Assembly: GCA_011045955.1 (NCBI GenBank)
Contig: DSBV01000095.1
Coordinates: forward strand, 285-64,284
DNA from: Bacteroidales bacterium
GTDB taxonomy: Bacteria; Bacteroidota; Bacteroidia; Bacteroidales; Tenuifilaceae
Reading direction: 5' to 3'
Length of the DNA: 64,000 nucleotides
The position numbers were made by a program, and so were the translations under genes. Positions 1-64,000 of this stretch are shown here, piece after piece (the first letter of the stretch is position 1; every line of letters begins with the position of its first letter). A model generated the notes under the pieces. That model was not told the DNA's origin, did no database searches, and worked only from the letters and a program-made list of their open reading frames with translations.

Positions 1-1
1 A

Positions 2-259
2 AGGATCTCCGATTTTAATAGTTTCAAGGATGTCTTTTTAAGGAATTACTCGCACGTTAAGTATTCCGAAGAGAAATCGGCAGTGAAATTTCTTAAAAAC
101 CCAAATTTCATTCGTTGGAAGATTGGTGGAATAGCATACTTAGATACTAAAACTGGAAACATTAAGATTATACTAATACCGAATTCAGGATATTCGCATG
201 CTGCCGATAAATTATTGAATGAGGAAATGAAAAAGCTTAAGGTGTTACTCATAGGATGA
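2..259 (+). CDS. 3' end of a protein truncated by the window edge, unknown function
   Basis: Frame +2 is open from base 2 to TGA 257-259 (RISDFNSFKDVFLRNY...KKLKVLLIG*). It is not in the ORF track because it has no start codon. Same orientation as the downstream genes. Confidence 0.6.
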   Translation, partial: RISDFNSFKDVFLRNYSHVKYSEEKSAVKFLKNPNFIRWKIGGIAYLDTKTGNIKIILIPNSGYSHAADKLLNEEMKKLKVLLIG

Positions 260-293
260 TTTTTATGCTTAAATTAGCGTAAAAATATTTCCG

Positions 294-1043
294 GTGATCT
301 TACTTGTAATTTCCGATTTACATATCGATACCGGCGGTAAGCTAGGAACTTTTGGCTGGAAGACCAAAAGGTTCATGGCTACACTGGATAGTGTAATTGA
401 ACATTACGGTGTAGAGAAAGTTGTTTTGAACGGCGATGTGTTTGACCTTTACAAGTACTCGTTTAAGAAGATTGCCGCTGCAAATGTTAAGATAATAGAT
501 TACTTTAACTGTAGAGGATTTATTCAGATACGCGGGAATCACGACATTTCAGCCCCACACACCCATAACCATTTCCATATCACAAACTCCTCGGGGAAAA
601 CCATTCATATTGAGCATGGGCATAAGGCCGATTTTTTGAATGGAACCCGATTTGGACGATTCCTAAGCACGACCATGTATGCATTTCTGAAACTATTGAT
701 ACGTATTCGGTGGGTGGAACGAACTTTTTATAGAGCTGTGGATTACTTCGACGATGTTAATCGTGTTCCCCGGAAATACAATACCATTAAGTATTTAATG
801 TATGCTCTTCAGCTGCTTAAAAAGTACGATATGGTAATTCTTGGACACACCCATAAGCTCGAATCGCATAAGATATACTACCTGAATAGTAAAAAAATCT
901 ATTTAAACTGTGGCACCTGTTCGCTGGGGCGGCTTCAGGCGGTTGTTGTTGATACCGAAACCTTTAAGTACGAAACCATCAAGATTCCTAAAAAATCGGA
1001 ACTTGAAGTTTCACAATTGCCTATCCTTAAAAGAAAGAAATAG
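294..1043 (+). CDS. Calcineurin-like metallophosphoesterase (LpxH/YbbF-like)
   Basis: Motifs SDLH, LNGD, RGNHD, EHGH and LGHTH in canonical order; GTG start. Confidence 0.85.
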   Translation: MILLVISDLHIDTGGKLGTFGWKTKRFMATLDSVIEHYGVEKVVLNGDVFDLYKYSFKKIAAANVKIIDYFNCRGFIQIRGNHDISAPHTHNHFHITNSSGKTIHIEHGHKADFLNGTRFGRFLSTTMYAFLKLLIRIRWVERTFYRAVDYFDDVNRVPRKYNTIKYLMYALQLLKKYDMVILGHTHKLESHKIYYLNSKKIYLNCGTCSLGRLQAVVVDTETFKYETIKIPKKSELEVSQLPILKRKK

Positions 1044-1207
1044 ACCTTGCAACAATTTGCTTCCAACCATTTTTAACAATCAATTTACATATCTTTTAAG
1101 AGTTTTCCATATATTCGAAAGTATTTTGTGTAACAACTCTTACAGATTTTTAAACTTATTGGTTTTTCAAACGTCATATGTAGGGTTTTACAAATAACAT
1201 TTATGGT

Positions 1208-2548
1208 ATGAAAAAAGCTATTCTTCCCATTCTCGTTTTATCGGTCATTACTTCTACTGTCAATTCACAGGAAACATGGTCGCTTGAGCGCTGTATTGAA
1301 TATGCTCTGGCAAACAATATTCAGGTAAAGCAACAGGAATTGAATGTAAAAGTGAATGAGGTAAACCTGTTGCAATCGAAAATGGAGGCTCTTCCAACTC
1401 TTAATATCAATGGTAATCATTCCTATAGCTTTGGCTTGGTAACAAATTACCTTACTAATACCAAGGAAGCTTTTAATACTCAAGCATCCAGTTTTTCGAT
1501 TAGCACAGGAATGCCAATTTACAATGGCTTTCAGCTGACCAATACCCGTAAACAAAACCAATTTGACCTTAAAGCATCGGTTGCCGACGTGGAAAGGGTT
1601 AAAAATAACATCGCTCTTACAATAGCATCGCTTTACCTGCAAATCCTATATCAGCAGGAATTGGTTGAAATTGCCAAGCGACAGGTTGAGCTATCGAAAA
1701 TGCAACTGGAAAGGACAAAGGTTTTGGTTTCGGCCGGGAGTTTGCCCGAAGGTAACCTCTACGAGGTTGAGGCCCTGGTAGCTTCCGATGAGTTACAACT
1801 TGTAAACGCACAAAATCAGCTTAATCTTTCGTTCCTTAACCTTACCCAACTGCTCGAGCTGAAATCGCCAGAAGGATTTCAAATAGCAAAACCCGTAATA
1901 CCTGCAGTTGACAGCGTTAAACTGATGAATGAAAGTGCTGTTCAGATATTCACCACAGCCGAGGAGATAATGCCTCAAATACAAAGTGCAAGGTATAAGC
2001 TACAAAGCTCAGAGCTTGGGCTTAAGATTGCAAGGGGAGGGTTACAACCCCGGTTATCGCTTGGAGCAAACTATAACTCGGGTGCACAGTATCGTATTCA
2101 GGATAATTACGATTTTACAGGCGATCCATTTTTTACACAAATAAAGAATAATGCCAGTAAATCGATAGGCTTAAGCCTAAGCATTCCCATATTTAATGGC
2201 TTAAGTGCACGAAATAGGGTTTCTACTGCACGAATTGGACTTATGAATGCACAACTTGCGTTGGAAAGCGAGCGGAATGCTTTGTACAAGGATATTCAAC
2301 AAGCCTATGCCGATGCTATAGCTGCCGAAAAAAAACTGCAGGCTTCGCTGAAAAACAAAGCTGCATCGGAGGAGTCGTTCAGGTACAGTCAGAATAAGTT
2401 TAATGTAGGGTTGGTAACTGCTCTTGATTTCACATCAGCCAAAAACAAGTTAGCCCAAGCCGAAACCGATTTGTTACAAGCAAAATATGAACTAATTTTC
2501 AAAACCAAGATACTGGAATTCTACAAGGGATTACCGCTTAAACTTTAA
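1208..2548 (+). CDS. TolC-family outer membrane efflux protein
   Basis: Signal peptide, WSLERCIEYALANN N-terminus, two OEP helical repeats, C-terminal KFNVGLVTALDF..AKNKLAQAE. Confidence 0.92.
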   Translation: MKKAILPILVLSVITSTVNSQETWSLERCIEYALANNIQVKQQELNVKVNEVNLLQSKMEALPTLNINGNHSYSFGLVTNYLTNTKEAFNTQASSFSISTGMPIYNGFQLTNTRKQNQFDLKASVADVERVKNNIALTIASLYLQILYQQELVEIAKRQVELSKMQLERTKVLVSAGSLPEGNLYEVEALVASDELQLVNAQNQLNLSFLNLTQLLELKSPEGFQIAKPVIPAVDSVKLMNESAVQIFTTAEEIMPQIQSARYKLQSSELGLKIARGGLQPRLSLGANYNSGAQYRIQDNYDFTGDPFFTQIKNNASKSIGLSLSIPIFNGLSARNRVSTARIGLMNAQLALESERNALYKDIQQAYADAIAAEKKLQASLKNKAASEESFRYSQNKFNVGLVTALDFTSAKNKLAQAETDLLQAKYELIFKTKILEFYKGLPLKL

Positions 2549-2617
2549 TATTTGATAGTTGACGAATCCTTAAAATAAACGCTAAATTAAAGTAAATAAC
2601 CTATAAATACTAAACCA

Positions 2618-3922
2618 ATGAAAAAGGGACTTCTTAAATACCTGCTTGGAGCATTAGTAATTCTAATCATTTTTTCAATTGTAGCCAAGAAACAGGGCTG
2701 GATTGGTAAACCTTTAACAACTGCTGTGTATGTTGAAAAGCCTGAATACAGAACAATAACTGAGGCGATAACTGCTAACGGAAAAATCCAACCCGAAGTT
2801 GAGGTAAAAATCAGCTCCGAGGTATCGGGCGAAATCATTGAGTTACCCGTAAAAGAAGGGAATTGGGTTGAAAAGGGAACCTTGCTTTGTCGAATCAAAC
2901 CCGATACCTACATTTCGCTAAAGGAAAGAGCAATTGCAGCCGTTAATTCAGCTAACGCAAGGTTAATTCAGGCAAAAGCGCAACTTGCGCAGTCGGAGTT
3001 GTCGTTCAATAGAAGCAAACAGCTGTATGAACAAAAGGCAATATCGGAGTCGGAGTTTGAAACGGCACGAACTAACTATGAAGTTGCACAAGCTGAGCTA
3101 AAAGCAGCCAATTACAGTGTTGAAAGTGCTCAGGCATCGCTGCGCGAAGCCGAGGAAAATCTTCGCAAAACTACCATATACGCACCCATATCGGGGACAG
3201 TTTCAAAGCTTAATGTTGAGCTTGGTGAGCGTGTGGTTGGAACCATTCAAATGGCCGGAACGGAAATTATGCGAATTGCCAACCTAAACCGAATGGAGGC
3301 AAGGGTTAACGTTAACGAGAACGATATTGTAAAGGTTAAAATTGCCGACACTGCACTAATTGAGGTAGATGCATATCAAGGGCGTAAATTCAAAGGGGTA
3401 GTAACGCAAATTGCTAATACTGCTAATGTTCAAGGAATTACAACCGACCAGGTTACTAACTTCGAGGTGCGAATATTTATTCTTGAAAAATCATATAAGG
3501 ATCTTCTCACCAGTACACAAACCAGCCCATTCCGACCAGGAATGTCTACTACCGTTGAAATTCTTACAAACACAAAGGAGAACGTGCTAACCATTCCTAT
3601 ACTTGCCGTTACAACCCGAATTGATGAAATAAAGAAAACTGGTGAATTGGAAAAGGTAGAAAATAAAACCCAATCCGAAGAAACCAAACCAACCAGGTTA
3701 GAAAAACCTAAAGAGATTGTATTTATAGCTAAAGGCGATACAGCCCGAATTGTTGAGGTAACGACAGGAATTCAGGATAACCAATATATTGAGATTATTG
3801 AAGGGCTAAAAGGCGATGAGGAGATAATTACCGCACCCTATAGCGCGATTTCGCGTAAACTGAAGGATAAGTCGTTAATCAGAAAGGTTAAAAATAAAGA
3901 AGAACTGTTCAAATCCGAGTAG
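2618..3922 (+). CDS. Efflux periplasmic adaptor (MFP, HlyD/MacA-like)
   Basis: N-terminal TM anchor, lipoyl half motifs (GEIIELPVKEGNWVEKG; IYAPISGTV) flanking a coiled-coil hairpin, FRPGMS motif. Confidence 0.92.
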   Translation: MKKGLLKYLLGALVILIIFSIVAKKQGWIGKPLTTAVYVEKPEYRTITEAITANGKIQPEVEVKISSEVSGEIIELPVKEGNWVEKGTLLCRIKPDTYISLKERAIAAVNSANARLIQAKAQLAQSELSFNRSKQLYEQKAISESEFETARTNYEVAQAELKAANYSVESAQASLREAEENLRKTTIYAPISGTVSKLNVELGERVVGTIQMAGTEIMRIANLNRMEARVNVNENDIVKVKIADTALIEVDAYQGRKFKGVVTQIANTANVQGITTDQVTNFEVRIFILEKSYKDLLTSTQTSPFRPGMSTTVEILTNTKENVLTIPILAVTTRIDEIKKTGELEKVENKTQSEETKPTRLEKPKEIVFIAKGDTARIVEVTTGIQDNQYIEIIEGLKGDEEIITAPYSAISRKLKDKSLIRKVKNKEELFKSE

Positions 3923-3936
3923 TCAATTTTTTAAGA

Positions 3937-4632
3937 ATGATAAAAGTACTTTGCATTGAGACTGGAACATCTGTTTGTTCAGTTGCAATAGGTGATGAAA
4001 ACGGATTACTTGGGGTCAGAGAGATTTCTGACCCCAAAGCACATTCAACCCAACTGCCAACTCTTATTAACGAGGTTTTTAACTTAGCCAGTTTAACGGC
4101 AAAGCAAATTAATGCCGTTGCAGTAAGTAAAGGACCAGGTTCATATACTGGCCTTAGAATAGGAGTTTCCATGGCAAAAGGTATATGCTACACCGCCAGG
4201 GTTCCACTTATAGGAGTGGAAAGCCTACAAGCAATGGCTACGGGTTTAATACTATCAAACTCCGATTTGCCTGCCAATGCATTGCTTTGCCCCATGATAG
4301 ATGCGCGACGCATGGAGGTTTACAGTGCGCTCTATAATCTTGAAGGCAAACTCGTTTCCGATGTTAAAGCTGTTGTTGTTGATGATAGCTCTTTTGCAGA
4401 ATATCTTAAAGACCATATAATTATATTCTTTGGAAATGGCTCATCCAAGTGCAAGGATGTAATTAAAAGTGAAAATGCTATATTTATCAATGGTTTTGAG
4501 CCTTCGGCACGCTTTATGCTGCCCTTGGCATTAAAAGCATACATCAATGAAGAATTTGAAGATATTGCCTATTTTGAACCCTTTTACCTTAAGGATTTTG
4601 TGGCAACTACACCAAAGAATAAGATTTTTTAG
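3937..4632 (+). CDS. tsaB: tRNA t6A biosynthesis protein TsaB
   Basis: LCIETGTSVCSVA, VAVSKGPGSYTGLRIG, PMIDARRMEVY, C-terminal FEPFYLKDF. Confidence 0.95.
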   Translation: MIKVLCIETGTSVCSVAIGDENGLLGVREISDPKAHSTQLPTLINEVFNLASLTAKQINAVAVSKGPGSYTGLRIGVSMAKGICYTARVPLIGVESLQAMATGLILSNSDLPANALLCPMIDARRMEVYSALYNLEGKLVSDVKAVVVDDSSFAEYLKDHIIIFFGNGSSKCKDVIKSENAIFINGFEPSARFMLPLALKAYINEEFEDIAYFEPFYLKDFVATTPKNKIF

Positions 4633-4654
4633 GCGAGTTAGTGTAATTTCGTTT

Positions 4655-5416
4655 ATGTTTTTTATCGTTTTAAATTTCAACCTTTACGCTCAGAATGGAA
4701 CTAAAGCCTTTGTTGACGGAGAAAAGTTAAAGTACCAAATTTATTACGGATTTATTAAAGGCGGTGAGGCTGTGCTGCAGGTTAACAAAAAAATTTTTAA
4801 TAATAAGCCAGCCTTCCATTTATATCTTAATGGCCGTACAGTAGGAATAGCCAATACCCTTTACAATGTGAACGATACCTACGAGAGCTATACCGACCCA
4901 GTTACGCATTGGCCTTATTACTCAATCAGGAATATTCACGAAGGGCGTTACCGGCATTACAGCACCCAAACCTGGGATCACTGGAGCCGACCCGATTCTT
5001 CCATTGTAATAAGTTCCAAAACCGGCAAGGTGGTCGTGGTTAAAGGGTGCCAGGATATTCTTTCATCGGTTTACTACCTCAGAAATAAGATGCTAACCAT
5101 GCCACCGCTAAAGCCTGATCAAACCATTACAATTGATACCTATTTCACCGATGAAAAATACCCTCTAATCATCCGTTTTAAAGGATATGAAACCATAAAA
5201 ACAAATTTTGGCATGGTAAAGTGCATGAAGTTTATGCCTGTTGTTATAACCGGTAGGGTTTTTAAAACCAAGAACGACATGACCATATGGTTTTCCAACG
5301 ACTCAAACTTTATCCCAATCAGAATTAAGTTCAATATTTTTGTTGGCTCTGTTTACGCCGATTTAATTGAGTATAAAGGGTTCGCTAATGAATTTACAGC
5401 GCTTGAAAAGAAGTAA
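4655..5416 (+). CDS. DUF3108-like secreted/outer membrane beta protein
   Basis: GEKLKYQIYYGFIKGGEA at the N-terminus and WFSNDSNFIPIRIKF at the C-terminus. First ATG at 4655; the true start is uncertain because the track start at 4547 overlaps tsaB. Confidence 0.7.
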   Translation: MFFIVLNFNLYAQNGTKAFVDGEKLKYQIYYGFIKGGEAVLQVNKKIFNNKPAFHLYLNGRTVGIANTLYNVNDTYESYTDPVTHWPYYSIRNIHEGRYRHYSTQTWDHWSRPDSSIVISSKTGKVVVVKGCQDILSSVYYLRNKMLTMPPLKPDQTITIDTYFTDEKYPLIIRFKGYETIKTNFGMVKCMKFMPVVITGRVFKTKNDMTIWFSNDSNFIPIRIKFNIFVGSVYADLIEYKGFANEFTALEKK

Positions 5417-5562
5417 AGTATTGACTGATACCCCTTTTTTATTTCAAATGCAGCAAGTGGAAGTATTTGCCACACTCAGTTTTAGTTCCCCTTTTGATAA
5501 GTTTAACTGTTAATTATTTGTTTTTCTATTGAATAATATCGGTACATTATTTTCAATTTTAC

Positions 5563-5570
5563 TATATTTG
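5563..5570 (+). promoter_or_regulatory. Bacteroidota sigma -7 element upstream of efp
   Basis: TATATTTG followed by CA matches the TAnnTTTG consensus, 25 nt before the efp ATG. Confidence 0.6.
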
Positions 5571-5594
5571 CAACCCATTGTAAAATAGAAATAT

Positions 5595-6161
5595 ATGGCA
5601 ACTACAGCGGATTTCAAGAACGGACTATTTATTTTATTCAACGGAAAAATTTACACCATCGTTCAATTTCAGCATGTAAAACCCGGCAAAGGGGGGGCAT
5701 TTGTTCGCACAAAGCTTAAAAATATTGAGAACGGAAAAGTAATAGAGAACACCTTTAATGCAGGGGTAAAAATAGATGTTGTTAGGGTTGAGCGTAGGCC
5801 TTATCAATTCCTATATAAGGACGAGTTGGGTTATCATTTCATGCACCAGGAAACCTTTGAGCAAGTATCGCTTGATGAGTACAAGATTGAGAACCCTGAT
5901 TTACTCAAAGAGGGACAGTATGTTGAAATGATGGTTGAGGCCGATAATGAGAATATTCTTACCTGTGAACTGCCACCATTTGTAGAAATGGAGGTAACAT
6001 ACACTGAGCCCGGGCTAAAAGGCGATACCGCATCGTCAACTGCACTTAAACCCGCAACTGTTGAAACTGGAGCCGTAATAAACGTTCCGCTTTTTATAAA
6101 CATAGGCGATAAAATTAAAATAGATACCCGTACAAGGGAGTACTCGGAAAGGGTAAAGTAA
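5595..6161 (+). CDS. efp: Translation elongation factor P
   Basis: [48 protein letters not shown]. Confidence 0.98.
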
Positions 6162-6198
6162 TTTTTGAAAATTAGTTAGCCTACTATTGTTTTATTCT

Positions 6199-6206
6199 TA
6201 ATTTTG
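6199..6206 (+). promoter_or_regulatory. Bacteroidota -7 element upstream of the PP2C phosphatase
   Basis: TAATTTTG followed by CA. Confidence 0.45.
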
Positions 6207-6260
6207 CACTAACTTATTCCTTTTTTGGAATAAGTTATTTTTTTAGGATAAAACTACTAT

Positions 6261-7484
6261 ATGTCGATAACCGCCTCGCAAAACAGGCTAAAACTGAGTA
6301 CGTTTAAACTAAACGCGCTCCTGGGTATGGCACAGGCTATAAGCGCTGAGTTGAAAACCGAGGAGCTTATCGACAGGTTTAAGCGTATCCTAAACGACGA
6401 TTTAGGTATCGACAGGATATTGCTTTACAAGATAGAGGAGGGCAAGTGGCAACTGCTACTTAATAGCAATTGCCCCGATATGGTTGTTGAGAATATCAAC
6501 GTAGAGCGTGATTTACTTCCCTTTAACGAGATCACTTTTGTTGGAGTATCGGAAAATCCCATACTACTTGAGCTCGATGTAATAATACCAGTAATTCAGA
6601 ATAATCAACCGGTGGGGTATGTGCTGATAGGCGATACTAATGAGTATGAGAAAGGAGTAAGCGCAACCATACGCCATTTGAACTTTGTTCAAACCCTCTC
6701 AATCATCATTTTTGTTGCCATAGAGAACCTGCGTTTATTCCATAAAAGCTTGGAGCAGGAGGCAATGCGTAAGGAGCTGGAACTCGCCTCGCGCATGCAG
6801 TCGATGCTTATTCCTTCGCCTTCCGATATGCCCAAATTCCACGGTGTTTGCATAGGATCATACTATAGCCCGCACTTTGAGGTAGGAGGCGATTACTACG
6901 ATGTTATTTCCCTTAGCCCTAACGATCTGGGTTTCTGTATAGCCGATGTCTCGGGTAAAGGTATTTCGGCTGCTTTTCTAATGTCAAACTTCCAGGCAAA
7001 CCTAAGGGCATTATTCAGTAAGGATATTAGCCTTTCAGCGTTGGTTGAGAAACTCAACGAGAGGGTTATGGCCACTGCCAAAGGCGAAAAGTTTATTACC
7101 ATGTTTATTGGCCGCTATAACAACCAAACCCGAAAGCTGGAATATGTTAATGCAGGACACAATCCTCCCTTCATGTTTGTCCGTAATTCAGGTAAAATAA
7201 TTCAACTTTCATCCGGATGTGTTGGGTTGGGAATGATTGATGATATTCCTATTATCAATCAGGGCGTTCTAAATATAGATGAACCAAGCACTTTGCTTTG
7301 TTACACCGATGGACTTGTGGAAACCATTGATGGCGATACGGTGGTTTACAACACAAGTATTTTAGAAAAGAACTTTTCGCGAAATCAGAATGTGCAGCAA
7401 ATAATAAACACCGTTGCTCAGGAGAGGGATTCGGATGCAGATGTTTTTGATGATATTTCGATTCTAGGTTTTGATTTTAAATAA
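6261..7484 (+). CDS. RsbU/SpoIIE-type PP2C phosphatase with N-terminal GAF-like domain
   Basis: ELELASRMQSML, VGGDYYD, CIADVSGKG, YVNAGHNPP, YTDGLVE, DDISIL. Confidence 0.9.
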   Translation: MSITASQNRLKLSTFKLNALLGMAQAISAELKTEELIDRFKRILNDDLGIDRILLYKIEEGKWQLLLNSNCPDMVVENINVERDLLPFNEITFVGVSENPILLELDVIIPVIQNNQPVGYVLIGDTNEYEKGVSATIRHLNFVQTLSIIIFVAIENLRLFHKSLEQEAMRKELELASRMQSMLIPSPSDMPKFHGVCIGSYYSPHFEVGGDYYDVISLSPNDLGFCIADVSGKGISAAFLMSNFQANLRALFSKDISLSALVEKLNERVMATAKGEKFITMFIGRYNNQTRKLEYVNAGHNPPFMFVRNSGKIIQLSSGCVGLGMIDDIPIINQGVLNIDEPSTLLCYTDGLVETIDGDTVVYNTSILEKNFSRNQNVQQIINTVAQERDSDADVFDDISILGFDFK

Positions 7485-8914
7485 AAGTACTCCATGGCCA
7501 AGATTAAAGCAGCATAACCCCAGAAAAGAACTGCAACCTTGTCCATATCCAGAAAATTATTCAAAAAACCATGCACAACATAGGTTATTAGCCCATGTAA
7601 TACGCCTAATAAGATTACCCTATCGGCGCTTTTGGGTTTTAACTTTAAAGCCAGGTTAAACCCTTTGTAAAATAGGAGTACAATAATAAGGATAAATGCA
7701 AAAGCAGCGGGAAGGCCCGCCTCCGAGAGCAGTCCTAAATATTCGCTATGGGCATTCCCTTTTAGTCCAAGGTTTGAACTCTCCCGGGTTTTAAGATACG
7801 AAGCCTGGTAGGGTGCATACTGGAACATGTAAGTGCCTGGGCCCCAACCTAGCAGTGGCTTTTCCTCAAACATCCTAATAGCCGACGTCCAGCGGTTAAG
7901 GCGTTCCACGTTCGATTCATCGGTTCGGATATTGGCAATGGAGCTAATATGCTTTCTGATATCGCCGCTCGATGCGGTTTTGTGCTGGTTTAACCAAATC
8001 AGAATGCTGTCCTGAAAATAAAATATCGACCCCAAAAAAAGGATTGCCAGTAGAACCAGGTATCGAAGTCGAATTTTAAGCAACCATACAACCCACACTG
8101 CCACTGCCACCATTAAGCTTAGCCAGGCCGCTCTGGTGTACGAAAGCACAAAGGCTACTATGAGAACTATTGTTAATGCAAGAAAAAATATTTTCCACTT
8201 TGCTGATATGGATGAAATGAATAGTGCAATACTTACTGGAATTAGCAAAGCTAATACTGCTGCGTATGAAGTATGGTCAGTGAAGAAGGGATTGCAGGAC
8301 CCATGTGCTACAAACTTATTGAACAAACCATTTTCCCACTGTTTTGATAGCGTTATTGCAATTACTGCAAGCAAACCTATAGTGTAGAAAGTAATAATTC
8401 TTTTGAATGTAATAGTTCCCTTAACAAGTAGAATGAAGGGGAGATAAAAAAGAACAATAAAGTAAAGTGTTTTGATAATCAAATATTTAATGGAAACCAA
8501 TGGGATTGAACTGGTAACCGAAGTAATGGCTATCCATCCAAAAAAAAAGTAAATGGTTAGCAGTATAGGATGCCAAGAAAACCAACGGTTTTGATGATTT
8601 TTTGATGAAAGCATAATCAGGGTAACCGGAGCTAATGCCACAAGCATCAACTCCGATGGTAACCAGAGATCAATGGATATTTCCTGGAAAAATTCCGATA
8701 GAGGAATGGAGAGGGGGCTTAAGATTAGGTATGCCAAGTAGAATTTTAGGGGGAAAGAGAGGTAAACCATTAAAATGATAAACACAATGGGTAGAATTAC
8801 ATAAAAATTGCGCTCGGTTCCTATCAGGATAGCATTTATTAAAATGAAGGTAATGCTGGAAATAATTATCCATTTATCTTTAATAAGGCTTAATATCGAT
8901 TTAATGACATCCAT
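7418..8914 (-). CDS. O-antigen ligase/polymerase family membrane protein
   Basis: Multi-TM protein; SYTRAAWLSL, SNVERLNRW, PLLGWGPG, NAHSEYLGLLSEAG. Confidence 0.85.
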   Translation of the reverse strand: MDVIKSILSLIKDKWIIISSITFILINAILIGTERNFYVILPIVFIILMVYLSFPLKFYLAYLILSPLSIPLSEFFQEISIDLWLPSELMLVALAPVTLIMLSSKNHQNRWFSWHPILLTIYFFFGWIAITSVTSSIPLVSIKYLIIKTLYFIVLFYLPFILLVKGTITFKRIITFYTIGLLAVIAITLSKQWENGLFNKFVAHGSCNPFFTDHTSYAAVLALLIPVSIALFISSISAKWKIFFLALTIVLIVAFVLSYTRAAWLSLMVAVAVWVVWLLKIRLRYLVLLAILFLGSIFYFQDSILIWLNQHKTASSGDIRKHISSIANIRTDESNVERLNRWTSAIRMFEEKPLLGWGPGTYMFQYAPYQASYLKTRESSNLGLKGNAHSEYLGLLSEAGLPAAFAFILIIVLLFYKGFNLALKLKPKSADRVILLGVLHGLITYVVHGFLNNFLDMDKVAVLFWGYAALILAMEYFYLKSKPRIEISSKTSASESLS

Positions 8915-8947
8915 TAAAGGGGTAGTAGTTGAACCTGTAAAAGATAT

Positions 8948-9958
8948 CTACAATTCTTTTTTTAAGCGCTTTAGGTATTGCTGAAGGAATAGCAAGAAAA
9001 TAGCGAAAATTATTGCCGATAAGGTTGATGTTATAACAATTACAGTACGCTTTGGATAGGCCTTTTTATCGGGTATATCGGCATGGTCGATGATGAATTG
9101 GGTTGGTATTTCCTGGTTTGCCTCAATTCTGGCAACAACTATGCTTTTTCGTAACTCATTTAAACGTTCAGTTAAATCTTTAATTTCTCCAGCGTAACGT
9201 ATACTCTTTGCGCCATGATCGCTAAATCGATACAACTCATTTTTCAATTTTTTGAGGTGAGCATTATCTGCTTTTAGTAATGCATTTATGTACTCCTTGT
9301 AGAACACGGTTGCCTGTCGTTTGGGGTTAATAGCCCCGTTAGATATGGCAAGTGCTAACGAATCCTGTAAGTTATTTAAATCATGTTCAACCATAGCAAA
9401 TTGCTTTTCCAATGCCTTTAAGGCATTAACAGCCACTTGTGCTTTAATGGAACGCATAAGGCTATCGGAATACTCAACCACTGTGTTTACAATATTGGCA
9501 GCCCACTCAGGGTCGCGATCCATAACTTCAATGTTGATGCTTTGGTAACGAGTGGGTTTTATTTTGATTTGTTTATCAAATTTTTTGTAGCTCTTAAATC
9601 TGCTCCCCTTTAATGTGGAGTCGATACCCCAGTGATGCCGAAGGTTTAGCCTTGAAATCACTTTATCCTTTAATGTTCGAGAACTTAATACCTGGAGGAA
9701 TTGTTCCATTTCCTCGGTTTCGCCAAAGGTTGTTAAACCTTCCTGTTTATTTTCGGTAATTAGCTCCTTTGATACCTGATTTGCCACTGGTGGGAATATG
9801 GTAGCCGTGGCTTTAAATTGATTTTTTATTAAAAGCGAAACAGCAGTGGAGATTACTACCGCAAGAATTCCTACAATAATTATAGTTTTTCGGCCATCCC
9901 AAATGGTTTGAGCAATGGAAAGCATTGATTTGTCCATGCTAATATCGTTGTTGTCCAT
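8948..9958 (-). CDS. Wzz-like polysaccharide chain-length determinant
   Basis: Two terminal TM helices around a periplasmic coiled coil; C-terminal IIDHADIPDKKAYPKR before TM2. Confidence 0.85.
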   Translation of the reverse strand: MDNNDISMDKSMLSIAQTIWDGRKTIIIVGILAVVISTAVSLLIKNQFKATATIFPPVANQVSKELITENKQEGLTTFGETEEMEQFLQVLSSRTLKDKVISRLNLRHHWGIDSTLKGSRFKSYKKFDKQIKIKPTRYQSINIEVMDRDPEWAANIVNTVVEYSDSLMRSIKAQVAVNALKALEKQFAMVEHDLNNLQDSLALAISNGAINPKRQATVFYKEYINALLKADNAHLKKLKNELYRFSDHGAKSIRYAGEIKDLTERLNELRKSIVVARIEANQEIPTQFIIDHADIPDKKAYPKRTVIVITSTLSAIIFAIFLLFLQQYLKRLKKEL

Positions 9959-10011
9959 AGCTAAAAAGTTTATCTAATGTTCAAATTTCATGGTTTGCCT
10001 AAAGAAAATCA

Positions 10012-10043
10012 AAGGCTTGCCATAAAACCATGTTGCAAGCCTT
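10012..10043 (-). terminator. Putative intrinsic terminator after tyrS
   Basis: Inverted repeat AAGGCTTGC...GCAAGCCTT, 28 nt past the tyrS stop. Confidence 0.5.
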
Positions 10044-10071
10044 CAAAGATTTTCCATAATATATAACGGAA

Positions 10072-11367
10072 TTAATCAACAGCAAGTATAATGCTGTAAT
10101 TCTTTTTTCCTTTTTGAACAAGAATGTATTTGCCGTTCAATAGGGAATCGGTATTAATGGTGATATCCGCATTATCAACCTTTTGCTTATTGATACTTAA
10201 CCCGCCACCCTGAACCAAGCGACGAAGTTCACCTTTTGATGGGAATACTTTTGTGATTTCGGCAGCGAGAACTGAAAAGGGAATCCCCTTGGCAAGTTCC
10301 GATTTTTTAACCTCAAAAGTGGGCACACCCTCAAAAACGGAAAGGAATGTATGCTCATCCATACGGTTAAGCATTTCGGTAGTGGCATTGCCAAAAAGCA
10401 TTTCCGAAGCTTCAACGGCTTTACGATAATCGTCCTCGGAGTGAACCATAACCGTTACCTCACGGGCAAGCGTTTTTTGCAGCTTACGCAGGTGTGGTTC
10501 TTTTTTATGTTCAGCAATAAGGCTATCGATGGTAGTTTTGTCGAGCAGGGTAAAAATCTTGATATACCTTTCGGCATCCTCATCGGAGGTGTTGAGCCAG
10601 AACTGGTAGAACTTGTAGGGGGAGGTAAGTCGGGCATCGAGCCAAACGTTTCCGCTCTCGGTTTTACCAAACTTGGTTCCATCGGCCTTGGTGATAAGGG
10701 GAATAGTAAGGGCATAAGCCTCGCCGCCAAGCTTGCGGCGAATGAGTTCGGTTCCGGATGTGATGTTCCCCCACTGGTCGGATCCGCCCATTTGCAGCTT
10801 GCAGTTCATGTTTTGGTATAGCCACAGGAAATCGTACCCCTGAACGAGCTGGTAGGAGAATTCGGTAAACGACATACCCTCTTTGGACTCCACGCCAAGA
10901 CGTTTTTTAACGGAATCCTTGGACATCATGTAATTTACAGTGATATGCTTGCCCACATCGCGGATAAAGCTAAGGAAGTCGTAACCCTTCATCCAGTCAT
11001 AGTTGTTTACCAGAACAGCTGAGTTGGGTTTACCGCTCTCAAAATCCAGGAACTTTGAAAGTTGACGTTTAATACCCTCCAAATTGCGCTGGAGGATTTC
11101 CTCGTCGAGAAGGTTTCGCTCCTGGGATTTTCCGCTGGGATCACCTATCATTCCTGTTGCACCTCCAACAAGTGTAATGGGTTTATGCCCTGCGAGCTGG
11201 AAACGCTTAAGAAGTAATATTTGAGCAAAACTGCCAACGTGAAGCGACTCGGCTGTGGGGTCAAAACCTATATATCCGGCTGTCATTTCCTTAGTAAGCT
11301 GCTCTTCGGTTCCGGGCATCATGTCGTGTATCATGCCCCGCCATTTTAATTCCTCTACAAAATTCAC
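10072..11367 (-). CDS. tyrS: Tyrosine--tRNA ligase
   Basis: [14 protein letters not shown] (HIGH-like), [14 protein letters not shown] (KMSKS-like), C-terminal S4 domain; GTG start. Confidence 0.98.
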
Positions 11368-11390
11368 GGCTAACCTGTTTATTGATTAAA

Positions 11391-11423
11391 CAAAAAGGCC
11401 AAACAATTTGGCCTTCAAATATA
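11391..11423 (-). terminator. Hairpin terminator after cvpA, overlapping a -7 promoter element for tyrS
   Basis: Minus strand reads TATATTTG-AAGGCCAAA-TTG-TTTGGCCTT-TTTG: a stem with T-tract immediately preceded by a TAnnTTTG box. Confidence 0.55.
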
Positions 11424-11470
11424 GTTCATTTAGGGTAAATAGCTGAAATGAATCGTACAATATATGGTTA

Positions 11471-11980
11471 TTATATTGCTTTTAAATGCTCAGAAACCGA
11501 TTCAAAGTGAAGGTAAGGGTAAATGCCTGGGGCAAGCCTTGAGAGGGGCTTAAAAAGTATTGATTTGTTTTTTGTTTCTTCCGAGTAAAAGTTGAAACGC
11601 TGGTTGGCTTTTTCAACAAAAATAATAATCACGCTAATGATTAATGCATATTTGAGCACACCGAAAACCAACCCCAGAATCTTATTAACTTTACCCAGTG
11701 GGGTTAGGTTGAAAAACTTATCGATTAGTTTACCAGTAAAGTGAACAGCAATAACAACCACCACAAAGGTAATGGAAAAAGATGCTAAAGGTATGTACTG
11801 TCCAGTTAAACCAGCCTTTTCCATTAAAAGCATGGCAGTAAAATCGGAGAACCGGATTGCTATCCAAATGCCAAGTAAAAGCGCTGCCAGCGAGGTGACT
11901 TGCATTGTTAGGCCACTAATAAACCCCCTAATTGCACCAACCGCTAGTAGTATTGCAATGATGATATCAAAAGTGGTCAT
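11471..11980 (-). CDS. cvpA: CvpA family (colicin V production) membrane protein
   Basis: FDIIIAILL..GAIRGFISGL, NKILGLVFGVLK, four TM helices. Confidence 0.88.
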   Translation of the reverse strand: MTTFDIIIAILLAVGAIRGFISGLTMQVTSLAALLLGIWIAIRFSDFTAMLLMEKAGLTGQYIPLASFSITFVVVVIAVHFTGKLIDKFFNLTPLGKVNKILGLVFGVLKYALIISVIIIFVEKANQRFNFYSEETKNKSILFKPLSRLAPGIYPYLHFESVSEHLKAI

Positions 11981-11990
11981 AATTTAAGTA

Positions 11991-12290
11991 TTAAGCCGTA
12001 CACCTTCCTACACAGTCAAGTATCTTGCCCAGATTCTCATTCCGGAGGAAGTAAACAGTGTTTTTGCCCTCACGCTTGCACGATAGTACCCCTCTATCCT
12101 TTAAAATGCCTAGATGGTGCGATGCAGTTGATTGTTCTATACCCAGTGTTTCATATATCTGGGTAACTGTTAATTGTCCCGATTTTTCCAATAAGCTAAT
12201 AATACCAATTCGGAGTGGGTGGGCAATGGCCTTTAACATGCTTGCAGCTTGCTCCAACTGCTCAATCTTCAATTCTTCAACCTGTACCAT
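11991..12290 (-). CDS. ArsR/SmtB family transcriptional regulator
   Basis: LKAIAHPLRIGII, QSTASHHLGILK, REGKNTVYFL; ATG at 12290. Confidence 0.9.
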   Translation of the reverse strand: MVQVEELKIEQLEQAASMLKAIAHPLRIGIISLLEKSGQLTVTQIYETLGIEQSTASHHLGILKDRGVLSCKREGKNTVYFLRNENLGKILDCVGRCTA

Positions 12291-12451
12291 TATCGTTCTG
12301 AATTTCAATCATATTAAATATATGCAAATATATTAATATTTCGTTTTGCCAACAATTGTTATATATCAATTTTTTAAACTTTGTTTAGGTAAACCGTGTT
12401 TAATATGGGTGAATTTTGGTTAATTTGTCCTTTAAATAGACAAGTAGATAT

Positions 12452-13414
12452 ATGCTAAACCAGATAAAGAAGCCTATAAGTAATCATTTGAATGACTTTG
12501 AGTCATTTTTCAGGAAAAACATAGGTTCCGATATAAAGCTGCTCAATCTGATAACTAACTACATAGTTAGGCGGAAGGGCAAGCAATTACGGCCAATGCT
12601 AGTATTCCTGAGTGCTGGTGCTTGTGGTCAGATAAACCAGTCAACCTATGTTGCTGCAGGGATGATTGAGTTGCTTCATACGGCAACACTGGTTCACGAT
12701 GATGTAGTAGATGAGGCTTACGAACGAAGGGGTTTTTTTTCAATCAATGCTCTATGGCGTTCAAAGGTAGCGGTACTTGTAGGGGATTTCATCCTGTCGC
12801 GGGGTTTGCTGGTTGCCATTGAAAATAACCAGGTTGAGATGCTCAGGGTGATTAGTAGTGCTGTAAAGGAAATGAGCGAGGGTGAACTTTTACAGATTGA
12901 GCGGTCCAGAAAGATGAACATTGATGAGGAAACCTATTACGATATCATTGCAAAGAAAACGGCATCGTTAATTGCCTCGTGCTGCGCCAATGGCGCAATA
13001 TCGGCTAATGCTGCCAATGATATGGTTGACAGAATATACCAATTTGGCAAATACTTAGGCATGGCTTTCCAAATTCGCGATGACCTTTTTGATTACCAAC
13101 CATCGGGTTTAATTGGTAAACCAACAGGTAACGATATCAAGGAACATAAGCTTACCCTTCCATTGATTTACTCCCTATCGCAATCCGATGCCACCGAAAG
13201 GAAAAGGGTAATTAGGCTAATAAATAGTGACAAAAAATCGAATATTACCGATGTAGTTGACTTTGCCAAAAGCAAAGGGGGTATTGATTATGCAACAAGA
13301 AAAATGTTTGAGTTTCGGGATAACGCTAAGCAAACCCTTGAAGTATTTCCCGATTCGGAATATAAGAAATCGCTATTGCTTCTAACAGATTATATAGTTA
13401 ACCGCGAGAAGTAA
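12452..13414 (+). CDS. Long-chain polyprenyl diphosphate synthase (IspB/HepT-like)
   Basis: GKQLRP, FARM HTATLVHDDVVD (Ala at -5 indicates long chain), KTA, SARM FQIRDDLFD. Confidence 0.9.
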   Translation: MLNQIKKPISNHLNDFESFFRKNIGSDIKLLNLITNYIVRRKGKQLRPMLVFLSAGACGQINQSTYVAAGMIELLHTATLVHDDVVDEAYERRGFFSINALWRSKVAVLVGDFILSRGLLVAIENNQVEMLRVISSAVKEMSEGELLQIERSRKMNIDEETYYDIIAKKTASLIASCCANGAISANAANDMVDRIYQFGKYLGMAFQIRDDLFDYQPSGLIGKPTGNDIKEHKLTLPLIYSLSQSDATERKRVIRLINSDKKSNITDVVDFAKSKGGIDYATRKMFEFRDNAKQTLEVFPDSEYKKSLLLLTDYIVNREK

Positions 13415-13419
13415 GGACT

Positions 13420-14733
13420 CTAAAGCGAAGGGAGTTTAATCCCTTTGAAAAGCTGATAGGTTTCAAGGGCATAGATATCGGTCATGCCTGATACATAATC
13501 AACAACAGCCATCATCTTGGAGTAGTTATCAGTGCTATCAACAAGGTACTGTTCAGGTATCAACCTAAGGGCTTTTTTTGAAATCGGCTTGGTAGGCTCA
13601 AGTACGGCGCTGGTAAAAATATTGAGAAGTTCGCCAATAATGCTAAAGCCAGCAATTTCAATTTCAACCACCTTGGAGTGGTTGTAAACCTGATTAACAG
13701 AAACTTTCCGTATTTCATCCATTGCCCTTGCCGATGCTCCTTCCAATTGGTCAATGAGTGGCTTAACCGGCTGGCCAGTCATAATGTGGTCATAGCTTTT
13801 TAAAAAGTTGGCAGAGCATTGCTCAATAAGCTTACTTATGGTAATAGCCCTCAGGTAAGCAATTCGTTCGTTTGTATCGTTAACCGAGGCAAGGGTTTCA
13901 TGAATATCATTCTTTTTACTTGTGGGTTCATCATCAAAAAAGGAAAGGTAAAGGTTGGTTACAGTACTGGCTGGAAGAATACCTAACTTGTGAGCATCTT
14001 CAATATCCATTACCTGGTAGCAAATATCGTCAGCGGCCTCTACCAGGTAAACCAAAGGATGACGGCAATACCTTCCATCGCCAATTTTGATAAGGCCAGT
14101 GTGGTGTGCTATCTCATTAAATACAGCAGTTTCGGATTTAAAGTAACCAAACTTCTTTTTACTTAAGAAAGAGGGGTAGGGATACTTAACTATTGAGGCA
14201 AGGGTTGCATAGCTGAGACGGAAACCGCCGGTTCGTCTGCCCCTAAACTGATGGGTAAGCAAGCGGAGGGCATTTGCATTTCCCTCGAACCGGAGCAGGT
14301 CGCTTTGCTCCCAGCGGTCAAGTTCAGGAATTTGATTGTTGGAGAAAAAATGCCTAAAGGCATCTTCGCCGCTATGGCCAAAAGGTGGATTACCTAAATC
14401 GTGAGCAAGACAAGCCGCCGAGACAACTGTAGGAATATCGGCAATTAGCTGTGGCGGGCAATCAAATTTTTGGGGATGTATCTGGTTCAAAATGCTTCGC
14501 CCTAACGATCGGCCAACACTGGACACCTCAAGGCTATGGGTTAACCTGTTATGCACAAAAACGCTACCCGGGAGTGGAAAAACCTGGGTTTTATTCTGTA
14601 AGCGCCGGAACGGGGAGGAAAAGATCAGCCTATCATAGTCGCGTTGAAAGTTGGTTCGGGTATAATCAATAGTTGATTTCGATGACGATTCGCCTGTTCT
14701 GATTGGACTTAATAGTTTTTTCCAGCTTAACAT
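13420..14733 (-). CDS. dgt: dGTP triphosphohydrolase (HD family)
   Basis: FQRDYDR...FRRLQNKTQVFP, HNRLTHSLEV, AHDLGNPPFGHSGE, FEGNAN, EAADDICY, DYVSGMTD.YA. Confidence 0.93.
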   Translation of the reverse strand: MLSWKKLLSPIRTGESSSKSTIDYTRTNFQRDYDRLIFSSPFRRLQNKTQVFPLPGSVFVHNRLTHSLEVSSVGRSLGRSILNQIHPQKFDCPPQLIADIPTVVSAACLAHDLGNPPFGHSGEDAFRHFFSNNQIPELDRWEQSDLLRFEGNANALRLLTHQFRGRRTGGFRLSYATLASIVKYPYPSFLSKKKFGYFKSETAVFNEIAHHTGLIKIGDGRYCRHPLVYLVEAADDICYQVMDIEDAHKLGILPASTVTNLYLSFFDDEPTSKKNDIHETLASVNDTNERIAYLRAITISKLIEQCSANFLKSYDHIMTGQPVKPLIDQLEGASARAMDEIRKVSVNQVYNHSKVVEIEIAGFSIIGELLNIFTSAVLEPTKPISKKALRLIPEQYLVDSTDNYSKMMAVVDYVSGMTDIYALETYQLFKGIKLPSL

Positions 14734-14745
14734 AGGTAGAAGGAT

Positions 14746-14766
14746 AAAAAAACCGGGTAAACCCGG
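14746..14766 (-). terminator. Intrinsic terminator after the Cache/GAF/PAS gene
   Basis: Minus strand CCGGG-TTTA-CCCGG-T7 directly after the stop at 14769. Confidence 0.65.
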
Positions 14767-14768
14767 AT

Positions 14769-17585
14769 TTAAATTTGATTTTCGGATAGCAAATGGCTAA
14801 CGTTGAAAGCAATTTTCATGATCTTGACTACATTCCCTTCAGCATCCCTTATTGGGGTGTAGGTTTCGTAGAATAGGTAGGTTTTATTGTTGATGCTGAA
14901 CTTTGAGGTTTCCTTTCTCACAATGCCATTATTAAGATCATCCCAGAACTGTTTGTAGTTTTTACGCTGTTCCTCGGTAAATTCCATTTGGTAGGAGTGG
15001 TGCTTACCAATAACATCATTGGCGTTAAGGTTAAGCAGCTGAAGGTAGGCCTCGTTAATAAAGGTGACGTTTCCCTCAGGGCTATACTCAATAACGTAGG
15101 CGGAGTCGTTAATTGCCTTGTAGAGATTTTCAAGTTCAATCACTTTTCTCTGAAGGTCGCGCTGAAAGGTTTCTTCCTTTTCGGATTTCTTTGAAATTTC
15201 CTCTTCCATCATCTTGGAAGCGGTAATGTCGCGGGTTATGCCAAAAGTACCAATGGTTTCGCCATGGGAATTTTTCAGGGGTAGTTTTGAGGTTTCAGCC
15301 CAGGTTACTCTACCGTCGTTCATTACTTCCTTCTCAACAATACCGATAATTGGGGTATCGGTTTTGATAATTCGTTGTTCATCCTCGTAAGCTGGGCGGG
15401 CATGCTCCTCGGTAAAGAAGTCGAAGTCGGATTTGCCAGTAAGTTCCTCTTGCTTTGTACATCCAAAGAACTCGAGGGTTGATTTACTTACCTTGATGAA
15501 ACGGCTTTTTAGGTCTTTAAAGTAGATTTTATCAGGCAGGTAATTAAGTAATGAGTCCAAAAGCGATTTTTCCCATTCCAGTTGTTTCTGGTTTTCCTCC
15601 ATCTCGGCAGTACGCTTCTCTAGTTCTTCCTTAATGGTTTCCAACTCTTCGAGGTTTTGCCTAACCTCTTCCTCCTGGGCTTTCATTTCCTCGGCCTGTT
15701 GCTGGGTTTTCTCCAGCAGTTCGGCTGTACGGATATTGGTTCGAACCGATTGAATGGTTTGGCCAATGCTTTGGGCAACCCTTTCAACAAATTCAATTTG
15801 GAAATTCTCGAACTCTGAGAAAGAAGCAAGCTCAAGCACTCCATAAATTTTATCCTCAACCTTAAGAGGTACAATAAGCAAGTTACGGGGTTTGGCTTCG
15901 CCAAGTCCCGATGAAATGGTTATGTAGTTTTCAGGAATGTCTTTTAAGTAGATGGTTTGTTTTTCAAGGGCACACGTTCCAACCAATCCTTCGCCTAGTA
16001 AAATTTGTTTTTTTATGAATTTTTGGCGGTTATAGGCGTAAGCGGCAGTAAGTTCAAAGTAGGGCTCATCAGTGTTCTCGTTGATGTAAATGAAAAGTCC
16101 GCCCTGATTTGCATTTAGAATACCAACCAGATTTTTAACAATATTGGCACTGAGAGCCTCTAAGTTATCGTTGTTTTGGCGAAGTATATCGCCAAATTTG
16201 GCCAATCCCTCATTAACCCATCTTTGGTTTTCCTCGTTGCGCTGTCTGATTAGCGCCTCTTCCCTTGCCTTCCGAAGATTCTCATTCATTTCAATCAGCG
16301 ACTTGCCCAAAACATCCTCATCGCTGAGGAGATCAAGTGAGGTGTCGTAATTACCCATGCCAACCTGTTTTGCGAATTCGGTTTTTCTGTAAAGGCCTTC
16401 AACGGTTTTGTTCAGGTGGGTAATCATGGTGCCTATTTCATCATTGTTGTCAATCTCAACAATCATGCTGTTGTCAACATGGCCCTTAGAAAGGCGTTCT
16501 AGATTTTGAGTTACTTTAGATATTGGATTGATAAGGAATTTTAGTGTCATGAGGTAAATGAAACCGGAAAGCATTAAAATGCCAATTAAACCAACAGTGA
16601 GGGTAGTCCAAAAAACATGACGGGCCTCGGCCAGAATTGTTTCGTGTGGGGTAATCAGAACAAACGACCAGTGCTGAGGGCATTTACCAACTGAAATGGG
16701 TCGGAAAGTAAAGTATGATAGCTTCCCGTTGATATCTGTTGCTTCAAATTCAATGGGTTCGCCATTAATTACCTTATCCTGAACGCCATGCAAGGTAAAT
16801 ATGGATTCGTAGTAAAACAGGGCATCGTCGCCAATCAAATCCTTATCGGGGTGGGCAATGAACTTAAACTGAGGGGAAATGATAAATGCGTAACTATTCT
16901 TGTAGGGAACAATGTTTTTGACAACCTGATGGTAGTTTGAAAGCGGGATATCGAGCCCGGCTGCACCAGCAAAATTCCCATCGATAATGCAAGGGGCAAT
17001 AACGCTGGTCATCAGAATATTTTCGGTTTGACCCTCATAGTTATCAAAGTAAGGCTCTTCCAAACTTTCGGATTTGTTTGCTTTTAATGCCGCGTAAATT
17101 GCCGATGCTTCAGTCTTTTCAGTTTTTATGGTGTTGGTAAGTATTCTGCCATTTTCGCGCCAGGCATAGTTTTGAATTCGGCCGTGTTCGTATGTGTATC
17201 CGGGTTCAACAAATTTAAGTTCCCAGCTATCCCACACGGAAAGTAAATCGGGGTATTGCTCAAGTATTTTGGTGTAGAGATTGTTGTAATCCTGTATATT
17301 TGATGTATTCCCCTCTTTTATGGTTACTGCCATTGACGAGGCAATGGTGCGTGCAATAGACATACCCATTTCAAGCATTGCCTCAAATTTATTAACCTCT
17401 TTGTCAGCTATAAGGGAAACGCGCGATTTGGCTGTTTCCATGGACAGTCGGTTAAACCTGGTGCTGTTTAGGAAAAGAAGAAAAAAAAGAATAAGAGACG
17501 AGGTTCCGATGAATAGAAAAATAATTTTTTTCTTTAACGACAAATTCTTAATTGAAGTTAAAAGTTTAATCCCAGAAATCTTCAT
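14769..17585 (-). CDS. Membrane sensor TM-Cache-TM-HAMP-GAF-coiled coil-PAS-PAS with no catalytic output domain
   Basis: Two TM helices flank a Cache-like region (EPYFD; YAFIISPQFKFIAHPD). Then HAMP (PISKVT..L..LSKG...DEIG), GAF (GEGLVGTCALEK..LLIVPL..IYGVLELASF) and two PAS domains (LLNYLPDKIYFKD; VIEYSPEGNVTFINE). The protein ends right after PAS2. Confidence 0.85.
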   Translation of the reverse strand: MKISGIKLLTSIKNLSLKKKIIFLFIGTSSLILFFLLFLNSTRFNRLSMETAKSRVSLIADKEVNKFEAMLEMGMSIARTIASSMAVTIKEGNTSNIQDYNNLYTKILEQYPDLLSVWDSWELKFVEPGYTYEHGRIQNYAWRENGRILTNTIKTEKTEASAIYAALKANKSESLEEPYFDNYEGQTENILMTSVIAPCIIDGNFAGAAGLDIPLSNYHQVVKNIVPYKNSYAFIISPQFKFIAHPDKDLIGDDALFYYESIFTLHGVQDKVINGEPIEFEATDINGKLSYFTFRPISVGKCPQHWSFVLITPHETILAEARHVFWTTLTVGLIGILMLSGFIYLMTLKFLINPISKVTQNLERLSKGHVDNSMIVEIDNNDEIGTMITHLNKTVEGLYRKTEFAKQVGMGNYDTSLDLLSDEDVLGKSLIEMNENLRKAREEALIRQRNEENQRWVNEGLAKFGDILRQNNDNLEALSANIVKNLVGILNANQGGLFIYINENTDEPYFELTAAYAYNRQKFIKKQILLGEGLVGTCALEKQTIYLKDIPENYITISSGLGEAKPRNLLIVPLKVEDKIYGVLELASFSEFENFQIEFVERVAQSIGQTIQSVRTNIRTAELLEKTQQQAEEMKAQEEEVRQNLEELETIKEELEKRTAEMEENQKQLEWEKSLLDSLLNYLPDKIYFKDLKSRFIKVSKSTLEFFGCTKQEELTGKSDFDFFTEEHARPAYEDEQRIIKTDTPIIGIVEKEVMNDGRVTWAETSKLPLKNSHGETIGTFGITRDITASKMMEEEISKKSEKEETFQRDLQRKVIELENLYKAINDSAYVIEYSPEGNVTFINEAYLQLLNLNANDVIGKHHSYQMEFTEEQRKNYKQFWDDLNNGIVRKETSKFSINNKTYLFYETYTPIRDAEGNVVKIMKIAFNVSHLLSENQI

Positions 17586-17594
17586 AATATCTGA

Positions 17595-18440
17595 TTAATA
17601 AAAACTTTGGTACTTTTTGATACGAGGATTTACACACATTACGGGTATTTCAAGTTTTGCCTCCCGCTTGCTATTGAGGAAATCATCATACTTGTCCGAC
17701 ATGATAAGAACAAGGTCGGCCTCAATGGTACGGCCAAACCTGAAAACTTCCTCTTCAAACGTTCCCTTTTTCTTGGCGGTTTTAATACCGTAAACAATAT
17801 TAACCCCATCGAGCATTTTTTTGGTGAAGTATATATTATTGGCCAGTTGTTTCTTTTTGCCATCGTCGGTTAGGTAAGGCTTAATGAGGTTAACGTTACA
17901 CTTATAGTACTTAGCAAGGTAGATAATCCAATGAACAGCTTCCTTGAACTTCCTGTCGTAGTCCACGGGAATTACAATTTCAATATAGTGTGAGTGGATT
18001 GGGGCCTTGCTGACTATAATGAAGGGAAGGGTTGTTTCCTTAAAAAATAGGTTTTTGAGGTAATTAGAAATGCGATGAACTTCATTACCAATTTTATAGG
18101 CGTAATGAGCAACAATAAGGTTGACATTTGCTGCGGGTATTAACTCTCGGATGATACGTTTGGGATAGCCTTCTAAGACAAATGTTTGGGGTTTAAATCC
18201 GTATTTAACTTCGAGTTCTGAGGCAGTCTTCTCAATTTTGGCATTATAGGTTTCAATTTTTTTAAAATTCACCTTACGGTATATGGTGTCAATAATCCAT
18301 GAACGTGGAATAATGTGTAGTAATATGATTTCATTGCCTCCAGCTTTTGCGAGCTGAAGAGCATGTTGAAAGGCAATTTCGGAACCTTCGGTAAAATCCC
18401 AGGGAACCAGAATGATTCTTTTAATATTAATATTATCCAT
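17595..18440 (-). CDS. Tandem universal stress protein (Usp), degenerate nucleotide loop
   Basis: ILVPWDFTEGSEIAFQHAL..A, second domain IVIPVDY, ends IPVMCVNP. Confidence 0.8.
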   Translation of the reverse strand: MDNINIKRIILVPWDFTEGSEIAFQHALQLAKAGGNEIILLHIIPRSWIIDTIYRKVNFKKIETYNAKIEKTASELEVKYGFKPQTFVLEGYPKRIIRELIPAANVNLIVAHYAYKIGNEVHRISNYLKNLFFKETTLPFIIVSKAPIHSHYIEIVIPVDYDRKFKEAVHWIIYLAKYYKCNVNLIKPYLTDDGKKKQLANNIYFTKKMLDGVNIVYGIKTAKKKGTFEEEVFRFGRTIEADLVLIMSDKYDDFLNSKREAKLEIPVMCVNPRIKKYQSFY

Positions 18441-18535
18441 AACCGGAACTTTGGGTCAATATTTCAACTTTAACTATACAAAATAGCAAATATTTAACGA
18501 ATTAGTAAAAGTAATACAAAAAAATGTAAAATTCA

Positions 18536-20011
18536 CTACAAAGATGTATCATTTTCTAATTCGCTCATCCAGCGCTTAAGATTTTTGAGCTGAACATCCT
18601 TGTTTACATTCCTTAATCTACGGGCTGTTTGGGTAAAATACTGGTGTTTCTGTATGAAATCAATTTGTATCGAATTCCAGTCGTGGAGCGAACCCACCAT
18701 GCCATGCTCGTGGAGCTCCTTGTAAAGAGCATTCGATACAGGTATAAAGTCGGTTCTTCCCAAGTAATCCAAATCGGCATCGCAAATAATTTCCTCAAGG
18801 ATGTTTTTGGGTTTTGGAGGTAACTTGGTAGCCATAATAATTTCAGCAACCCGGGTAATTTGCTCTGGAGTATAGCCGTAGCGGGGCAATATTTCATGCG
18901 CCATTTTCACGCTCATTTCCTCGTGCGTTGCATAATCAATTAAGTGGCCCATATCGTGGAACAATGCAGCGGTTCTAACCAGAAGCATGTCTTCGTTTGG
19001 TAGGTTTTCGGCCCTGCCAATTAGTTCGACCTGAGTATAAACGTCAATGGTGTGCTTTAAATTGTGGTAGTAGAGGTTTTTTGGAAGGCCCTTTTCCAGT
19101 TTCTCGAGAACAAATTCCTCCAGATCGGCTAACCGTACAAGCTGAAGTTCAACCCTAAAGTCATTATTTGGTGTATAACTGTTGGAGTCGGAGAATTTTG
19201 GCAGGAATCCTTCCACAAAGTACATGTTAACATCGCCCTTGTTCTTGATTGGAATCTTACCCTGGAACTTGCAATTGAATAAATCGCGAACAACCAGATA
19301 GGTGTTTTCTGAAATGTTGATTTTTCCGGGCTCGCTTGCCGATTCCATTCGGCTAGCAATGTTTACTGTGGTTCCCCAGATGTCGTATGATAACTTGTTA
19401 CGGCCAACAATTCCGGCAATAACGGGTCCGGTATCGATACCAATTCTTAGCTCCCAGATTTCTTTGTCGGAATTGAGTTGCTGGTTTAATTTTTTCATGC
19501 AGCCCATCATCTCAACTGCCGCTGCAACAACTTCAAAAGGATTTGTTCTATTTGGATGTGGAAGGCCACCGGCACACATATAGGCATCGCCTATGGTCTT
19601 AATTTTTTCGATCCCATACTTTTCCACAATGCTATCGAATTCAAAGAAAAGCCTGTCGAGTTGGTCAATCAGAGAATCGGCATTTATTTCATCGATTATT
19701 CTGGTAAAGCCCTGAATATCGGCAAAGAGAACCGTAACCATCTGAAATTTTTGTGCATCAACTTTACCCTGGTCAATTAGTTCTTTGGCCTTTTCGCGGG
19801 GCAAAACTCGTGAGAGCAGGTTCTCGGTTTTCTGTCTTTCCCTGAGTAATTCCTCAGTTCTAACAAAGAGTTTCTGCTGTAGGGCATAACTCTTTTTGGT
19901 GTAGTAGTAACGTGCATAGAGAATCAAGGTAGCAAAAGTTGCTACTGCTAATAAAGCAAACGCTATAAAGGTTGAAAGGAAAGCCATTTGGTAAAACACA
20001 AAAAAATTCAC
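18536..20011 (-). CDS. Membrane-anchored class III adenylate cyclase fused to an HD phosphohydrolase domain
   Basis: One TM helix, a coiled coil, cyclase motifs VLFADIQGFT, KIKTIGDAYM, RIGIDTGPVIAG, YDIWGTTVNIASRME, then HD motifs YHNLKHT, AALFHDMG, HEE, CDADLDYLG. The start may be ATG 19987. Confidence 0.9.
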   Translation of the reverse strand: MNFFVFYQMAFLSTFIAFALLAVATFATLILYARYYYTKKSYALQQKLFVRTEELLRERQKTENLLSRVLPREKAKELIDQGKVDAQKFQMVTVLFADIQGFTRIIDEINADSLIDQLDRLFFEFDSIVEKYGIEKIKTIGDAYMCAGGLPHPNRTNPFEVVAAAVEMMGCMKKLNQQLNSDKEIWELRIGIDTGPVIAGIVGRNKLSYDIWGTTVNIASRMESASEPGKINISENTYLVVRDLFNCKFQGKIPIKNKGDVNMYFVEGFLPKFSDSNSYTPNNDFRVELQLVRLADLEEFVLEKLEKGLPKNLYYHNLKHTIDVYTQVELIGRAENLPNEDMLLVRTAALFHDMGHLIDYATHEEMSVKMAHEILPRYGYTPEQITRVAEIIMATKLPPKPKNILEEIICDADLDYLGRTDFIPVSNALYKELHEHGMVGSLHDWNSIQIDFIQKHQYFTQTARRLRNVNKDVQLKNLKRWMSELENDTSL

Positions 20012-20157
20012 ACACTAAGATAGAGCGATTGCGAATCTTTATCAAATATTTTAACAATTTGTTTAAACAAATTTCTTTTGAACTCAATAAAAATAATAAT
20101 TTGATTAAATTTGAAGGTGATTTATGAACGTGATGTTTTAGGGGTAAATGCCAAAAA

Positions 20158-20961
20158 ATGACAAATATGACTGCTAAAAAATCAATTTTGGTTCCTACTG
20201 ATTTTACTGAGGTTGCATGGTTTGCACTACAGCATGCCATAAGGGTTTCTGAAGTTGTAAAGGAGCCAATTCACATCCTACACTGTGTTCCGGAGCCAGA
20301 AAAACTTGCTGAAGTTGAAAACCGAATGGCTGAACTAATTGATTCTGTAAGGAGTAAATACGCTGTAACGCCAAAATCGATAGTTAAGGTAGGTAACTAC
20401 ATGACCGACATAGCATCAACCGCCGATGAAATAAATGCAAGTATGGTAATTATGGGCTCATCAACCGTAAAAGAGATGGATGAGCACAAGGTTTCGTGGG
20501 TGCTAAAGCTAATTACCGGTTGCAAGGTCCCTTTTATTACCATACAGGAACCACCGGTTAATAAGCGTTACGACGATATTGTTTTCCCCGTCGATTTCAC
20601 CCTTGAAAATAGGGAAAAACATGAATGGATATCATATTTCAGCGACTACTACCTCTCCCGTTTTCACATCATAAAGCCCAACACATCGGACCCCAGGCAA
20701 ATGGCACAAATTGATATAAACCTGGCTTCGGCCAAGAGATTTTTAGATGAAAGGGGCGCCAAGTACGTGGAGTACACCGTTCCCGGCATTAAGAAGTATG
20801 AGGAGGAGGTGCTCGATATGGCAGTTAACATAAGAGCTGACTTAATAATAATAATGACTACTCCCACCGACAAAGAAGGAAAATTTATTGTTGAGCCCGA
20901 GGAGCAGTACATTCTGGCCAATGCAAGGCATATACCTGTTATGAGCATCAATCCCCGATAA
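20158..20961 (+). CDS. Tandem universal stress protein (Usp), degenerate nucleotide loop
   Basis: ILVPTDFTEVAWFALQHA, IVFPVDF, ends IPVMSINP. Confidence 0.85.
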   Translation: MTNMTAKKSILVPTDFTEVAWFALQHAIRVSEVVKEPIHILHCVPEPEKLAEVENRMAELIDSVRSKYAVTPKSIVKVGNYMTDIASTADEINASMVIMGSSTVKEMDEHKVSWVLKLITGCKVPFITIQEPPVNKRYDDIVFPVDFTLENREKHEWISYFSDYYLSRFHIIKPNTSDPRQMAQIDINLASAKRFLDERGAKYVEYTVPGIKKYEEEVLDMAVNIRADLIIIMTTPTDKEGKFIVEPEEQYILANARHIPVMSINPR

Positions 20962-20970
20962 CTATTCGGT

Positions 20971-21564
20971 ATGGCTAGCAAAGTTTTGTCGCTTGTGTTT
21001 GCCACCAACAACTTACACAAGTTAAAGGAGGTACAACATGCTCTTGGCAATAGAGTTGCTCTGGTTACATTAAACGATGTTGGTATAACCGAAGATATAC
21101 CAGAGGATTATGATACCCTTCAGGAAAATGCCATACAAAAGGCACGCTACGTGTACAGCAGAACTGGGAAAAATTGCTTTGCCGACGATACAGGCCTTGA
21201 GGTAGAGGTGTTAAACTGGCAACCAGGTGTTTATAGTGCACGCTATGCAGGCGATGCAAAAAACCCAAAGGATAACATACGTAAATTGCTCAGTAATCTT
21301 AAAGGAGTTGAAAACCGAAAGGCTCGATTTAGAACTGTTGTCGCATTAATACTTAACGGCGAAGAGTATCTTTTTGAGGGAGTAGTTTGGGGGAAAATCA
21401 TTGACCAAGAACGGGGAGCCGATGGTTTTGGCTACGACCCCATTTTTGTTCCGAATGGCTTTACCGAAACATTTGCCGAAATGCCTTTATTGCTCAAAAA
21501 TAAAATAAGCCATAGGGGAAAAGCCGTTGAGGAGTTATGCAAATTCCTAAAAGGTAAGGTTTAG
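20971..21564 (+). CDS. rdgB: Non-canonical purine NTP pyrophosphatase (RdgB/HAM1)
   Basis: FATNNLHKLKE, ENAIQKA, ADDTGL, PGVYSARYAG, GFGYDPIF, KNKISHRGKA. Confidence 0.95.
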   Translation: MASKVLSLVFATNNLHKLKEVQHALGNRVALVTLNDVGITEDIPEDYDTLQENAIQKARYVYSRTGKNCFADDTGLEVEVLNWQPGVYSARYAGDAKNPKDNIRKLLSNLKGVENRKARFRTVVALILNGEEYLFEGVVWGKIIDQERGADGFGYDPIFVPNGFTETFAEMPLLLKNKISHRGKAVEELCKFLKGKV

Positions 21565-21627
21565 CAATATAAATCAATCTTTAATCGTTTACTCTTTAGT
21601 TACACCGGGTAACATAAATCTTTAGTT

Positions 21628-23928
21628 ATGGTAAAGAGGATATATATCCTTTTATCCTTTATGTTTGTGGGTATTGGCAAGGGCTACGCTCAACCTCCCA
21701 CTGGGCAATGGCGCGATTACTTTGCCTTTAACGATGCCCGTGTGCTTAGCATTAGCCCTTCAAAGCTTTACTGTGCAGCAGCGAATGGCTATTTTACCTA
21801 CGATAAAGGTAACGGGGAGCTCAACAAGTACTCAACGGTTAACGGTTTAAGTGAGGTTGATATTACTGCAGTATCAGCAATACCGCAAAAGCATATAACG
21901 TTTGTTGGATACAAATCTGGCAATATTGATGTAGTAAATGAAAACACCCAGCGAGTTGTTAGTTTACCATACATTAAGGATAAACCCATGCTGGGCAGCA
22001 AGTGCATTAACCATTTTTACTACTATAATTCATTGGTATACGTATCTACCGATTTTGGTATAGTGGTAATTGACCCCGATAGGCTTGAGGTTAGGGATAC
22101 TTACTTTATTGTTGAAAATGCTGGCACCATAAAGGTTAACAGGTTAGTTGCCTGGAATGGAAAGTTTTGGGCAGCCACCAGTCAGGGCGTTTACAGCGCA
22201 AATATAAACGACCCTTTGCTAATCAGCTATGAACGTTGGAGCAGGGAGCAATTTTTTAATCACCCTGCAGCAGAATGCCTTGGAGTTACTGCTGATGAAA
22301 CCTACTTGCTGGCTTTAGAAAAGGTTAGCGGTAACGATATTCTATGGATGAATTCCGGTTTAGGCTGGGTTGAGGTTGATAGACCTTTTGATGAAACCCT
22401 TGGAGTATCCATAGGCTTTCAGAAAATAGTTGCCTTTAGCAGTAATGCCATTCAGAAATATAGCTTGCAGGGCGAGAAGTTAGAACTTATTAGCAGTTAC
22501 CTTTTTGGTGGCACTCCCAAAATTGCCGATTGTATACTGCTTGAAAACAATGCTTTGGCTGTTGCCGATGAATTTAATGGTTTAGTGATTCTCTCACCCG
22601 ATAGCCATAGCGTTCTTTCCCCCATGGGGCCATTCAACAATAAGTTTTTCCATATCGATGCAAGCGCTAACATGGTAGTGGCTGCCTCAGGGGCATACGA
22701 TGCTGCTTTCGGAAATTTCTGGAATCCATTTATTGCACACACCTTTTCCGAGGGCAGATGGTCGTACTATGCTGATTGGTTTAATCACGATGCGGTTAGG
22801 GTGAAGGCAGATCCCCGAAACCCGAATGCTTTTTTTGTTGCAAGCTGGGGCGGAGGCCTGTATAAACTTAATAGTGGAACCCTAGCCGAGCACTATAACC
22901 CCGATAACAGCACCCTGCAGAGTGTGTTTCCCGGACAGCCATACTGTAGAATAGCCGGTATGGATATTGACGCCAAGGGAAACCTTTGGGTTGCTAATTC
23001 TGAGGTTCCAAATCCTATATCGGTGCTAACGGCACAGGGGGTATGGAAGTCGTTTCCGTATTACACCGCAATTGGAACGTCAAGGATAATTTCGCTTACT
23101 GTTTCGCCAAATGGGATAATTTGGTTAGCTCTGGCTCGCGATAATGGATTGTTCGCCCTAAACCCAGGAAACGATGTGGAGAGCGCAAACGATGATATCT
23201 ACCTTAAGTTTCGTCCTCGCGATGCTAATGGAAATACATTTCCCAATGAGATTACAGCGCTTGCTTTTGACAGGGATGGCTATTTGTGGTTGGGTACCAA
23301 CCAGGGTGTTCTGGTGAGCTACAACCCGCAAAGGGTGTTACAGGGCGAAACTCGTTTCCAAAAAATAAAAATACCCGATGTGGTGGAAGGCCTGGCAGTT
23401 TACCTTTTGGAGACCGAGGAGATTACCTGCGTTGATGTTGATGGAGGCAACCGCAAGTGGTTTGGAACAGCTAAATCGGGGGTTTACCTTTTTTCGGCTG
23501 ATGGAACCAAACAGATTCATCATTTTAACACCAAGAATAGTCCTCTGCCATCAAACGCCATTTTAAGTGTTAAAGCGCATCCGCTTACCGGTGAGGTGTT
23601 TATTGCCACCGATAAGGGGTTGGTTGCCTACCGTAGCGATGCCAGCCAGCCGGCTAAGACATTTGATAAGGTATATGTCTTTCCCAATCCGGTTCGCCCT
23701 AACTATGCCGGTCTTATCACCATAGCCGGACTTATGGACAATAGCGTGGTAAAAATTACCGATATCGCAGGCAATATTGTTTATGAGACCCGCTCAAACG
23801 GAGGTATAGCAACTTGGGATGGAAAAAATAGGAACGGGCAGAGAGCTGCCACAGGCGTTTACCTAGTTTTCTGTTCCGACTCCCGTGGTGAGCAAGCTGC
23901 GGTTACCAAACTTCTTTTTGTTAAATAG
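21628..23928 (+). CDS. porZ: T9SS component PorZ (two beta-propellers plus T9SS CTD)
   Basis: GQWRDYF start, repeated propeller motifs (DAKGNLWVAN, DRDGYLWLGT, VDGGNRKWFGT), CTD VYVFPNPVR...WDGKN...GVYLVF...KLLFVK. Confidence 0.85.
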   Translation: MVKRIYILLSFMFVGIGKGYAQPPTGQWRDYFAFNDARVLSISPSKLYCAAANGYFTYDKGNGELNKYSTVNGLSEVDITAVSAIPQKHITFVGYKSGNIDVVNENTQRVVSLPYIKDKPMLGSKCINHFYYYNSLVYVSTDFGIVVIDPDRLEVRDTYFIVENAGTIKVNRLVAWNGKFWAATSQGVYSANINDPLLISYERWSREQFFNHPAAECLGVTADETYLLALEKVSGNDILWMNSGLGWVEVDRPFDETLGVSIGFQKIVAFSSNAIQKYSLQGEKLELISSYLFGGTPKIADCILLENNALAVADEFNGLVILSPDSHSVLSPMGPFNNKFFHIDASANMVVAASGAYDAAFGNFWNPFIAHTFSEGRWSYYADWFNHDAVRVKADPRNPNAFFVASWGGGLYKLNSGTLAEHYNPDNSTLQSVFPGQPYCRIAGMDIDAKGNLWVANSEVPNPISVLTAQGVWKSFPYYTAIGTSRIISLTVSPNGIIWLALARDNGLFALNPGNDVESANDDIYLKFRPRDANGNTFPNEITALAFDRDGYLWLGTNQGVLVSYNPQRVLQGETRFQKIKIPDVVEGLAVYLLETEEITCVDVDGGNRKWFGTAKSGVYLFSADGTKQIHHFNTKNSPLPSNAILSVKAHPLTGEVFIATDKGLVAYRSDASQPAKTFDKVYVFPNPVRPNYAGLITIAGLMDNSVVKITDIAGNIVYETRSNGGIATWDGKNRNGQRAATGVYLVFCSDSRGEQAAVTKLLFVK

Positions 23929-23932
23929 GCAC

Positions 23933-24661
23933 ATGCTACAGCACAACAGGGTAATTGTACTTAGGACTGTAAGGTTTAAAGAGAATAGCCTGATAGTTAG
24001 CTGTTACGCACAAAAGCATGGGCGTATCACTCTGTTGGTAAATAGCGCTTTCCCTAAGGGGAAAAAAATAGGGTTGAATGTTTACTTTCAGCCCCTATCC
24101 ATTCTCGATGTGGTTTACTACTATCGTCCTAACGCTGAGATGTACAGGGTAAAAGAGGTTACCCCTACATATGCATACACCAGCCTACACCTAAACCCCA
24201 TTAAGCTCACAATTACTATTTTTCTCAGCGAGTTAATTTACCGTACAGTTAGAGAACAGGAGACAAATCAGCATCTCTTCGCCTTTATTGAAAATTCAGT
24301 ACAAATGCTCGATAACCTCAATACCGGTGTAGCAAACTTTCATCTGATTTTTATGGTGCAGCTTTCGCGGTATTTAGGGTTTTACCCATTGAATCGATGG
24401 AGCCCGGCAGAACCCTACTTCGACATTAAAAACGGTGATTTTTGTGGGGTAGAACCCGCTCACGGTTTTGTGCTTGAGAAGCAAACCAGCAAGTTACTGA
24501 GTAATTTGATAAATACTCCCATGCACAATCCTGAAAAGCTGAGTTTAAATCAAAATCAGCGGCAAGTACTTATTGAGGCCGTTGCATCGTTTTATCGCTT
24601 TCACCTTGGTTCCGGAATACGTTTCAGAACCTTACCAATACTTATCCAGCTATTCGAATAG
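23933..24661 (+). CDS. recO: DNA repair protein RecO
   Basis: IVLRTVRFKENSLIV, FQPLSIL, LSRYLGFYP, FDIKNGDF; ATG at 23933. Confidence 0.88.
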   Translation: MLQHNRVIVLRTVRFKENSLIVSCYAQKHGRITLLVNSAFPKGKKIGLNVYFQPLSILDVVYYYRPNAEMYRVKEVTPTYAYTSLHLNPIKLTITIFLSELIYRTVREQETNQHLFAFIENSVQMLDNLNTGVANFHLIFMVQLSRYLGFYPLNRWSPAEPYFDIKNGDFCGVEPAHGFVLEKQTSKLLSNLINTPMHNPEKLSLNQNQRQVLIEAVASFYRFHLGSGIRFRTLPILIQLFE

Positions 24662-24758
24662 TTGCTTTCATCAAGTAAACCTTGCATTCTATCAAAATTG
24701 ATATGATAATTGAAAAACTATTTGTAATTTGTAAAATACAATGATTGTTTGAAAAACT

Positions 24759-25883
24759 ATGACCCAAAAGATAGGAGAAATATCAACATTGAGTGACGAT
24801 AGCTTGCAAAAGCTAATTAAGGAAAGTGGGGCCATCAATATGACATCGCTTTTACCTAGCGAAAAGGGATTTCAAGAGTTTTTCGATAGTAATGTTGACA
24901 TATACAACTTTGGTATGGACTTTCTTGAAAACATCAATCCCTACCAAAAACTCTCGAATTATACCCTTAAAAAGTACTTTAGGGCAATCAACCCTGAAAC
25001 AGAAATTGCCTTTGTAGGTGGAGTAAATCTGGCTGTATTTTTAGCCATTGCGTCGAGCGTTAAGGATGGTGATAGTGTAATTGTGTTCGAGCCCTTTACT
25101 TCTAACCTAAAAGCCGCGGTTGAACTTTGTGGTGCTCGCCCGGTATATATTCCGTTAAAAGGTCCCGAGTTTAAAATTGATTGGTGCGAGGTTCAGCGTG
25201 CCATTAACGCTACAACTAAACTCATGGTTATATCATCGCCTCACCTTTTAACCGGACAAGCTTTAACCGCTGAGGACTATGAAGAACTGCAAAGATTAAT
25301 CAACGGTACCAAAATCAAGCTCGTTATCAACGAGTCGATGGTCGAGCTGGGTTATAAAAACCATGAAGGAACCAGCGTGAATTTCTATCCGAGGCTATGC
25401 CAGGTAACTTACCGAGTGGGTTCGCTTAACATTCCGGTTGCTTTAGCCGATAGTGAAATAGCATACTGTATTGCACCCGAGCAGTTAATGGCTACATATA
25501 GGAATATCCATTCAGCAATTGCCGCTAATCCTAACCTTAGCCGAGCCGAAGATTATATCAATATTCTGAGCGTCGAGATAGAAGGGCATATGCTAGCCGA
25601 TTTTTTGGAAGAGAACTATAAAAAACTACTGGAAGCACTAAAGGAAAGCAAATTTCAACCCATTAGGCAAACGGCTGGGTATATGGTAATGATTGGCTAC
25701 AAGAATTATGCCGATATCCGTGATGTTGAAATGGTGGAAAAGTTGATTGTTGAAAAAGGCGTTGGCCTTTTGCCGCTTTCATGGTTCTACCACGACAGGC
25801 AGTGCCATCGATATGTGGCAATGAATATCACATTACCGCAAAATGAATTTAGAGAGGCCATAGACCGATTGGCGAGCCTGTAA
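24759..25883 (+). CDS. Fold-type I aminotransferase homolog (YbdL-like) lacking catalytic residues; probable pseudoenzyme
   Basis: Colinear with class I/II aminotransferases (AINMT, GDSVIVFEP, GARPVYIPL, YCIAP, GVGLLPLSWF), but SFGK is SLNI, DEVY is NESM, HNP is HLL, and the substrate Arg is Ala. Confidence 0.8.
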   Translation: MTQKIGEISTLSDDSLQKLIKESGAINMTSLLPSEKGFQEFFDSNVDIYNFGMDFLENINPYQKLSNYTLKKYFRAINPETEIAFVGGVNLAVFLAIASSVKDGDSVIVFEPFTSNLKAAVELCGARPVYIPLKGPEFKIDWCEVQRAINATTKLMVISSPHLLTGQALTAEDYEELQRLINGTKIKLVINESMVELGYKNHEGTSVNFYPRLCQVTYRVGSLNIPVALADSEIAYCIAPEQLMATYRNIHSAIAANPNLSRAEDYINILSVEIEGHMLADFLEENYKKLLEALKESKFQPIRQTAGYMVMIGYKNYADIRDVEMVEKLIVEKGVGLLPLSWFYHDRQCHRYVAMNITLPQNEFREAIDRLASL

Positions 25884-25974
25884 TTAAGCATAAATGCTAG
25901 TGCGTACAAATGATGTTTAAAAATGGCTAAGATTTAATTCCTTAGACATTTTTGCATATCATATACATAGCCAT

Positions 25975-26823
25975 TTAAGGTAATTTAAACCTCTCGCCAG
26001 GTAAAAGGACATCAATTTTAAGTCCTTTGGCCCCAAGCAGCGAATTGCTAGGGTTCAGTTTGGCTTTGGACGCATCAACCAAAATCACTTGGCCTACACC
26101 GCAAACAGTTACACTATCGCCTGAAATGAGCAGTGCAGTAGATTCGTCAATACCGGCACAAAGATAATCAGGATTTTCAATGCTTACAGCAATAAGCCTG
26201 TTCAGTCGTTCACGTTTTACAAAGTGTTGGTCAACAATTACCTTTTTTACTAATCCTAGCCCATCGGTTATCTCAATATTTTTGGGAACAATATGGCTAT
26301 ACCTATCATCATCGGGGAATTTGTGTTGTCGGCCACTAATCATTAGCTTGCTCATTACTGCAGCGCCAGCGCTGGTACCAGCAATAACTGCTCCGTTATG
26401 GTAAGCGTAAACTATAGTTTCCTGTATAGTGGTGCCACCCACAATATCCATAAACTTTTTTTGATCGCCACCAGAGATATAAATCAGCGAAGCCTTTTTA
26501 AGGGTGTCAACCCATCACTGTTTAATACTATCGCCCTTTTGAAAAATAATTGATAGGGTATTATTAATGCCCCGGTCAGTAAACTGCTTGGTGGCGTAGT
26601 AAGCAGCGCTATCGGGCTCTTCGCTTGCCATGGGAAGCACAACGAGGTATTTCTTTTCCTTCAGGTTGGCAAGATTAACGATTTGCTTAACCATTGCATC
26701 GGGGCGCTTCCCTCTTCCAATAATATAGAGTTTACCTTTTCTAGCATTTTGCTGAGTGCATTTCAGGAACGAAAGCGACACTATACCAAGTAGTAGGTAT
26801 AAAAGGATGTTTTTTTCTGTCAT
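25975..26823 (-). pseudogene. Secreted cyanophycinase (peptidase S51) interrupted by one in-frame TGA
   Basis: The two track ORFs are in the same frame: ...GDSIKQ*WVDTLKKASLIYISGGDQ...; stop at 26515-26517. Catalytic GTSAG, DQHF and IDES motifs are retained. N-terminal signal peptide. Confidence 0.85.
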
Positions 26824-27025
26824 ATTCAAAGTTTTTTAATAATACAATTAAACAGGGGAATACACTTAATCGCAAAAAAATTATTTTTCTAAATGTTGTT
26901 AGAACAGAATTAATAAGATGATTTAAAATTCAAGTAGCCATCCAGGCTAAAAAAGAATCAACCCATTAAGAGATAGCTAAAAGTTGGGTGTATGTATAGT
27001 AACCTAACTTTAAAATTTAATGCCT

Positions 27026-29052
27026 ATGAAGTCGAAAATTTTACTCACCACTCTGTTTGTAGCCATAGTAGGGGCAACTTTTGCTCAGCCGCTTTACTGG
27101 CGCGAGGATCTGTACGATCCACAAAAACTTCAACCATAACTCGCGATAATTCTGTTAAAAGCGAGGGTGATTATTCACTCAAGTATGTTTTTACCGACGA
27201 CGGAACACCCTACTTTATATGCGACACCTTTGCAGTGACAGGAGGCGCAACCTATGAATTATCAATAGATTACCTGGATAACGATCCAGCCTGTAAAATC
27301 TCAGCGAGGTTGTGGTTCTTCTCCGCCCCAAACACCTCATACCTTGAGCGCCAAACCAGCAAAACAACAACCGACTCGGGCGACTGGCAAACCATAACTA
27401 TCTCGGGAACAGTTCCAACAACTGCAACCCTTGCATATGTGGACATACGCATGAGTACCGATGCAGCCTGGGCGGGTAGTGGTACATTCTGGGCCGATAA
27501 TGCCCGTTACTTTGAGAATGGTGGTACTACAAACCTGATAAAGAATGGAAGTTTTGAGGAGTGGGAAGCTCCAACCGAACCCGAATTCTTAACCTATAAG
27601 TTTGAGGGTTTAAATCCGGTAGTTACGGGTGTTATTGATAAAACTGCCAAAACCGTTGAGGCAACAGTCCCTTATGCTACTGAAGTTACAAGCCTTGTAG
27701 CATCGTTTACCACCAATGGTGCTACAGTAAAGGTTAACGATGTGGTTCAGGAAAGTGGTGTTACTCCAAACGACTTTTCGTCCCCTGTAACCTATACGCT
27801 TGAACTTGGCTCAGTGATTAACAACTGGGTTGTAACGGTAAATAAAGTTGCTCCTGCTACCAGAAAAGATATTCTTTCGTTCAAATTCGAAGGGCTTACA
27901 CCTCCTGTTACCGGTGTTATTAATGCTGCTGAGCACAAGGTTACCGCCGAGGTTCCGTTCTCAACCGATTTAACAGCCCTTGTGCCAACCATTACCGTAT
28001 CACAGTATGCTACCATATCGCCTGCAAGTGGTGAGGCTCAAAATTTCACAAACCCTGTTATCTATACCGTAACAGCTCAGGATGGTTCAACACAGGATTG
28101 GATAGTAACCGTAACCAAGGCTGCTGAGGGTCGAACCACTTTGCTTTTTGAGGATTTTGAAAATAAAGTATTAATTCCTTCCGGGTGGGTACTGATTAAT
28201 GGCGATGGCTATACTTAAGCACCAGGCGAAGAGCGTTGGCAAGATAGCGCCTGGGTGGCTGCAACAACCAATCGTCAGGAGTTAAAAGAAACCCAGGTTG
28301 CAATGGCTTCATCGTACACCAGCGATATGCCTATGGATGGCAAGGCATACGACTGGATGATTTTACCTAAGGTAGATTTGGGTAATAATACTACCATTGC
28401 ATGGCAGGCCATGTCAACCACAACCTCGGGCAACTATCCCGATGATTACATGGTAGTAATTGCTCCCGCAGTGGATGGTGTTAATCCTACCATTTGTTAA
28501 TTTAAAACAGAAGGCAATATATTGCTTGAGGTTAAGCCGGAGAGCTGGTCGTAGTATGTTGGGCGTCCTGGCCAGGGTTTGGCTACCTGCTCAATCAACT
28601 TGCGTAATGCAAAAACAGCAAGTGCTCCCGATGGTTGGTTCAACCGTCCGGTTTGGATTGCTTTTGTACTGATTACCGACCTTTATGTAAATCCCGATAC
28701 CGGAATTCCCAACAGTTCCCCCGGTGGTTCAAACCTTGCGGTTGATAATATCCATATATACAACGATGTTCTTAGCGGAATTAGCGATAATACTAAGAAC
28801 ATGCTTAATACCCTTGTTTACCCCAACCCAGCTTTCGAAAAAGCAACAATTCTCATTCCCACTCAACTGGGAGGAATGGTTGAAATTTTTGTAACCGATA
28901 TTGTAGGGCGAATGGTTTACAGCGTTTCCATTAACGCTACCGAAAATCAAACCCGACTAAATTTTGAAACAAATAACTGGGGTGCTGGAATTTACATGGT
29001 TAAAACCACTTATCGTGACACAACCGGTATTAATAAGCTAGTTGTTAGGTAG
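27026..29052 (+). pseudogene. T9SS-secreted multidomain protein (CBM-like, two DUF5018/Ig-like repeats, cleaved-adhesin-like domain, CTD), disrupted
   Basis: Signal peptide MKSKILLTTLFVAIVGATFA-Q in frame 2, a frameshift near the A5 run at about 27123-27127, then one frame with stops at 28216-18 (TAA), 28498-500 (TAA) and 28552-54 (TAG). CTD LVYPNPA...GIYMVK...KLVVR. Confidence 0.85.
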
Positions 29053-29068
29053 ACCTTCACTTTGACCC

Positions 29069-29106
29069 AAATAAAAGGGCTACCAATAAGGTAGCCCTTT
29101 TTATTT
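29069..29106. terminator. Bidirectional intrinsic terminator
   Basis: AAAAGGGCTACC-AATAA-GGTAGCCCTTTT, perfect stem with A/T tails, between convergent genes. Confidence 0.85.
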
Positions 29107-29428
29107 AATACTTGTTAACCATTTCCGCTTAAGGGGAATGAAATGTATACACATATTACGATAAATGACTAATTTTACCTGTCAATAAATGTCGAACTTT
29201 TGTGTATTTGAACGCTGTGAATAAAGAATTTGCGTGTATTTCGGTTCGACAAGGATGAAGCAAAAGGGTTTATGGAATCCAAACTTATAGTTGCAACGTT
29301 TTGCAAACTTTTAAGCCGCACAACATACCATTAACTGTTAGGTGCTTATTCTGTAATATGGTTAACTTTACTTTAAGAAAAAGCATTAAAATTGTAGTGC
29401 TGATGCGTTCGGGAGGTGCAATGGAACT

Positions 29429-29582
29429 CAGATGACGCAGATTGTCCAGATATTTACTGTGTTACCCTGTGTTAAACTCTGTGTAACTCTGTGATACTAA
29501 TAAAACTGACTGGATATCGTTAATATTATTCCAATTTATTCCGAGTCATCCCACCTCATTCCGTCTCATTCCGACCCTTCCT
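29429..29582. repeat. Mosaic of short-period degenerate direct repeats
   Basis: CAGAT x3 at 9-bp period (29429, 29438, 29447); CTGTG x4 (29457, 29467, 29479, 29489); ATTCC-like x6 at 10-bp period (29528, 29538, 29548, 29558, 29568, 29577). Confidence 0.75.
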
Positions 29583-29616
29583 GCAGCCTAGCTCTTGCTC
29601 CCTTCCTCAATAAGCC

Positions 29617-31197
29617 CTAAAACTCTTGTTCCTTTTGCTTTGGGTAATCGATGGAGTAATGTAGCCCCCTGCTCTCGTGCATTTCCTGTGCCGATTTAAT
29701 TATCAGGTAACCAACATTTATCATATTGCGAAGTTCGCAAAGCTTTTGGGTAAGAATTGATTTCTTGTATAGCTCTTCGGTTTCGCGGTAAAGTATTTCC
29801 AGTCGGGTTAATGCACGCTGCAAGCGCAGGTTGGAGCGTACAATACCTACGTAACTGCTCATTATTTGCTGCATCTCGCGGTAACTTTGCGTAATAAGTA
29901 CCATCTCCTCGTTATGAATTGTACCCTCGTAGTTCCATTCGGGTATAGAGTGGTTTACTTCATAATGCATATAGTGTTCCATGGAATACTGTGCGCCACG
30001 ATGGGCATAAACAATTGCCTCAACTAGCGAATTAGAGGCTAACCTATTGGCTCCATGCAAACCGGTTGATGAGCACTCGCCTACGGCGTAAAGCCTTTTT
30101 ATGGTTGATTGAGCATAAGTATCGACCTTAATCCCACCACACAGGTAATGCGCTGCGGGCACAACTGGTATCATATCTTTGGTAATGTCAATTCCCAGCG
30201 ATAAGCATTTCTGGTAGATGGTAGGGAAATGATCGATTATCTCCTTGGGTTCCTTAAAGGTAACGTCGAGGTAAACAAAATCATCGCCCCTTACCTTCAT
30301 CTCATTATCAATGGCACGGGCAACAATGTCGCGCGGGGCAAGCGACCCTCGTGGGTCGTACTTATGCATGAATTCCTTCCCGTCGATGGTTTTAAGCACA
30401 CCTCCAAAACCTCGCATGGCCTCAGTTATTAAAAACGAAGGGCGCTCGCCAGGATTGTAAAGCGATGTGGGGTGAAACTGCACAAAAGCCATGTTCTCAA
30501 CCTGTCCTTTTGCCCGGTAAACCATTGCAATGCCATCGCCCGTTGCAACGGACGGGTTGGTGGTGGTGTTATAGATGTTTCCTGTGCCACCGGTTGCCAA
30601 AACGGTTATTCGGCTCAAAAAAGTATGAACCTCCTGCGTTTTGAGGTTAAGCACATACGCACCAAAACAAGTAATATTAGGATTACCACGTTTTACCTCT
30701 TGTCCAAGGTGGTGCTGGGTAATTATTTCAACAGCAAAATGGTTCTCATAAATGGTAATATTGGGGTGTTGTCTAACACGGTTACTCAAAACCCTCTGAA
30801 TTTCGGCACCGGTATTATCCTTATGGTGAAGAATGCGATGTTCAGAATGTCCACCCTCACAAGCTAAATCGTATTGGCCATTGGGTTTACGGTCGAATTT
30901 TACGCCCCATCCTATAAGTTGTTTTATTTGAGCAGGGGCTTCGTTAACCACCATTCGAACCACCTCCTCGTTACAAAGCCCATCGCCACAAATAAGTGTA
31001 TCGTGAATGTGTTTTTCGGTTGTATCGGGGTCGTATGTTACAGCGGCTATGCCTCCCTGTGCGTATGCTGTACTGGTTTCGTTTAATCTATCCTTAGTAA
31101 CCACAATAACCTTTGCGCGATCGGCTACTTTAAGGGCAAAGCTGAGCCCACCTATGCCTGACCCTATTACTAGAAAATCGGTTTCAATCTTGCTCAT
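29617..31197 (-). CDS. nadB: L-aspartate oxidase
   Basis: VIGSGIGGL, STAYAQGGIA, EGGHSEHRILH, VQFHPT, LITEAMRG, LAPRDIVAR, PAAHYLCGG, GLHGANRLASNSL, ESRGLHY. Confidence 0.97.
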   Translation of the reverse strand: MSKIETDFLVIGSGIGGLSFALKVADRAKVIVVTKDRLNETSTAYAQGGIAAVTYDPDTTEKHIHDTLICGDGLCNEEVVRMVVNEAPAQIKQLIGWGVKFDRKPNGQYDLACEGGHSEHRILHHKDNTGAEIQRVLSNRVRQHPNITIYENHFAVEIITQHHLGQEVKRGNPNITCFGAYVLNLKTQEVHTFLSRITVLATGGTGNIYNTTTNPSVATGDGIAMVYRAKGQVENMAFVQFHPTSLYNPGERPSFLITEAMRGFGGVLKTIDGKEFMHKYDPRGSLAPRDIVARAIDNEMKVRGDDFVYLDVTFKEPKEIIDHFPTIYQKCLSLGIDITKDMIPVVPAAHYLCGGIKVDTYAQSTIKRLYAVGECSSTGLHGANRLASNSLVEAIVYAHRGAQYSMEHYMHYEVNHSIPEWNYEGTIHNEEMVLITQSYREMQQIMSSYVGIVRSNLRLQRALTRLEILYRETEELYKKSILTQKLCELRNMINVGYLIIKSAQEMHESRGLHYSIDYPKQKEQEF

Positions 31198-31272
31198 TGG
31201 GTTTAAGTTTTAAAGCAAAAATTGCCGTGTAATGTTTGAGCAAAGCTATGAATTACTATGATGTAAACAAAA

Positions 31273-32046
31273 CTAAATGCTGATTGGAATCCGTTTTCGC
31301 TGTTTAAAGCCAATAATCTCTTTATACCCTATCGATTTAAGAAGATTTATCGCTTCGTCGAAATACTGCCCAATGTTCTGCTCCACGTGAGCGTCGCTTC
31401 CCAGAGTTATGGGAACACGGTAGTGGTGAAGTACTTCAAGAAAATTGACCGATGGGTAAAACTCAGCACAAGGTTTGTTATTTCCGCTGGTATTTAGCTC
31501 AACCACCACACCGCTTTCGCTGAAAATTCGGGCACACTGTTCGTAGATTTTTTGCATCTTAAAGGATGGGTAAACCGCAAACTTCTTTGCCAAATCGGCA
31601 TGCCCAATAATATCGAACATTCCGGTTTGAGCAGCCTCACCAATCAGCCTAAAATAGGCACGGTAAAACATATCAATATCAATTTCATTATACCCGTTGA
31701 TATCGGTATCAAAATTCCAATCATCAATAAAGTGAACCGACCCAATAACATAATCCAAGGGCATCGATTTGATTAAATTTCGGGTTTGGTCAACCAATCC
31801 AGGAATATAATCAACCTCGGCACCAAATCGAATGGTAACCGAATTCGACTTTTTCTGAATATGACCAATTAAATTGATCAGTTCAGGTAATCTTTTTAAG
31901 TCCATTGCCCAAGCAACGGGTTTAAGGGATATGTGATCGCTAAAACCGATTTCGCTAAATCCCGATGCCTGGGCAGCGTAAACCATTTCATCATGTGTAT
32001 GATGTCCATCGGAAAAATTGGTATGCATGTGGTAGTCGGGATACAT
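31273..32046 (-). CDS. PHP-family histidinol-phosphatase (HisJ-like)
   Basis: DYHMHT.FSDG, FSDH, IGSVH, IGHAD, ELNTSG, GSDAH. Confidence 0.85.
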   Translation of the reverse strand: MYPDYHMHTNFSDGHHTHDEMVYAAQASGFSEIGFSDHISLKPVAWAMDLKRLPELINLIGHIQKKSNSVTIRFGAEVDYIPGLVDQTRNLIKSMPLDYVIGSVHFIDDWNFDTDINGYNEIDIDMFYRAYFRLIGEAAQTGMFDIIGHADLAKKFAVYPSFKMQKIYEQCARIFSESGVVVELNTSGNNKPCAEFYPSVNFLEVLHHYRVPITLGSDAHVEQNIGQYFDEAINLLKSIGYKEIIGFKQRKRIPISI

Positions 32047-32143
32047 CACAAGTCGGTTTTAACTTCATAACAAAATTCTTCCTTAATGGGTTCATATCAA
32101 ATATATCACATTTATTGCTATTATTGCCAAAATTTTTCCCGAT

Positions 32144-32416
32144 TTGGTTGCAGTTGTAAGCATAATGGCTGGCGGTATGCTGCTTGGTTTTCTTTTGAAA
32201 GCAAGACAACGTGTGGTTTCGGCTAACGAAAAACTTATAACCTATGCTATTTACCTACTGCTTTTTATGATGGGTGTTAGCATTGGATCGAACGATCAAA
32301 TAATGAATTCACTGAGTTCGCTTGGGGTGCTGGCTTTAATCGTATCGGCTGGCGCAGTGGCCGGAAGCATTCTAACGGGTTTTGTAATTTTTAAGATATT
32401 TTTTAAAAACGATTGA
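32144..32416 (+). CDS. LysO/DUF340 family exporter, small subunit
   Basis: Three TM helices, LLLFMMGVSIG motif; overlaps the next gene (TTGA). Confidence 0.7.
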   Translation: MVAVVSIMAGGMLLGFLLKARQRVVSANEKLITYAIYLLLFMMGVSIGSNDQIMNSLSSLGVLALIVSAGAVAGSILTGFVIFKIFFKND

Positions 32417-33021
32417 GGTTGAAAGGGAGTGTAATCATACTTTCGTTTTTTACGATGGGTCTATTATTTGGCCGCTATACGCATATAAACGAATGGCTTA
32501 GCGGTATCGATTATAGTTCGCTTTCGCTTTACCTGCTGATGTTTTTGGTAGGAATTAGTATTGGTTCCGATACCCGATCGCTTCAAGCTCTCAAAAACAT
32601 GAACCTGAAAATCCTTTTAATTCCAACAGCAACCATTGTAGGAACAACTATAGGTGTATGGTTTGTGTCGATTTTCGTCGCTAGATATTCCCTTAAAGAG
32701 CTAATGGCTGTTGGTGCAGGCTACGGTTATTACACCCTTTCGAGTATTATTATCAAGAATAACCACAGCGATGCATTAGGCGTGGTTGCCTTGCTCTCAA
32801 ATGTCATTCGTGAAATTATTACTCTGCTTCTGGCACCAATTATTGCAATTTATTTCGGCAAAATAGCACCAATCTGTTCGGGTGGTGCTACCAGTATGGA
32901 CACCACTTTGCCTATCATTTCAAGTGCATCGGGTAAAGAGTATGCTATACCTTCGTTAATTCATGGAATAATTCTAACCATACTGGTACCATTTATTGTT
33001 ACGCTTTTACTATCACTCTAA
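32413..33021 (+). CDS. LysO/DUF340 family exporter
   Basis: LLMFLVGISIG, GYGYYTLSSI, SNVIREI, GGATSMDTTLP. Confidence 0.85.
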   Translation: MRLKGSVIILSFFTMGLLFGRYTHINEWLSGIDYSSLSLYLLMFLVGISIGSDTRSLQALKNMNLKILLIPTATIVGTTIGVWFVSIFVARYSLKELMAVGAGYGYYTLSSIIIKNNHSDALGVVALLSNVIREIITLLLAPIIAIYFGKIAPICSGGATSMDTTLPIISSASGKEYAIPSLIHGIILTILVPFIVTLLLSL

Positions 33022-33032
33022 AACATAAAACC

Positions 33033-33824
33033 ATGAAGATCAGAAATTTATTGCTTGCAGCAATTACATTACCGCTGATTATCGCGTGCACAGGGAAAAG
33101 CGAAAAAGAACAGTATAACCAGGATCACCTGATTTACGCAACTATTTGGTATCAAAACTCACCCGAAATAAAAGCCTTGTACTACCAAGGTTTCAACATT
33201 GCAGGCGAACGGGTAAAACAGTTTTCTAAAACCAAAACGGCAAAACCCAAAGCCGTAGTAGTTGATATTGATGAAACCATGCTAAACAATTCGCCATTTC
33301 AGGCTCAGGAAATACTTGATAACAAAGAGTTCTCAAGCGAATTCTGGAATGAGTGGAGCCAACTTGCCGGGGCCGAAGCTACACCCGGTGCCGTTGAGTT
33401 CAGTAAACTTTGCGATTCGTTAGGCCTTCCCATTTTCTACATCAGTAACCGAAAGGTTAACGAATCTGAGGCTACTCTTCGCAACCTCGATTCTCTTGGT
33501 TTTGCTTTTGCAAAACCAGAGTTCTTAATCCTCAGGGACAATGAGAGTAGTAAGAAAACCCGTCGCGAAAAGGTGTTGGAAAACTATGAAATAGTTCTTC
33601 TTATTGGCGATAACCTTAACGATTTTTCTGAGGTTTTTGAGGACCGAAGCGATAGCTGGGGTACACCCACCGTAGAGAAATTTAAAAAGGAGTTTGGAAA
33701 CCGATTTATAGTTCTGCCCAACCCCATGTACGGCGACTGGGAAAAGAATATCTACCCCAAACGAGACATGCTGCCTGCCCAGCAGGATAGTGCACGCCAG
33801 TCGGTTTTAAAGGGCTTTAAGTAA
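33033..33824 (+). CDS. 5'-nucleotidase lipoprotein, e(P4) family (class C acid phosphatase)
   Basis: Lipobox IIAC, HAD motif VVVDIDETMLNNS, YISNR, IGDNLNDF, LPNPMYGDW. Confidence 0.9.
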   Translation: MKIRNLLLAAITLPLIIACTGKSEKEQYNQDHLIYATIWYQNSPEIKALYYQGFNIAGERVKQFSKTKTAKPKAVVVDIDETMLNNSPFQAQEILDNKEFSSEFWNEWSQLAGAEATPGAVEFSKLCDSLGLPIFYISNRKVNESEATLRNLDSLGFAFAKPEFLILRDNESSKKTRREKVLENYEIVLLIGDNLNDFSEVFEDRSDSWGTPTVEKFKKEFGNRFIVLPNPMYGDWEKNIYPKRDMLPAQQDSARQSVLKGFK

Positions 33825-33842
33825 AAGCAACATGTTTTCACC

Positions 33843-33870
33843 AAAAAGGGCGAAAAAATCGCCCTTTTTT
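33843..33870 (+). terminator. Intrinsic terminator
   Basis: AAAAAGGGCGA-AAAAA-TCGCCCTTTTTT. Confidence 0.8.
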
Positions 33871-33997
33871 ATTTAGAAATACTGTCAATTATGGCGATTC
33901 ATCCATTTGTTTATTAATTACTTGCATTATTTTAGTAATTTTGAATGCGGAGATGTTATTCCATATTTAGTATGTTTTAACCCCAAATTTTAATACC

Positions 33998-35097
33998 ATT
34001 AGAAGTTTAATACGCCTGTTGATACCCGCACTTGTTTTGCTTTCATGTACAAAGTCAAAGCATGAACCAATAGCTTACTTTACTCAAGAAATTTCACCCG
34101 AGGGATTCATGAAGGTTTACAAGCAGATTTCCAAAAACCTCGAAGGCAAAGTAGGCGTTATGGTTCACTTTGACGAGGAAGGTAATACCTATTACGTTAA
34201 ACCAGAGTTATTTAAGAACATTGTTCTGGATTGCCAGGGAACTTTCATTGAGACCAATGTTCTCTACAAAAGTTTAAGGCAAAAAACCGAAACCCATATT
34301 GCGCTAGCCAAACAGCATGGATTTACCTATGTGCCTATCGATATTTTAGACGATAAGGGGGAACTCGTAATTGAAAATGTGCCCGGATGTAAACACTTCA
34401 ATAAGTTTTATTACGGGAAAAAATATTGATGAGTACATTTCATTCCTAATAATTTCACATTTTATAGGTCATGGTTCAGCTGGCTTTGGTGGAGTCATAC
34501 AAAACATTTCGATGGGATTTGCAATCCCTCGAGGGAAACTAGCCATGCATAGGAATAATTACCCTGTATGCGATAGAGATAGGTGCACTAATTGCGACAG
34601 TTGTGCACTGCAATGCCCGGCAAATGCCATTTCAACTAATCCCTTTTGGATTGATGTAGACAAATATACCGGCTGAGGCAAGTGCATTGATGTTTGCCCG
34701 AACAAAGCTTTACGTTACCCAAAAGGCGATGTAGATGTTCAAACGGTATTCTATGAGCATCTGTCTGAATACGCTAAGGCTATTTACAATCGCCACAAAA
34801 AATGGTTTTCATCAATTTTTAGTGGATATTTCAACATCGTGCGATTGCTCCCGAAACCCGGAAAAACCCTTTGTGCCAAACATTGGTATTTTGGCCTCAA
34901 CCGATATTGTGGCCATTGAAAAAGCCAGCCACGACCTCGTGGCTAAAGCCCATAGATGCGCCGATCCATTTCTGGAAGTTAACCGTGTAAGCGGTTACAG
35001 GCAAATTTAGTACGCTAATACGTTAGGCATGGGCGAAATGAATTATCGCCTAGTAAATTTGGACAACAACGAAGAAACCCTAGTAATTTCAGAATAG
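33998..35097 (+). pseudogene. DUF362-like Fe-S lipoprotein with 2x[4Fe-4S] ferredoxin insert, disrupted
   Basis: +1 frameshifts at the A6 runs 34418-23 and 34797-802; in-frame TGA 34674-76 and TAG 35008-10. CTNCDSCALQCP is intact and the second motif reads YTG*GKCIDVCP. SCDC and ILASTDIVAIE motifs present. The probable ancestral start is now ATT at 33998. Confidence 0.8.
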
Positions 35098-35148
35098 AGT
35101 TTGTAAACCAACAATTTTGTATCTGTTGCAAAAAAGTAAATAAAGTAA

Positions 35149-35156
35149 TATCTTTG
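35149..35156 (+). promoter_or_regulatory. -7 promoter element of tRNA-Arg
   Basis: TATCTTTG, 11 nt before the tRNA 5' end. Confidence 0.65.
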
Positions 35157-35167
35157 CCAAGCAATTT

Positions 35168-35239
35168 GGCCTTATAGTTCAAGGGATAGAACGGAAGTTT
35201 CCTAAACTTTAGATCCAGGTTCGAGTCCTGGTAAGGCCA
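35168..35239 (+). tRNA. tRNA-Arg, anticodon CCT
   Basis: Acceptor stem GGCCTTA/TAAGGCC, D stem GTTC/GAAC, anticodon arm GAAGT-TTCCTAA-ACTTT, T arm CCAGG-TTCGAGT-CCTGG. CCA is not encoded. Confidence 0.95.
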
Positions 35240-35375
35240 CAAAAGGGGAGAAATTACCCTTTTTTATTTTACTACACCCAACTTCAGGAAAATTGTAAAT
35301 ATTTGCAATATTTCTTGCATTTATTTTATCATTACATTATTTTTATACCAAATTTAATTACAAATTGTAACCTCT

Positions 35376-35861
35376 ATGGCTGAAACGTACAAGGTTGATG
35401 CAATTGACCAAAAAATCCTGTCGTATTTGGTTAAGAATGCACGAATGCCATTTCTGGAAATTGCCCGTGAATGTGGAATATCGGGCGCTGCTATTCATCT
35501 ACGGGTTAAGAAAATGGAAGATGCCGGCATTATTGCCGGTTCACGAATGGTTGTAAAACCAAAAGCCCTTGGCTTTGATGTTTGTGCATTTGTTGGGGTG
35601 CAACTTGTATCAACCAATCTGTATGAGGGAGTAATTAATGCCCTTAAGCTGATGCCCGAGGTGGTTGAGTGCCATTTCATTACAGGCGAATATGCCCTTT
35701 TGCTTAAAATTTTCTGTCGCGACAACGAGCACCTCATGGATGTTCTGGTTAACACCATTCAAAATATCCCGGGAATCTCCCGCACGGAAACCTTCATATC
35801 CCTTGACCAGGCCATTGAGCGTCCGGTTTACGTCAAGGATAAAATTATGATTAAAGGGTAA
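35376..35861 (+). CDS. Lrp/AsnC family transcriptional regulator
   Basis: DAIDQKIL..L.KNARMPF.EIARECGISGAAIH.RVKKME..GII, ECHFITGEY, RTETFI. Confidence 0.93.
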   Translation: MAETYKVDAIDQKILSYLVKNARMPFLEIARECGISGAAIHLRVKKMEDAGIIAGSRMVVKPKALGFDVCAFVGVQLVSTNLYEGVINALKLMPEVVECHFITGEYALLLKIFCRDNEHLMDVLVNTIQNIPGISRTETFISLDQAIERPVYVKDKIMIKG

Positions 35862-35883
35862 TAAGAAGTTTTCTTCAATAAAA

Positions 35884-35908
35884 AAGGCTGAACCCTGGGT
35901 CCAGCCTT
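35884..35908. terminator. Probable bidirectional terminator
   Basis: AAGGCTG...CAGCCTT inverted repeat between convergent genes. Confidence 0.55.
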
Positions 35909-35925
35909 AATTTTATCTCGTTTTT

Positions 35926-36147
35926 TTAGTAATCTTCTTCATCATAGGCGTCATCATCATAGTAATCTTCAAAAGAGTCATTCAAATCGTAATCGTCCAG
36001 ATCTTCAAACTCATCAATCTCTTCATAAAAAGAGCGCTTTAAATTCTTCTCCTTTTTAACGGGTTTCAACTTTTTGGCTCTCTTCAACTCGTCGGAATCG
36101 AAAGAATCGTTCTTTACGGGTTTCCGAAAATCTTTCTTTGACTTCAT
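35926..36147 (-). CDS. Small charged hypothetical protein (basic N-half, D/E/Y-rich C-half)
   Basis: 73-74 aa ORF in an otherwise empty interval, ending at the shared hairpin; strongly biased composition. Confidence 0.65.
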   Translation of the reverse strand: MKSKKDFRKPVKNDSFDSDELKRAKKLKPVKKEKNLKRSFYEEIDEFEDLDDYDLNDSFEDYYDDDAYDEEDY

Positions 36148-36373
36148 CACAAGAAAAATTAAGATGTTTCCTTTGTTTTTTACTATTTAAGGTTTAACAA
36201 TAAAAATATCAACCACAATTTTAAGTATTTTTTTCGTTGCAAGGTATTGGGTTACTGTATGATTAAAAATTTTACGTTTAAAGCAGATTATTTTACCAAG
36301 TTACACTTCGACTACATAAAAGTCAATACTTTTTCATCGAATAACTATTTTTTTTTACATAAACACATTTAAG

Positions 36374-36381
36374 TACTTTTG
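36374..36381 (+). promoter_or_regulatory. -7 promoter element of the AEC transporter
   Basis: TACTTTTG overlaps the track's TTG start, which supports ATG 36400 as the true start. Confidence 0.5.
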
Positions 36382-36399
36382 CGATGTTTAAAAAGCAAT

Positions 36400-37350
36400 A
36401 TGGGCTCCGAGGTAATTATCCACCAGCTGCTAATTTTTGGCGTTTTAATGATAGTGGGCGCTTTAGGTTCCTACTTCGGAATCATTAAGGACGAAGCCAA
36501 AGACTTCCTGTCGCGCTTCATTATCGATATTACCCTGCCCTGCCTGATTTTTTCAACATTTGCTAAAATTGATAGTAATCCAGCGCTACTTATCAACGGT
36601 TTAATAGTATTTGGTTTTACCTTTGCTAACCTTGCAATAGCGCTTATAGCTGGAACTATCTCGGCCCGCCTACAAGGTTTGAATCAGGCAAACACTACCG
36701 TTCATAGCCTTCACACCATGTTTGGAAACATTGTGTTTTTAGGCTATCCGCTTTTTGATGCTCTATTCCCGGGCGGAATTGGTATTTTCTATGCAGCTGC
36801 TTATCAACTTGCTTCAAATTCGGTTACTTTCACCTACGGGATATACAGGCTAAGTTCTGGTCAGGCAAAATCGGGGCTAAAAAGTTTGCTTAACATCAAC
36901 ACCTTTGCCTTGCTCATTGGTTTTACAATTACCGCACTGGGCATAAAAATTCCAATATTTTTAGTAGATGCACTTAGCGGATTAGGGAAAGCAACCAGCC
37001 CTCTTTCCATGGTATACATTGGAGCCTTACTTGCGGGTATAGGTATACGTCAATCGGTTAGCCATAAGAGTATTTACCTACTTAGCCTCAATAAGTTAGT
37101 TTTACTGCCAGTATTATTGGGCATTATCTACTTATGGATATTCAGATTTTTCAACCTTGAAATATCGCGCGAAGCCTTTATTGTACTGGTTATGCAAATG
37201 GCCATGCCCTGCCAAACAATTATAGTGGTTATGAGCAGACGTTATGGTGGAAACTACCAGCTTGCTGCTGGTAATCTGTTTGTTTCCACGATAATGAGCA
37301 TAGCAACATTGCCAGCCATATACACGTATCTGAACTTTCTTCTGAAATGA
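36400..37350 (+). CDS. AEC (auxin efflux carrier-like) family transporter
   Basis: About 10 TM helices; FGNIVFLGYP, PLSMVYIG, MAMPCQT, LFVSTIMSIATLP. Confidence 0.88.
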   Translation: MGSEVIIHQLLIFGVLMIVGALGSYFGIIKDEAKDFLSRFIIDITLPCLIFSTFAKIDSNPALLINGLIVFGFTFANLAIALIAGTISARLQGLNQANTTVHSLHTMFGNIVFLGYPLFDALFPGGIGIFYAAAYQLASNSVTFTYGIYRLSSGQAKSGLKSLLNINTFALLIGFTITALGIKIPIFLVDALSGLGKATSPLSMVYIGALLAGIGIRQSVSHKSIYLLSLNKLVLLPVLLGIIYLWIFRFFNLEISREAFIVLVMQMAMPCQTIIVVMSRRYGGNYQLAAGNLFVSTIMSIATLPAIYTYLNFLLK

Positions 37351-37351
37351 T

Positions 37352-37912
37352 TTACTTCACAACCAGCTTTACATCAAGAGTAAAATCATCGTAAATCATA
37401 TTATCGCCTAAACCTTGAAAAAACTTACCTGACCCGTAACGAACATTGTAATACGTTCGGTCAACCGTTATTTTCGAAGAGTAAACATTTCCATTACGGG
37501 TAACCTCAAAGGTTATTGGATTAGTTATGCCCTTGATTGTTAAATCGGCTGTTACTTTGGCCTTGTCGCCAGTAAACTTTTCGGAGCGTACATTACTCAG
37601 CAGTGCCACCTTATAGCTTCCTACGCTAAAAAAGTCGTCGGATTTAAGATGGTCTAACAATTTCTTGTTCCAGTCTGGACTTTGCAAATCCTCACAGGTA
37701 ATGGTTTCCATGTTAATAACAAAATTACCTCCAGCAATCTGGTTATCGCGAACAACCAGCTTGCCTTCCTTTAGTTTTACCTGTCCGTAATGTTCACCGC
37801 TTACGTTTTTTGCATTCCATTTCAAGGTGGAACTACTCGCATCGGCAATAAACTCCAGCGACCAAACCGTGGTGCTTACCAAGAGTGCAGTTAGTAATAA
37901 TAAACGCTTCAT
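37352..37912 (-). CDS. YceI family periplasmic lipocalin-like protein
   Basis: Signal peptide, SSTLKWNAK, HLKSDDFF, ADLTIKGITNPITF, VDRTYYNVRYGS. Confidence 0.9.
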   Translation of the reverse strand: MKRLLLLTALLVSTTVWSLEFIADASSSTLKWNAKNVSGEHYGQVKLKEGKLVVRDNQIAGGNFVINMETITCEDLQSPDWNKKLLDHLKSDDFFSVGSYKVALLSNVRSEKFTGDKAKVTADLTIKGITNPITFEVTRNGNVYSSKITVDRTYYNVRYGSGKFFQGLGDNMIYDDFTLDVKLVVK

Positions 37913-38001
37913 TTTCAGGTGATTTAGAGTTACACATTACTAACAAACCAAAGATAAATTTGTTTTTTAGTACCTTAGCCATATCATTAGTTTATTATCC
38001 G

Positions 38002-38457
38002 ATGAGAGTAGTTATTCAGCGTGTAAGCCAAGCCAGCGTATCGGTAAACGGAAGCATAACCGGCACAATCGGCCAAGGCCTTTTAATACTGGCTGGTTTT
38101 GAGCATACCGATACCGACGAAGATATTGAATGGATAGTTGGAAAAATAACCCGCCTGCGAATTTTTAATGATTCCGAGGGCGTTATGAACCTAAGCGTGA
38201 TGGATGTTGACGGACAATTACTGGTAGTAAGCCAATTTACCCTTCATGCAAAAACCAAGAAGGGTAATAGGCCCTCGTATGTTCAAGCTGCGCCCCCTGA
38301 TATAGCCATTCCGCTTTACAAAAAATTTATGACTATGTTGGAAGATATTACTGGTAAAAGGGTTGAGCGCGGCATATTTGGTGCAATGATGGATGTGAGC
38401 CTCACCAATTCTGGACCGGTAACCATTATTATTGACTCAAAAAACAGGGATTTATGA
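38002..38457 (+). CDS. dtd: D-aminoacyl-tRNA deacylase
   Basis: MRVVIQRVSQASV, LRIFND, VSQFTL, KGNRPS, GIFGAMM.VSLTNSGPVT. Confidence 0.95.
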   Translation: MRVVIQRVSQASVSVNGSITGTIGQGLLILAGFEHTDTDEDIEWIVGKITRLRIFNDSEGVMNLSVMDVDGQLLVVSQFTLHAKTKKGNRPSYVQAAPPDIAIPLYKKFMTMLEDITGKRVERGIFGAMMDVSLTNSGPVTIIIDSKNRDL

Positions 38458-38789
38458 CACAACTTACACTCGATGATGCTCAAAAGATTGTTGACGACTG
38501 GATTAAATCCAAAGGGGTTCGATACTTCAATGAACTTACCAATATGACCCTCCTGGTTGAAGAGGTTGGCGAGCTGGCACGAATAATTGCCCGTAAATAC
38601 GGCGAGCAATCGTTTAAGGAAGGCGAAACCGACCATGACCCTGCCCCCGAAATGGCCGATATTCTGTTTGTGCTTATTTGCTTAGCCAATCAAACTGGGG
38701 TTAATTTAACCGAAGCCCTCATGCAAAGTATTGATAAAAAAACTAAACGCGATAGCGAACGGCACCATCGCAATTCCAAATTGTTGTAA
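38454..38789 (+). CDS. MazG-like nucleotide pyrophosphohydrolase
   Basis: EEVGELARIIARKYGEQSFK, EMADILF; ATGA overlap with dtd. Confidence 0.88.
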   Translation: MTQLTLDDAQKIVDDWIKSKGVRYFNELTNMTLLVEEVGELARIIARKYGEQSFKEGETDHDPAPEMADILFVLICLANQTGVNLTEALMQSIDKKTKRDSERHHRNSKLL

Positions 38790-38825
38790 CTTTGTAAACA
38801 CAATCACCATCAAATATTGAAAGCC

Positions 38826-39725
38826 ATGGAATTATCGTTCGAGAACAAGTTTAACATCGAGGTTGGTGTTACCGAAGTTGAAAGAGAAATAAACAATTTG
38901 AAGGATATTGCCCAATCCCGAAAAAGCGATATTGAGGTTTTGAAAAAATGCTTTAGCATGATTGACCTTACCACCCTAAACACCACCGACGGCTATGAGC
39001 GTGGTAAACTATTTGCCGATAAGGTAAACCAATTCCCTGAACATTTCCCAGGGATGCCCAACATTGCAGCTATTTGTGTTTACCCATCGCTTGTAGCTGC
39101 TGTAAAAGAAAATCTATCAGCATCTAATGTTAAGATCGCTTCAGTGGCTGCAGGTTTTCCTGCCTCACAAACTTTTCTTGAAATTAAACTTTCAGAGTGT
39201 AAAATAGCTCTTGAGCAAGGTGCCGATGAGCTCGATGTGGTTATATCGGTAGGTTCATTTCTTGAGGGCAATTACTTTACCGTATTTAGCGAGTTGCAAC
39301 AGATTAAGGAGGTTGCTGAAAATGCAAAGGTTAAAGTAATTCTCGAAACCGGTGCATTACCAAGCTTGGAAGATATTAAACTCGCTTCGTTCCTGGCCAT
39401 GGAGACTGGCGCTGATTATATCAAGACCTCAACCGGAAAACTCGAACCCGCTGCAACACCAGAGGCGGTTTACGTTATGTGTTTAGCCATTAAGGAATTC
39501 TATGAAAAAACTGGACGCAAGGTTGGTATGAAACCCGCTGGAGGCGTTTCTAACTCCTACGATACTGCGCTTTTCTATACCATTGTTGAACAGGTTTTAG
39601 GACAAGAATGGTTATACCCGGGACTGTTCCGATTTGGGACTAGCCGACTAGCCGATGTGCTTTTAAGCGATATACTTGGAAAGGAGATTAAATACTTTAG
39701 TCAAGCATCGAGTTCCAAATACTAA
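38826..39725 (+). CDS. deoC: Deoxyribose-phosphate aldolase
   Basis: IDLTTL, AAICVYP, SVAAGFP, GADELDVV, KVILETG, ADYIKTSTGK, GMKPAGG, RFGTSRL. Confidence 0.93.
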   Translation: MELSFENKFNIEVGVTEVEREINNLKDIAQSRKSDIEVLKKCFSMIDLTTLNTTDGYERGKLFADKVNQFPEHFPGMPNIAAICVYPSLVAAVKENLSASNVKIASVAAGFPASQTFLEIKLSECKIALEQGADELDVVISVGSFLEGNYFTVFSELQQIKEVAENAKVKVILETGALPSLEDIKLASFLAMETGADYIKTSTGKLEPAATPEAVYVMCLAIKEFYEKTGRKVGMKPAGGVSNSYDTALFYTIVEQVLGQEWLYPGLFRFGTSRLADVLLSDILGKEIKYFSQASSSKY

Positions 39726-39730
39726 AAAAG

Positions 39731-39758
39731 AAAGAGGGCTTTTAAGCCCTCTTTTTTT
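39731..39758. terminator. Bidirectional intrinsic terminator
   Basis: AAAGAGGGCT-TTTA-AGCCCTCTTTTTTT. Confidence 0.8.
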
Positions 39759-39775
39759 CTTCCTATTTTAAAAAT

Positions 39776-40817
39776 TTACATAGGATAATTTTTCACCACT
39801 TCCCACTCAACAACTGCGTGAGCTACAATATAAATAGGGCCAGATAGATTATCAGTGGTGTAAGTTGCACTTGTAGTAGACAAATTACCAATAACAATTG
39901 GATACTGGCCAGGGGCTACAGTTTCAACACCATTTTTCATAGGTAATATGTTAGTGCTAACATAAAGGTGATTTTCTAGCATAACGAAGCCCTGATTCAT
40001 AGAATAGGTTACAGTTGCAACACCGTTTACGTAGTTTACTAATAAATTACCAACCAGAGTACCCTTTGAAATACCGCACTGTCTGGCAGCAGCCCAAATT
40101 TCGAAAGAATAATTTCCTTCTTCAGCAATGGCATTCGACTAACCCCAACGTGAAAATCCCCAATCAAGGAAACATGTTGCATAGTCGTAACCATATGCGA
40201 ATGCAGTTTCTTTGAAGTAAATGGGTTGATCAGTACAGGCTTGCTTACAGTAATCAAATAAGATTGCCCAACTACCACTGGCATTTAGTTGACTCCCTGC
40301 GCCCCATGCTGTTTGCTTACCAACCAAAACATCGCCATCGTACTTTACCACAACAGCATGGTCTGAAACCACAAAGCAATCGTCGAAGTTTGAAAGATTA
40401 AATTTATAAGTTACCTCTCCAACTGGCGAAATAAAAGTCTCACCATAAGGGTATAGCACAATTTGTGGATTACCTTTTTTGTTTGTGGGAATTCTAGCCT
40501 GAGGCCCAACATACAAACGGGTTTCCGTAATCTGATAACCATTACTTGCCGAATAGGTAACATAAAGGTAATTGGAATCATTACTTACAGTTACAGTTCC
40601 AGCATCAATATGCTGACCTGCAGTTAACATCACTACTGTAGGAGTTCCGCAATATTCTCCTTCTGTTGTAGTCATTGCCTTCATTAGAACTTCGTTTTTA
40701 ACCATAGCTGTTAAAGGCGCCACTACTTGATCGTCTCCCTTTTGGCAGGCGATTGCAATAGATAGATACAAGGACAATAATCCCTAGAATCTTTCCACTA
40801 ATAGAAATTTTTCTCAT
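39776..40817 (-). pseudogene. Surface lipoprotein with an internally duplicated unknown domain, disrupted
   Basis: Removing one copy of the 4-nt duplication at 40761-40768 restores MRKISISGKILGIIVLVSIAIA-C-QKGDD. In-frame TAG at 40139-41 (RWG*SN). Two similar halves, each with ..LYV...P..YP...HAVV. Confidence 0.78.
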
Positions 40818-40947
40818 TAGTATATTTTTAAATTCAATATAAAGATATAACATGATTTTACTTTAGTTAATCTATTTAGATTTATTTCAAATAGTATTTG
40901 ACGAACAGGCTATTTTAAGCAATGAAGCTACTCGATTTTCAAATGAT

Positions 40948-40973
40948 AAAGGCGCAAAAATTTTTGCGCCTTT
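40948..40973. terminator. Perfect 26-bp palindrome, probable terminator
   Basis: AAAGGCGCAAAAATTTTTGCGCCTTT, just after the SSS gene stop. Confidence 0.7.
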
Positions 40974-40996
40974 AAAAATTAGTTCTATGAAGTATT

Positions 40997-42595
40997 TTAC
41001 CACCAAAGGCTATAAAATAGAATTAGAATAGCTACAACACCAATAGACCCGATCACAAATGCCTTGCTGGTTTTAAACAACTCAAAGGAAATAGTAATTG
41101 CCTTCTCATGGTCTTTATTCCCTTCGATACGGGCAAAAATCCAAATTAAGAATAAGCTGAGGAGGAAAACTATACCCATACGGTCCATGAATGGAAGCAT
41201 AGGCATAAACACCTTAAACAGAAGCGAGAAAATAAATGTTCCTATGGCAGCTGCTAATGCACCATTAGCAGTGGCTTTTTTGTAGAAGAAACCCGCAAGG
41301 AATATTGCTAATGCTCCAGGACTAACAAAACCGGTAAACTCCTGAATATACTGAAAAGCCTGGTCAAGATTTGAAAGTTGTGGTGCAATAAATACAGCTA
41401 TTAGCAAAGCGGTAAAACTTGCCAAGCGCCCAACGCTTACCAAACGATGTTCAGTAGTCGACTTATTTATATACTCCTTGTAGATATCCATGGTGAATAT
41501 GGTAGCCACGCTATTCATCATTGATGCTAAAGAACTTACAATTGCAGCTACCAAAGCAGCAAAGGCCAAGCCCTTAACGCCGGTTGGTACAAAGTTGTGG
41601 AGTAACCAGGGATACGCCTCATCGGATTTAGCAATGTCGGCATGTAGCGCAAATGCCACTATTCCAGGAATAACAACTATAAAAGGAAGCAAAAGCTTAA
41701 GGTAAGCAGCAAACACTAAACCATTCTGGGCTTCCTTAATGCTTTTGGCCGCAAGCGCACGCTGAATTATATACTGGTTACATCCCCAGTAGTAAAGGTT
41801 GGCAACCCACATACCACCAATTAGTACGCTAATGCCAGGTAAATCGATATAGGCATCCTTTTGTCCTCCTTTGCCATCGGGTATCATCAGCTTGCCTTTT
41901 TCCAAAATCATATCGAATTTTTCGGGAGCCTTTTGGAGCAGGGCTTTAAATCCTGCTATAACGCCATGGCCATCGCTTAGGAAGTCAAGGGCAAAGTATG
42001 TTGTAACCAAGCCGCCGCCTACCAGAAAAACCACCTGAACCACATCGGTCCATGCTACTGCCTTTAATCCCCCGTATATTGAATATAGAGCAGCAAAAAA
42101 GGCTAAACCAATTATAGCATAGGTCATGTTAATTCCCATGATGCGCTGCATAGCCAATGCACCAAGGTAAATAATTGAGGTAAGATTTACGAAAACAAAA
42201 ACAAGCAGCCAGAATCCTGCCATAACGGTTTTTACGCGTTTATCGTACCGAACCTCTAGGAATTGAGGCATGGTAAAAATTTTCTTTTCCAGAAAGATTG
42301 GTAGAAAGAAAAGTGCTACAAGAATAAGCGTCAATGCAGCCATCCACTCATACGAGGCAATTCCAAGTCCTATGGCGTAGCCAGAACCTGACATTCCGAT
42401 AAACTGTTCGGCCGAAATATTAGAAGCTATGAGCGATGCCCCAATAGCCCACCAGGGCAAGGCCCTGCCGGCCAAAAAGTAATCACCAGAGTTGGTTTCG
42501 GAATCGCGTTTACGAAACGAGACCCACAAGCCCAAGCTAACAATAAGTAAAGCATAGGCTATAAATACAATGTAATCAATTGTTGCAAACGACAT
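40997..42595 (-). CDS. Sodium:solute (sugar, SGLT-like) symporter
   Basis: YFLAGRALPWWAIGASLIASNISAEQFIGMSG, YGGLKAVAWTDVVQ, NQYIIQRALAAK, AAIVSSLAS. Confidence 0.93.
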   Translation of the reverse strand: MSFATIDYIVFIAYALLIVSLGLWVSFRKRDSETNSGDYFLAGRALPWWAIGASLIASNISAEQFIGMSGSGYAIGLGIASYEWMAALTLILVALFFLPIFLEKKIFTMPQFLEVRYDKRVKTVMAGFWLLVFVFVNLTSIIYLGALAMQRIMGINMTYAIIGLAFFAALYSIYGGLKAVAWTDVVQVVFLVGGGLVTTYFALDFLSDGHGVIAGFKALLQKAPEKFDMILEKGKLMIPDGKGGQKDAYIDLPGISVLIGGMWVANLYYWGCNQYIIQRALAAKSIKEAQNGLVFAAYLKLLLPFIVVIPGIVAFALHADIAKSDEAYPWLLHNFVPTGVKGLAFAALVAAIVSSLASMMNSVATIFTMDIYKEYINKSTTEHRLVSVGRLASFTALLIAVFIAPQLSNLDQAFQYIQEFTGFVSPGALAIFLAGFFYKKATANGALAAAIGTFIFSLLFKVFMPMLPFMDRMGIVFLLSLFLIWIFARIEGNKDHEKAITISFELFKTSKAFVIGSIGVVAILILFYSLWW

Positions 42596-42694
42596 ATCAA
42601 TTAGGATTTGGTTTAAGGTTAAAGGCAAAAGTAAAGCTAACAGAAAAATATCTATCTTAAATGAGCTACATCAATAGTATCACATTCCTAATTT

Positions 42695-43603
42695 TTACCT
42701 ACTCCATATTGGTGATGGGTAAACTCCTTTCTCTGCTAACTCTTTAAGTTGGTTAACCACCATGGGCCTATCGCCGGGATAGGTAACGCCAAACCATTCC
42801 GCCATGGTTTCTAAAACCTTACAGCGAGCAATACCCTCTTTAATGGCGCGATTTACAACAGTGGGGATGTAAAACTCGGACTTAACGTTTCCAATCTGGT
42901 TACTGAAAAAGTCGGTCATTAACTTCTCGGTGTAGCCAAAAAAGTCGGGTGTAAAACCCCAAAAGTTCATCGATACCGGAACGTTTTCATCAACTTTAAC
43001 CAGATTTCCGTTCTCATCCTTGTACTTTACTTGTCCATCGATGCGCTCAATATGGGTGCGCTCAACCACATCGAGTAAGTAACCGTTTTCATCGGTTGAA
43101 CATATTCCCCGCGATACCGCTCCTTGTTCCGAAAGGGTATTGCCAAGCTTATAACCAACCATAAAGTAACTTCCTTTTTCTAGGTTAGGTTTGGATAGCT
43201 CTTGGGCCAACACCCTAAAAGTGTCGAAACCGTAAAAATCGTCGGCATTGATAACTGCAAAGGGTTCGTTAATTAAATGCCGTGAAACCCAAGCCGCATG
43301 AGCAGTTCCCCATGGCTTCTCGCGACCATCAGGCACCTTGAAGCCCTGTGGAAGCATATCGAGTTCCTGAAATGCAATTTCGACTTTTACTTCGGAGTTG
43401 AAACGGTTACCAAAAACTTCCAGAAAATCCTTCTCAATGCTTTTGCGAATAACAAAAACAACTTTCCCAAAACCAGCACGAATGGCATCGTAAACCGAGT
43501 AGTCGATAATGGTTTCGCCATTGGGGCCTAATGCATCAACCTGCTTTAAACCACCATAACGGCTGCCCATACCGGCAGCCAAAATAATAAGTGTAGGTTT
43601 CAT
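42695..43603 (-). CDS. Sugar-phosphate nucleotidyltransferase (NTP_transferase)
   Basis: LAAGMGSRYGGLKQ, KPWGTAHA, INADDFYG, VSMNFWGF, EFYIP, WFGVTY. Confidence 0.88.
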   Translation of the reverse strand: MKPTLIILAAGMGSRYGGLKQVDALGPNGETIIDYSVYDAIRAGFGKVVFVIRKSIEKDFLEVFGNRFNSEVKVEIAFQELDMLPQGFKVPDGREKPWGTAHAAWVSRHLINEPFAVINADDFYGFDTFRVLAQELSKPNLEKGSYFMVGYKLGNTLSEQGAVSRGICSTDENGYLLDVVERTHIERIDGQVKYKDENGNLVKVDENVPVSMNFWGFTPDFFGYTEKLMTDFFSNQIGNVKSEFYIPTVVNRAIKEGIARCKVLETMAEWFGVTYPGDRPMVVNQLKELAEKGVYPSPIWSR

Positions 43604-43776
43604 ATCTTTAGATACTTAGTTAAAATTATTCTAAAATCAATTTTTTGCCGTATTATTAACAACTGATTGGATCAATATCAAAAGGCACTTATTTGCTTTC
43701 AGCAAATTCTTATGGAGTTGTATTACCATTTCGGCAAAGTTATTCAATGGTTATAAAAACAAAAACTTAATTGACC

Positions 43777-44643
43777 ATGAATAGGTTTATCTTTTTAGTT
43801 GTACTTCTTTATGTTTTGATAGTAAGCACATACGCTCAGAACAAAACAAAAAGTCAGCTGGAAGCCGATTTTGAAAAATATAAGAAGGAACGCGAGCAGG
43901 ATTTTCAGAATTTCAAGCAAAAGCGCGAAGCTGAACTAAAAAAAATGGGACAGGAGTACCTGGACTACTACAATGAAATGACTGGGCTAAAGAAGCATTA
44001 TGTTGAGAAAAAAGAACCCGAAAAGGCTCAAGTTGTTCAGGATATTATTGACTACGAAAACACCATAGCCAAAAGTTTGGGGTACAAAATTCCCGAAAGG
44101 GCAAAGGATAAAGTGGTTACCAAGCCAGAAGTTTATAAAAAAGAAGATTTTAATCAAGAAACCGAGAAAGCAAACGTTGACGGTAAAGCACCTGAAATGC
44201 CCACATCAACATTTAAACCTGAAGCTGGCACTCGCGATGGCATACCTGTACTAATACCCATGCTCAAAAGATTGGCTAAAATTACCTCGCCTTTTGGTGT
44301 AAGAATTCACCCAACCCTGGGCCACCCAATTAAACACAACGGTGTTGATTTTGGCACGGGACGTGGCGCTGAGGTTTTTGCCTCATCGAGCGGAAAGGTT
44401 GTTATGGCTCAGTATAACAGGTCGTACGGAAACTTCATCATTATTGAGCATACTAACGGAACCAGTTCGGTTTATGCCCATCTTGATAAAATAACAGTGT
44501 TCAAGGGTAAAACTGTAAAAAAAGGCGAAATTATTGGATATACTGGCAGCACTGGACGAAGCACAGGACCTCACCTTCATTACGAAGTGCGCATAAAGGG
44601 TATCCCTGTTAATCCCAAGGGATATTTGGCTGAAACCAAATAG
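43777..44643 (+). CDS. Secreted M23 family metallopeptidase with N-terminal coiled coil
   Basis: Signal peptide, ITSPFG.R.HP, HNGVD (HxxxD), YAHL, STGPHLHYEV (HxH). Confidence 0.9.
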   Translation: MNRFIFLVVLLYVLIVSTYAQNKTKSQLEADFEKYKKEREQDFQNFKQKREAELKKMGQEYLDYYNEMTGLKKHYVEKKEPEKAQVVQDIIDYENTIAKSLGYKIPERAKDKVVTKPEVYKKEDFNQETEKANVDGKAPEMPTSTFKPEAGTRDGIPVLIPMLKRLAKITSPFGVRIHPTLGHPIKHNGVDFGTGRGAEVFASSSGKVVMAQYNRSYGNFIIIEHTNGTSSVYAHLDKITVFKGKTVKKGEIIGYTGSTGRSTGPHLHYEVRIKGIPVNPKGYLAETK

Positions 44644-44716
44644 AATTCATCTTTAGGTTAAAGAATGCTCAATGCCTTAAACAATTTAAAATTAGGGTAA
44701 CACCAACTAATTTCCC

Positions 44717-44724
44717 TATTTTTG
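44717..44724 (+). promoter_or_regulatory. -7 promoter element upstream of the U32 gene
   Basis: TATTTTTG followed by CA. Confidence 0.45.
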
Positions 44725-44738
44725 CAAAAAATTTGCAA

Positions 44739-45992
44739 ATGCTAAAACGTGAGGAAATTGAGATTATGGCTCCGGCAGGCAATTTTGAGTCGCTCATGGC
44801 AGCCATCCAGGGAGGAGCAAATTCGGTTTACTTTGGTGTTGGGAACCTTAACATGCGGGCTAAATCGTCAATTAATTTTACTGTGGACGATTTGCCAGAG
44901 GTGGTTAGTATTTGCAAAATGCACTATGTAAAAACCTATCTTACCGTAAATACCGTAATTTACGATGCCGATATTCCCCACATGCGGGAAATTATCGATA
45001 CTGCTGCAAACGCTGGGGTAAGTGCAGTTATTGTTTCCGACCAGGCAGCCATGCTTTATGCTCGTCAGAAAGGAATAGAAGTTCATATTTCAACCCAACT
45101 GAACATTAGCAATTCCGAGGCTCTTCGTTTCTACGCGCAATGGGCCGATGTTGTAGTGCTTGCCCGTGAACTTAATCTCGAACAGGTTAAAACCATATAT
45201 CAAAACATTCACACCCACAACATCACCGGACCAAACGGTAAGCCCATCAAAATTGAACTTTTTGCACACGGGGCGCTCTGCATGGCCATATCGGGTAAGT
45301 GCTACCTAAGCCTACACGAGGCTAATTCATCGGCCAACAGGGGGGCTTGCCTTCAAATTTGTCGCCGTTCATACACGGTTACCGATAACGAAACGGGTGC
45401 ACAGCTGGAGATTGACAATGAGTATATTATGTCGCCCAAGGATTTGTGCACCATTAACTTTCTGGATAAAATCCTTGATGCGGGCGTTAGAGTTCTAAAA
45501 ATTGAAGGCCGTGCCCGTGGTCCTGAATATGTGAAAACTGTAACCCAATGCTATAACGAAGCGGTTACATCGGTTTGCAATGGTACCTATACGCCCGAAA
45601 AGGTTGATAACTGGATGCAGCGCCTTTCCACAGTTTTCAATCGTGGCTTTTGGGATGGTTACTACCTCGGTCGCCGACTGGGGGAATGGAGCAAAGCTTA
45701 CGGCAACATAGCCACCGAGCGCAAACAGTATGTAGGAAAAATAACCAACTACTTCTCCAGGCTGGGCGTAGCCGAAATAACCATTGAGGCTTCGGAACTG
45801 TACCTTAACGACAAAATTCTAATTATAGGCCCTACAACCGGTGTTATTGAGTACGAGGTAAAAGAGCTTCAGGTTGATGAAAAGCCTGCCGAGTTTTCGC
45901 CCAAAGGAATTAAATGCTCTATTCCTGTTCCCGAAAAGGTTCGAAGATCCGACAAACTTTATCGCATTGTAAAAATGCATTCCGAACCGTAA
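44739..45992 (+). CDS. Peptidase U32 family Fe-S protein (TrhP/RlhA-like RNA hydroxylase)
   Basis: EIMAPAG, HISTQ, HGALCMAISGKC, NRGACLQICR, MSPKDLC, LKIEGRAR. Confidence 0.9.
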   Translation: MLKREEIEIMAPAGNFESLMAAIQGGANSVYFGVGNLNMRAKSSINFTVDDLPEVVSICKMHYVKTYLTVNTVIYDADIPHMREIIDTAANAGVSAVIVSDQAAMLYARQKGIEVHISTQLNISNSEALRFYAQWADVVVLARELNLEQVKTIYQNIHTHNITGPNGKPIKIELFAHGALCMAISGKCYLSLHEANSSANRGACLQICRRSYTVTDNETGAQLEIDNEYIMSPKDLCTINFLDKILDAGVRVLKIEGRARGPEYVKTVTQCYNEAVTSVCNGTYTPEKVDNWMQRLSTVFNRGFWDGYYLGRRLGEWSKAYGNIATERKQYVGKITNYFSRLGVAEITIEASELYLNDKILIIGPTTGVIEYEVKELQVDEKPAEFSPKGIKCSIPVPEKVRRSDKLYRIVKMHSEP

Positions 45993-46033
45993 AATAATTG
46001 TAAATTAGATGTTTAATTTTAAAGCAGATTGAT

Positions 46034-46651
46034 ATGAGTTTCAGCCAACTTTGCAACAAAATTTTTTGGGATTGCACATTGCACTATCATTCCATGGATA
46101 ATGTTGATGCCCAGCCAACTATCACTTATCAACCGGGTACCATTGAATTCTCGCTTTTTACCAAGAACTGGATTGATGCCGTTCAGTGGCATCTCGAGGA
46201 TATTATCCGCGATCCCCAAATAGATCCCGTTGAAGCACTTAAAATAAAGCGCCGTATCGATAAGTCGAACCAGGATCGAACCGATTTGGTTGAAATGATT
46301 GATAGCTACTTTCTGGAAAAGTATAAGGACATCAAACCTCAACCCAACGCCACAATAAACACTGAGAGTCCGGCATGGGCAATTGATCGCCTCTCCATTC
46401 TTGCCCTAAAAATTTACCACATGGAACAAGAGGTTAAACGAACCGATGTTTCAAAGGAACATATCGACAACTGCCAAAAGAAACTAAACATCCTGCTTGA
46501 GCAACGGGTCGATTTGTCAACCGCCATCGATCAGCTACTCGACGATATTGAGCACGGGCGCAAGTACATGAAGGTTTACAAGCAAATGAAAATGTACAAC
46601 GACCCATCGCTTAATCCTGTACTATATGGAGCAAAACAGCAAAAGAGTTAA
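46034..46651 (+). CDS. DUF4254-like protein
   Basis: KNWIDAVQWHLEDIIRDP, IDKSNQDRTDLVE, NTESPAWAIDRLSIL, KVYKQMKMYND. Confidence 0.8.
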   Translation: MSFSQLCNKIFWDCTLHYHSMDNVDAQPTITYQPGTIEFSLFTKNWIDAVQWHLEDIIRDPQIDPVEALKIKRRIDKSNQDRTDLVEMIDSYFLEKYKDIKPQPNATINTESPAWAIDRLSILALKIYHMEQEVKRTDVSKEHIDNCQKKLNILLEQRVDLSTAIDQLLDDIEHGRKYMKVYKQMKMYNDPSLNPVLYGAKQQKS

Positions 46652-47702
46652 AGGTTATCCCCAAAAACTACTCGTGGTTAGGCTCAGCGCCATAGGCGAT
46701 GTGGCCATGACCGTGCCTGCAATATGGTCGTTGGTTAAAAACCACCCCGATGTGCAGGTTACCTTTGTATCGCAAGGTTTTGCCCGCGATATTATAAATC
46801 AAATACCAGGGGTTCTTTTTGTTGAGGCAAATACTAAAAACCGACACAAAGGCTTGCTGGGCATTTGGCAATTGTTCGCTGATCTCCGAAAAATTGACAG
46901 GTACGATGCTTTAGCCGACCTACACAACGTTATCCGAAGCAAAGTTCTCCGAAATTTATTTTTAATCGCGGGGCTAAAAAAAATCACCGTTATCAACAAA
47001 GGACGAAGCGAAAAACGTAAACTGGTAAGGCTTAAAAACAAAAGGCTTGTTCCTCTTAAAACCACCCCAGAGCGTTACATGGATGCTCTCCGAAAGCTTG
47101 GATATACAATAAACGATGAGTTTGATTACCTTTTTCAGGAGGCTCGCTTACCTGAAAATATTACAATTCATTTAGGGTATAAAGATAAACGCTGGATTGG
47201 TATAGCTCCTTTTGCCAAGCATAAAGGGAAAATTTACCCGCTCGATAAAATGGAGCGCGTTGTTGAAATACTTTCCGCATCAAAAACCAATAAAATTATT
47301 CTAATTGGCGGTGGGGGAAAAGAACAAGAAATACTTGAGGGCTGGGAGAAAAAATACCCAAACACCATTTCCATTGCACGCAAGTACAGCATTTTAAATG
47401 AGCTTAAGATAATTTCGAATCTCGATGTAATGGTTTGCATGGATTCGGCCAATATGCATTTTGCATCGCTGGTAAATACACCGGTTGTTAGTATTTGGGG
47501 GGCTACCCATCCCCATGCTGGCTTTTACGGATGGAAGCAAAATCCCACGAGCGCCGTACAGGTTGACCTTTACTGCAGGCCGTGCTCCATTTATGGAAAT
47601 AATCCCTGTTTCCGGAAGGATTACGCGTGCTTAAACCGTATTGAGCCGGAGGTGGTGGTGAATAAAATCAACACGGTAATTGACCGTTTCAACAAAATTT
47701 AA
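46626..47702 (+). CDS. Glycosyltransferase family 9 (heptosyltransferase-like)
   Basis: RLSAIGDVAM, DLHNVIRS, IGIAPFA, DSANMHFA, SIWGATHP, CRPCS. Confidence 0.9.
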   Translation: MEQNSKRVKGYPQKLLVVRLSAIGDVAMTVPAIWSLVKNHPDVQVTFVSQGFARDIINQIPGVLFVEANTKNRHKGLLGIWQLFADLRKIDRYDALADLHNVIRSKVLRNLFLIAGLKKITVINKGRSEKRKLVRLKNKRLVPLKTTPERYMDALRKLGYTINDEFDYLFQEARLPENITIHLGYKDKRWIGIAPFAKHKGKIYPLDKMERVVEILSASKTNKIILIGGGGKEQEILEGWEKKYPNTISIARKYSILNELKIISNLDVMVCMDSANMHFASLVNTPVVSIWGATHPHAGFYGWKQNPTSAVQVDLYCRPCSIYGNNPCFRKDYACLNRIEPEVVVNKINTVIDRFNKI

Positions 47703-47715
47703 AATTATAAAATAC

Positions 47716-48627
47716 ATGACCTACGTAACCAAAGAAAAACTATTCAGCAAGGAGTGGTTTAAGGCATACGCCTTAATACTGGTTGGTTCATTCATTCTTG
47801 CAGCAGGCTTTGTACTATTCATCGATCCTCACAGAATAGCCCCTGGAGGTGTTTATGGTATTGGCATTATAGTCCATTACCTTACAAAAGGAATGTTCTC
47901 TTGGGCTCCCGAAGGTTTCCCAATTGGTACCGTTGGTTTGCTGCTAAATATTCCGCTTACTATTATTGGCATAAGGGTTTTAGGCCCAATGTTTGGAATT
48001 AAAACAGTAGTTGGTTTTGTACTTTCATCTGTTTTTATTGATACTTTACACCTTTGGCTTGGTTACGACCCGCTTGTTGACGATATGTTGCTTTCCTCAA
48101 TTTTTGGTGGAGTTCTCGTTGGCTTTGGTTTGGGTTTAATATTTAAGTCCAAGGCAACCTCGGGCGGTTCCGATATCATAGCAATGGTAATTGCCAAATA
48201 TACTCGCCTTCCCTTAGGCCAACTAATGATTTATGTTGATTCAACCATAGTTCTTTTGGCGCTGTTAGCTTTCCAAGATTGGAAAATTCCATTATACTCC
48301 TGGGTGGTAATATACGTAACCGGCAAGGTAATCGACATGACCATTCAAGGGGTTAGCTACGATAAAGCACTTTTTATCATCACCGATAGGCACGAAAAGG
48401 TTAAAAATAAGATTATTCACGATATTGAACGCGGAGGAACCATCATTAATGTTCAGGGTATGTACACTGGGCACGATAAGAAAATGATTTTCACAAACGT
48501 ATCGCGCCGCGAGGTTCATATGCTAAAGGATTACATCCAGCAAATTGACCCGAATGCTTTTATTACAGTTATTGATGCAAATGAAATTCTAGGAAATGGT
48601 TTTAAACCGCTAAACGAGAGTATGTAG
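47716..48627 (+). CDS. YitT family membrane protein
   Basis: APGGVYG, LNIPL, ATSGGSDIIA, RGGT, IDPNAFITV. Confidence 0.88.
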   Translation: MTYVTKEKLFSKEWFKAYALILVGSFILAAGFVLFIDPHRIAPGGVYGIGIIVHYLTKGMFSWAPEGFPIGTVGLLLNIPLTIIGIRVLGPMFGIKTVVGFVLSSVFIDTLHLWLGYDPLVDDMLLSSIFGGVLVGFGLGLIFKSKATSGGSDIIAMVIAKYTRLPLGQLMIYVDSTIVLLALLAFQDWKIPLYSWVVIYVTGKVIDMTIQGVSYDKALFIITDRHEKVKNKIIHDIERGGTIINVQGMYTGHDKKMIFTNVSRREVHMLKDYIQQIDPNAFITVIDANEILGNGFKPLNESM

Positions 48628-48637
48628 CATTTTGCAA

Positions 48638-49573
48638 ATGGAAAAGGGATTGGTATTAAAGAGTACCGGAAGCCATTATAGGGTACGATTGGAGGATGGC
48701 AGAGTAATTGAATGCGTGCCACGCGGTAAGCTCAGGCTTAACGAGATAAAAACAACCAATCCTATTACCGTTGGCGACTGGGTAAGCGTTGAACTCAACC
48801 CTAGCGGGGTTGGTTTAATAACTGCCATCCAAGAGCGAAAAAATTACATTATTCGCAAGGCCACAAACCTATCGCGTGAGGCCCATATCATTGCGGCTAA
48901 TATTGATCAGGCTTTGCTGGTGGTTACAATTACACAACCCGAAACCCAGCTAGCATTTATTGATCGATACCTGGTTACTGCAGAGGCTTACCGCATTCCT
49001 GCTGTTATTGTTTTCAATAAAATCGATCTGGTAGATTCAACCTTTCAACCCATGCTTGACAACTATATTTCAATATATGAGCCCATTGGTTATAAGTGCC
49101 TAAAGGTCTCAGCAAAAACAGGCCAAAATCTCGATTTACTTAAACAAATACTTCAAGGAAGAGTTAGTTTACTATCCGGAAATTCAGGTGCAGGAAAATC
49201 TACATTAATTAACTACATTGAACCAAGTTTGCATCTTAAAATCTCTGAAATTTCAAATGCTCACCTTAAAGGTAGACATACAACAACCTTTAGCGAAATT
49301 TTTGAGCTAAGCTTTGGGGGATTTATTATTGATACACCAGGAATTAAGAGTTTTGGCTTAGTGGACATTGAAAAGGATGAGCTTTATCATTTTTTCCCCG
49401 AAATATTCAAACTATCCGACAAATGCAAGTACTACAATTGCACACATATACATGAGCCCGGCTGTGCTGTAATTGAGGCTGTTGACAAGGGCGAAATTGC
49501 TCCATCGCGCTACTTGAGCTACTTGAGCATTTACGACGATGAAAACAAAAAATATCGACCCAAATTAAAGTAA
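48638..49573 (+). CDS. rsgA: Ribosome small subunit-dependent GTPase A
   Basis: ITVGDWV, AANIDQ, NKID, GNSGAGKS, GRHTTT, IIDTPG, CKYYNCTHIHEPGC zinc motif. Confidence 0.96.
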   Translation: MEKGLVLKSTGSHYRVRLEDGRVIECVPRGKLRLNEIKTTNPITVGDWVSVELNPSGVGLITAIQERKNYIIRKATNLSREAHIIAANIDQALLVVTITQPETQLAFIDRYLVTAEAYRIPAVIVFNKIDLVDSTFQPMLDNYISIYEPIGYKCLKVSAKTGQNLDLLKQILQGRVSLLSGNSGAGKSTLINYIEPSLHLKISEISNAHLKGRHTTTFSEIFELSFGGFIIDTPGIKSFGLVDIEKDELYHFFPEIFKLSDKCKYYNCTHIHEPGCAVIEAVDKGEIAPSRYLSYLSIYDDENKKYRPKLK

Positions 49574-49616
49574 TAAACCATTTTTGAAACGTTTACAAAT
49601 TTAAATTCAATTGCTT

Positions 49617-50385
49617 ATGAAATCGCACGAAATTTACTATAAAATTATTGGAGAGTCCATTCAGCTGGTTGAAATTGAACTTGACCCTCATGAAACTGTA
49701 ATAGCGGAAGCAGGTGCAATGGTTTACATGGAACGTGGAATTGATTTTGAAACAAAACTTGGCGACGGCTCAAATCCCAGCTCAGGATTTTTTGGGGAAA
49801 CTGCTTTCTGCTGGCGCACGGGCCATAACCGGTGAGTCAATTTTCATGACCCACTTCACCAATCATGGCATTGGCAAACAGAAAGTTACTTTTTCTGCAC
49901 TCTACCCTGGCACGGTTGTCCCAATTGATTTGTCAAAGGTGGGGGGAAATCTTATTGTTCAAAAGGACGGGTTCTTGTGTGCAGCTCTAGGTACAAGTAT
50001 TTCACTCCATTTTAACCGAAAACTAGGAGCCGGCCTGGTTGGTGGCGAAGGATTTATACTTCTGCGTCTAAGCGGCGATGGTTTTGCCTTTGTACATGCC
50101 AGTGGCACTGTGATTGAAAAGCAGCTCAACAATGAGACCTCACGTATCGATACCGGTTGCATTGTTGCCTTTGAGCCTACAATTGACTTCGATGTTCAAA
50201 CAAGCGGAAATCTTAAAAGCATGCTCTTTGGCGGCAAAGGATTGTTTCTTGCCACCCTCTCCGGTTCCGGTAGGGTTTGGCTTCAGTCCATACCTATCAA
50301 GAAGCTGGTTCAGGCTCTTGCTCCCTACGGCAAAAACAGAGGAAAAGAAAACAGTTCAATACTTGGTAATCTTTTAGAAGATTAA
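49617..50385 (+). pseudogene. TIGR00266/AIM24 family protein with a +1 frameshift
   Basis: N-part ([19 protein letters not shown]) and C-part ([37 protein letters not shown]) are joined by one extra base in T6G4 at 49788-49797. Confidence 0.75.
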
Positions 50386-50388
50386 AAA

Positions 50389-51429
50389 ATGACTTTAACC
50401 ATTAGTATCGAGAAATTTATTGAACTATCAGATATATACCCTGTTATTGATGTGCGCTCACCTTCGGAATATGCTCGAGGGCATATTCCGGGTGCTTTTA
50501 ATATTCCCCTTTTTTCCGACGAGGAACGTGCCGCCGTAGGAACTAAATATGTAAAGGAAGGGCGGCAACAAGCTGTTAGGCTGGGGCTTGAGCTAGTTGC
50601 TCCTAAGCTCAACTGGTTTGTTGACGCATTAAACTCAACGGTCAACCAAAAAAACATACTGGTATATTGCTGGCGGGGGGGTATGCGTAGCGCCAGCATG
50701 AGCTGGCTATTTGGTTTAGCTGGTTTTAAACCTTTAACGCTGGAAGGAGGCTACAAGTCGTTCAGGCGATACGCTCAGGCTACTTTCGACAGGAAATACA
50801 AATTTATTGTTCTGGGCGGAATGACCGGTTGCGGCAAAACCGAACTTATTAAAAAACTTAAGGCAAACAGTGAGCAGGTTGTGGATTTGGAAGGGCTTGC
50901 CAACCATAAAGGGTCTGCCTTCGGCTGGATAAACCAACCCAAGCAACCCACCACAGAACACTTTGAAAACCTATTGTTTAATGAATTACGAAAGTTAAAC
51001 CCATCACAGCCAATTTGGATTGAGGATGAAAGTAAAAGTATTGGTTCAATATTTTTACCGCAATCAATATACATCCAAATAATTAACAGTCCAACAATTA
51101 TTATTGAAACTGAATTGAACCACAGGATTGAAAGGTTGATAAACGATTATACTGTATGCGACAAACAGGACTTAATAAATTCAGTTCATCGAATACAAAA
51201 GCAACTGGGATTGGAAAAGGCTAAGCGTTGCATTGATTACATTGAGTCAGGAAACCTTCGCGATGCTATTGGCATTGCATTGGAATACTACGATAAAACC
51301 TATAGTTACGGAATTGCGCAAAAGAAAATACCACCAAAGTTTTTAACCTTTGATGGTACCGCTAACGATATGATAAGTAAATTAAAGTCGGTTAGTAAAA
51401 GCATTATCCACCCAGCGTTCCTGGATTAA
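50389..51429 (+). CDS. mnmH: tRNA 2-selenouridine(34) synthase
   Basis: Rhodanese domain (IDVRSPSEY..GHIPGA; YCWRGGMRS; LEGGYK) plus P-loop GGMTGCGKT, DLEGLANHKGSAFG, WIEDES. Confidence 0.9.
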   Translation: MTLTISIEKFIELSDIYPVIDVRSPSEYARGHIPGAFNIPLFSDEERAAVGTKYVKEGRQQAVRLGLELVAPKLNWFVDALNSTVNQKNILVYCWRGGMRSASMSWLFGLAGFKPLTLEGGYKSFRRYAQATFDRKYKFIVLGGMTGCGKTELIKKLKANSEQVVDLEGLANHKGSAFGWINQPKQPTTEHFENLLFNELRKLNPSQPIWIEDESKSIGSIFLPQSIYIQIINSPTIIIETELNHRIERLINDYTVCDKQDLINSVHRIQKQLGLEKAKRCIDYIESGNLRDAIGIALEYYDKTYSYGIAQKKIPPKFLTFDGTANDMISKLKSVSKSIIHPAFLD

Positions 51430-52243
51430 TGCAAAGTACTGGAATTTTGGCTTTGTTAGCAATTACGTATTGTTCTTGAGCCCCAAATACGAAATCGGTT
51501 AGGTCGATATTTGGAGTTGTCATTACAATTATCAGTTCGGCCTCAATATCGACTGCCAGGTTAACAATTTCCTCCTGAAAGCTTTTGCCTTTTGCGGCAT
51601 TATGGATTTCCCAGTACAAACTGTTCGACTCTATATGCATTTTGGCAAAAGATAGGTTGTTGTTTATTTTTTTCTGAATGCCCGAATCGAAAGCATTTGG
51701 CACAATCACATGAATCTTGGAATCAAAGAGCTTTGCAAAACGAATTCCCCACTGAATTTTCTCTTTATCCTCATCCCGAAACTCAACAGGCATGACAATG
51801 TGTGAAAAACCCTTATCCATATCGGGTTCATCCTGAACAACCAGGAATGGTACTTCGGAGCCGGCAATAACCTTTAGCGCCCAACTTCCTGTTAACTTTT
51901 GCACCCCTTTGATTCCGTGAGTACCCATGATTACCATTTCAGCATTTATTTCACTGGCAAACTCGCTAATAGTATCAAAAATATTGCCCTCTAGTATGTG
52001 AGTTTTAACCTCAACGCCATACTCATTTACTATTCTTTGCTGATCGCCCTTAAGCTTTTGGCTTGCATCATCTTCGCTAAACTTACTTTTACTGAATAAG
52101 CCGCCGGTTTGAATAACATGAACAAGGTTGATTTCAATGGGTTCCTTAGCAAGCTTCATCAGCTTAATGGCATGCTTTAATGCATTTTCAGCAACTGGGG
52201 TAAAGTCCCAAGGAATTAGGTATTTACTAATTTTTTCGGCCAT
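51404..52243 (-). CDS. Tandem universal stress protein (Usp) retaining the ATP-loop motif
   Basis: LIPWDFTPVAENALKHA, MGTHGIKGVQKLTGS, ends IPVLCINP. Confidence 0.88.
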   Translation of the reverse strand: MAEKISKYLIPWDFTPVAENALKHAIKLMKLAKEPIEINLVHVIQTGGLFSKSKFSEDDASQKLKGDQQRIVNEYGVEVKTHILEGNIFDTISEFASEINAEMVIMGTHGIKGVQKLTGSWALKVIAGSEVPFLVVQDEPDMDKGFSHIVMPVEFRDEDKEKIQWGIRFAKLFDSKIHVIVPNAFDSGIQKKINNNLSFAKMHIESNSLYWEIHNAAKGKSFQEEIVNLAVDIEAELIIVMTTPNIDLTDFVFGAQEQYVIANKAKIPVLCINPGTLGG

Positions 52244-52321
52244 AGGTTTTATATTTTAGTTCCAAATTGGGTAGTTAAATTTAATAAATATTAATTTGAA
52301 ATCAATCATTTAAACCAATTA

Positions 52322-53296
52322 TCAATTTTTTCGGCCAATTAACTTTGTTAATATTTGATTAAGCACATCTTTTCTGGTTTCGCTCGCTTTTAATTGATTA
52401 ATGGCTTGTGTGGCTTTATCAAAGTATGTATCGATAATGCTTACCATTTCCTTCTGCACTTCCGATTTATTGTAGAAATCCATTACCTTGCTAATTTTTA
52501 CTTCGTCAGGCAGGGAATTGCTATTGTATAGCTCAATAAACTGGTTTCGTTCAGTCCCATTTAGCTTTTCGGCAGTAATAATGGTTAGCATGGTTTTTTT
52601 GGCAGCAACAATGTCGCCACCAATGCGCTTACCAAAAGTACTTGAATCGCCATAACAGTCGAGCAGGTCATCCTGAAGTTGAAAGGCTAGCCCCATTGAC
52701 CTGCCAAACTCGCCAATGAGTTCAACATCATCCTTGCCAGCACCTCCAATTACTGCACCAATCTGCAAAGCTCCTTTAAGTAGTATTGATGTTTTTAGCT
52801 CTATCATTTTAAGATGCTCATTGCGAGAGACCATGTTTTTTGACTCAAAATCCATATCCATTTGTTGACCCTCGCATATACCCATGGCAAAAGAGTTAAA
52901 AATTTCAACTACCTCGGGCAGTATTGTTCTATCAACTTTTACAAGTAAATTATAGGCAAGTACGGTCATAGCGTCGCCAGAAAGAATAGCAATATTGGGA
53001 TTCCATTTTTTATGAATAGTAACCGTACCTCTACGCATATCAGCGTTATCCATAATATCGTCGTGAACCAAAGTAAAATTATGGAAAACCTCAACAGCTA
53101 GGGCAGCGGGTAAGGCTCTATCAATATCGTCGGAATAAAGGTTACATGCAGCCAGAACCAGTGCAGGGCGGATTCGCTTGCCCCCCATACCCATTATGTA
53201 TACAATTGGCTCATAAAGGTTTCTTGGCTCTCCATTTAAATCAAGTTGCTTAATTGCTGAGTCAACTTTCTGGTTAATTGATTCTAGTGTATACAT
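52322..53296 (-). CDS. Short-chain polyprenyl diphosphate synthase (IspA-like)
   Basis: GGKRIRP, FARM HNFTLVHDDIMD (Phe at -5 indicates short chain), KT, SARM FQLQDDLLD. Confidence 0.9.
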   Translation of the reverse strand: MYTLESINQKVDSAIKQLDLNGEPRNLYEPIVYIMGMGGKRIRPALVLAACNLYSDDIDRALPAALAVEVFHNFTLVHDDIMDNADMRRGTVTIHKKWNPNIAILSGDAMTVLAYNLLVKVDRTILPEVVEIFNSFAMGICEGQQMDMDFESKNMVSRNEHLKMIELKTSILLKGALQIGAVIGGAGKDDVELIGEFGRSMGLAFQLQDDLLDCYGDSSTFGKRIGGDIVAAKKTMLTIITAEKLNGTERNQFIELYNSNSLPDEVKISKVMDFYNKSEVQKEMVSIIDTYFDKATQAINQLKASETRKDVLNQILTKLIGRKN

Positions 53297-53301
53297 TCTG
53301 A

Positions 53302-55662
53302 TTAATTTTTTAACTCTTCTTCGTCGAAACCGCTACTCATTTCCATAACAAGTTCTTCCTCCTCGGGTTTCAATGGGATTGGTTTATCAAATTGACGTAA
53401 AACCGAAGGAAGAACAAACAGGTTTGTTATAACGGCATACAACAGGGTTATAGCAACTAAAAGCCCAAGCGCTTTGGTTCCTCCAAATCGTGATGCAATA
53501 AATACGCTAAATCCAAAAAATAACACTATTGAGGTATAAATCATACTAATACCGGTTTCACGAATTGCGTGAAATATTGACTCTTTGATATTGAACCTGG
53601 TTAAATATAATTCCTGACGATACTTGGTAAGAAAATGGATTGAGTTGTCAACCGCAATACCTAAAGCAATGCTAAAAACAATCACGGTACTTGGTTTTAA
53701 ATTTATCCCAAGAAAGCCCATGGTGGCAGCAGTGAGTATAAGGGGAATAAGGTTAATGCCAAGGGCAAATAGAACCATTCTAAATTTACGGAATAGCCAT
53801 GCTATTGCCAGGGCAATAAGTATTATGGCAAGAAAAAGGCTCGATGATAAGCTATGCACCAAATACTTAATTCCATAGGTAGTGATTACGCTGGCCCCAG
53901 CAATATGAACATTTGAATACTCATCTTCAAAAACCTGCTTAATATCAGTGTTTATGCTGTCAAACAAAATACTCATTTTTTCGGAACCAATGTCGGCCAC
54001 GTTGTACATTATCCTTACATACTGACCAGTTGAGTCTGTCATTCGGGCATAAACATCGCTAGCGCCAATGCTTCGGGGAATATATGACATTATGAATGCG
54101 CGTTCAAAGGGGCCAGGTAGCCGGTATTGGCTCTCGTTACCATTATAGTAAGCTTGCCGGGCAAATTTTGCCATCTCGGCTATTGAGAAGGGTTTGGATA
54201 GTTCCGGATAATTGCTAAGCTTTTCCTGTAATCTGTTAATTTTTTGGTATACCGAATAGTTTTGGTAACCATTGGGTTTTCCGGTGTTGTAAACAATTTC
54301 TAAGGGCATCACACCGGTAAAATGGTTTTCAAAAAATTTCAAATCGCGCTGTACCGGGTGATTATGGGGAACATCATCAACCATGTAGCCATTAGCTTTC
54401 AACAGCGACGCCCCTGCTATTCCAATAATCAAAACAAACCCAGTAATAACAAAAACCCATTTGCGCTTATAATAGGTTGTTACCACTATACGAGAAACTG
54501 CTTGTTTAAAAGTATTCCGACTAAGGTGGCTTAAGTGTCGAGCTTTAGGAGTAGGGCTTATGCTAAAGAAGAAGGGTATAATAATTAAAGATATAAGAAA
54601 AATACCCAGCACGTTTAAAGAGGCAATCAATCCGAACTCACGTAAAATTTGTGTTTTAGTAAAAACAAATGTCACAAAACCCAGTGCAGTTGTTAAATTG
54701 GTTAAAAACGTAGCACTACCTATTCGGTAAATAACCCGGTAAAGGGCTTTGATTTTATTGCGATGATAAGCTATTTCATGATGATACTTGTTAATTAGGT
54801 AGATACAATTGGGAATTCCAATCACTATAAGCAATGGCGGCACAACTGCCGTTAGCAGTGTTAAATCGTACCCGAAAAGGGTAAGGGATCCTAACGACCA
54901 TATTGCTGCAATCCCCACAACCACTAATGAGATAAATAGTACACGGAATGATCGGAAAAGTATTAAAAGAATAATTGCAGTGAACATTGCAGCAAGCCCA
55001 ACAAAAAGAAACATTTCGTATTTAATCATTTCTGCTACCACAGCTCTTATGTAGGGTAAGCCCGAATAGCGTAGTATGTTTCCCGTTATAGATTCGTATT
55101 CTTGTGTTGCTTCCTTTACCTGATTTATTATTTTAATGCGGTCAACCCGGGTCATCTTTTCTCTGTTCAGGGTTATAAGCATTAAGTAAGTGTTGGTCGT
55201 AGCATTATAAATCAGCCCCTTGTAGAATGGTAGGTTTTTAACCTGATTACTAAGAGAATCCGTACTAATTGTATTTAAGTTATCCAGCAAATTTTTAGCT
55301 ACAAACTTCCGGGCTACTGTATCTTTTTCGAGCGTTATAATATCGATAACAGAAAAAACGTTTTCTACACCATCTACTTGCTTGATTTTATTGGACAAAT
55401 CCTCCCAGAGCAAAACTCTTTCGCGATTAAAAAAGGCTGAATCCGTTACCCCAATAACCATAATATTCTCACCCTTCCCAAAAAGTTTTGCCAATCGCTC
55501 ATTTTGGATATATATGCTATCGGTTTTGGGAACTAGGGGAATGGGTTTATAGGATAACTGTACCTTGGTTGCCTTCCAGCCCATAAACAAAGTAAATGCC
55601 AGTAAAATAGAAATAAGGATAAATCGACTCTTGAGAATAAATCGCGCAAGTTTATGAAACAT
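53302..55662 (-). CDS. MMPL/RND-superfamily membrane protein
   Basis: Two repeats of a periplasmic domain plus a TM bundle; IGIPNCIYL..KY, GIAVDNSIHF..KY, FLTNLTTALGF, GLLVA. Confidence 0.85.
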   Translation of the reverse strand: MFHKLARFILKSRFILISILLAFTLFMGWKATKVQLSYKPIPLVPKTDSIYIQNERLAKLFGKGENIMVIGVTDSAFFNRERVLLWEDLSNKIKQVDGVENVFSVIDIITLEKDTVARKFVAKNLLDNLNTISTDSLSNQVKNLPFYKGLIYNATTNTYLMLITLNREKMTRVDRIKIINQVKEATQEYESITGNILRYSGLPYIRAVVAEMIKYEMFLFVGLAAMFTAIILLILFRSFRVLFISLVVVGIAAIWSLGSLTLFGYDLTLLTAVVPPLLIVIGIPNCIYLINKYHHEIAYHRNKIKALYRVIYRIGSATFLTNLTTALGFVTFVFTKTQILREFGLIASLNVLGIFLISLIIIPFFFSISPTPKARHLSHLSRNTFKQAVSRIVVTTYYKRKWVFVITGFVLIIGIAGASLLKANGYMVDDVPHNHPVQRDLKFFENHFTGVMPLEIVYNTGKPNGYQNYSVYQKINRLQEKLSNYPELSKPFSIAEMAKFARQAYYNGNESQYRLPGPFERAFIMSYIPRSIGASDVYARMTDSTGQYVRIMYNVADIGSEKMSILFDSINTDIKQVFEDEYSNVHIAGASVITTYGIKYLVHSLSSSLFLAIILIALAIAWLFRKFRMVLFALGINLIPLILTAATMGFLGINLKPSTVIVFSIALGIAVDNSIHFLTKYRQELYLTRFNIKESIFHAIRETGISMIYTSIVLFFGFSVFIASRFGGTKALGLLVAITLLYAVITNLFVLPSVLRQFDKPIPLKPEEEELVMEMSSGFDEEELKN

Positions 55663-55774
55663 TACTTTACCATTAGGATTCAAGCAGCAATATTATAAAT
55701 AATTTGAATATGTTGTTGCAGCAATAGCTAATCAATTCCTAAAATACTGCTTTTTGATTTATCCTGTTAAAAGT

Positions 55775-55782
55775 TACCTTTG
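55775..55782 (+). promoter_or_regulatory. -7 promoter element upstream of the Na/Pi symporter
   Basis: TACCTTTG followed by CA. Confidence 0.5.
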
Positions 55783-55835
55783 CAAAAAATTGGTTGCGTT
55801 TTTTTATGCCTTAATACTTAAACCAAAATATTCCA

Positions 55836-57566
55836 ATGAATTACGGACTTCTCGATCTTTTGAACTTAATTGGTTCGCTTGGGCTATTCCTTTACGGAAT
55901 GAAAACGATGAGCGAATCGCTCCAAAAGGTAGCAGGTGATAGGATGCGAGCCATTTTGAGCTCTATGACTTCCAACAGGTTTATGGGAATCCTAACAGGC
56001 TTTCTTGTTACAACAGTAATTCAGTCATCATCGGCCACAACGGTAATGATGGTAAGTTTTGTAAATGCCGGTCTGCTATCGTTGGTTCAGTCAATTGGTG
56101 TTATAATGGGTGCCAATATTGGTACCACGGTCACAGCGTGGTTAATATCGTTACTAGGTTTTAAGTTTAGCATAATACATGTTGCAGTCCCGTTAATAGG
56201 TGTTGGCTTTCCCCTCCTGTTTTCGCGTAAGTTAAACCTCAAGTATTGGGGAGAATTTTTAATTGGCTTCTCGCTGCTATTTATTGGTTTGGAATTACTG
56301 AAAAATTCCGTTCCACGCGTAGACCAAAACTCCGAAATGTTTGCATTCCTTTCCAAATACACCGATATGGGCCATAGGTCGTTACTGCTCTTTCTGGGTG
56401 TTGGTTCGCTTTTAACCATTGTAATACAATCGTCGAGCGCAACCATGGCACTTACGCTGGTTATGTGCAACCAGGGGTGGATTTCATTTGATATTGCAGC
56501 AGCAATGGTGCTAGGTGAGAACATTGGGACAACCATTACAGCAAATATTGCTGCAATTATTGGAAATGTATCGGCCAAGCGCACTGCTAGGGCGCACTTC
56601 TTTTTTAACATTATTGGAGTAATTTGGATGCTAGGAGTTTTTTTTCCTTTTACTCATATTATTGCCAATGTTGTAGTTACCATAACAGGTAAATCGCCGT
56701 TCACCGATACCGCTGAGATCCCCTTAGCCCTTAACATTTTCCACTCATCATTTAATCTTATAAATACCTTCGTACTAGTATGGTTTACACCATTACTTGT
56801 TAAACTGGTAACCTGGTTAACGCCTTCGAAAAAAGACGATGACGAAGAGTTTAGGTTGGTTCATATCAACACCGGTTTAATGACTACAGCCGAACTATCA
56901 TTGGTTCAGTCTCATAAAGAGGTGATAACTTTTGCCAAGCGTACTCATCGCATGTTTGGATTTGTTCGTCAACTTTTTAATGAAACCAACAATAAGGAGT
57001 TCGACAATATCTATCAGCGAATCGAAAAGTACGAATTCATAAGCGATAGGGTTGAAATTGAAATTGCTACTTACCTCAATAAGGTTTCAACTTACGAGCT
57101 AAGGAATGATAGTTCACGCAAGCTGCAAGCCCTATTCAGAATAATTAGCGAGATAGAGTCGGTTGCCGATAGCAACTTTTCTTTAGCTCGAACCCTAAAA
57201 CGCAAGCGTGAGCAAAAGGTATGGTTTAACCAGGAAATGCGTGATAATTTGAACAAGCTGTTCGATTTGCTCGACGAGGCATATAGCATCATGAAGGAGA
57301 ATCTTGAAATTAGCCAGCGTAGCGTTTCCATTAACTTGGGACCCGTGTACGATGTTGAAAGCAAGATTAACGAGTTCCGAATTTTCCTTAAAGAGAATCA
57401 TATCAGAAGCATTGAAGCCAATAAGTACAAGTACCAGGCCGGTATTATTTATAGCGATTTGTTTAACGAAGCCGAAAAAATGGGCGATTACATAATAAAT
57501 GTTTCAGAAGCAATAGCTGAAATTGAAAAACCAGTAAAGCATAAATCCTACCCTACCGGCAAATAG
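55836..57566 (+). CDS. Na+/phosphate cotransporter (NptA/YjbB-like) with PhoU-like C-terminal domain
   Basis: Two QSSSAT repeats, each followed by GANIGTT/GENIGTT, then a helical cytoplasmic domain. Confidence 0.92.
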   Translation: MNYGLLDLLNLIGSLGLFLYGMKTMSESLQKVAGDRMRAILSSMTSNRFMGILTGFLVTTVIQSSSATTVMMVSFVNAGLLSLVQSIGVIMGANIGTTVTAWLISLLGFKFSIIHVAVPLIGVGFPLLFSRKLNLKYWGEFLIGFSLLFIGLELLKNSVPRVDQNSEMFAFLSKYTDMGHRSLLLFLGVGSLLTIVIQSSSATMALTLVMCNQGWISFDIAAAMVLGENIGTTITANIAAIIGNVSAKRTARAHFFFNIIGVIWMLGVFFPFTHIIANVVVTITGKSPFTDTAEIPLALNIFHSSFNLINTFVLVWFTPLLVKLVTWLTPSKKDDDEEFRLVHINTGLMTTAELSLVQSHKEVITFAKRTHRMFGFVRQLFNETNNKEFDNIYQRIEKYEFISDRVEIEIATYLNKVSTYELRNDSSRKLQALFRIISEIESVADSNFSLARTLKRKREQKVWFNQEMRDNLNKLFDLLDEAYSIMKENLEISQRSVSINLGPVYDVESKINEFRIFLKENHIRSIEANKYKYQAGIIYSDLFNEAEKMGDYIINVSEAIAEIEKPVKHKSYPTGK

Positions 57567-57606
57567 AATTTCATGCCTTAAAAAGCGCACTGTTGCCCGC
57601 TTTTTT

Positions 57607-58485
57607 TTACTTACTGCTCAACGCATTTGCACCCGAAACAATTTCAAGTATCTCCTTAGTGATTGCCGCTTGGCGTGCTTTATTGTATTCAAGGAGCAAC
57701 TGATTGTGTAAGGCTACGGCATTTTCTGTTGCTTGATGCATGGCTGTCATACGGGCGCCGTGTTCAGCTGCTACACTTTCAAGAATTGCCGAGTGAATCT
57801 TGTTTAAAAGATAATAAGGTAAAATACGCTCAACCAACACTTGCGGATCGGGTTCAATTATGGGTTTAACTGTATTTGTCTTGTTTGTCGTCCTTGAGAT
57901 ATTTATTGGAAGTAACTGTTCAGCAACCTGTTGCTGCGATGCTGCGCTTTTAAATATATTGTAAATTAGAAAGATTTTATCGGCTGAACCATTCTTAAAC
58001 TCATTTACAAGGATATTAAAAATATCTCTTGTATTTTCAATATTAGGTTTATCGAGCAGTTTATGGTTCAGCTCAATTACATTTAAACCCCTTCTGCTGA
58101 GAGCATCATATCCCTTTTTACCTAAAGTATAGAATGATATCTTGGCGCTTGGGTAACTGGTAGATAAGAATTTATACTGTTCAATTGAATACTTTATTAT
58201 GTTTGAGTTGAATGCTCCACACATGCTATTGTTGGAGGTTATAACAATTAAAACAAAATTATTAACTTGTTGTCTTTCTTTCACATAATCGCTACTTAAT
58301 AAACCAATAAATTCTATCGACGACTGTAATATTTTGTTTATTTGGTAGTTAAAAGGTCTAAATCGTAAAACATTGGTTTGCGCTTTTTTGAATTTGGCTG
58401 CCGAAACCATTTTCATGGCACTAGTAATCTTCTTGGTCGAAGCTACCGATGCTATTCTAGTTCGTATTTCTTTCAAATTGGCCAT
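57607..58485 (-). CDS. atpG: F1 ATP synthase gamma subunit
   Basis: ANLKEIRTRIASV.STKKITSAMKMVSAAK, MCGAFNSN, EHGARMTAM, NKARQAAITKEILEIVSGA. Confidence 0.97.
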   Translation of the reverse strand: MANLKEIRTRIASVASTKKITSAMKMVSAAKFKKAQTNVLRFRPFNYQINKILQSSIEFIGLLSSDYVKERQQVNNFVLIVITSNNSMCGAFNSNIIKYSIEQYKFLSTSYPSAKISFYTLGKKGYDALSRRGLNVIELNHKLLDKPNIENTRDIFNILVNEFKNGSADKIFLIYNIFKSAASQQQVAEQLLPINISRTTNKTNTVKPIIEPDPQVLVERILPYYLLNKIHSAILESVAAEHGARMTAMHQATENAVALHNQLLLEYNKARQAAITKEILEIVSGANALSSK

Positions 58486-58494
58486 CCCAAAAGT

Positions 58495-60081
58495 TTATTC
58501 ATATTCCTTGTAGTTTTTTGCCACCTCTTGGGCAAGGTTTGTTAAAGTGTCGGCAATTTGGTCGTTAAAATCGCCTTTTGCAATTTGTTCCAATTCCGAT
58601 TTCAGCAAAAGCTGGCAACGTTCCAGGAAATCCCTTTCAAAATCACTAACTTTATTCAGTGGAATATTTTTAAGAAGTCCTTTTGTTCCACAGAAAATAA
58701 TTGCAACCTGAAGTTCAACCGGTAATGGCTGGTATTGTCCCTGTTTAAGTATCTCAACATTTTTGGCTCCTTTTTCCAAAACGGCCAGTGTAGCTGCATC
58801 TAAATCAGCACCAAACTTGGCAAAGGCTTCTAGTTCGCGATACTGAGCCTGATCCAACTTTAGGGTACCTGCAACCTTACGCATCGATTTTATCTGAGCT
58901 TTTCCCCCAACTCGCGAAACCGATATACCCACATTGATGGCTGGTCTAATACCGTTGTTGAACAGGTTCGATTCAAGGAATATTTGTCCATCGGTAATAG
59001 ATATTACGTTGGTAGGGATATACGCCGACACATCACCTGCTTGGGTTTCAATAATAGGCAAGGCGGTTAGCGAACCTCCCCCCTTAACCAAAGGTTTAAG
59101 GGGCGATGGCAAATCATTCATTCTGGAGGCTATCTCGTCGGAATCAATAATTTTTGCAGCTCTTTCAAGCAAGCGTGAGTGCAAGTAGAATACGTCGCCC
59201 GGATATGCCTCTCGCCCTGGAGGGCGGCGTAGTAGCAACGATACCTCTCGATACGATACTGCCTGCTTCGATAAATCGTCGTATACCACTAAGGCATGGC
59301 GCCCGGTATCTCTAAAATACTCACCTATGGTAGCACCGGCAAATGGTGCATAAAACTGCATGGCAGCAGGGTCGGAAGCTGTAGCAACAACAATGGTTGT
59401 ATAATCCATTGCGCCGTTGTCCTCAAGCATTTTAGCAATGCTTGCTACTGTTGACCCCTTTTGTCCAACAGCAACATATATGCAGTAAACCGGATTGCCC
59501 TTTAAGTAATTGTTTCTTTGGTTGATAATGGTATCTAGGGCAATTGCTGTTTTCCCTGTTTGGCGGTCGCCAATAATAAGCTCTCGCTGTCCTCTTCCTA
59601 TGGGAATCATAGAGTCAATTGCTTTGATGCCGGTTTGAAGTGGTTCTGACACAGGTTGTCGGTAAATAACACCTGGAGCTTTGCGTTCAAGAGGCAGCAC
59701 AATAGTTTTTCCGGTAATCGGGCCCTTCCCATCAATTGGTTCACCAAGTGTATTAACAACTCGGCCTAGAAGTCCATTACCTACAGGAATGGAGGCTATC
59801 TCGCCTAACTGCTTAACCCTATCGCCCTCCTTTACCATTTCGGTAGGGCCTAAAAGAACTATACCAACATTGTCCTCTTCAAGGTTAAGGGCAACCCCTT
59901 TTACACCTGATTCAAACTCAACTAACTCGTTCGACTTTACTTTGTTTAGCCCAAAAACCCGAGCTATACCATCGCTGACCTGTAAAACAAATCCAGTCTC
60001 TTCAAATCTTGCCTTGGTTTGAATACCTGCAAGTTCATCCTTAATTAGTTGAGCTATTTCGGTAGGTCTTATTTCTGCCAT
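58495..60081 (-). CDS. atpA: F1 ATP synthase alpha subunit
   Basis: [61 protein letters not shown]. Confidence 0.99.
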
Positions 60082-60084
60082 TGC

Positions 60085-60639
60085 TCACCTGTTATCAAAT
60101 TTTTTCTCAAGCAATTTTTTCTTTACGGAGCTAAGCTGCCCCTTAACACTCGAATCGAAAACCTTACCATTTACTATTAATATATACCCTGCAATTAACT
60201 CAGGTTTGACCTTAATATCTATTTCACAAGCCGAATTTAAAGTCTTTGCCACTTTTGCCTTAATTTTCTCTAGGGCTGAAGGTGGTAGCTCTTCGGCCAC
60301 CAACAACTCCACGTCAAGAATATTTTTGCTATGAAGGTAAATACGACGAAAAATCAAAAAAGCATTAAGTAAAATATTGGCTCTATTCCTTTTAATAATC
60401 AAACCAATAAATTGTTTCAATGTTTTGGGTAGAGTACTTCCGGAAACGCGTTCGATCAAGCCAATTTTTTCGTCAGCAGAAAGGGTAATATCCTCTAGCA
60501 ATTCGATCGGTTTCGATTCCTTTAAAAGGGTTTTACGTAAATGGTATATAAAGGGATAAATGCTTTCAAGTTCGTTTTTTTCCTGACAGAACTCAAAAAG
60601 CCCTTTAGCGTAACGCGATGCTATTGATCCGGAATTCAT
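60085..60639 (-). CDS. atpH: F1 ATP synthase delta subunit
   Basis: IASRYAKGLF, VKPELIAGYIL...DSSVKGQL; position in the operon. Confidence 0.88.
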   Translation of the reverse strand: MNSGSIASRYAKGLFEFCQEKNELESIYPFIYHLRKTLLKESKPIELLEDITLSADEKIGLIERVSGSTLPKTLKQFIGLIIKRNRANILLNAFLIFRRIYLHSKNILDVELLVAEELPPSALEKIKAKVAKTLNSACEIDIKVKPELIAGYILIVNGKVFDSSVKGQLSSVKKKLLEKKFDNR

Positions 60640-60641
60640 TT

Positions 60642-61136
60642 TTAGTTTCTAGGTAATTCGTCGAGCAAACGTTCAATGTACTCCTGTTGTTTTTCTATAT
60701 CCTCAAGCTGTGCACGTAAAACTTTTTCAGTTAGGCTTATGGTTAACTCTGCAACAGTGGTATAAAGTTCCTTTTTTGCAGCCTCTTTTTCCAAAAGAAT
60801 TTGCTCACGGGCCTTGTCCAGCATCTTTTGAGTTTCAACACGTGCGTGCTCTTTGGCTTCGGCCAACAGTTTTTCCCGCAAAATTTTAGTTTCAGCTATT
60901 TCGTGTTCACGTTCTTGTCGAGCCTTTTCTGCAATTTGCTTACTCTCCTCCTGCAACCTTGCAATTTCAGCACGGGCTTGTTCTGCAAGCCGCATTGAAC
61001 GCGCTATGCTTTCCTCCCTGTTTTTAAGGGCTTGCAGTATGGGTTTCCATGCAAACTTTTTAAGAATAAAAAGCAGCACCCCAAACGATAGCAGAGCCCA
61101 AAACAACAGGCCGTAGTCGGGTGTAACAAGACCCAT
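60642..61136 (-). CDS. atpF: Fo ATP synthase b subunit
   Basis: PDYGLLFW...LKKFAWKPIL..LK.REESI, long coiled coil. Confidence 0.93.
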   Translation of the reverse strand: MGLVTPDYGLLFWALLSFGVLLFILKKFAWKPILQALKNREESIARSMRLAEQARAEIARLQEESKQIAEKARQEREHEIAETKILREKLLAEAKEHARVETQKMLDKAREQILLEKEAAKKELYTTVAELTISLTEKVLRAQLEDIEKQQEYIERLLDELPRN

Positions 61137-61147
61137 AAACTAAATTT

Positions 61148-61405
61148 TTAAACAAATAATACTATAATAAGTATGATGAGGGCAAAAAATGCAACCCCTT
61201 CAATAAGCGCAGCCGAAACAATCATATTGGTTCGGATATCGCCTGAGGCTTCGGGCTGCCGGGCAATAGACTTTAGGGCGGTAGTACCTATACGGCCAAT
61301 GTTAAGTCCTGCAGCCAAAACAATAATCGAAGCACCTAATGCAATACCTAATTTTGCAATTGCTGCTCCGTCGATTAATTGAAGTACAATGAGTAATGTA
61401 TTCAT
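61148..61405 (-). CDS. atpE: Fo ATP synthase c subunit, H+-type signature
   Basis: Hairpin with ARQPE loop and carboxylate in LIEGVAF; lacks the Q/ES Na+ ligands. Confidence 0.95.
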   Translation of the reverse strand: MNTLLIVLQLIDGAAIAKLGIALGASIIVLAAGLNIGRIGTTALKSIARQPEASGDIRTNMIVSAALIEGVAFFALIILIIVLFV

Positions 61406-61424
61406 ATTTCAATTATTTAAATTG

Positions 61425-62510
61425 TTAATGATGTTCTTCTGTAGCCATTCCTATATATTGTGCTGTTAGCAAAGTAAAAACGTATGCCTGGATAAGGGCA
61501 ACCAGCAGTTCAAGTAATGACATGAATACAAGGAAAACCAGAGAAATGGGTGCAACTGCAAATCCTAAACACGCTTTCATTGACGAAAATATGAAAATCA
61601 AACTAAGCAGAACCGTGGCCACCATGTGCCCGGCAAGAATGTTGGCAAACAAACGGACCATTAATACAAATGGCTTGATGAATATTCCAATAAATTCTAC
61701 AAGTGGCATGATGGGTATGGGTAATTTCAGAAATACCGGTATACCAGGAGGGCTAACAATGTGTTTCCAGTACGCTTTGTTGGCATTCCGGTTTATTGTG
61801 AAAAATGCAAAAAGGGCAAGAGCCATGGTTACCGAAATATTGCCGGTTACATTGGCTCCACCTGGAAATATTGGAATTAGGCCTAATAGGTTGGAGAACC
61901 AAATGAAAAAGAATAGAGTTAAAAGGTAAGGCATAAAGTGAATGTACCGTTTATTGCCTATGGAAGGTATAGCAATTTCGTCTCTAATAAAAATGATGAA
62001 AGGTTCAAAAACATTTTGTAATCCTTTAGGAGGTGAACTAGGGTCGCTTTTATACCTTTTGGCAATGCCAATAAAAATTAATGCAAGAAGTATGGATGTA
62101 ATTATTATGGAAAAAGCATTTTTGGTAATGGAAAAGTTGTAGGGTAAGGGATTGGTTTCATCGAGTACACCCTTTTCATTTAACTGCACTATCCTTCCCT
62201 TAAATTTTCCTTCAGTTTCTATTTTAAAACCTCTATAAACTCCATGTTCATGATGAAACTTGTTGGAGAGAAATACATGCAAACCTGTTTTTTTGCTGTA
62301 AAGTATTACGGGAAGCGAGATGCTAATGTGATGGTGATTAAAGGTTAGTATATGCCATTCATACGAATCGCTTACGTGATCAAAAATGAACTCGGCAGTA
62401 TTAAATCCTTGGGAATCGCTTTTATGCATTTCGTTAGCTTGCGCACAATTTATGCTTGCGACATAAATGAACAACAAAATTGATACCGATAGGTTAATTC
62501 TTTGCTTCAC
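61425..62510 (-). CDS. atpB: Fo ATP synthase a subunit
   Basis: Bacteroidota-type N-terminal extension, NVTGNISVT, essential Arg in VRLFANILAGH, LELLVALIQAYVF. Confidence 0.96.
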   Translation of the reverse strand: MKQRINLSVSILLFIYVASINCAQANEMHKSDSQGFNTAEFIFDHVSDSYEWHILTFNHHHISISLPVILYSKKTGLHVFLSNKFHHEHGVYRGFKIETEGKFKGRIVQLNEKGVLDETNPLPYNFSITKNAFSIIITSILLALIFIGIAKRYKSDPSSPPKGLQNVFEPFIIFIRDEIAIPSIGNKRYIHFMPYLLTLFFFIWFSNLLGLIPIFPGGANVTGNISVTMALALFAFFTINRNANKAYWKHIVSPPGIPVFLKLPIPIMPLVEFIGIFIKPFVLMVRLFANILAGHMVATVLLSLIFIFSSMKACLGFAVAPISLVFLVFMSLLELLVALIQAYVFTLLTAQYIGMATEEHH

Positions 62511-62865
62511 TCGTATTCCTATATTTAACTATGAAATATGTGAAATGTAAAAGTAAAACCAGATACGATATCAAATATACGCTAACAAACAGAATTTTGT
62601 GACCAAAACCAGCAAAAAAAATCAAGATAACTGCTACAAGATTTACTAAAATATTGATTGACTTAATGATAAAATACTTACTTACATACTTAATTCTTGG
62701 GAAAACTGATTTTGATGAAATTAAGGCGAAGGCTATAAAACTCAAAGAAGCAGGAACTAAAGGAGTTATCCTTACTAATGTTTCACTGGTGGTAAACCAT
62801 AGAACCAACAGTAAGGATAACACTATAACTAATTGAGTAAAAGAAAATCTTAATATAACACTCAT
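62494..62865 (-). CDS. AtpI-like 4-TM membrane protein
   Basis: Four hydrophobic segments; overlaps atpB (17 nt) and the bactofilin gene (ATGA); occupies the atpI position. Confidence 0.6.
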   Translation of the reverse strand: MSVILRFSFTQLVIVLSLLLVLWFTTSETLVRITPLVPASLSFIAFALISSKSVFPRIKYVSKYFIIKSINILVNLVAVILIFFAGFGHKILFVSVYLISYLVLLLHFTYFIVKYRNTSEAKN

Positions 62866-63251
62866 TTTATTAATTCTTGCCCTAAAGTAACTTCTTTATT
62901 TTCCATGCCTAGCATATTGCAGTAACCCGTAAACTTGCAGCCGGGTTCTATGGCTAACTTACCAACTGTAACATCACCATTAATCCTAGCCGTAGACTTA
63001 AAGGATAGTAATTCTTCAACTGTAATTTTTCCTTCAACAACTCCTGAAATGTCAGAATTTTTGCACACCAATTCACCCTTGATCCTACCGGTCTCTCCAA
63101 TGACAACCTTTCCCTTTACGTTAAGGTTTCCTATTAGTGTGCCATCAATTCGCAAATCGCCGCTACTTTTGATATCACCATTAATTTCAGTACCTAAACC
63201 AACTAGGTTGATGTTGTTAGCATTAAATTCGGGTTCGTTTATCTTTGCCAT
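62862..63251 (-). CDS. Bactofilin (polymer-forming cytoskeletal protein)
   Basis: LVGLGTEINGDI.S.GDLRIDG...GN....GKVVIGE.G.IKG beta-helix repeats, LAIEPG.KF.G.C.M. Confidence 0.93.
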   Translation of the reverse strand: MAKINEPEFNANNINLVGLGTEINGDIKSSGDLRIDGTLIGNLNVKGKVVIGETGRIKGELVCKNSDISGVVEGKITVEELLSFKSTARINGDVTVGKLAIEPGCKFTGYCNMLGMENKEVTLGQELIK

Positions 63252-63296
63252 AGGTTAAAAGATTAATGTTTAGAATCACAAATATATAAATTCCGT

Positions 63297-63977
63297 TCAA
63301 AGTTTTTTCTTATCGCTATTGTCAAAAATTTCAGTATCCCAATATTCCGGAATATCATCATTATCCTCAGGCGTTTCGTTCATCCAACTCCAGGTTTGTG
63401 GAGGAGGGCCTTGCTTTCGGTAAATCAATGCAAGTATTGCACCGGTTACTCCTCCAAAAAGATGATACTCCCACGAAATTTGTGGAAATATTGGCAATAC
63501 CCCCCAAATCAATCCACCATAAAGAAAAATAACCAATAGGGAAATGGCCATCAGGTTTATGTTCTTGCGAATGACTCCACTAAAAAAGATAAACGATGCT
63601 ATAGCATATATAAGACCACTGCAACCAATGTGGTAACTAGTACGTGCAGCTATCCAAACCATCATTCCGCTTAATAACCAGCTCATCAAAAGAATTTTAT
63701 ACCACAGATCTCTATAAAAATAAACTAAACCTGTAATTAATATAAAAATAGTTATTGTGTTGTTTAGTAGATGATTAAAATCTGAATGTATAAGTGGTGC
63801 TGTAAATATTCCCAATAAACCGCTAAAACTTCGAGGTAAAAGGCCATGCTGAAAAAAAGGCTCCCCTTCTATTATCTCGATGAGTTTTACCAGCCATATA
63901 AACATGGAGAATAGCGTTGCTACCTCAATGCTTATCTTTAACCTCTTTACTTCTATATCAATTGACGAGTTATTCAT
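63297..63977 (-). CDS. Rhomboid family intramembrane serine protease
   Basis: PLIHSDFNHLLNN, catalytic GCSG serine, EYHLFG histidine. Confidence 0.9.
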   Translation of the reverse strand: MNNSSIDIEVKRLKISIEVATLFSMFIWLVKLIEIIEGEPFFQHGLLPRSFSGLLGIFTAPLIHSDFNHLLNNTITIFILITGLVYFYRDLWYKILLMSWLLSGMMVWIAARTSYHIGCSGLIYAIASFIFFSGVIRKNINLMAISLLVIFLYGGLIWGVLPIFPQISWEYHLFGGVTGAILALIYRKQGPPPQTWSWMNETPEDNDDIPEYWDTEIFDNSDKKKL

Positions 63978-64000
63978 TCCTGCAATTATCTATAAACTAA

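Follow-up and report, generated by a model that had tools for sequence, protein, structure and literature searches.

A class III adenylate cyclase and an HD-fold phosphodiesterase (PDE) are joined on one polypeptide in CAPE (COMBINED AC with PDE), which occurs in Marchantia polymorpha and other streptophytes with motile sperm (PMC5159850; PMC8115329; PMC11032487), and both activities of this fusion have been shown with the recombinant protein (PMC5159850). CAPE is the only precedent that we found for the bacterial cyclase-HD protein described here, and it is a functional one. CAPE is eukaryotic and has a bona fide class I PDE placed N-terminal to the cyclase, whereas in the bacterial protein, known from its sequence, the cyclase comes before an HD domain of about 200 aa that fails the class I PDE model and whose PDE activity is predicted. 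With its domains in the opposite order and an HD domain from another family than the PDE of CAPE, the cyclase-HD protein at best works like CAPE and is not a member of the CAPE type. A synthase and a hydrolase of one messenger also share a chain in GGDEF-EAL and GGDEF-HD-GYP proteins and in Rel/SpoT, where the hydrolase is likewise an HD domain, although these systems use other messengers and other catalytic families. Identity of the HD domain as an HD-GYP c-di-GMP phosphodiesterase was rejected, as no HD-GYP family was among the Pfam and NCBIfam matches and no GYP motif was seen by eye.

On the cyclase side, the class IIIa membrane adenylate cyclases (mammalian C1/C2 and Mycobacterium tuberculosis Rv1625c/Cya) have the same six catalytic residues and a helical pre-catalytic segment. 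Rv1625c is a homodimer with all of these residues on one chain, and the same is expected for the cyclase-HD protein. However, the latter has one transmembrane (TM) helix instead of a 6-TM bundle, lacks a sensor domain and carries the extra C-terminal HD domain. To our knowledge, cAMP signalling in Bacteroidota has barely been studied. Full-text searches of a literature collection that omits most subscription journals found no description of a bacterial cyclase-HD fusion, of its biochemistry, of the HD subfamily or of the HD-PycTM proteins discussed below, and databases give the cyclase-HD architecture only generic annotation.

The window, that is the whole stretch of DNA analysed, comprises 64,000 nt (positions 285 to 64,284 of contig DSBV01000095.1, Bacteroidales bacterium assembly GCA_011045955.1). 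The original prediction placed in it one open reading frame coding for a TM helix, a coiled coil, a cyclase domain and an HD domain, and this is borne out by the ORF list, Pfam, hydropathy and an AlphaFold2 (AF2) model. Along the 491-aa protein, the TM helix is followed by a long helix, the class III cyclase domain and the HD domain:

18536..20011, minus strand: cyclase-HD gene, whole ORF (GTG start, 491 aa; ORF list, Pfam, AF2 model with pLDDT 87)
19907..20005, minus strand: single N-terminal TM helix (about aa 3-35; Kyte-Doolittle, AF2 model)
19763..19906, minus strand: long helix or coiled-coil linker with a cyclase-transducer-like end, ENLLSRVLPREKAKEL (AF2 helices 2-69 and 72-81)
19208..19762, minus strand: class III nucleotidyl cyclase catalytic domain (aa 84-268; PF00211, PDB phmmer, alignment)
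18551..19165, minus strand: HD-superfamily domain (aa 283-487; PF01966, AF2 pLDDT 87, Foldseek, PDB profile match)

The start codon is less certain, there being an in-frame ATG at codon 9; a homologue of 94% identity is also 491 aa long. Kyte-Doolittle windows above 1.6 are confined to aa 1-35, and the basic residues directly after the TM helix (RYYYTKK) lead to the prediction that the catalytic part is cytoplasmic. The full-length AF2 model (pLDDT 87) shows a continuous helix from residue 2 to 69, a cyclase fold from 87 to 269 and an all-helical HD domain from 283 to 487. The linker segment before the cyclase domain aligns with the pre-catalytic helices of AC8, AC5 and AC9, and its end is presumably a CTE of the kind present in class IIIa/b cyclases. 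All motifs that had been quoted for the two domains were located, namely FADIQG (96), KTIGD (138), YDIWG (209) and NIASR (217) in the cyclase and YHNLKHT (315), FHDMGH (351), HEE (363) and CDADLDYLGR (410) in the HD domain.

The cyclase domain matches PF00211 (Guanylate_cyc) over aa 84-268 and model positions 1-183, with an E-value of 1.4e-53 and 181.7 bits against a cut-off of 21.9. In phmmer searches of the PDB, the top matches are adenylate cyclases, led by AC8 (1.6e-59), and Rv1625c-type chains follow at about 1e-38 (7e-39). In alignments with mammalian AC8 and AC5, D98 and D142 line up with the metal aspartates of C1, and K138, D210, N217 and R221 line up with the Lys, Asp, Asn and Arg of C2, where the motifs read KTIGS and YDIWG. 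Thus, all six canonical residues are found on one chain: D98/D142 for metal, K138/D210 for adenine and N217/R221 for the transition state. In a 28-sequence alignment, D98, K138, D142, N217 and R221 are invariant and D210 is nearly so. The domain is therefore a class III cyclase by its above-cut-off match, its two metal Asp residues and its transition-state Asn and Arg. A Lys/Asp pair marks adenylate cyclases and Glu/Cys(Ser) marks guanylate cyclases, as established by mutagenesis of the mammalian enzymes. K138 and D210 form the adenylate-type pair, in agreement with the ATP-specifying residues named in the original prediction, and from these residues the domain should make cAMP from ATP.

The HD domain belongs to the HD superfamily, having a PF01966 match at aa 318-413 (E 1.3e-9; 38.8 bits against a cut-off of 22), an intact metal tetrad (H320, H352-D353, D411) and an all-helical fold. 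Among 147 representatives of its family, at 50% identity or less, the tetrad, H316 and E364 are conserved at 95% or more, which argues for a working active site. Further residues conserved family-wide are E335, Y416, G418, R419, D421, E432, W445, H456, T460 and R467, and the C-terminal block Y416, G418, R419, D421, E432, W445 and H456 is specific to this subfamily. A resemblance to class I PDEs (PDE4, PDE5, PDE9; PDEase_I) lies in the HD fold and in the YHNLKH and HDMGH motifs, which align with the HNxxH...HDxxH of PDE9A. The best match to the class I PDE model in the whole genome is this very HD domain, through its HNxxH...HDxxH segment. However, this match to PF00233 stays below threshold (14.8 bits against a cut-off of 24.8; E 0.03 per genome) and covers model positions 1-46 only, and hmmscan of the protein gave no PF00233 match at E 0.01 or better. 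In length, the domain also falls about 120 residues short of a PDE catalytic domain. Many family members replace the second His of HDxxH by Phe or Tyr, so that this position is not conserved, and inspection by eye gave no match to the PROSITE-type PDE signature.

Small HD hydrolases, namely 2pq7 from Thermotogales, Escherichia coli YedJ (3gw7), BH2835 (3dto) and Bacillus subtilis YpgQ (5dqv), resemble the domain in size and helical core. YpgQ is an NTP pyrophosphohydrolase that acts on (d)NTPs. In the PDB, the family profile is closest to 2pq7 (4e-9), YedJ (2e-4), BH2835 and YpgQ (2e-3), over its N-terminal 105-125 positions only, and reaches PDE9A at 9e-3. Foldseek with the HD model ranks 2pq7 and YpgQ first, with TMq values of 0.56-0.65 for the small hydrolases, and also returns dozens of class I PDE structures (E 2e-3 to 2e-2; TMq 0.5-0.66), whose E-values and TM-scores are no better. 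In sequence and fold, the HD domain is thus about equally close to YpgQ/2pq7-type hydrolases and to class I PDEs. It is a relative of the YpgQ/YedJ/2pq7-like enzymes and not a demonstrated member. Unlike the HD subfamily, these enzymes do not occur in signalling architectures.

The HD subfamily comprises 3741 representative clusters and is present in 105 of 301 sampled Bacteroidota genomes; class III cyclases are encoded in 185 of the same 301. The fusion of the two is common and widespread in the phylum, with more than 100 clusters at more than 50% identity. The domains are combined as Reg_prop/Y_Y_Y-cyclase-HD, REC-cyclase-HD, MASE2-cyclase-HD, HD-PAS-cyclase and HD-cyclase, and split forms adjoin cyclases, as in a cyclase-cyclase-HD-YitT operon, a TPR-cyclase followed by HD, and a REC-cyclase followed by HD-YitT. 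Each of the ten non-PycTM loci fetched from the phylum sample has a cyclase, either as part of the gene itself or at a distance of up to about 2.3 kb. The HD family is also fused to a CAP-type cNMP_binding domain, in some cases together with SpoIIE or a histidine kinase. HD-PycTM proteins of about 400 aa join it to the Pycsar effector TM domain (PF18967, E 1e-30 to 1e-36), which confirms the fusion to DUF5706/Pycsar-effector domains suggested in the original prediction. Class III cyclases are encoded in 82 of the 105 genomes with the HD family versus 103 of the 196 without it, an odds ratio of 3.2 that ignores phylogeny and is partly trivial, since fusions count on both sides. The other 23 of the 105 have no class III cyclase, so that some family members must work independently of one.

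The source genome (2.8 Mb, 96% complete) encodes two cyclases and ten cNMP-binding proteins. In this genome, neither the E. coli-type CpdA model NF008359 nor the class II PDE model found a match, although metallophosphoesterases of other kinds may act as cAMP PDEs. The cyclase-HD gene has the following neighbours:

17595..18440, minus strand: tandem-type Usp protein of 281 aa, downstream (Pfam Usp; 95 nt after the cyclase-HD gene)
14769..17585, minus strand: dCache-HAMP-GAF-PAS-PAS receptor without an output domain (Pfam; begins 9 nt after the Usp gene)
14753..14766, minus strand: terminator-like hairpin and T-run directly after the receptor gene (consensus match only)
20158..20961, plus strand: second tandem Usp protein of 267 aa, divergent (Pfam, motif scan)

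The receptor gene is probably in one transcription unit with the downstream Usp gene, and the hairpin is likely to be the end of the unit. A scan for sigma-70 promoters, which does not cover those of Bacteroidota, found 20 against a shuffled expectation of 16.2; as this is not above chance, no promoter is claimed. The downstream Usp gene is conserved in six compared loci (L001-L005 and L007), the divergent one in six (L001-L006), and the receptor gene after Usp in four only (L001-L004). Around the cyclase-HD gene, the RecO, PorZ-like, Ham1 and Usp genes form a synteny block that persists as identity falls from 79% to 54%. Only the orthologous Bacteroidales clade shows the Usp linkage; loci L031-L033 do not have it. 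The mycobacterial Usp Rv1636 binds cAMP or ATP. As binders of these nucleotides, the neighbouring Usp proteins were rejected: a motif scan for the ATP-binding G-2x-G-9x-G(S/T) pattern found it in neither, and with the linkage being limited to one clade, they are kept only as candidate partners.

The best reading of the cyclase-HD protein, to which we assign a probability of about 55%, is that it is both a cAMP synthase and a cAMP phosphodiesterase. A protein of this kind, a bifunctional synthase/hydrolase, was the central idea of the original prediction. The comparative links described above (HD domains fused to or neighbouring cyclases, and fusions to cNMP_binding), together with the lack of a CpdA-model or class II PDE match in the genome, make it the best reading. 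The idea is weakened by the sub-threshold PF00233 score, by the nearest solved structures being of the 2pq7, YedJ and YpgQ type, and by the 23 of 105 genomes without a class III cyclase. The protein would be a membrane-anchored, homodimeric class III (IIIa-like) adenylate cyclase without an extracellular sensor, in which the single TM helix and the long helix may keep two catalytic domains together. With six catalytic residues on each chain, two symmetric ATP sites should form, yielding 3',5'-cAMP and PPi. We infer that the HD domain at the C-terminus acts as a metal-dependent phosphohydrolase, that its subfamily, rich in Bacteroidota members, is devoted to signalling by cyclic nucleotides, and that it most likely converts cAMP to 5'-AMP. 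As a cAMP source, the protein would thus limit itself, producing a local pulse or a set-point in a way analogous to GGDEF-EAL proteins and plant CAPE. The balance of the two predicted activities is probably set via the helix or by partner proteins, with the neighbouring Usp proteins and the Cache-GAF-PAS receptor, which lacks an output domain, as candidates for such regulation. Of this picture, the domain order, the catalytic residues, the distribution and the links in gene context are observed, and both activities, the HD substrate and control by neighbours are predictions.

A reading that we consider possible but doubtful keeps the cyclase as a source of cAMP and gives the HD domain a function other than cAMP hydrolysis. 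The HD domain would then be a nucleotide-binding regulatory or feedback domain, sensing cAMP or another nucleotide with little turnover, or a hydrolase of different specificity, for example a pyrophosphohydrolase of NTPs/dNTPs like YpgQ, or an enzyme for 2',3'-cNMP or for phosphoanhydrides of the PPi/polyP type. This is consistent with the small hydrolases being nearest in both profile and Foldseek ranking, with weak Ppx-GppA_III matches in some homologues, and with the HD-family genomes that have no class III cyclase. In HD-PycTM proteins, the HD domain also occupies the position at which Pycsar effectors have their ligand-sensing domain. However, the metal ligands and the extra His and Glu are nearly invariant, which argues against a sensor role free of catalysis. 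Nucleotide hydrolases of housekeeping function are also not commonly preceded by REC, PAS or histidine-kinase modules or joined to cNMP_binding, and any other substrate would leave the recurrent fusions and shared operons with cyclases without an explanation.

Different products of the cyclase also have to be weighed. That an active cyclase makes cGMP or another cNMP, which the HD domain degrades, is improbable: the Pfam family takes in adenylate and guanylate cyclases, and the latter are also among the PDB matches (E 1e-37), but the specificity positions hold Lys and Asp rather than Glu and Cys(Ser), and adenylate cyclases match best. Even less credible is a Pycsar-type anti-phage cyclase (PycC) whose product would be a pyrimidine cyclic nucleotide and whose HD domain would act in immunity or clear the signal. 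PADLOC PycC models do match the cyclase domain, with a best E-value of 5.6e-14, and the HD family is elsewhere fused to PycTM; yet these matches are far weaker than that to PF00211 (1e-53) and fit ordinary class III homology, and the canonical adenine pair is present. No effector gene adjoins, the neighbours being Usp, the receptor and Ham1, and the synteny block is of a housekeeping kind, conserved across the order and unlike a defence island. The defence reading is therefore rejected because of gene context and specificity residues.

The reading of the protein as a cAMP synthase with its own phosphodiesterase can be extended to the whole HD family, although at somewhat less than even odds. 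Tentatively, the HD domain of roughly 200 aa may represent a new, large bacterial family of 3',5'-cyclic-nucleotide PDEs, compact, prokaryotic and related to the class I PDE core of eukaryotes. The family would be the main cAMP off-switch in much of Bacteroidota, where CpdA-type enzymes are often missing. It would be deployed in fusions to cyclases, cNMP-binding receptors, YitT membrane proteins and Pycsar-type TM effectors, and the cyclase-HD protein would be a minimal self-contained generator of cAMP pulses. If the HD domain has another substrate, its repeated fusion to cyclases would still require explaining. If it is a cAMP-removing enzyme, thousands of bacterial proteins would form a new PDE family, a cyclase architecture that is very common would be explained, and the orphan families YitT and non-defence HD-PycTM would gain a testable link to cyclic nucleotides.

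The original prediction placed a transmembrane helix, a class III cyclase and an HD domain on one polypeptide, and this architecture is borne out as written by the ORF, Pfam, hydropathy and an AlphaFold2 model. The cyclase domain is full-length (aa 84-268, Pfam E 1.4e-53), the HD domain (aa 318-413) matches Pfam at E 1.3e-9 and 38.8 bits (cut-off 22), and the single hydrophobic stretch lies at about aa 3-35; NCBIfam returns generic sub-threshold matches only. In the full-length model (28-sequence alignment as input; pLDDT 87, pTM 0.78), a continuous helix (2-69) is followed by an alpha/beta cyclase fold (87-269) and an all-helical domain (283-487). Every cyclase and HD motif quoted at the outset was found where expected. 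The gene and its neighbors in the window are as follows.

18536-20011, minus strand: cyclase-HD gene, 491 uninterrupted codons with a GTG start
17595-18440, minus strand: tandem-type Usp gene, 95 nt after the cyclase-HD gene
14769-17585, minus strand: dCache-HAMP-GAF-PAS-PAS receptor gene (938 aa), 9 nt after the Usp gene
20158-20961, plus strand: second tandem Usp gene, divergent from the cyclase-HD gene, with a Ham1/RdgB gene next

The best PDB sequence matches are the mammalian membrane adenylate cyclases AC8 (1.6e-59), AC5 and AC9, and mycobacterial Rv1625c-type chains (~1e-38) are also among them. In these alignments FADIQGF and IGDAY correspond to C1 FAD(V/I)xGF and ILGDCY, giving the metal aspartates D98 and D142, and KTIGD, YDIWG and VNIASRM correspond to C2 KTIGSTYM, YDIWG and VN(L/V)ASRM, giving K138, D210, N217 and R221. 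Five of the six catalytic residues are invariant, and D210 nearly so, among 28 homologs of 51-79% identity. Because all six lie on a single chain, the working form is expected to be a homodimer with two symmetric sites, like Rv1625c, as is well established for class III cyclases. The Lys/Asp pair K138/D210 predicts ATP as the substrate, and a product other than an adenine nucleotide is quite unlikely. The N-terminus is a membrane anchor only, without a sensor. In front of the same TM-helix-cyclase-HD core, many relatives have a large periplasmic Reg_prop/Y_Y_Y sensor, a REC domain or a MASE2 domain.

In the mechanism we propose, the protein acts as a homodimeric adenylate cyclase, tethered to the membrane and lacking a sensor, and the cAMP it makes would be hydrolyzed to 5'-AMP by its own HD domain. 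The cAMP output would then be local and self-limiting, and the long helix or partner proteins would set the balance between the two activities. What the analysis shows directly is the architecture, the residues with their conservation, the distribution and the linkage; the two activities, the substrate of the HD domain and its regulation are inferred. The probability of this whole mechanism is roughly 0.55; its adenylate cyclase part, taken alone, is very probably correct.

The strongest evidence that the HD half deals with a cyclic mononucleotide comes from its partners, as read from Pfam scans of representatives of the HD family (relatives of aa 282-491). The architecture commonest among the top matches is Reg_prop/Y_Y_Y-TM-cyclase-HD (~1200 aa), and cyclases are also joined to the HD domain as TM-cyclase-HD, REC-cyclase-HD, MASE2-cyclase-HD, HD-cyclase and HD-PAS-cyclase. 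Split forms exist as well: a cyclase-cyclase-HD-YitT operon (L028), a TPR-cyclase followed by HD (L029) or divergent from HD-YitT (L030), and HD-YitT-DUF2179 directly after a REC-cyclase (L035-L038). Ten non-PycTM HD loci were retrieved from the phylum sample, and each of them has a cyclase in the same gene or within ~2.3 kb. Receptor domains are found in HD-cNMP_binding, HD-cNMP_binding-SpoIIE and HD-cNMP_binding-histidine kinase-REC-Hpt proteins. Further forms are HD-YitT-DUF2179, stand-alone proteins of ~200 aa and HD-PycTM proteins of ~400 aa. Three kinds of partner thus emerge: enzymes that make cyclic mononucleotides, receptors of the CAP type that bind them, and the membrane part of effectors triggered by cNMPs. 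Because all three point one way, the HD domain probably deals with a cyclic mononucleotide. The HD family also serves as the output of REC, PAS and kinase modules, as is typical of messenger-degrading enzymes; HisKA-HATPase-REC-HD and HD-PAS are further architectures in which it is found.

The YitT-family partner is a five-TM membrane protein, carrying DUF2179 in the fusions, and adjoins TPR- or REC-cyclases. This arrangement, in which YitT is fused to the HD domain or immediately follows it, ties the orphan YitT family to cyclase loci.

L028, 4847-6001: HD and YitT
L030, 3814-4999: HD and YitT
L038, 4133-5593: HD and YitT

The HD tetrad H320/H352-D353/D411 is intact, which favors a probably active metal site over a decayed sensor. 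Among 147 representatives no more than 50% identical to one another, H316, H320, E335, H352, D353, G355, E364, D411, Y416, G418, R419, D421, E432, W445, H456, T460 and R467 are at least 90% conserved. The main rival reading, less likely but possible, is that the domain binds or hydrolyzes something else, be it by YpgQ-like NTP hydrolysis, by action on another cyclic or linear nucleotide, or as a feedback sensor. The closest solved sequences by HD profile are 2pq7 (4e-9), YedJ (2e-4), BH2835 (6e-4) and YpgQ (2e-3), and Foldseek against the PDB, with a model of the HD domain (pLDDT 87), also places 2pq7 and YpgQ first. Dozens of PDE5, PDE4, PDE1, PDE2 and PDE10 structures follow (E 2e-3 to 2e-2; query-normalized TM-scores 0.5-0.66). 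The YHNxxH ... HDxGH pattern aligns with HNxxH ... HDxxH of PDE9A (E 0.6 with the single sequence, 9e-3 with the family profile). In many relatives, Phe or Tyr takes the place of the second His of HDxxH. The HD segment is the best match in the genome to the class I PDE model PF00233, at 14.8 bits over model positions 1-46 and below the cut-off of 24.8. On these results the domain falls between the core of class I PDEs and the small HD hydrolases of YpgQ type, and does not qualify as a class I PDE. Several family members (P0196, P0209, P0238, P0245, P0265 and the L023 and L038 proteins) also match the first 50-70 positions of PF24391 'HD-CE' at a sub-threshold 21-25 bits (cut-off 27).

The suggested fusion of this HD subfamily to DUF5706/Pycsar-effector domains proved correct: the proteins of L023-L025 match PF18967 PycTM (E 4e-30 to 8e-36) and the PADLOC PycTM models.

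L023, 393-1610: HD-PycTM protein
L024, 489-1685: HD-PycTM protein
L025, 1327-2568: HD-PycTM protein

In these proteins the HD domain is N-terminal and a Lys-rich linker leads to the C-terminal Pycsar-effector TM domain. By ORF size, no other form of the family seems as common in the phylum sample, and a class III cyclase is missing from some of the genomes that carry it. Such a distribution seems unlike that expected of a defense gene. A Pycsar-type defense role for the cyclase-HD protein is highly unlikely. In a sample of 301 genomes, a class III cyclase occurs in 82 of 105 with the HD family vs. 103 of 196 without it (odds ratio 3.2, Fisher p 1e-5), a statistic that ignores phylogeny and is partly trivial, since a fusion counts toward both the HD family and the cyclase. 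A real caveat is posed by 23 genomes that have the HD family and lack a class III cyclase; to judge by the ORF sizes of their matches, most of them probably carry the HD-PycTM form.

The Usp/cyclase-HD/Usp/receptor block is found again at 79% identity in Tenuifilum and at 68% in a further Bacteroidales lineage, and only in these two related lineages is the receptor kept after the cyclase-HD and Usp genes. At 60% identity both Usps are kept and the receptor is absent, Labilibaculum (54%) retains the divergent Usp only, and in one lineage with different surroundings a Usp still follows the cyclase-HD gene. At least one Usp neighbor is present at all six related loci examined; none was found near the more distant cyclase-HD genes of L031-L033. 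The two flanking Usps are paralogous, and a motif scan found the ATP-binding motif G-2x-G-9x-G(S/T) in neither. The receptor gene ends at a terminator-like hairpin, and Pfam recognizes no output domain in its product, which might supply the sensing that the cyclase lacks. Like the two Usps, this receptor is no more than a candidate partner.

The genome (2.77 Mb, 96% complete) encodes ten cNMP-binding proteins and just one member of the HD family, and yielded no match to the CpdA model NF008359 or to class II PDEs. Its sole other class III cyclase is on another contig, C23.

C23, 1400-3004, plus strand: REC-PAS-cyclase, 534 aa
C23, 3566-5425, minus strand: adjoining cNMP_binding-lyase fusion, 619 aa

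The catalytic domain of the REC-PAS-cyclase is very like that in the window and ends at the conserved 'PN' linker, the point from which the fusion continues into its HD domain; the genome therefore has one cyclase with an HD domain and one without. The 619-aa protein combines an N-terminal cNMP_binding domain (E 1e-12) with a complete aspartase/fumarase-type lyase (Lyase_1 E 7e-100, FumaraseC_C), which suggests that cyclic nucleotides control a central-metabolism lyase.

In function, the nearest precedent is CAPE of plants, in which a class I PDE and a class III AC are joined and both activities have been demonstrated (PMC5159850); its domain order is reversed and its PDE family different. GGDEF-EAL proteins and Rel/SpoT (HD hydrolase and synthetase) follow the same logic. 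Full-text literature searches found no description of a bacterial cyclase-HD fusion or of this HD subfamily. A search of 5.8 billion proteins gave more than 100 clusters of Guanylate_cyc plus HD composition at 50-94% identity, from Tenuifilum, Williamwhitmania, Labilibaculum, Marinifilum, Ancylomarina and many uncultured Bacteroidales, named only "adenylate/guanylate cyclase domain-containing protein" or "HD domain-containing protein". The HD region alone gave 3741 representative clusters at E <=1e-3 (562 at <=1e-30), and the family occurs in 105 of 301 evenly sampled Bacteroidota genomes (70 of 144 genera). The fusion is a widespread architecture, not a rarity, whose function nobody seems to have tested. 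The feature is real, and the window gene is one ordinary member of this large, uncharacterized architecture; the value of the finding lies not in that gene itself but in the HD family, which may prove to be a new kind of cNMP phosphodiesterase in bacteria.

Follow-up and report, generated by a model that had tools for sequence, protein, structure and literature searches.

Introduction

Pseudoenzymes are well studied among kinases and proteases. Free-standing, full-length proteins of the aspartate aminotransferase (AAT) fold that are catalytically dead are, to our knowledge, hardly documented in bacteria. In the ColD/E1 PMP-dependent dehydratases, His stands in place of the catalytic Lys. The protein described here, which is encoded in a 64,000-nucleotide stretch of DNA from a member of the Tenuifilaceae (the whole stretch analysed, in the following called the window), departs from this enzyme type with its conserved His and otherwise retained ligands, since Ile occupies the Lys position and Asp and Asn are lost as well.

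A natural fold-type I homolog without catalytic Lys, in its case functional, is Ser4 of Serratia sp. ATCC 39006, which is truncated, encoded beside the active Ser5 and works in a heterotetramer (PMC11726168). Our protein resembles Ser4 in the missing Lys; however, neither an adjacent or closely related partner gene nor truncated termini are found. Non-metabolic reuse of the AAT fold is seen in the sensor domains of MocR, GabR and PdxR, where Lys and PLP are kept and the domain is fused to a winged helix (PMC5320631, PMC6522883). Here, both the GntR winged-helix and the PLP-binding Lys are absent and no extra domain is present. Two further proteins have been retained for a supporting role, plant PDX1.2, a dead B6-related homolog mentioned in PMC6522883, and the N-terminal module of C. 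elegans CBS-1, which does not bind PLP (PMC3316156). Both differ from our case in fold and lineage, and both act alongside an active paralog or domain, of which none is evident at this locus.

The closest relative with a solved structure, by sequence as well as by fold and with equal length and domain order, is E. coli YbdL (PDB 1u08), a methionine aminotransferase of the KAT/glutamine transaminase K subgroup. In sister genera, the homologs in the corresponding genomic slot have the catalytic residues of YbdL apart from a Tyr to Phe exchange. In contrast, the protein encoded in the window has all cofactor and substrate ligands replaced apart from the phosphate-ligand Ser (S222), and judged by these residues it cannot be the same enzyme.

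Results

Fold and active-site residues of the homolog

The features of the locus are collected in Table 1. The reading frame of the homolog is open from ATG to TAA, as had been stated in the original prediction of a full-length 374-aa frame without stops or frameshifts, and on the opposite strand reading is interrupted by many stops. As checks, this prediction had named an alignment with PF00155 and the comparison of a structural model with YbdL, and both gave a match. PF00155 (aminotransferase class I/II) aligns to residues 68-371 (E 2.2e-22, 80 bits versus a cut-off of 19.7) and is the only domain found, with DegT appearing as an overlapping weak match and without any DNA-binding domain. YbdL is the closest solved relative by sequence (E 1.1e-30). 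The best NCBIfam models are two 'methionine aminotransferase' subfamilies, NF006569 and NF009079, with scores below their curated cut-offs (173 bits versus 420 and 142 bits versus 481). An AlphaFold2 model, for which 27 homologs served as input, reached a mean pLDDT of 88.9 and a pTM of 0.90, with low confidence at residues 9-11 and 50-56 only, both within the degenerate N-terminal arm. In Foldseek the best match of this model was 1u08 YbdL (TM 0.87, E 2e-33), followed by kynurenine aminotransferases. Since the model is confident and YbdL ranks at the top in Foldseek, the scaffold is predicted to be kept, and the residues at the former active site indicate that the chemistry is gone.

Table 1 Features of the locus (nucleotide positions in the window) and replaced residues of the homolog (numbering of the 374-aa protein)
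Feature	Position	Strand	Observation
porZ (T9SS PorZ beta-propeller protein)	21628-23928	+	PF21544; first gene of the porZ-recO-X trio
recO (RecO_N + RecO_C, Pfam)	23885-24661	+	directly upstream of the homolog
Spacer from recO to the homolog, 97 nt	24662-24758	+	conserved within the genus
Palindrome ATCAA-AA-TTGAT	24691-24702		kept in five species of the genus; candidate operator
Sigma-70-like match	24710-24737		promoter-like; no better than shuffles
YbdL-like fold-type I aminotransferase homolog, 374 aa, intact	24759-25883	+	sequence, alignments, AlphaFold2, Foldseek, dN/dS
Ring-stacking Tyr to Thr	T114		beyond the residues listed in the original prediction
YbdL PHNP to PHLL	L163		in place of the O3'-binding Asn
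YbdL DEVY to NESM	N191, M194		N191 in place of the pyridinium-N Asp; M194 in place of the O3'-binding Tyr
YbdL SFGK to SLNI	I225		in place of the Schiff-base Lys
YbdL GWK to DSE	E233		in place of the phosphate-binding Lys/Arg
YbdL alpha-carboxylate Arg to Ala	A354		
Peptidase S51 (cyanophycinase-like), interrupted	25975-26829	-	in-frame TGA 26515-26517
T9SS cargo gene (DUF5018 + Por_Secre_tail), pseudogene	26992-29052	+	TAA 28216, TAA 28498, TAG 28552

Residues were mapped by a HMMER alignment to YbdL, by MAFFT with 44 homologs and by direct indexing, and all three agree. Each of the replacements listed in the original prediction (L163, N191, M194, I225, E233 and A354) was reproduced by alignments and indexing. 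Beyond these, the ring-stacking Tyr is replaced and the N-terminal xYAPxxG motif, whose Tyr serves as a ligand for the phosphate in the partner subunit, is gone. The protein thus belongs to the PF00155 fold-type I family as a homolog by sequence and fold, and it lacks what characterizes a fold-type I PLP aminotransferase as an enzyme, namely the Lys of SxxK and the ring, phosphate and carboxylate ligands. With Asp, Asn, Tyr, phosphate Lys/Arg and carboxylate Arg gone, PLP chemistry by this protein appears very unlikely. By homology mapping, K118 is the sole clade-specific invariant Lys near the former pocket. A search for clade-specific motifs that might define a new active site left Q178 as the only position passing a strict filter; the sequence FYHD was dismissed as a clade motif, as it is also present in canonical Bacteroidota enzymes.

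Conservation and loss of the gene within Tenuifilaceae

The source genome is a metagenome-assembled genome of 2.77 Mb with 96% completeness. The closest cultured relative with the same type of protein is Tenuifilum thalassicum (WP_173076410.1, complete genome), from which the window is assigned to a Tenuifilum-like genus of this family in the Bacteroidales. Within the Tenuifilaceae, the homolog was found in 39 of the 57 species genomes, and none of the 39 copies carries a stop or frameshift. Of the 8 genomes from the genus of the window (Tenuifilum-like, g1), 6 carry it. These six species genomes and further metagenome relatives share the same substitutions, the same frame and the same length.

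The gene is maintained by purifying selection and is not decaying. Pairwise estimates of dN/dS, the form in which all values are given here, lie between 0.06 and 0.14 (NG86) or 0.07 and 0.20 (YN00) within the genus. For the unsaturated pairs at dS 0.3-0.6, values of 0.10-0.14 (NG86) and 0.14-0.20 (YN00) were obtained, and for pairs at dS 1-1.8 values of 0.06-0.10. Clades of the family with canonical residues range from 0.045 to 0.11, so that the values of the genus are somewhat higher. The protein accordingly combines descent from active enzymes and loss of the catalytic residues with an intact frame under purifying selection across species, the combination that characterizes a pseudoenzyme. 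Loss of the active site with the scaffold kept had been taken in the original prediction to point to selection for a non-catalytic role, which the intact frame and dN/dS of 0.06-0.20 support; orthologs sharing the substitutions at dN/dS below 1, which it had proposed to look for, exist in the six g1 genomes over the same range. It had further regarded normal orthologs together with neutral decay of this copy as speaking against such a role. The first of these is found in part, since slot homologs of sister genera are canonical, but neutral decay is not, given these values.

In some lineages the whole gene is missing from its place. In G039, a genome of the same genus with 99% completeness, porZ and recO are followed by about 640 bp and then by the S51 gene, with the homolog absent and without a remnant detectable by tblastn at E values up to 10. 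The genera g2, g11 and g13 likewise keep porZ-recO without the gene. In G041 the match to recO is missing too, which renders absence of the gene there uninformative. Because it is absent from G039 and from g2, g11 and g13, the protein is dispensable in some lineages. We additionally observed an in-frame TAG in the recO of a g11 genome without the aminotransferase homolog (L035/L039, G044:C61:41275-42021).

Degeneration within the porZ-recO-X slot

At the 30 loci of the family that were examined, recO lies directly upstream on the same strand in every case, and porZ precedes recO in 29. Since the same slot behind recO is occupied in all 30 loci, the copies of the family are most simply read as positional orthologs. 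For recO of the window itself, the listed start (GTG 23885) overlaps the end of porZ; the 242-aa call in the sister species corresponds to ATG 23933, which is probably the true start.

Residue states in this slot differ by genus. In g3, g6, g7 and g12, Asn, Asp, Ser, Lys, Lys and Arg are retained and only Tyr is exchanged for Phe. Genus g8 retains Lys, with Asn and/or Arg altered. In g9, g5, g10 and g4, Lys is replaced by H, Q, N or L with most of the remaining ligands retained; of these replacements, His is confined to a few g9 relatives. In g1, all are replaced. On a maximum-likelihood tree, Lys was lost a single time, at the root of a clade with 22 rows (support 100/97), with the caution that L018 forms a long branch adjoining this clade. 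The stem branch leading to g1 amounts to 0.95 substitutions per site, and the branches inside the genus are short. Occupying the same slot as the canonical homologs of sister genera, the active site has therefore degenerated in place, with loss of Lys first and of all other ligands later on the long stem branch. The Tenuifilum lineage would have passed through a burst of change, by relaxation or adaptation, before settling under constraint.

Within the dead clade, positions that were once catalytic drift among the deeper members (I/L/R, N/D, L/P, M/L/S and A/V/G). Only one of eight of these positions is invariant, compared to 34% of all positions, and this drift fits sites that are out of use.

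A recO-linked clade in Bacteroidales

In a full HMMER search over 1.84 billion representatives, proteins without Lys were overrepresented among the closest neighbours by sequence; they make up 18 of 105 full-length matches and are found mostly among the top 25. A wider sample comprised 80 loci from named genomes, and 46 of these have recO as the adjoining upstream gene on the same strand. Taxa with this linkage include the Marinilabiliaceae (Carboxylicivirga, Marinilabilia, Anaerophaga, Saccharicrinis and Thermophagus), the Prolixibacteraceae and the Tenuifilaceae. The order recO-X is kept in 46 of the 46 linked wider loci and porZ-recO-X in 20, with differing outer neighbours. Lys is absent from 30 of these 46 loci, and many of the 16 with Lys are without the carboxylate Arg. 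The way in which Lys was replaced is specific to the lineage, with Glu paired with a change of GWK to GWQ in Marinilabiliaceae (loci L059-L099), with Pro, Thr or Ala paired with a change of GWK to GWG in Prolixibacteraceae (loci L090-L134), and with Ile, Met or His at the Lys position of other linked loci. Across the clade, H, Q, N, L, I, R, E, P, T, A and M occur at this position. The forms from Marinilabiliaceae and Prolixibacteraceae without Lys retain Asp, Asn, Ser and Arg, and in these forms binding of a B6 vitamer or an amino acid may persist in the absence of turnover.

The remaining 34 loci show no upstream match to recO, and 32 of them are fully canonical. It should be noted that for three of the 34 (L107, L109 and L110) the upstream sequence is too short to judge linkage; with these set aside, 30 of 31 are fully canonical (YNDYSKKR), the exception being an aberrant row of 305 aa (L089). 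In ten unlinked loci the upstream genes are unrelated to recO. In a tree of 119 proteins, the recO-linked proteins group into a single clade with 82 rows (SH-aLRT 98) that branches from within the canonical Bacteroidota enzymes, with L068 as a linked and canonical protein that nevertheless falls outside. The presence of Lys changes at least five times on this tree, each time within the linked clade; the tree stems from a quick search, and its deep nodes are provisional. Independent lineages without Lys display dN/dS of 0.020 (Marinilabilia) and 0.039 (Prolixibacteraceae), with dN at or below 0.12 where dS is saturated. Taking the residue states and the tree together, the recO-linked YbdL-like clade is seen to have given up catalysis repeatedly, with at least five losses of Lys under strong constraint, and the protein of the window marks the extreme of this widespread clade. 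A description of this clade was not found in full-text literature searches, and public databases label its proteins 'methionine aminotransferase' or 'PLP-dependent enzyme'.

Upstream spacer and downstream pseudogenes

Between recO and the homolog, the spacer sequences of five species of the genus share 79-94% identity, compared to 44-71% identity at synonymous third positions of the reading frame. A riboswitch or structured leader was considered and discarded, as the spacer matches no Rfam family and does not fold stably as RNA, and for this reason the spacer is probably promoter or operator DNA.

Downstream of the homolog, the original prediction had described neighbouring pseudogenes with stops, and this holds for both genes, with the TGA in the S51 gene and TAA, TAA and TAG plus a frameshift in the DUF5018 gene. 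The frameshift of the latter lies just past the signal peptide, and one repeat of about 150 aa is missing in addition. A sister species, with 86% identity in the aminotransferase homolog, has intact copies of both. There, the DUF5018 gene encodes 841 aa and reads CAA, TAC and CAA where the copy in the window has its three stops. The position of the S51 stop is TGG (Trp) in the sister species and in G039. As a separate observation, the S51 copy of G039 shows an apparent frameshift near its 3' end, and the S51 gene may be decaying across the genus. Recoding of stop codons was rejected as an explanation, as all three stop types and a frameshift occur and the long reading frames of the window end in TAA, TAG and TGA. 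Cytosine deamination was rejected as well, with one of the stops requiring a C-to-A change and another one two changes. A tally of in-frame stop pairs over the whole genome was set aside as too coarse, being inflated by adjacent genes in a common frame. Since these neighbours carry stops in the same genome, real decay is visible there, and it is absent from the frame of the aminotransferase homolog. Outside the window, the same genome contains another PF00155 homolog with in-frame TAG and TAA, an aminotransferase pseudogene (G000:C35:28690-29202).

Discussion

In this study, we explored an intact aminotransferase homolog of a Tenuifilum-like bacterium, from which the active site has disappeared. 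We propose that it is a pseudoenzyme, folded and probably dimeric, which would neither bind PLP nor transaminate and which would be held under purifying selection for a cofactor-independent role. From the alignments, the structural model and the comparison across species, we assign this reading a probability of roughly 0.8. In the mechanism we envisage, the clade would already have had a second, non-catalytic function by the time it could do without catalysis, and the lineage of the window would have retained only this function. The function kept in the Tenuifilum lineage would then need no cofactor, and the function common to the clade no Lys. Most likely, the conserved scaffold would bind a protein partner or a ligand and would be expressed from its own upstream region by recO.

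The opposite view, in which the gene is a relic on its way out that has lost its function and persists by chance or by a weak constraint unrelated to the protein, could draw on its disappearance from G039 and several genera, on the adjoining pseudogenes and on the long stem branch. However, dN/dS far under 1 at unsaturated divergence (dS 0.4-1.4), 39 family copies without stop or frameshift, the frame and length common to the genus and the conserved upstream spacer largely refute it, all the more as the neighbouring pseudogenes gained four stops and a frameshift in the same period, and we consider it highly improbable. If the gene is functional, the protein could be the inactive partner in a hetero-oligomer with an active class I aminotransferase, tuning or completing the site of the latter as Ser4 does for Ser5. 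Fold-type I active sites sit at the dimer interface, a natural partner subunit without Lys is on record (PMC11726168), and the genome encodes about nine other PF00155 proteins. The best match among the other proteins of the genome is, however, only 25% identical (E 5.8e-5), so that no close paralog exists, and no aminotransferase gene is adjacent in about 76 recO-linked loci. Ser4 is moreover truncated at both ends, whereas our protein is of full length, and the N-terminal arm that would reach into the partner site is without its Tyr motif and modelled at low confidence. For an inactive subunit paired with an active YbdL paralog, which the original prediction had offered among possible roles, there is thus neither a close nor an adjacent candidate, and we regard partnership of this kind as improbable. 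The protein may be a regulator or scaffold, the other roles named there.

It is somewhat less improbable, but still unlikely, that the protein remains an enzyme or a binder of a cofactor or ligand, either by a Lys-independent reaction or with a pocket rebuilt around K118 and the acidic D231/E233. The pocket-lining loops are strongly conserved in the genus, with SPHLLTGQ and K118 invariant, a few g9 relatives carry His for Lys, and relatives from other genera that lack Lys have retained Asp, Asn, Ser and Arg, with very strong constraint on these proteins. On the other hand, the pyridinium Asp, the O3' Asn and Tyr, the stacking Tyr, the phosphate Lys/Arg, the partner Tyr and the carboxylate Arg are all lost together, the residue at the Lys position is free to vary within the clade, which argues against a new catalytic role, and conservation at the former catalytic positions does not exceed the average, with the one invariant position in eight standing against 34% overall.

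Returning to the cofactor-independent pseudoenzyme, its persistent adjacency to recO suggests that a functional tie to RecO or to B6 or amino-acid status is possible. In E. coli, recO adjoins pdxJ within the rnc-era-recO-pdxJ-acpS operon, which may be coincidence. A more specific proposal would be that the recO-linked clade of Bacteroidales carries an undescribed non-catalytic function of the AAT fold that is coupled to recO, for instance by modulating recombinational repair through RecO or by reporting B6 or amino-acid status to it. We hold this proposal, which the gene neighbourhood suggests, to be doubtful. If it were true, it would explain why Lys was lost at least five times with the protein and its place beside recO retained.

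The occupants of one slot provide an unusually clean natural series, from canonical residues over loss of Lys to loss of all ligands. Together with the at least five independent losses of Lys under strong constraint, this series argues for a second function of the scaffold. The clade has cultured members, with Tenuifilum thalassicum, Marinilabilia salmonicolor, Anaerophaga thermohalophila and Carboxylicivirga species, in which the proposed role can be tested directly. The naming of these proteins as active enzymes in databases will mislead metabolic reconstructions of these Bacteroidales.
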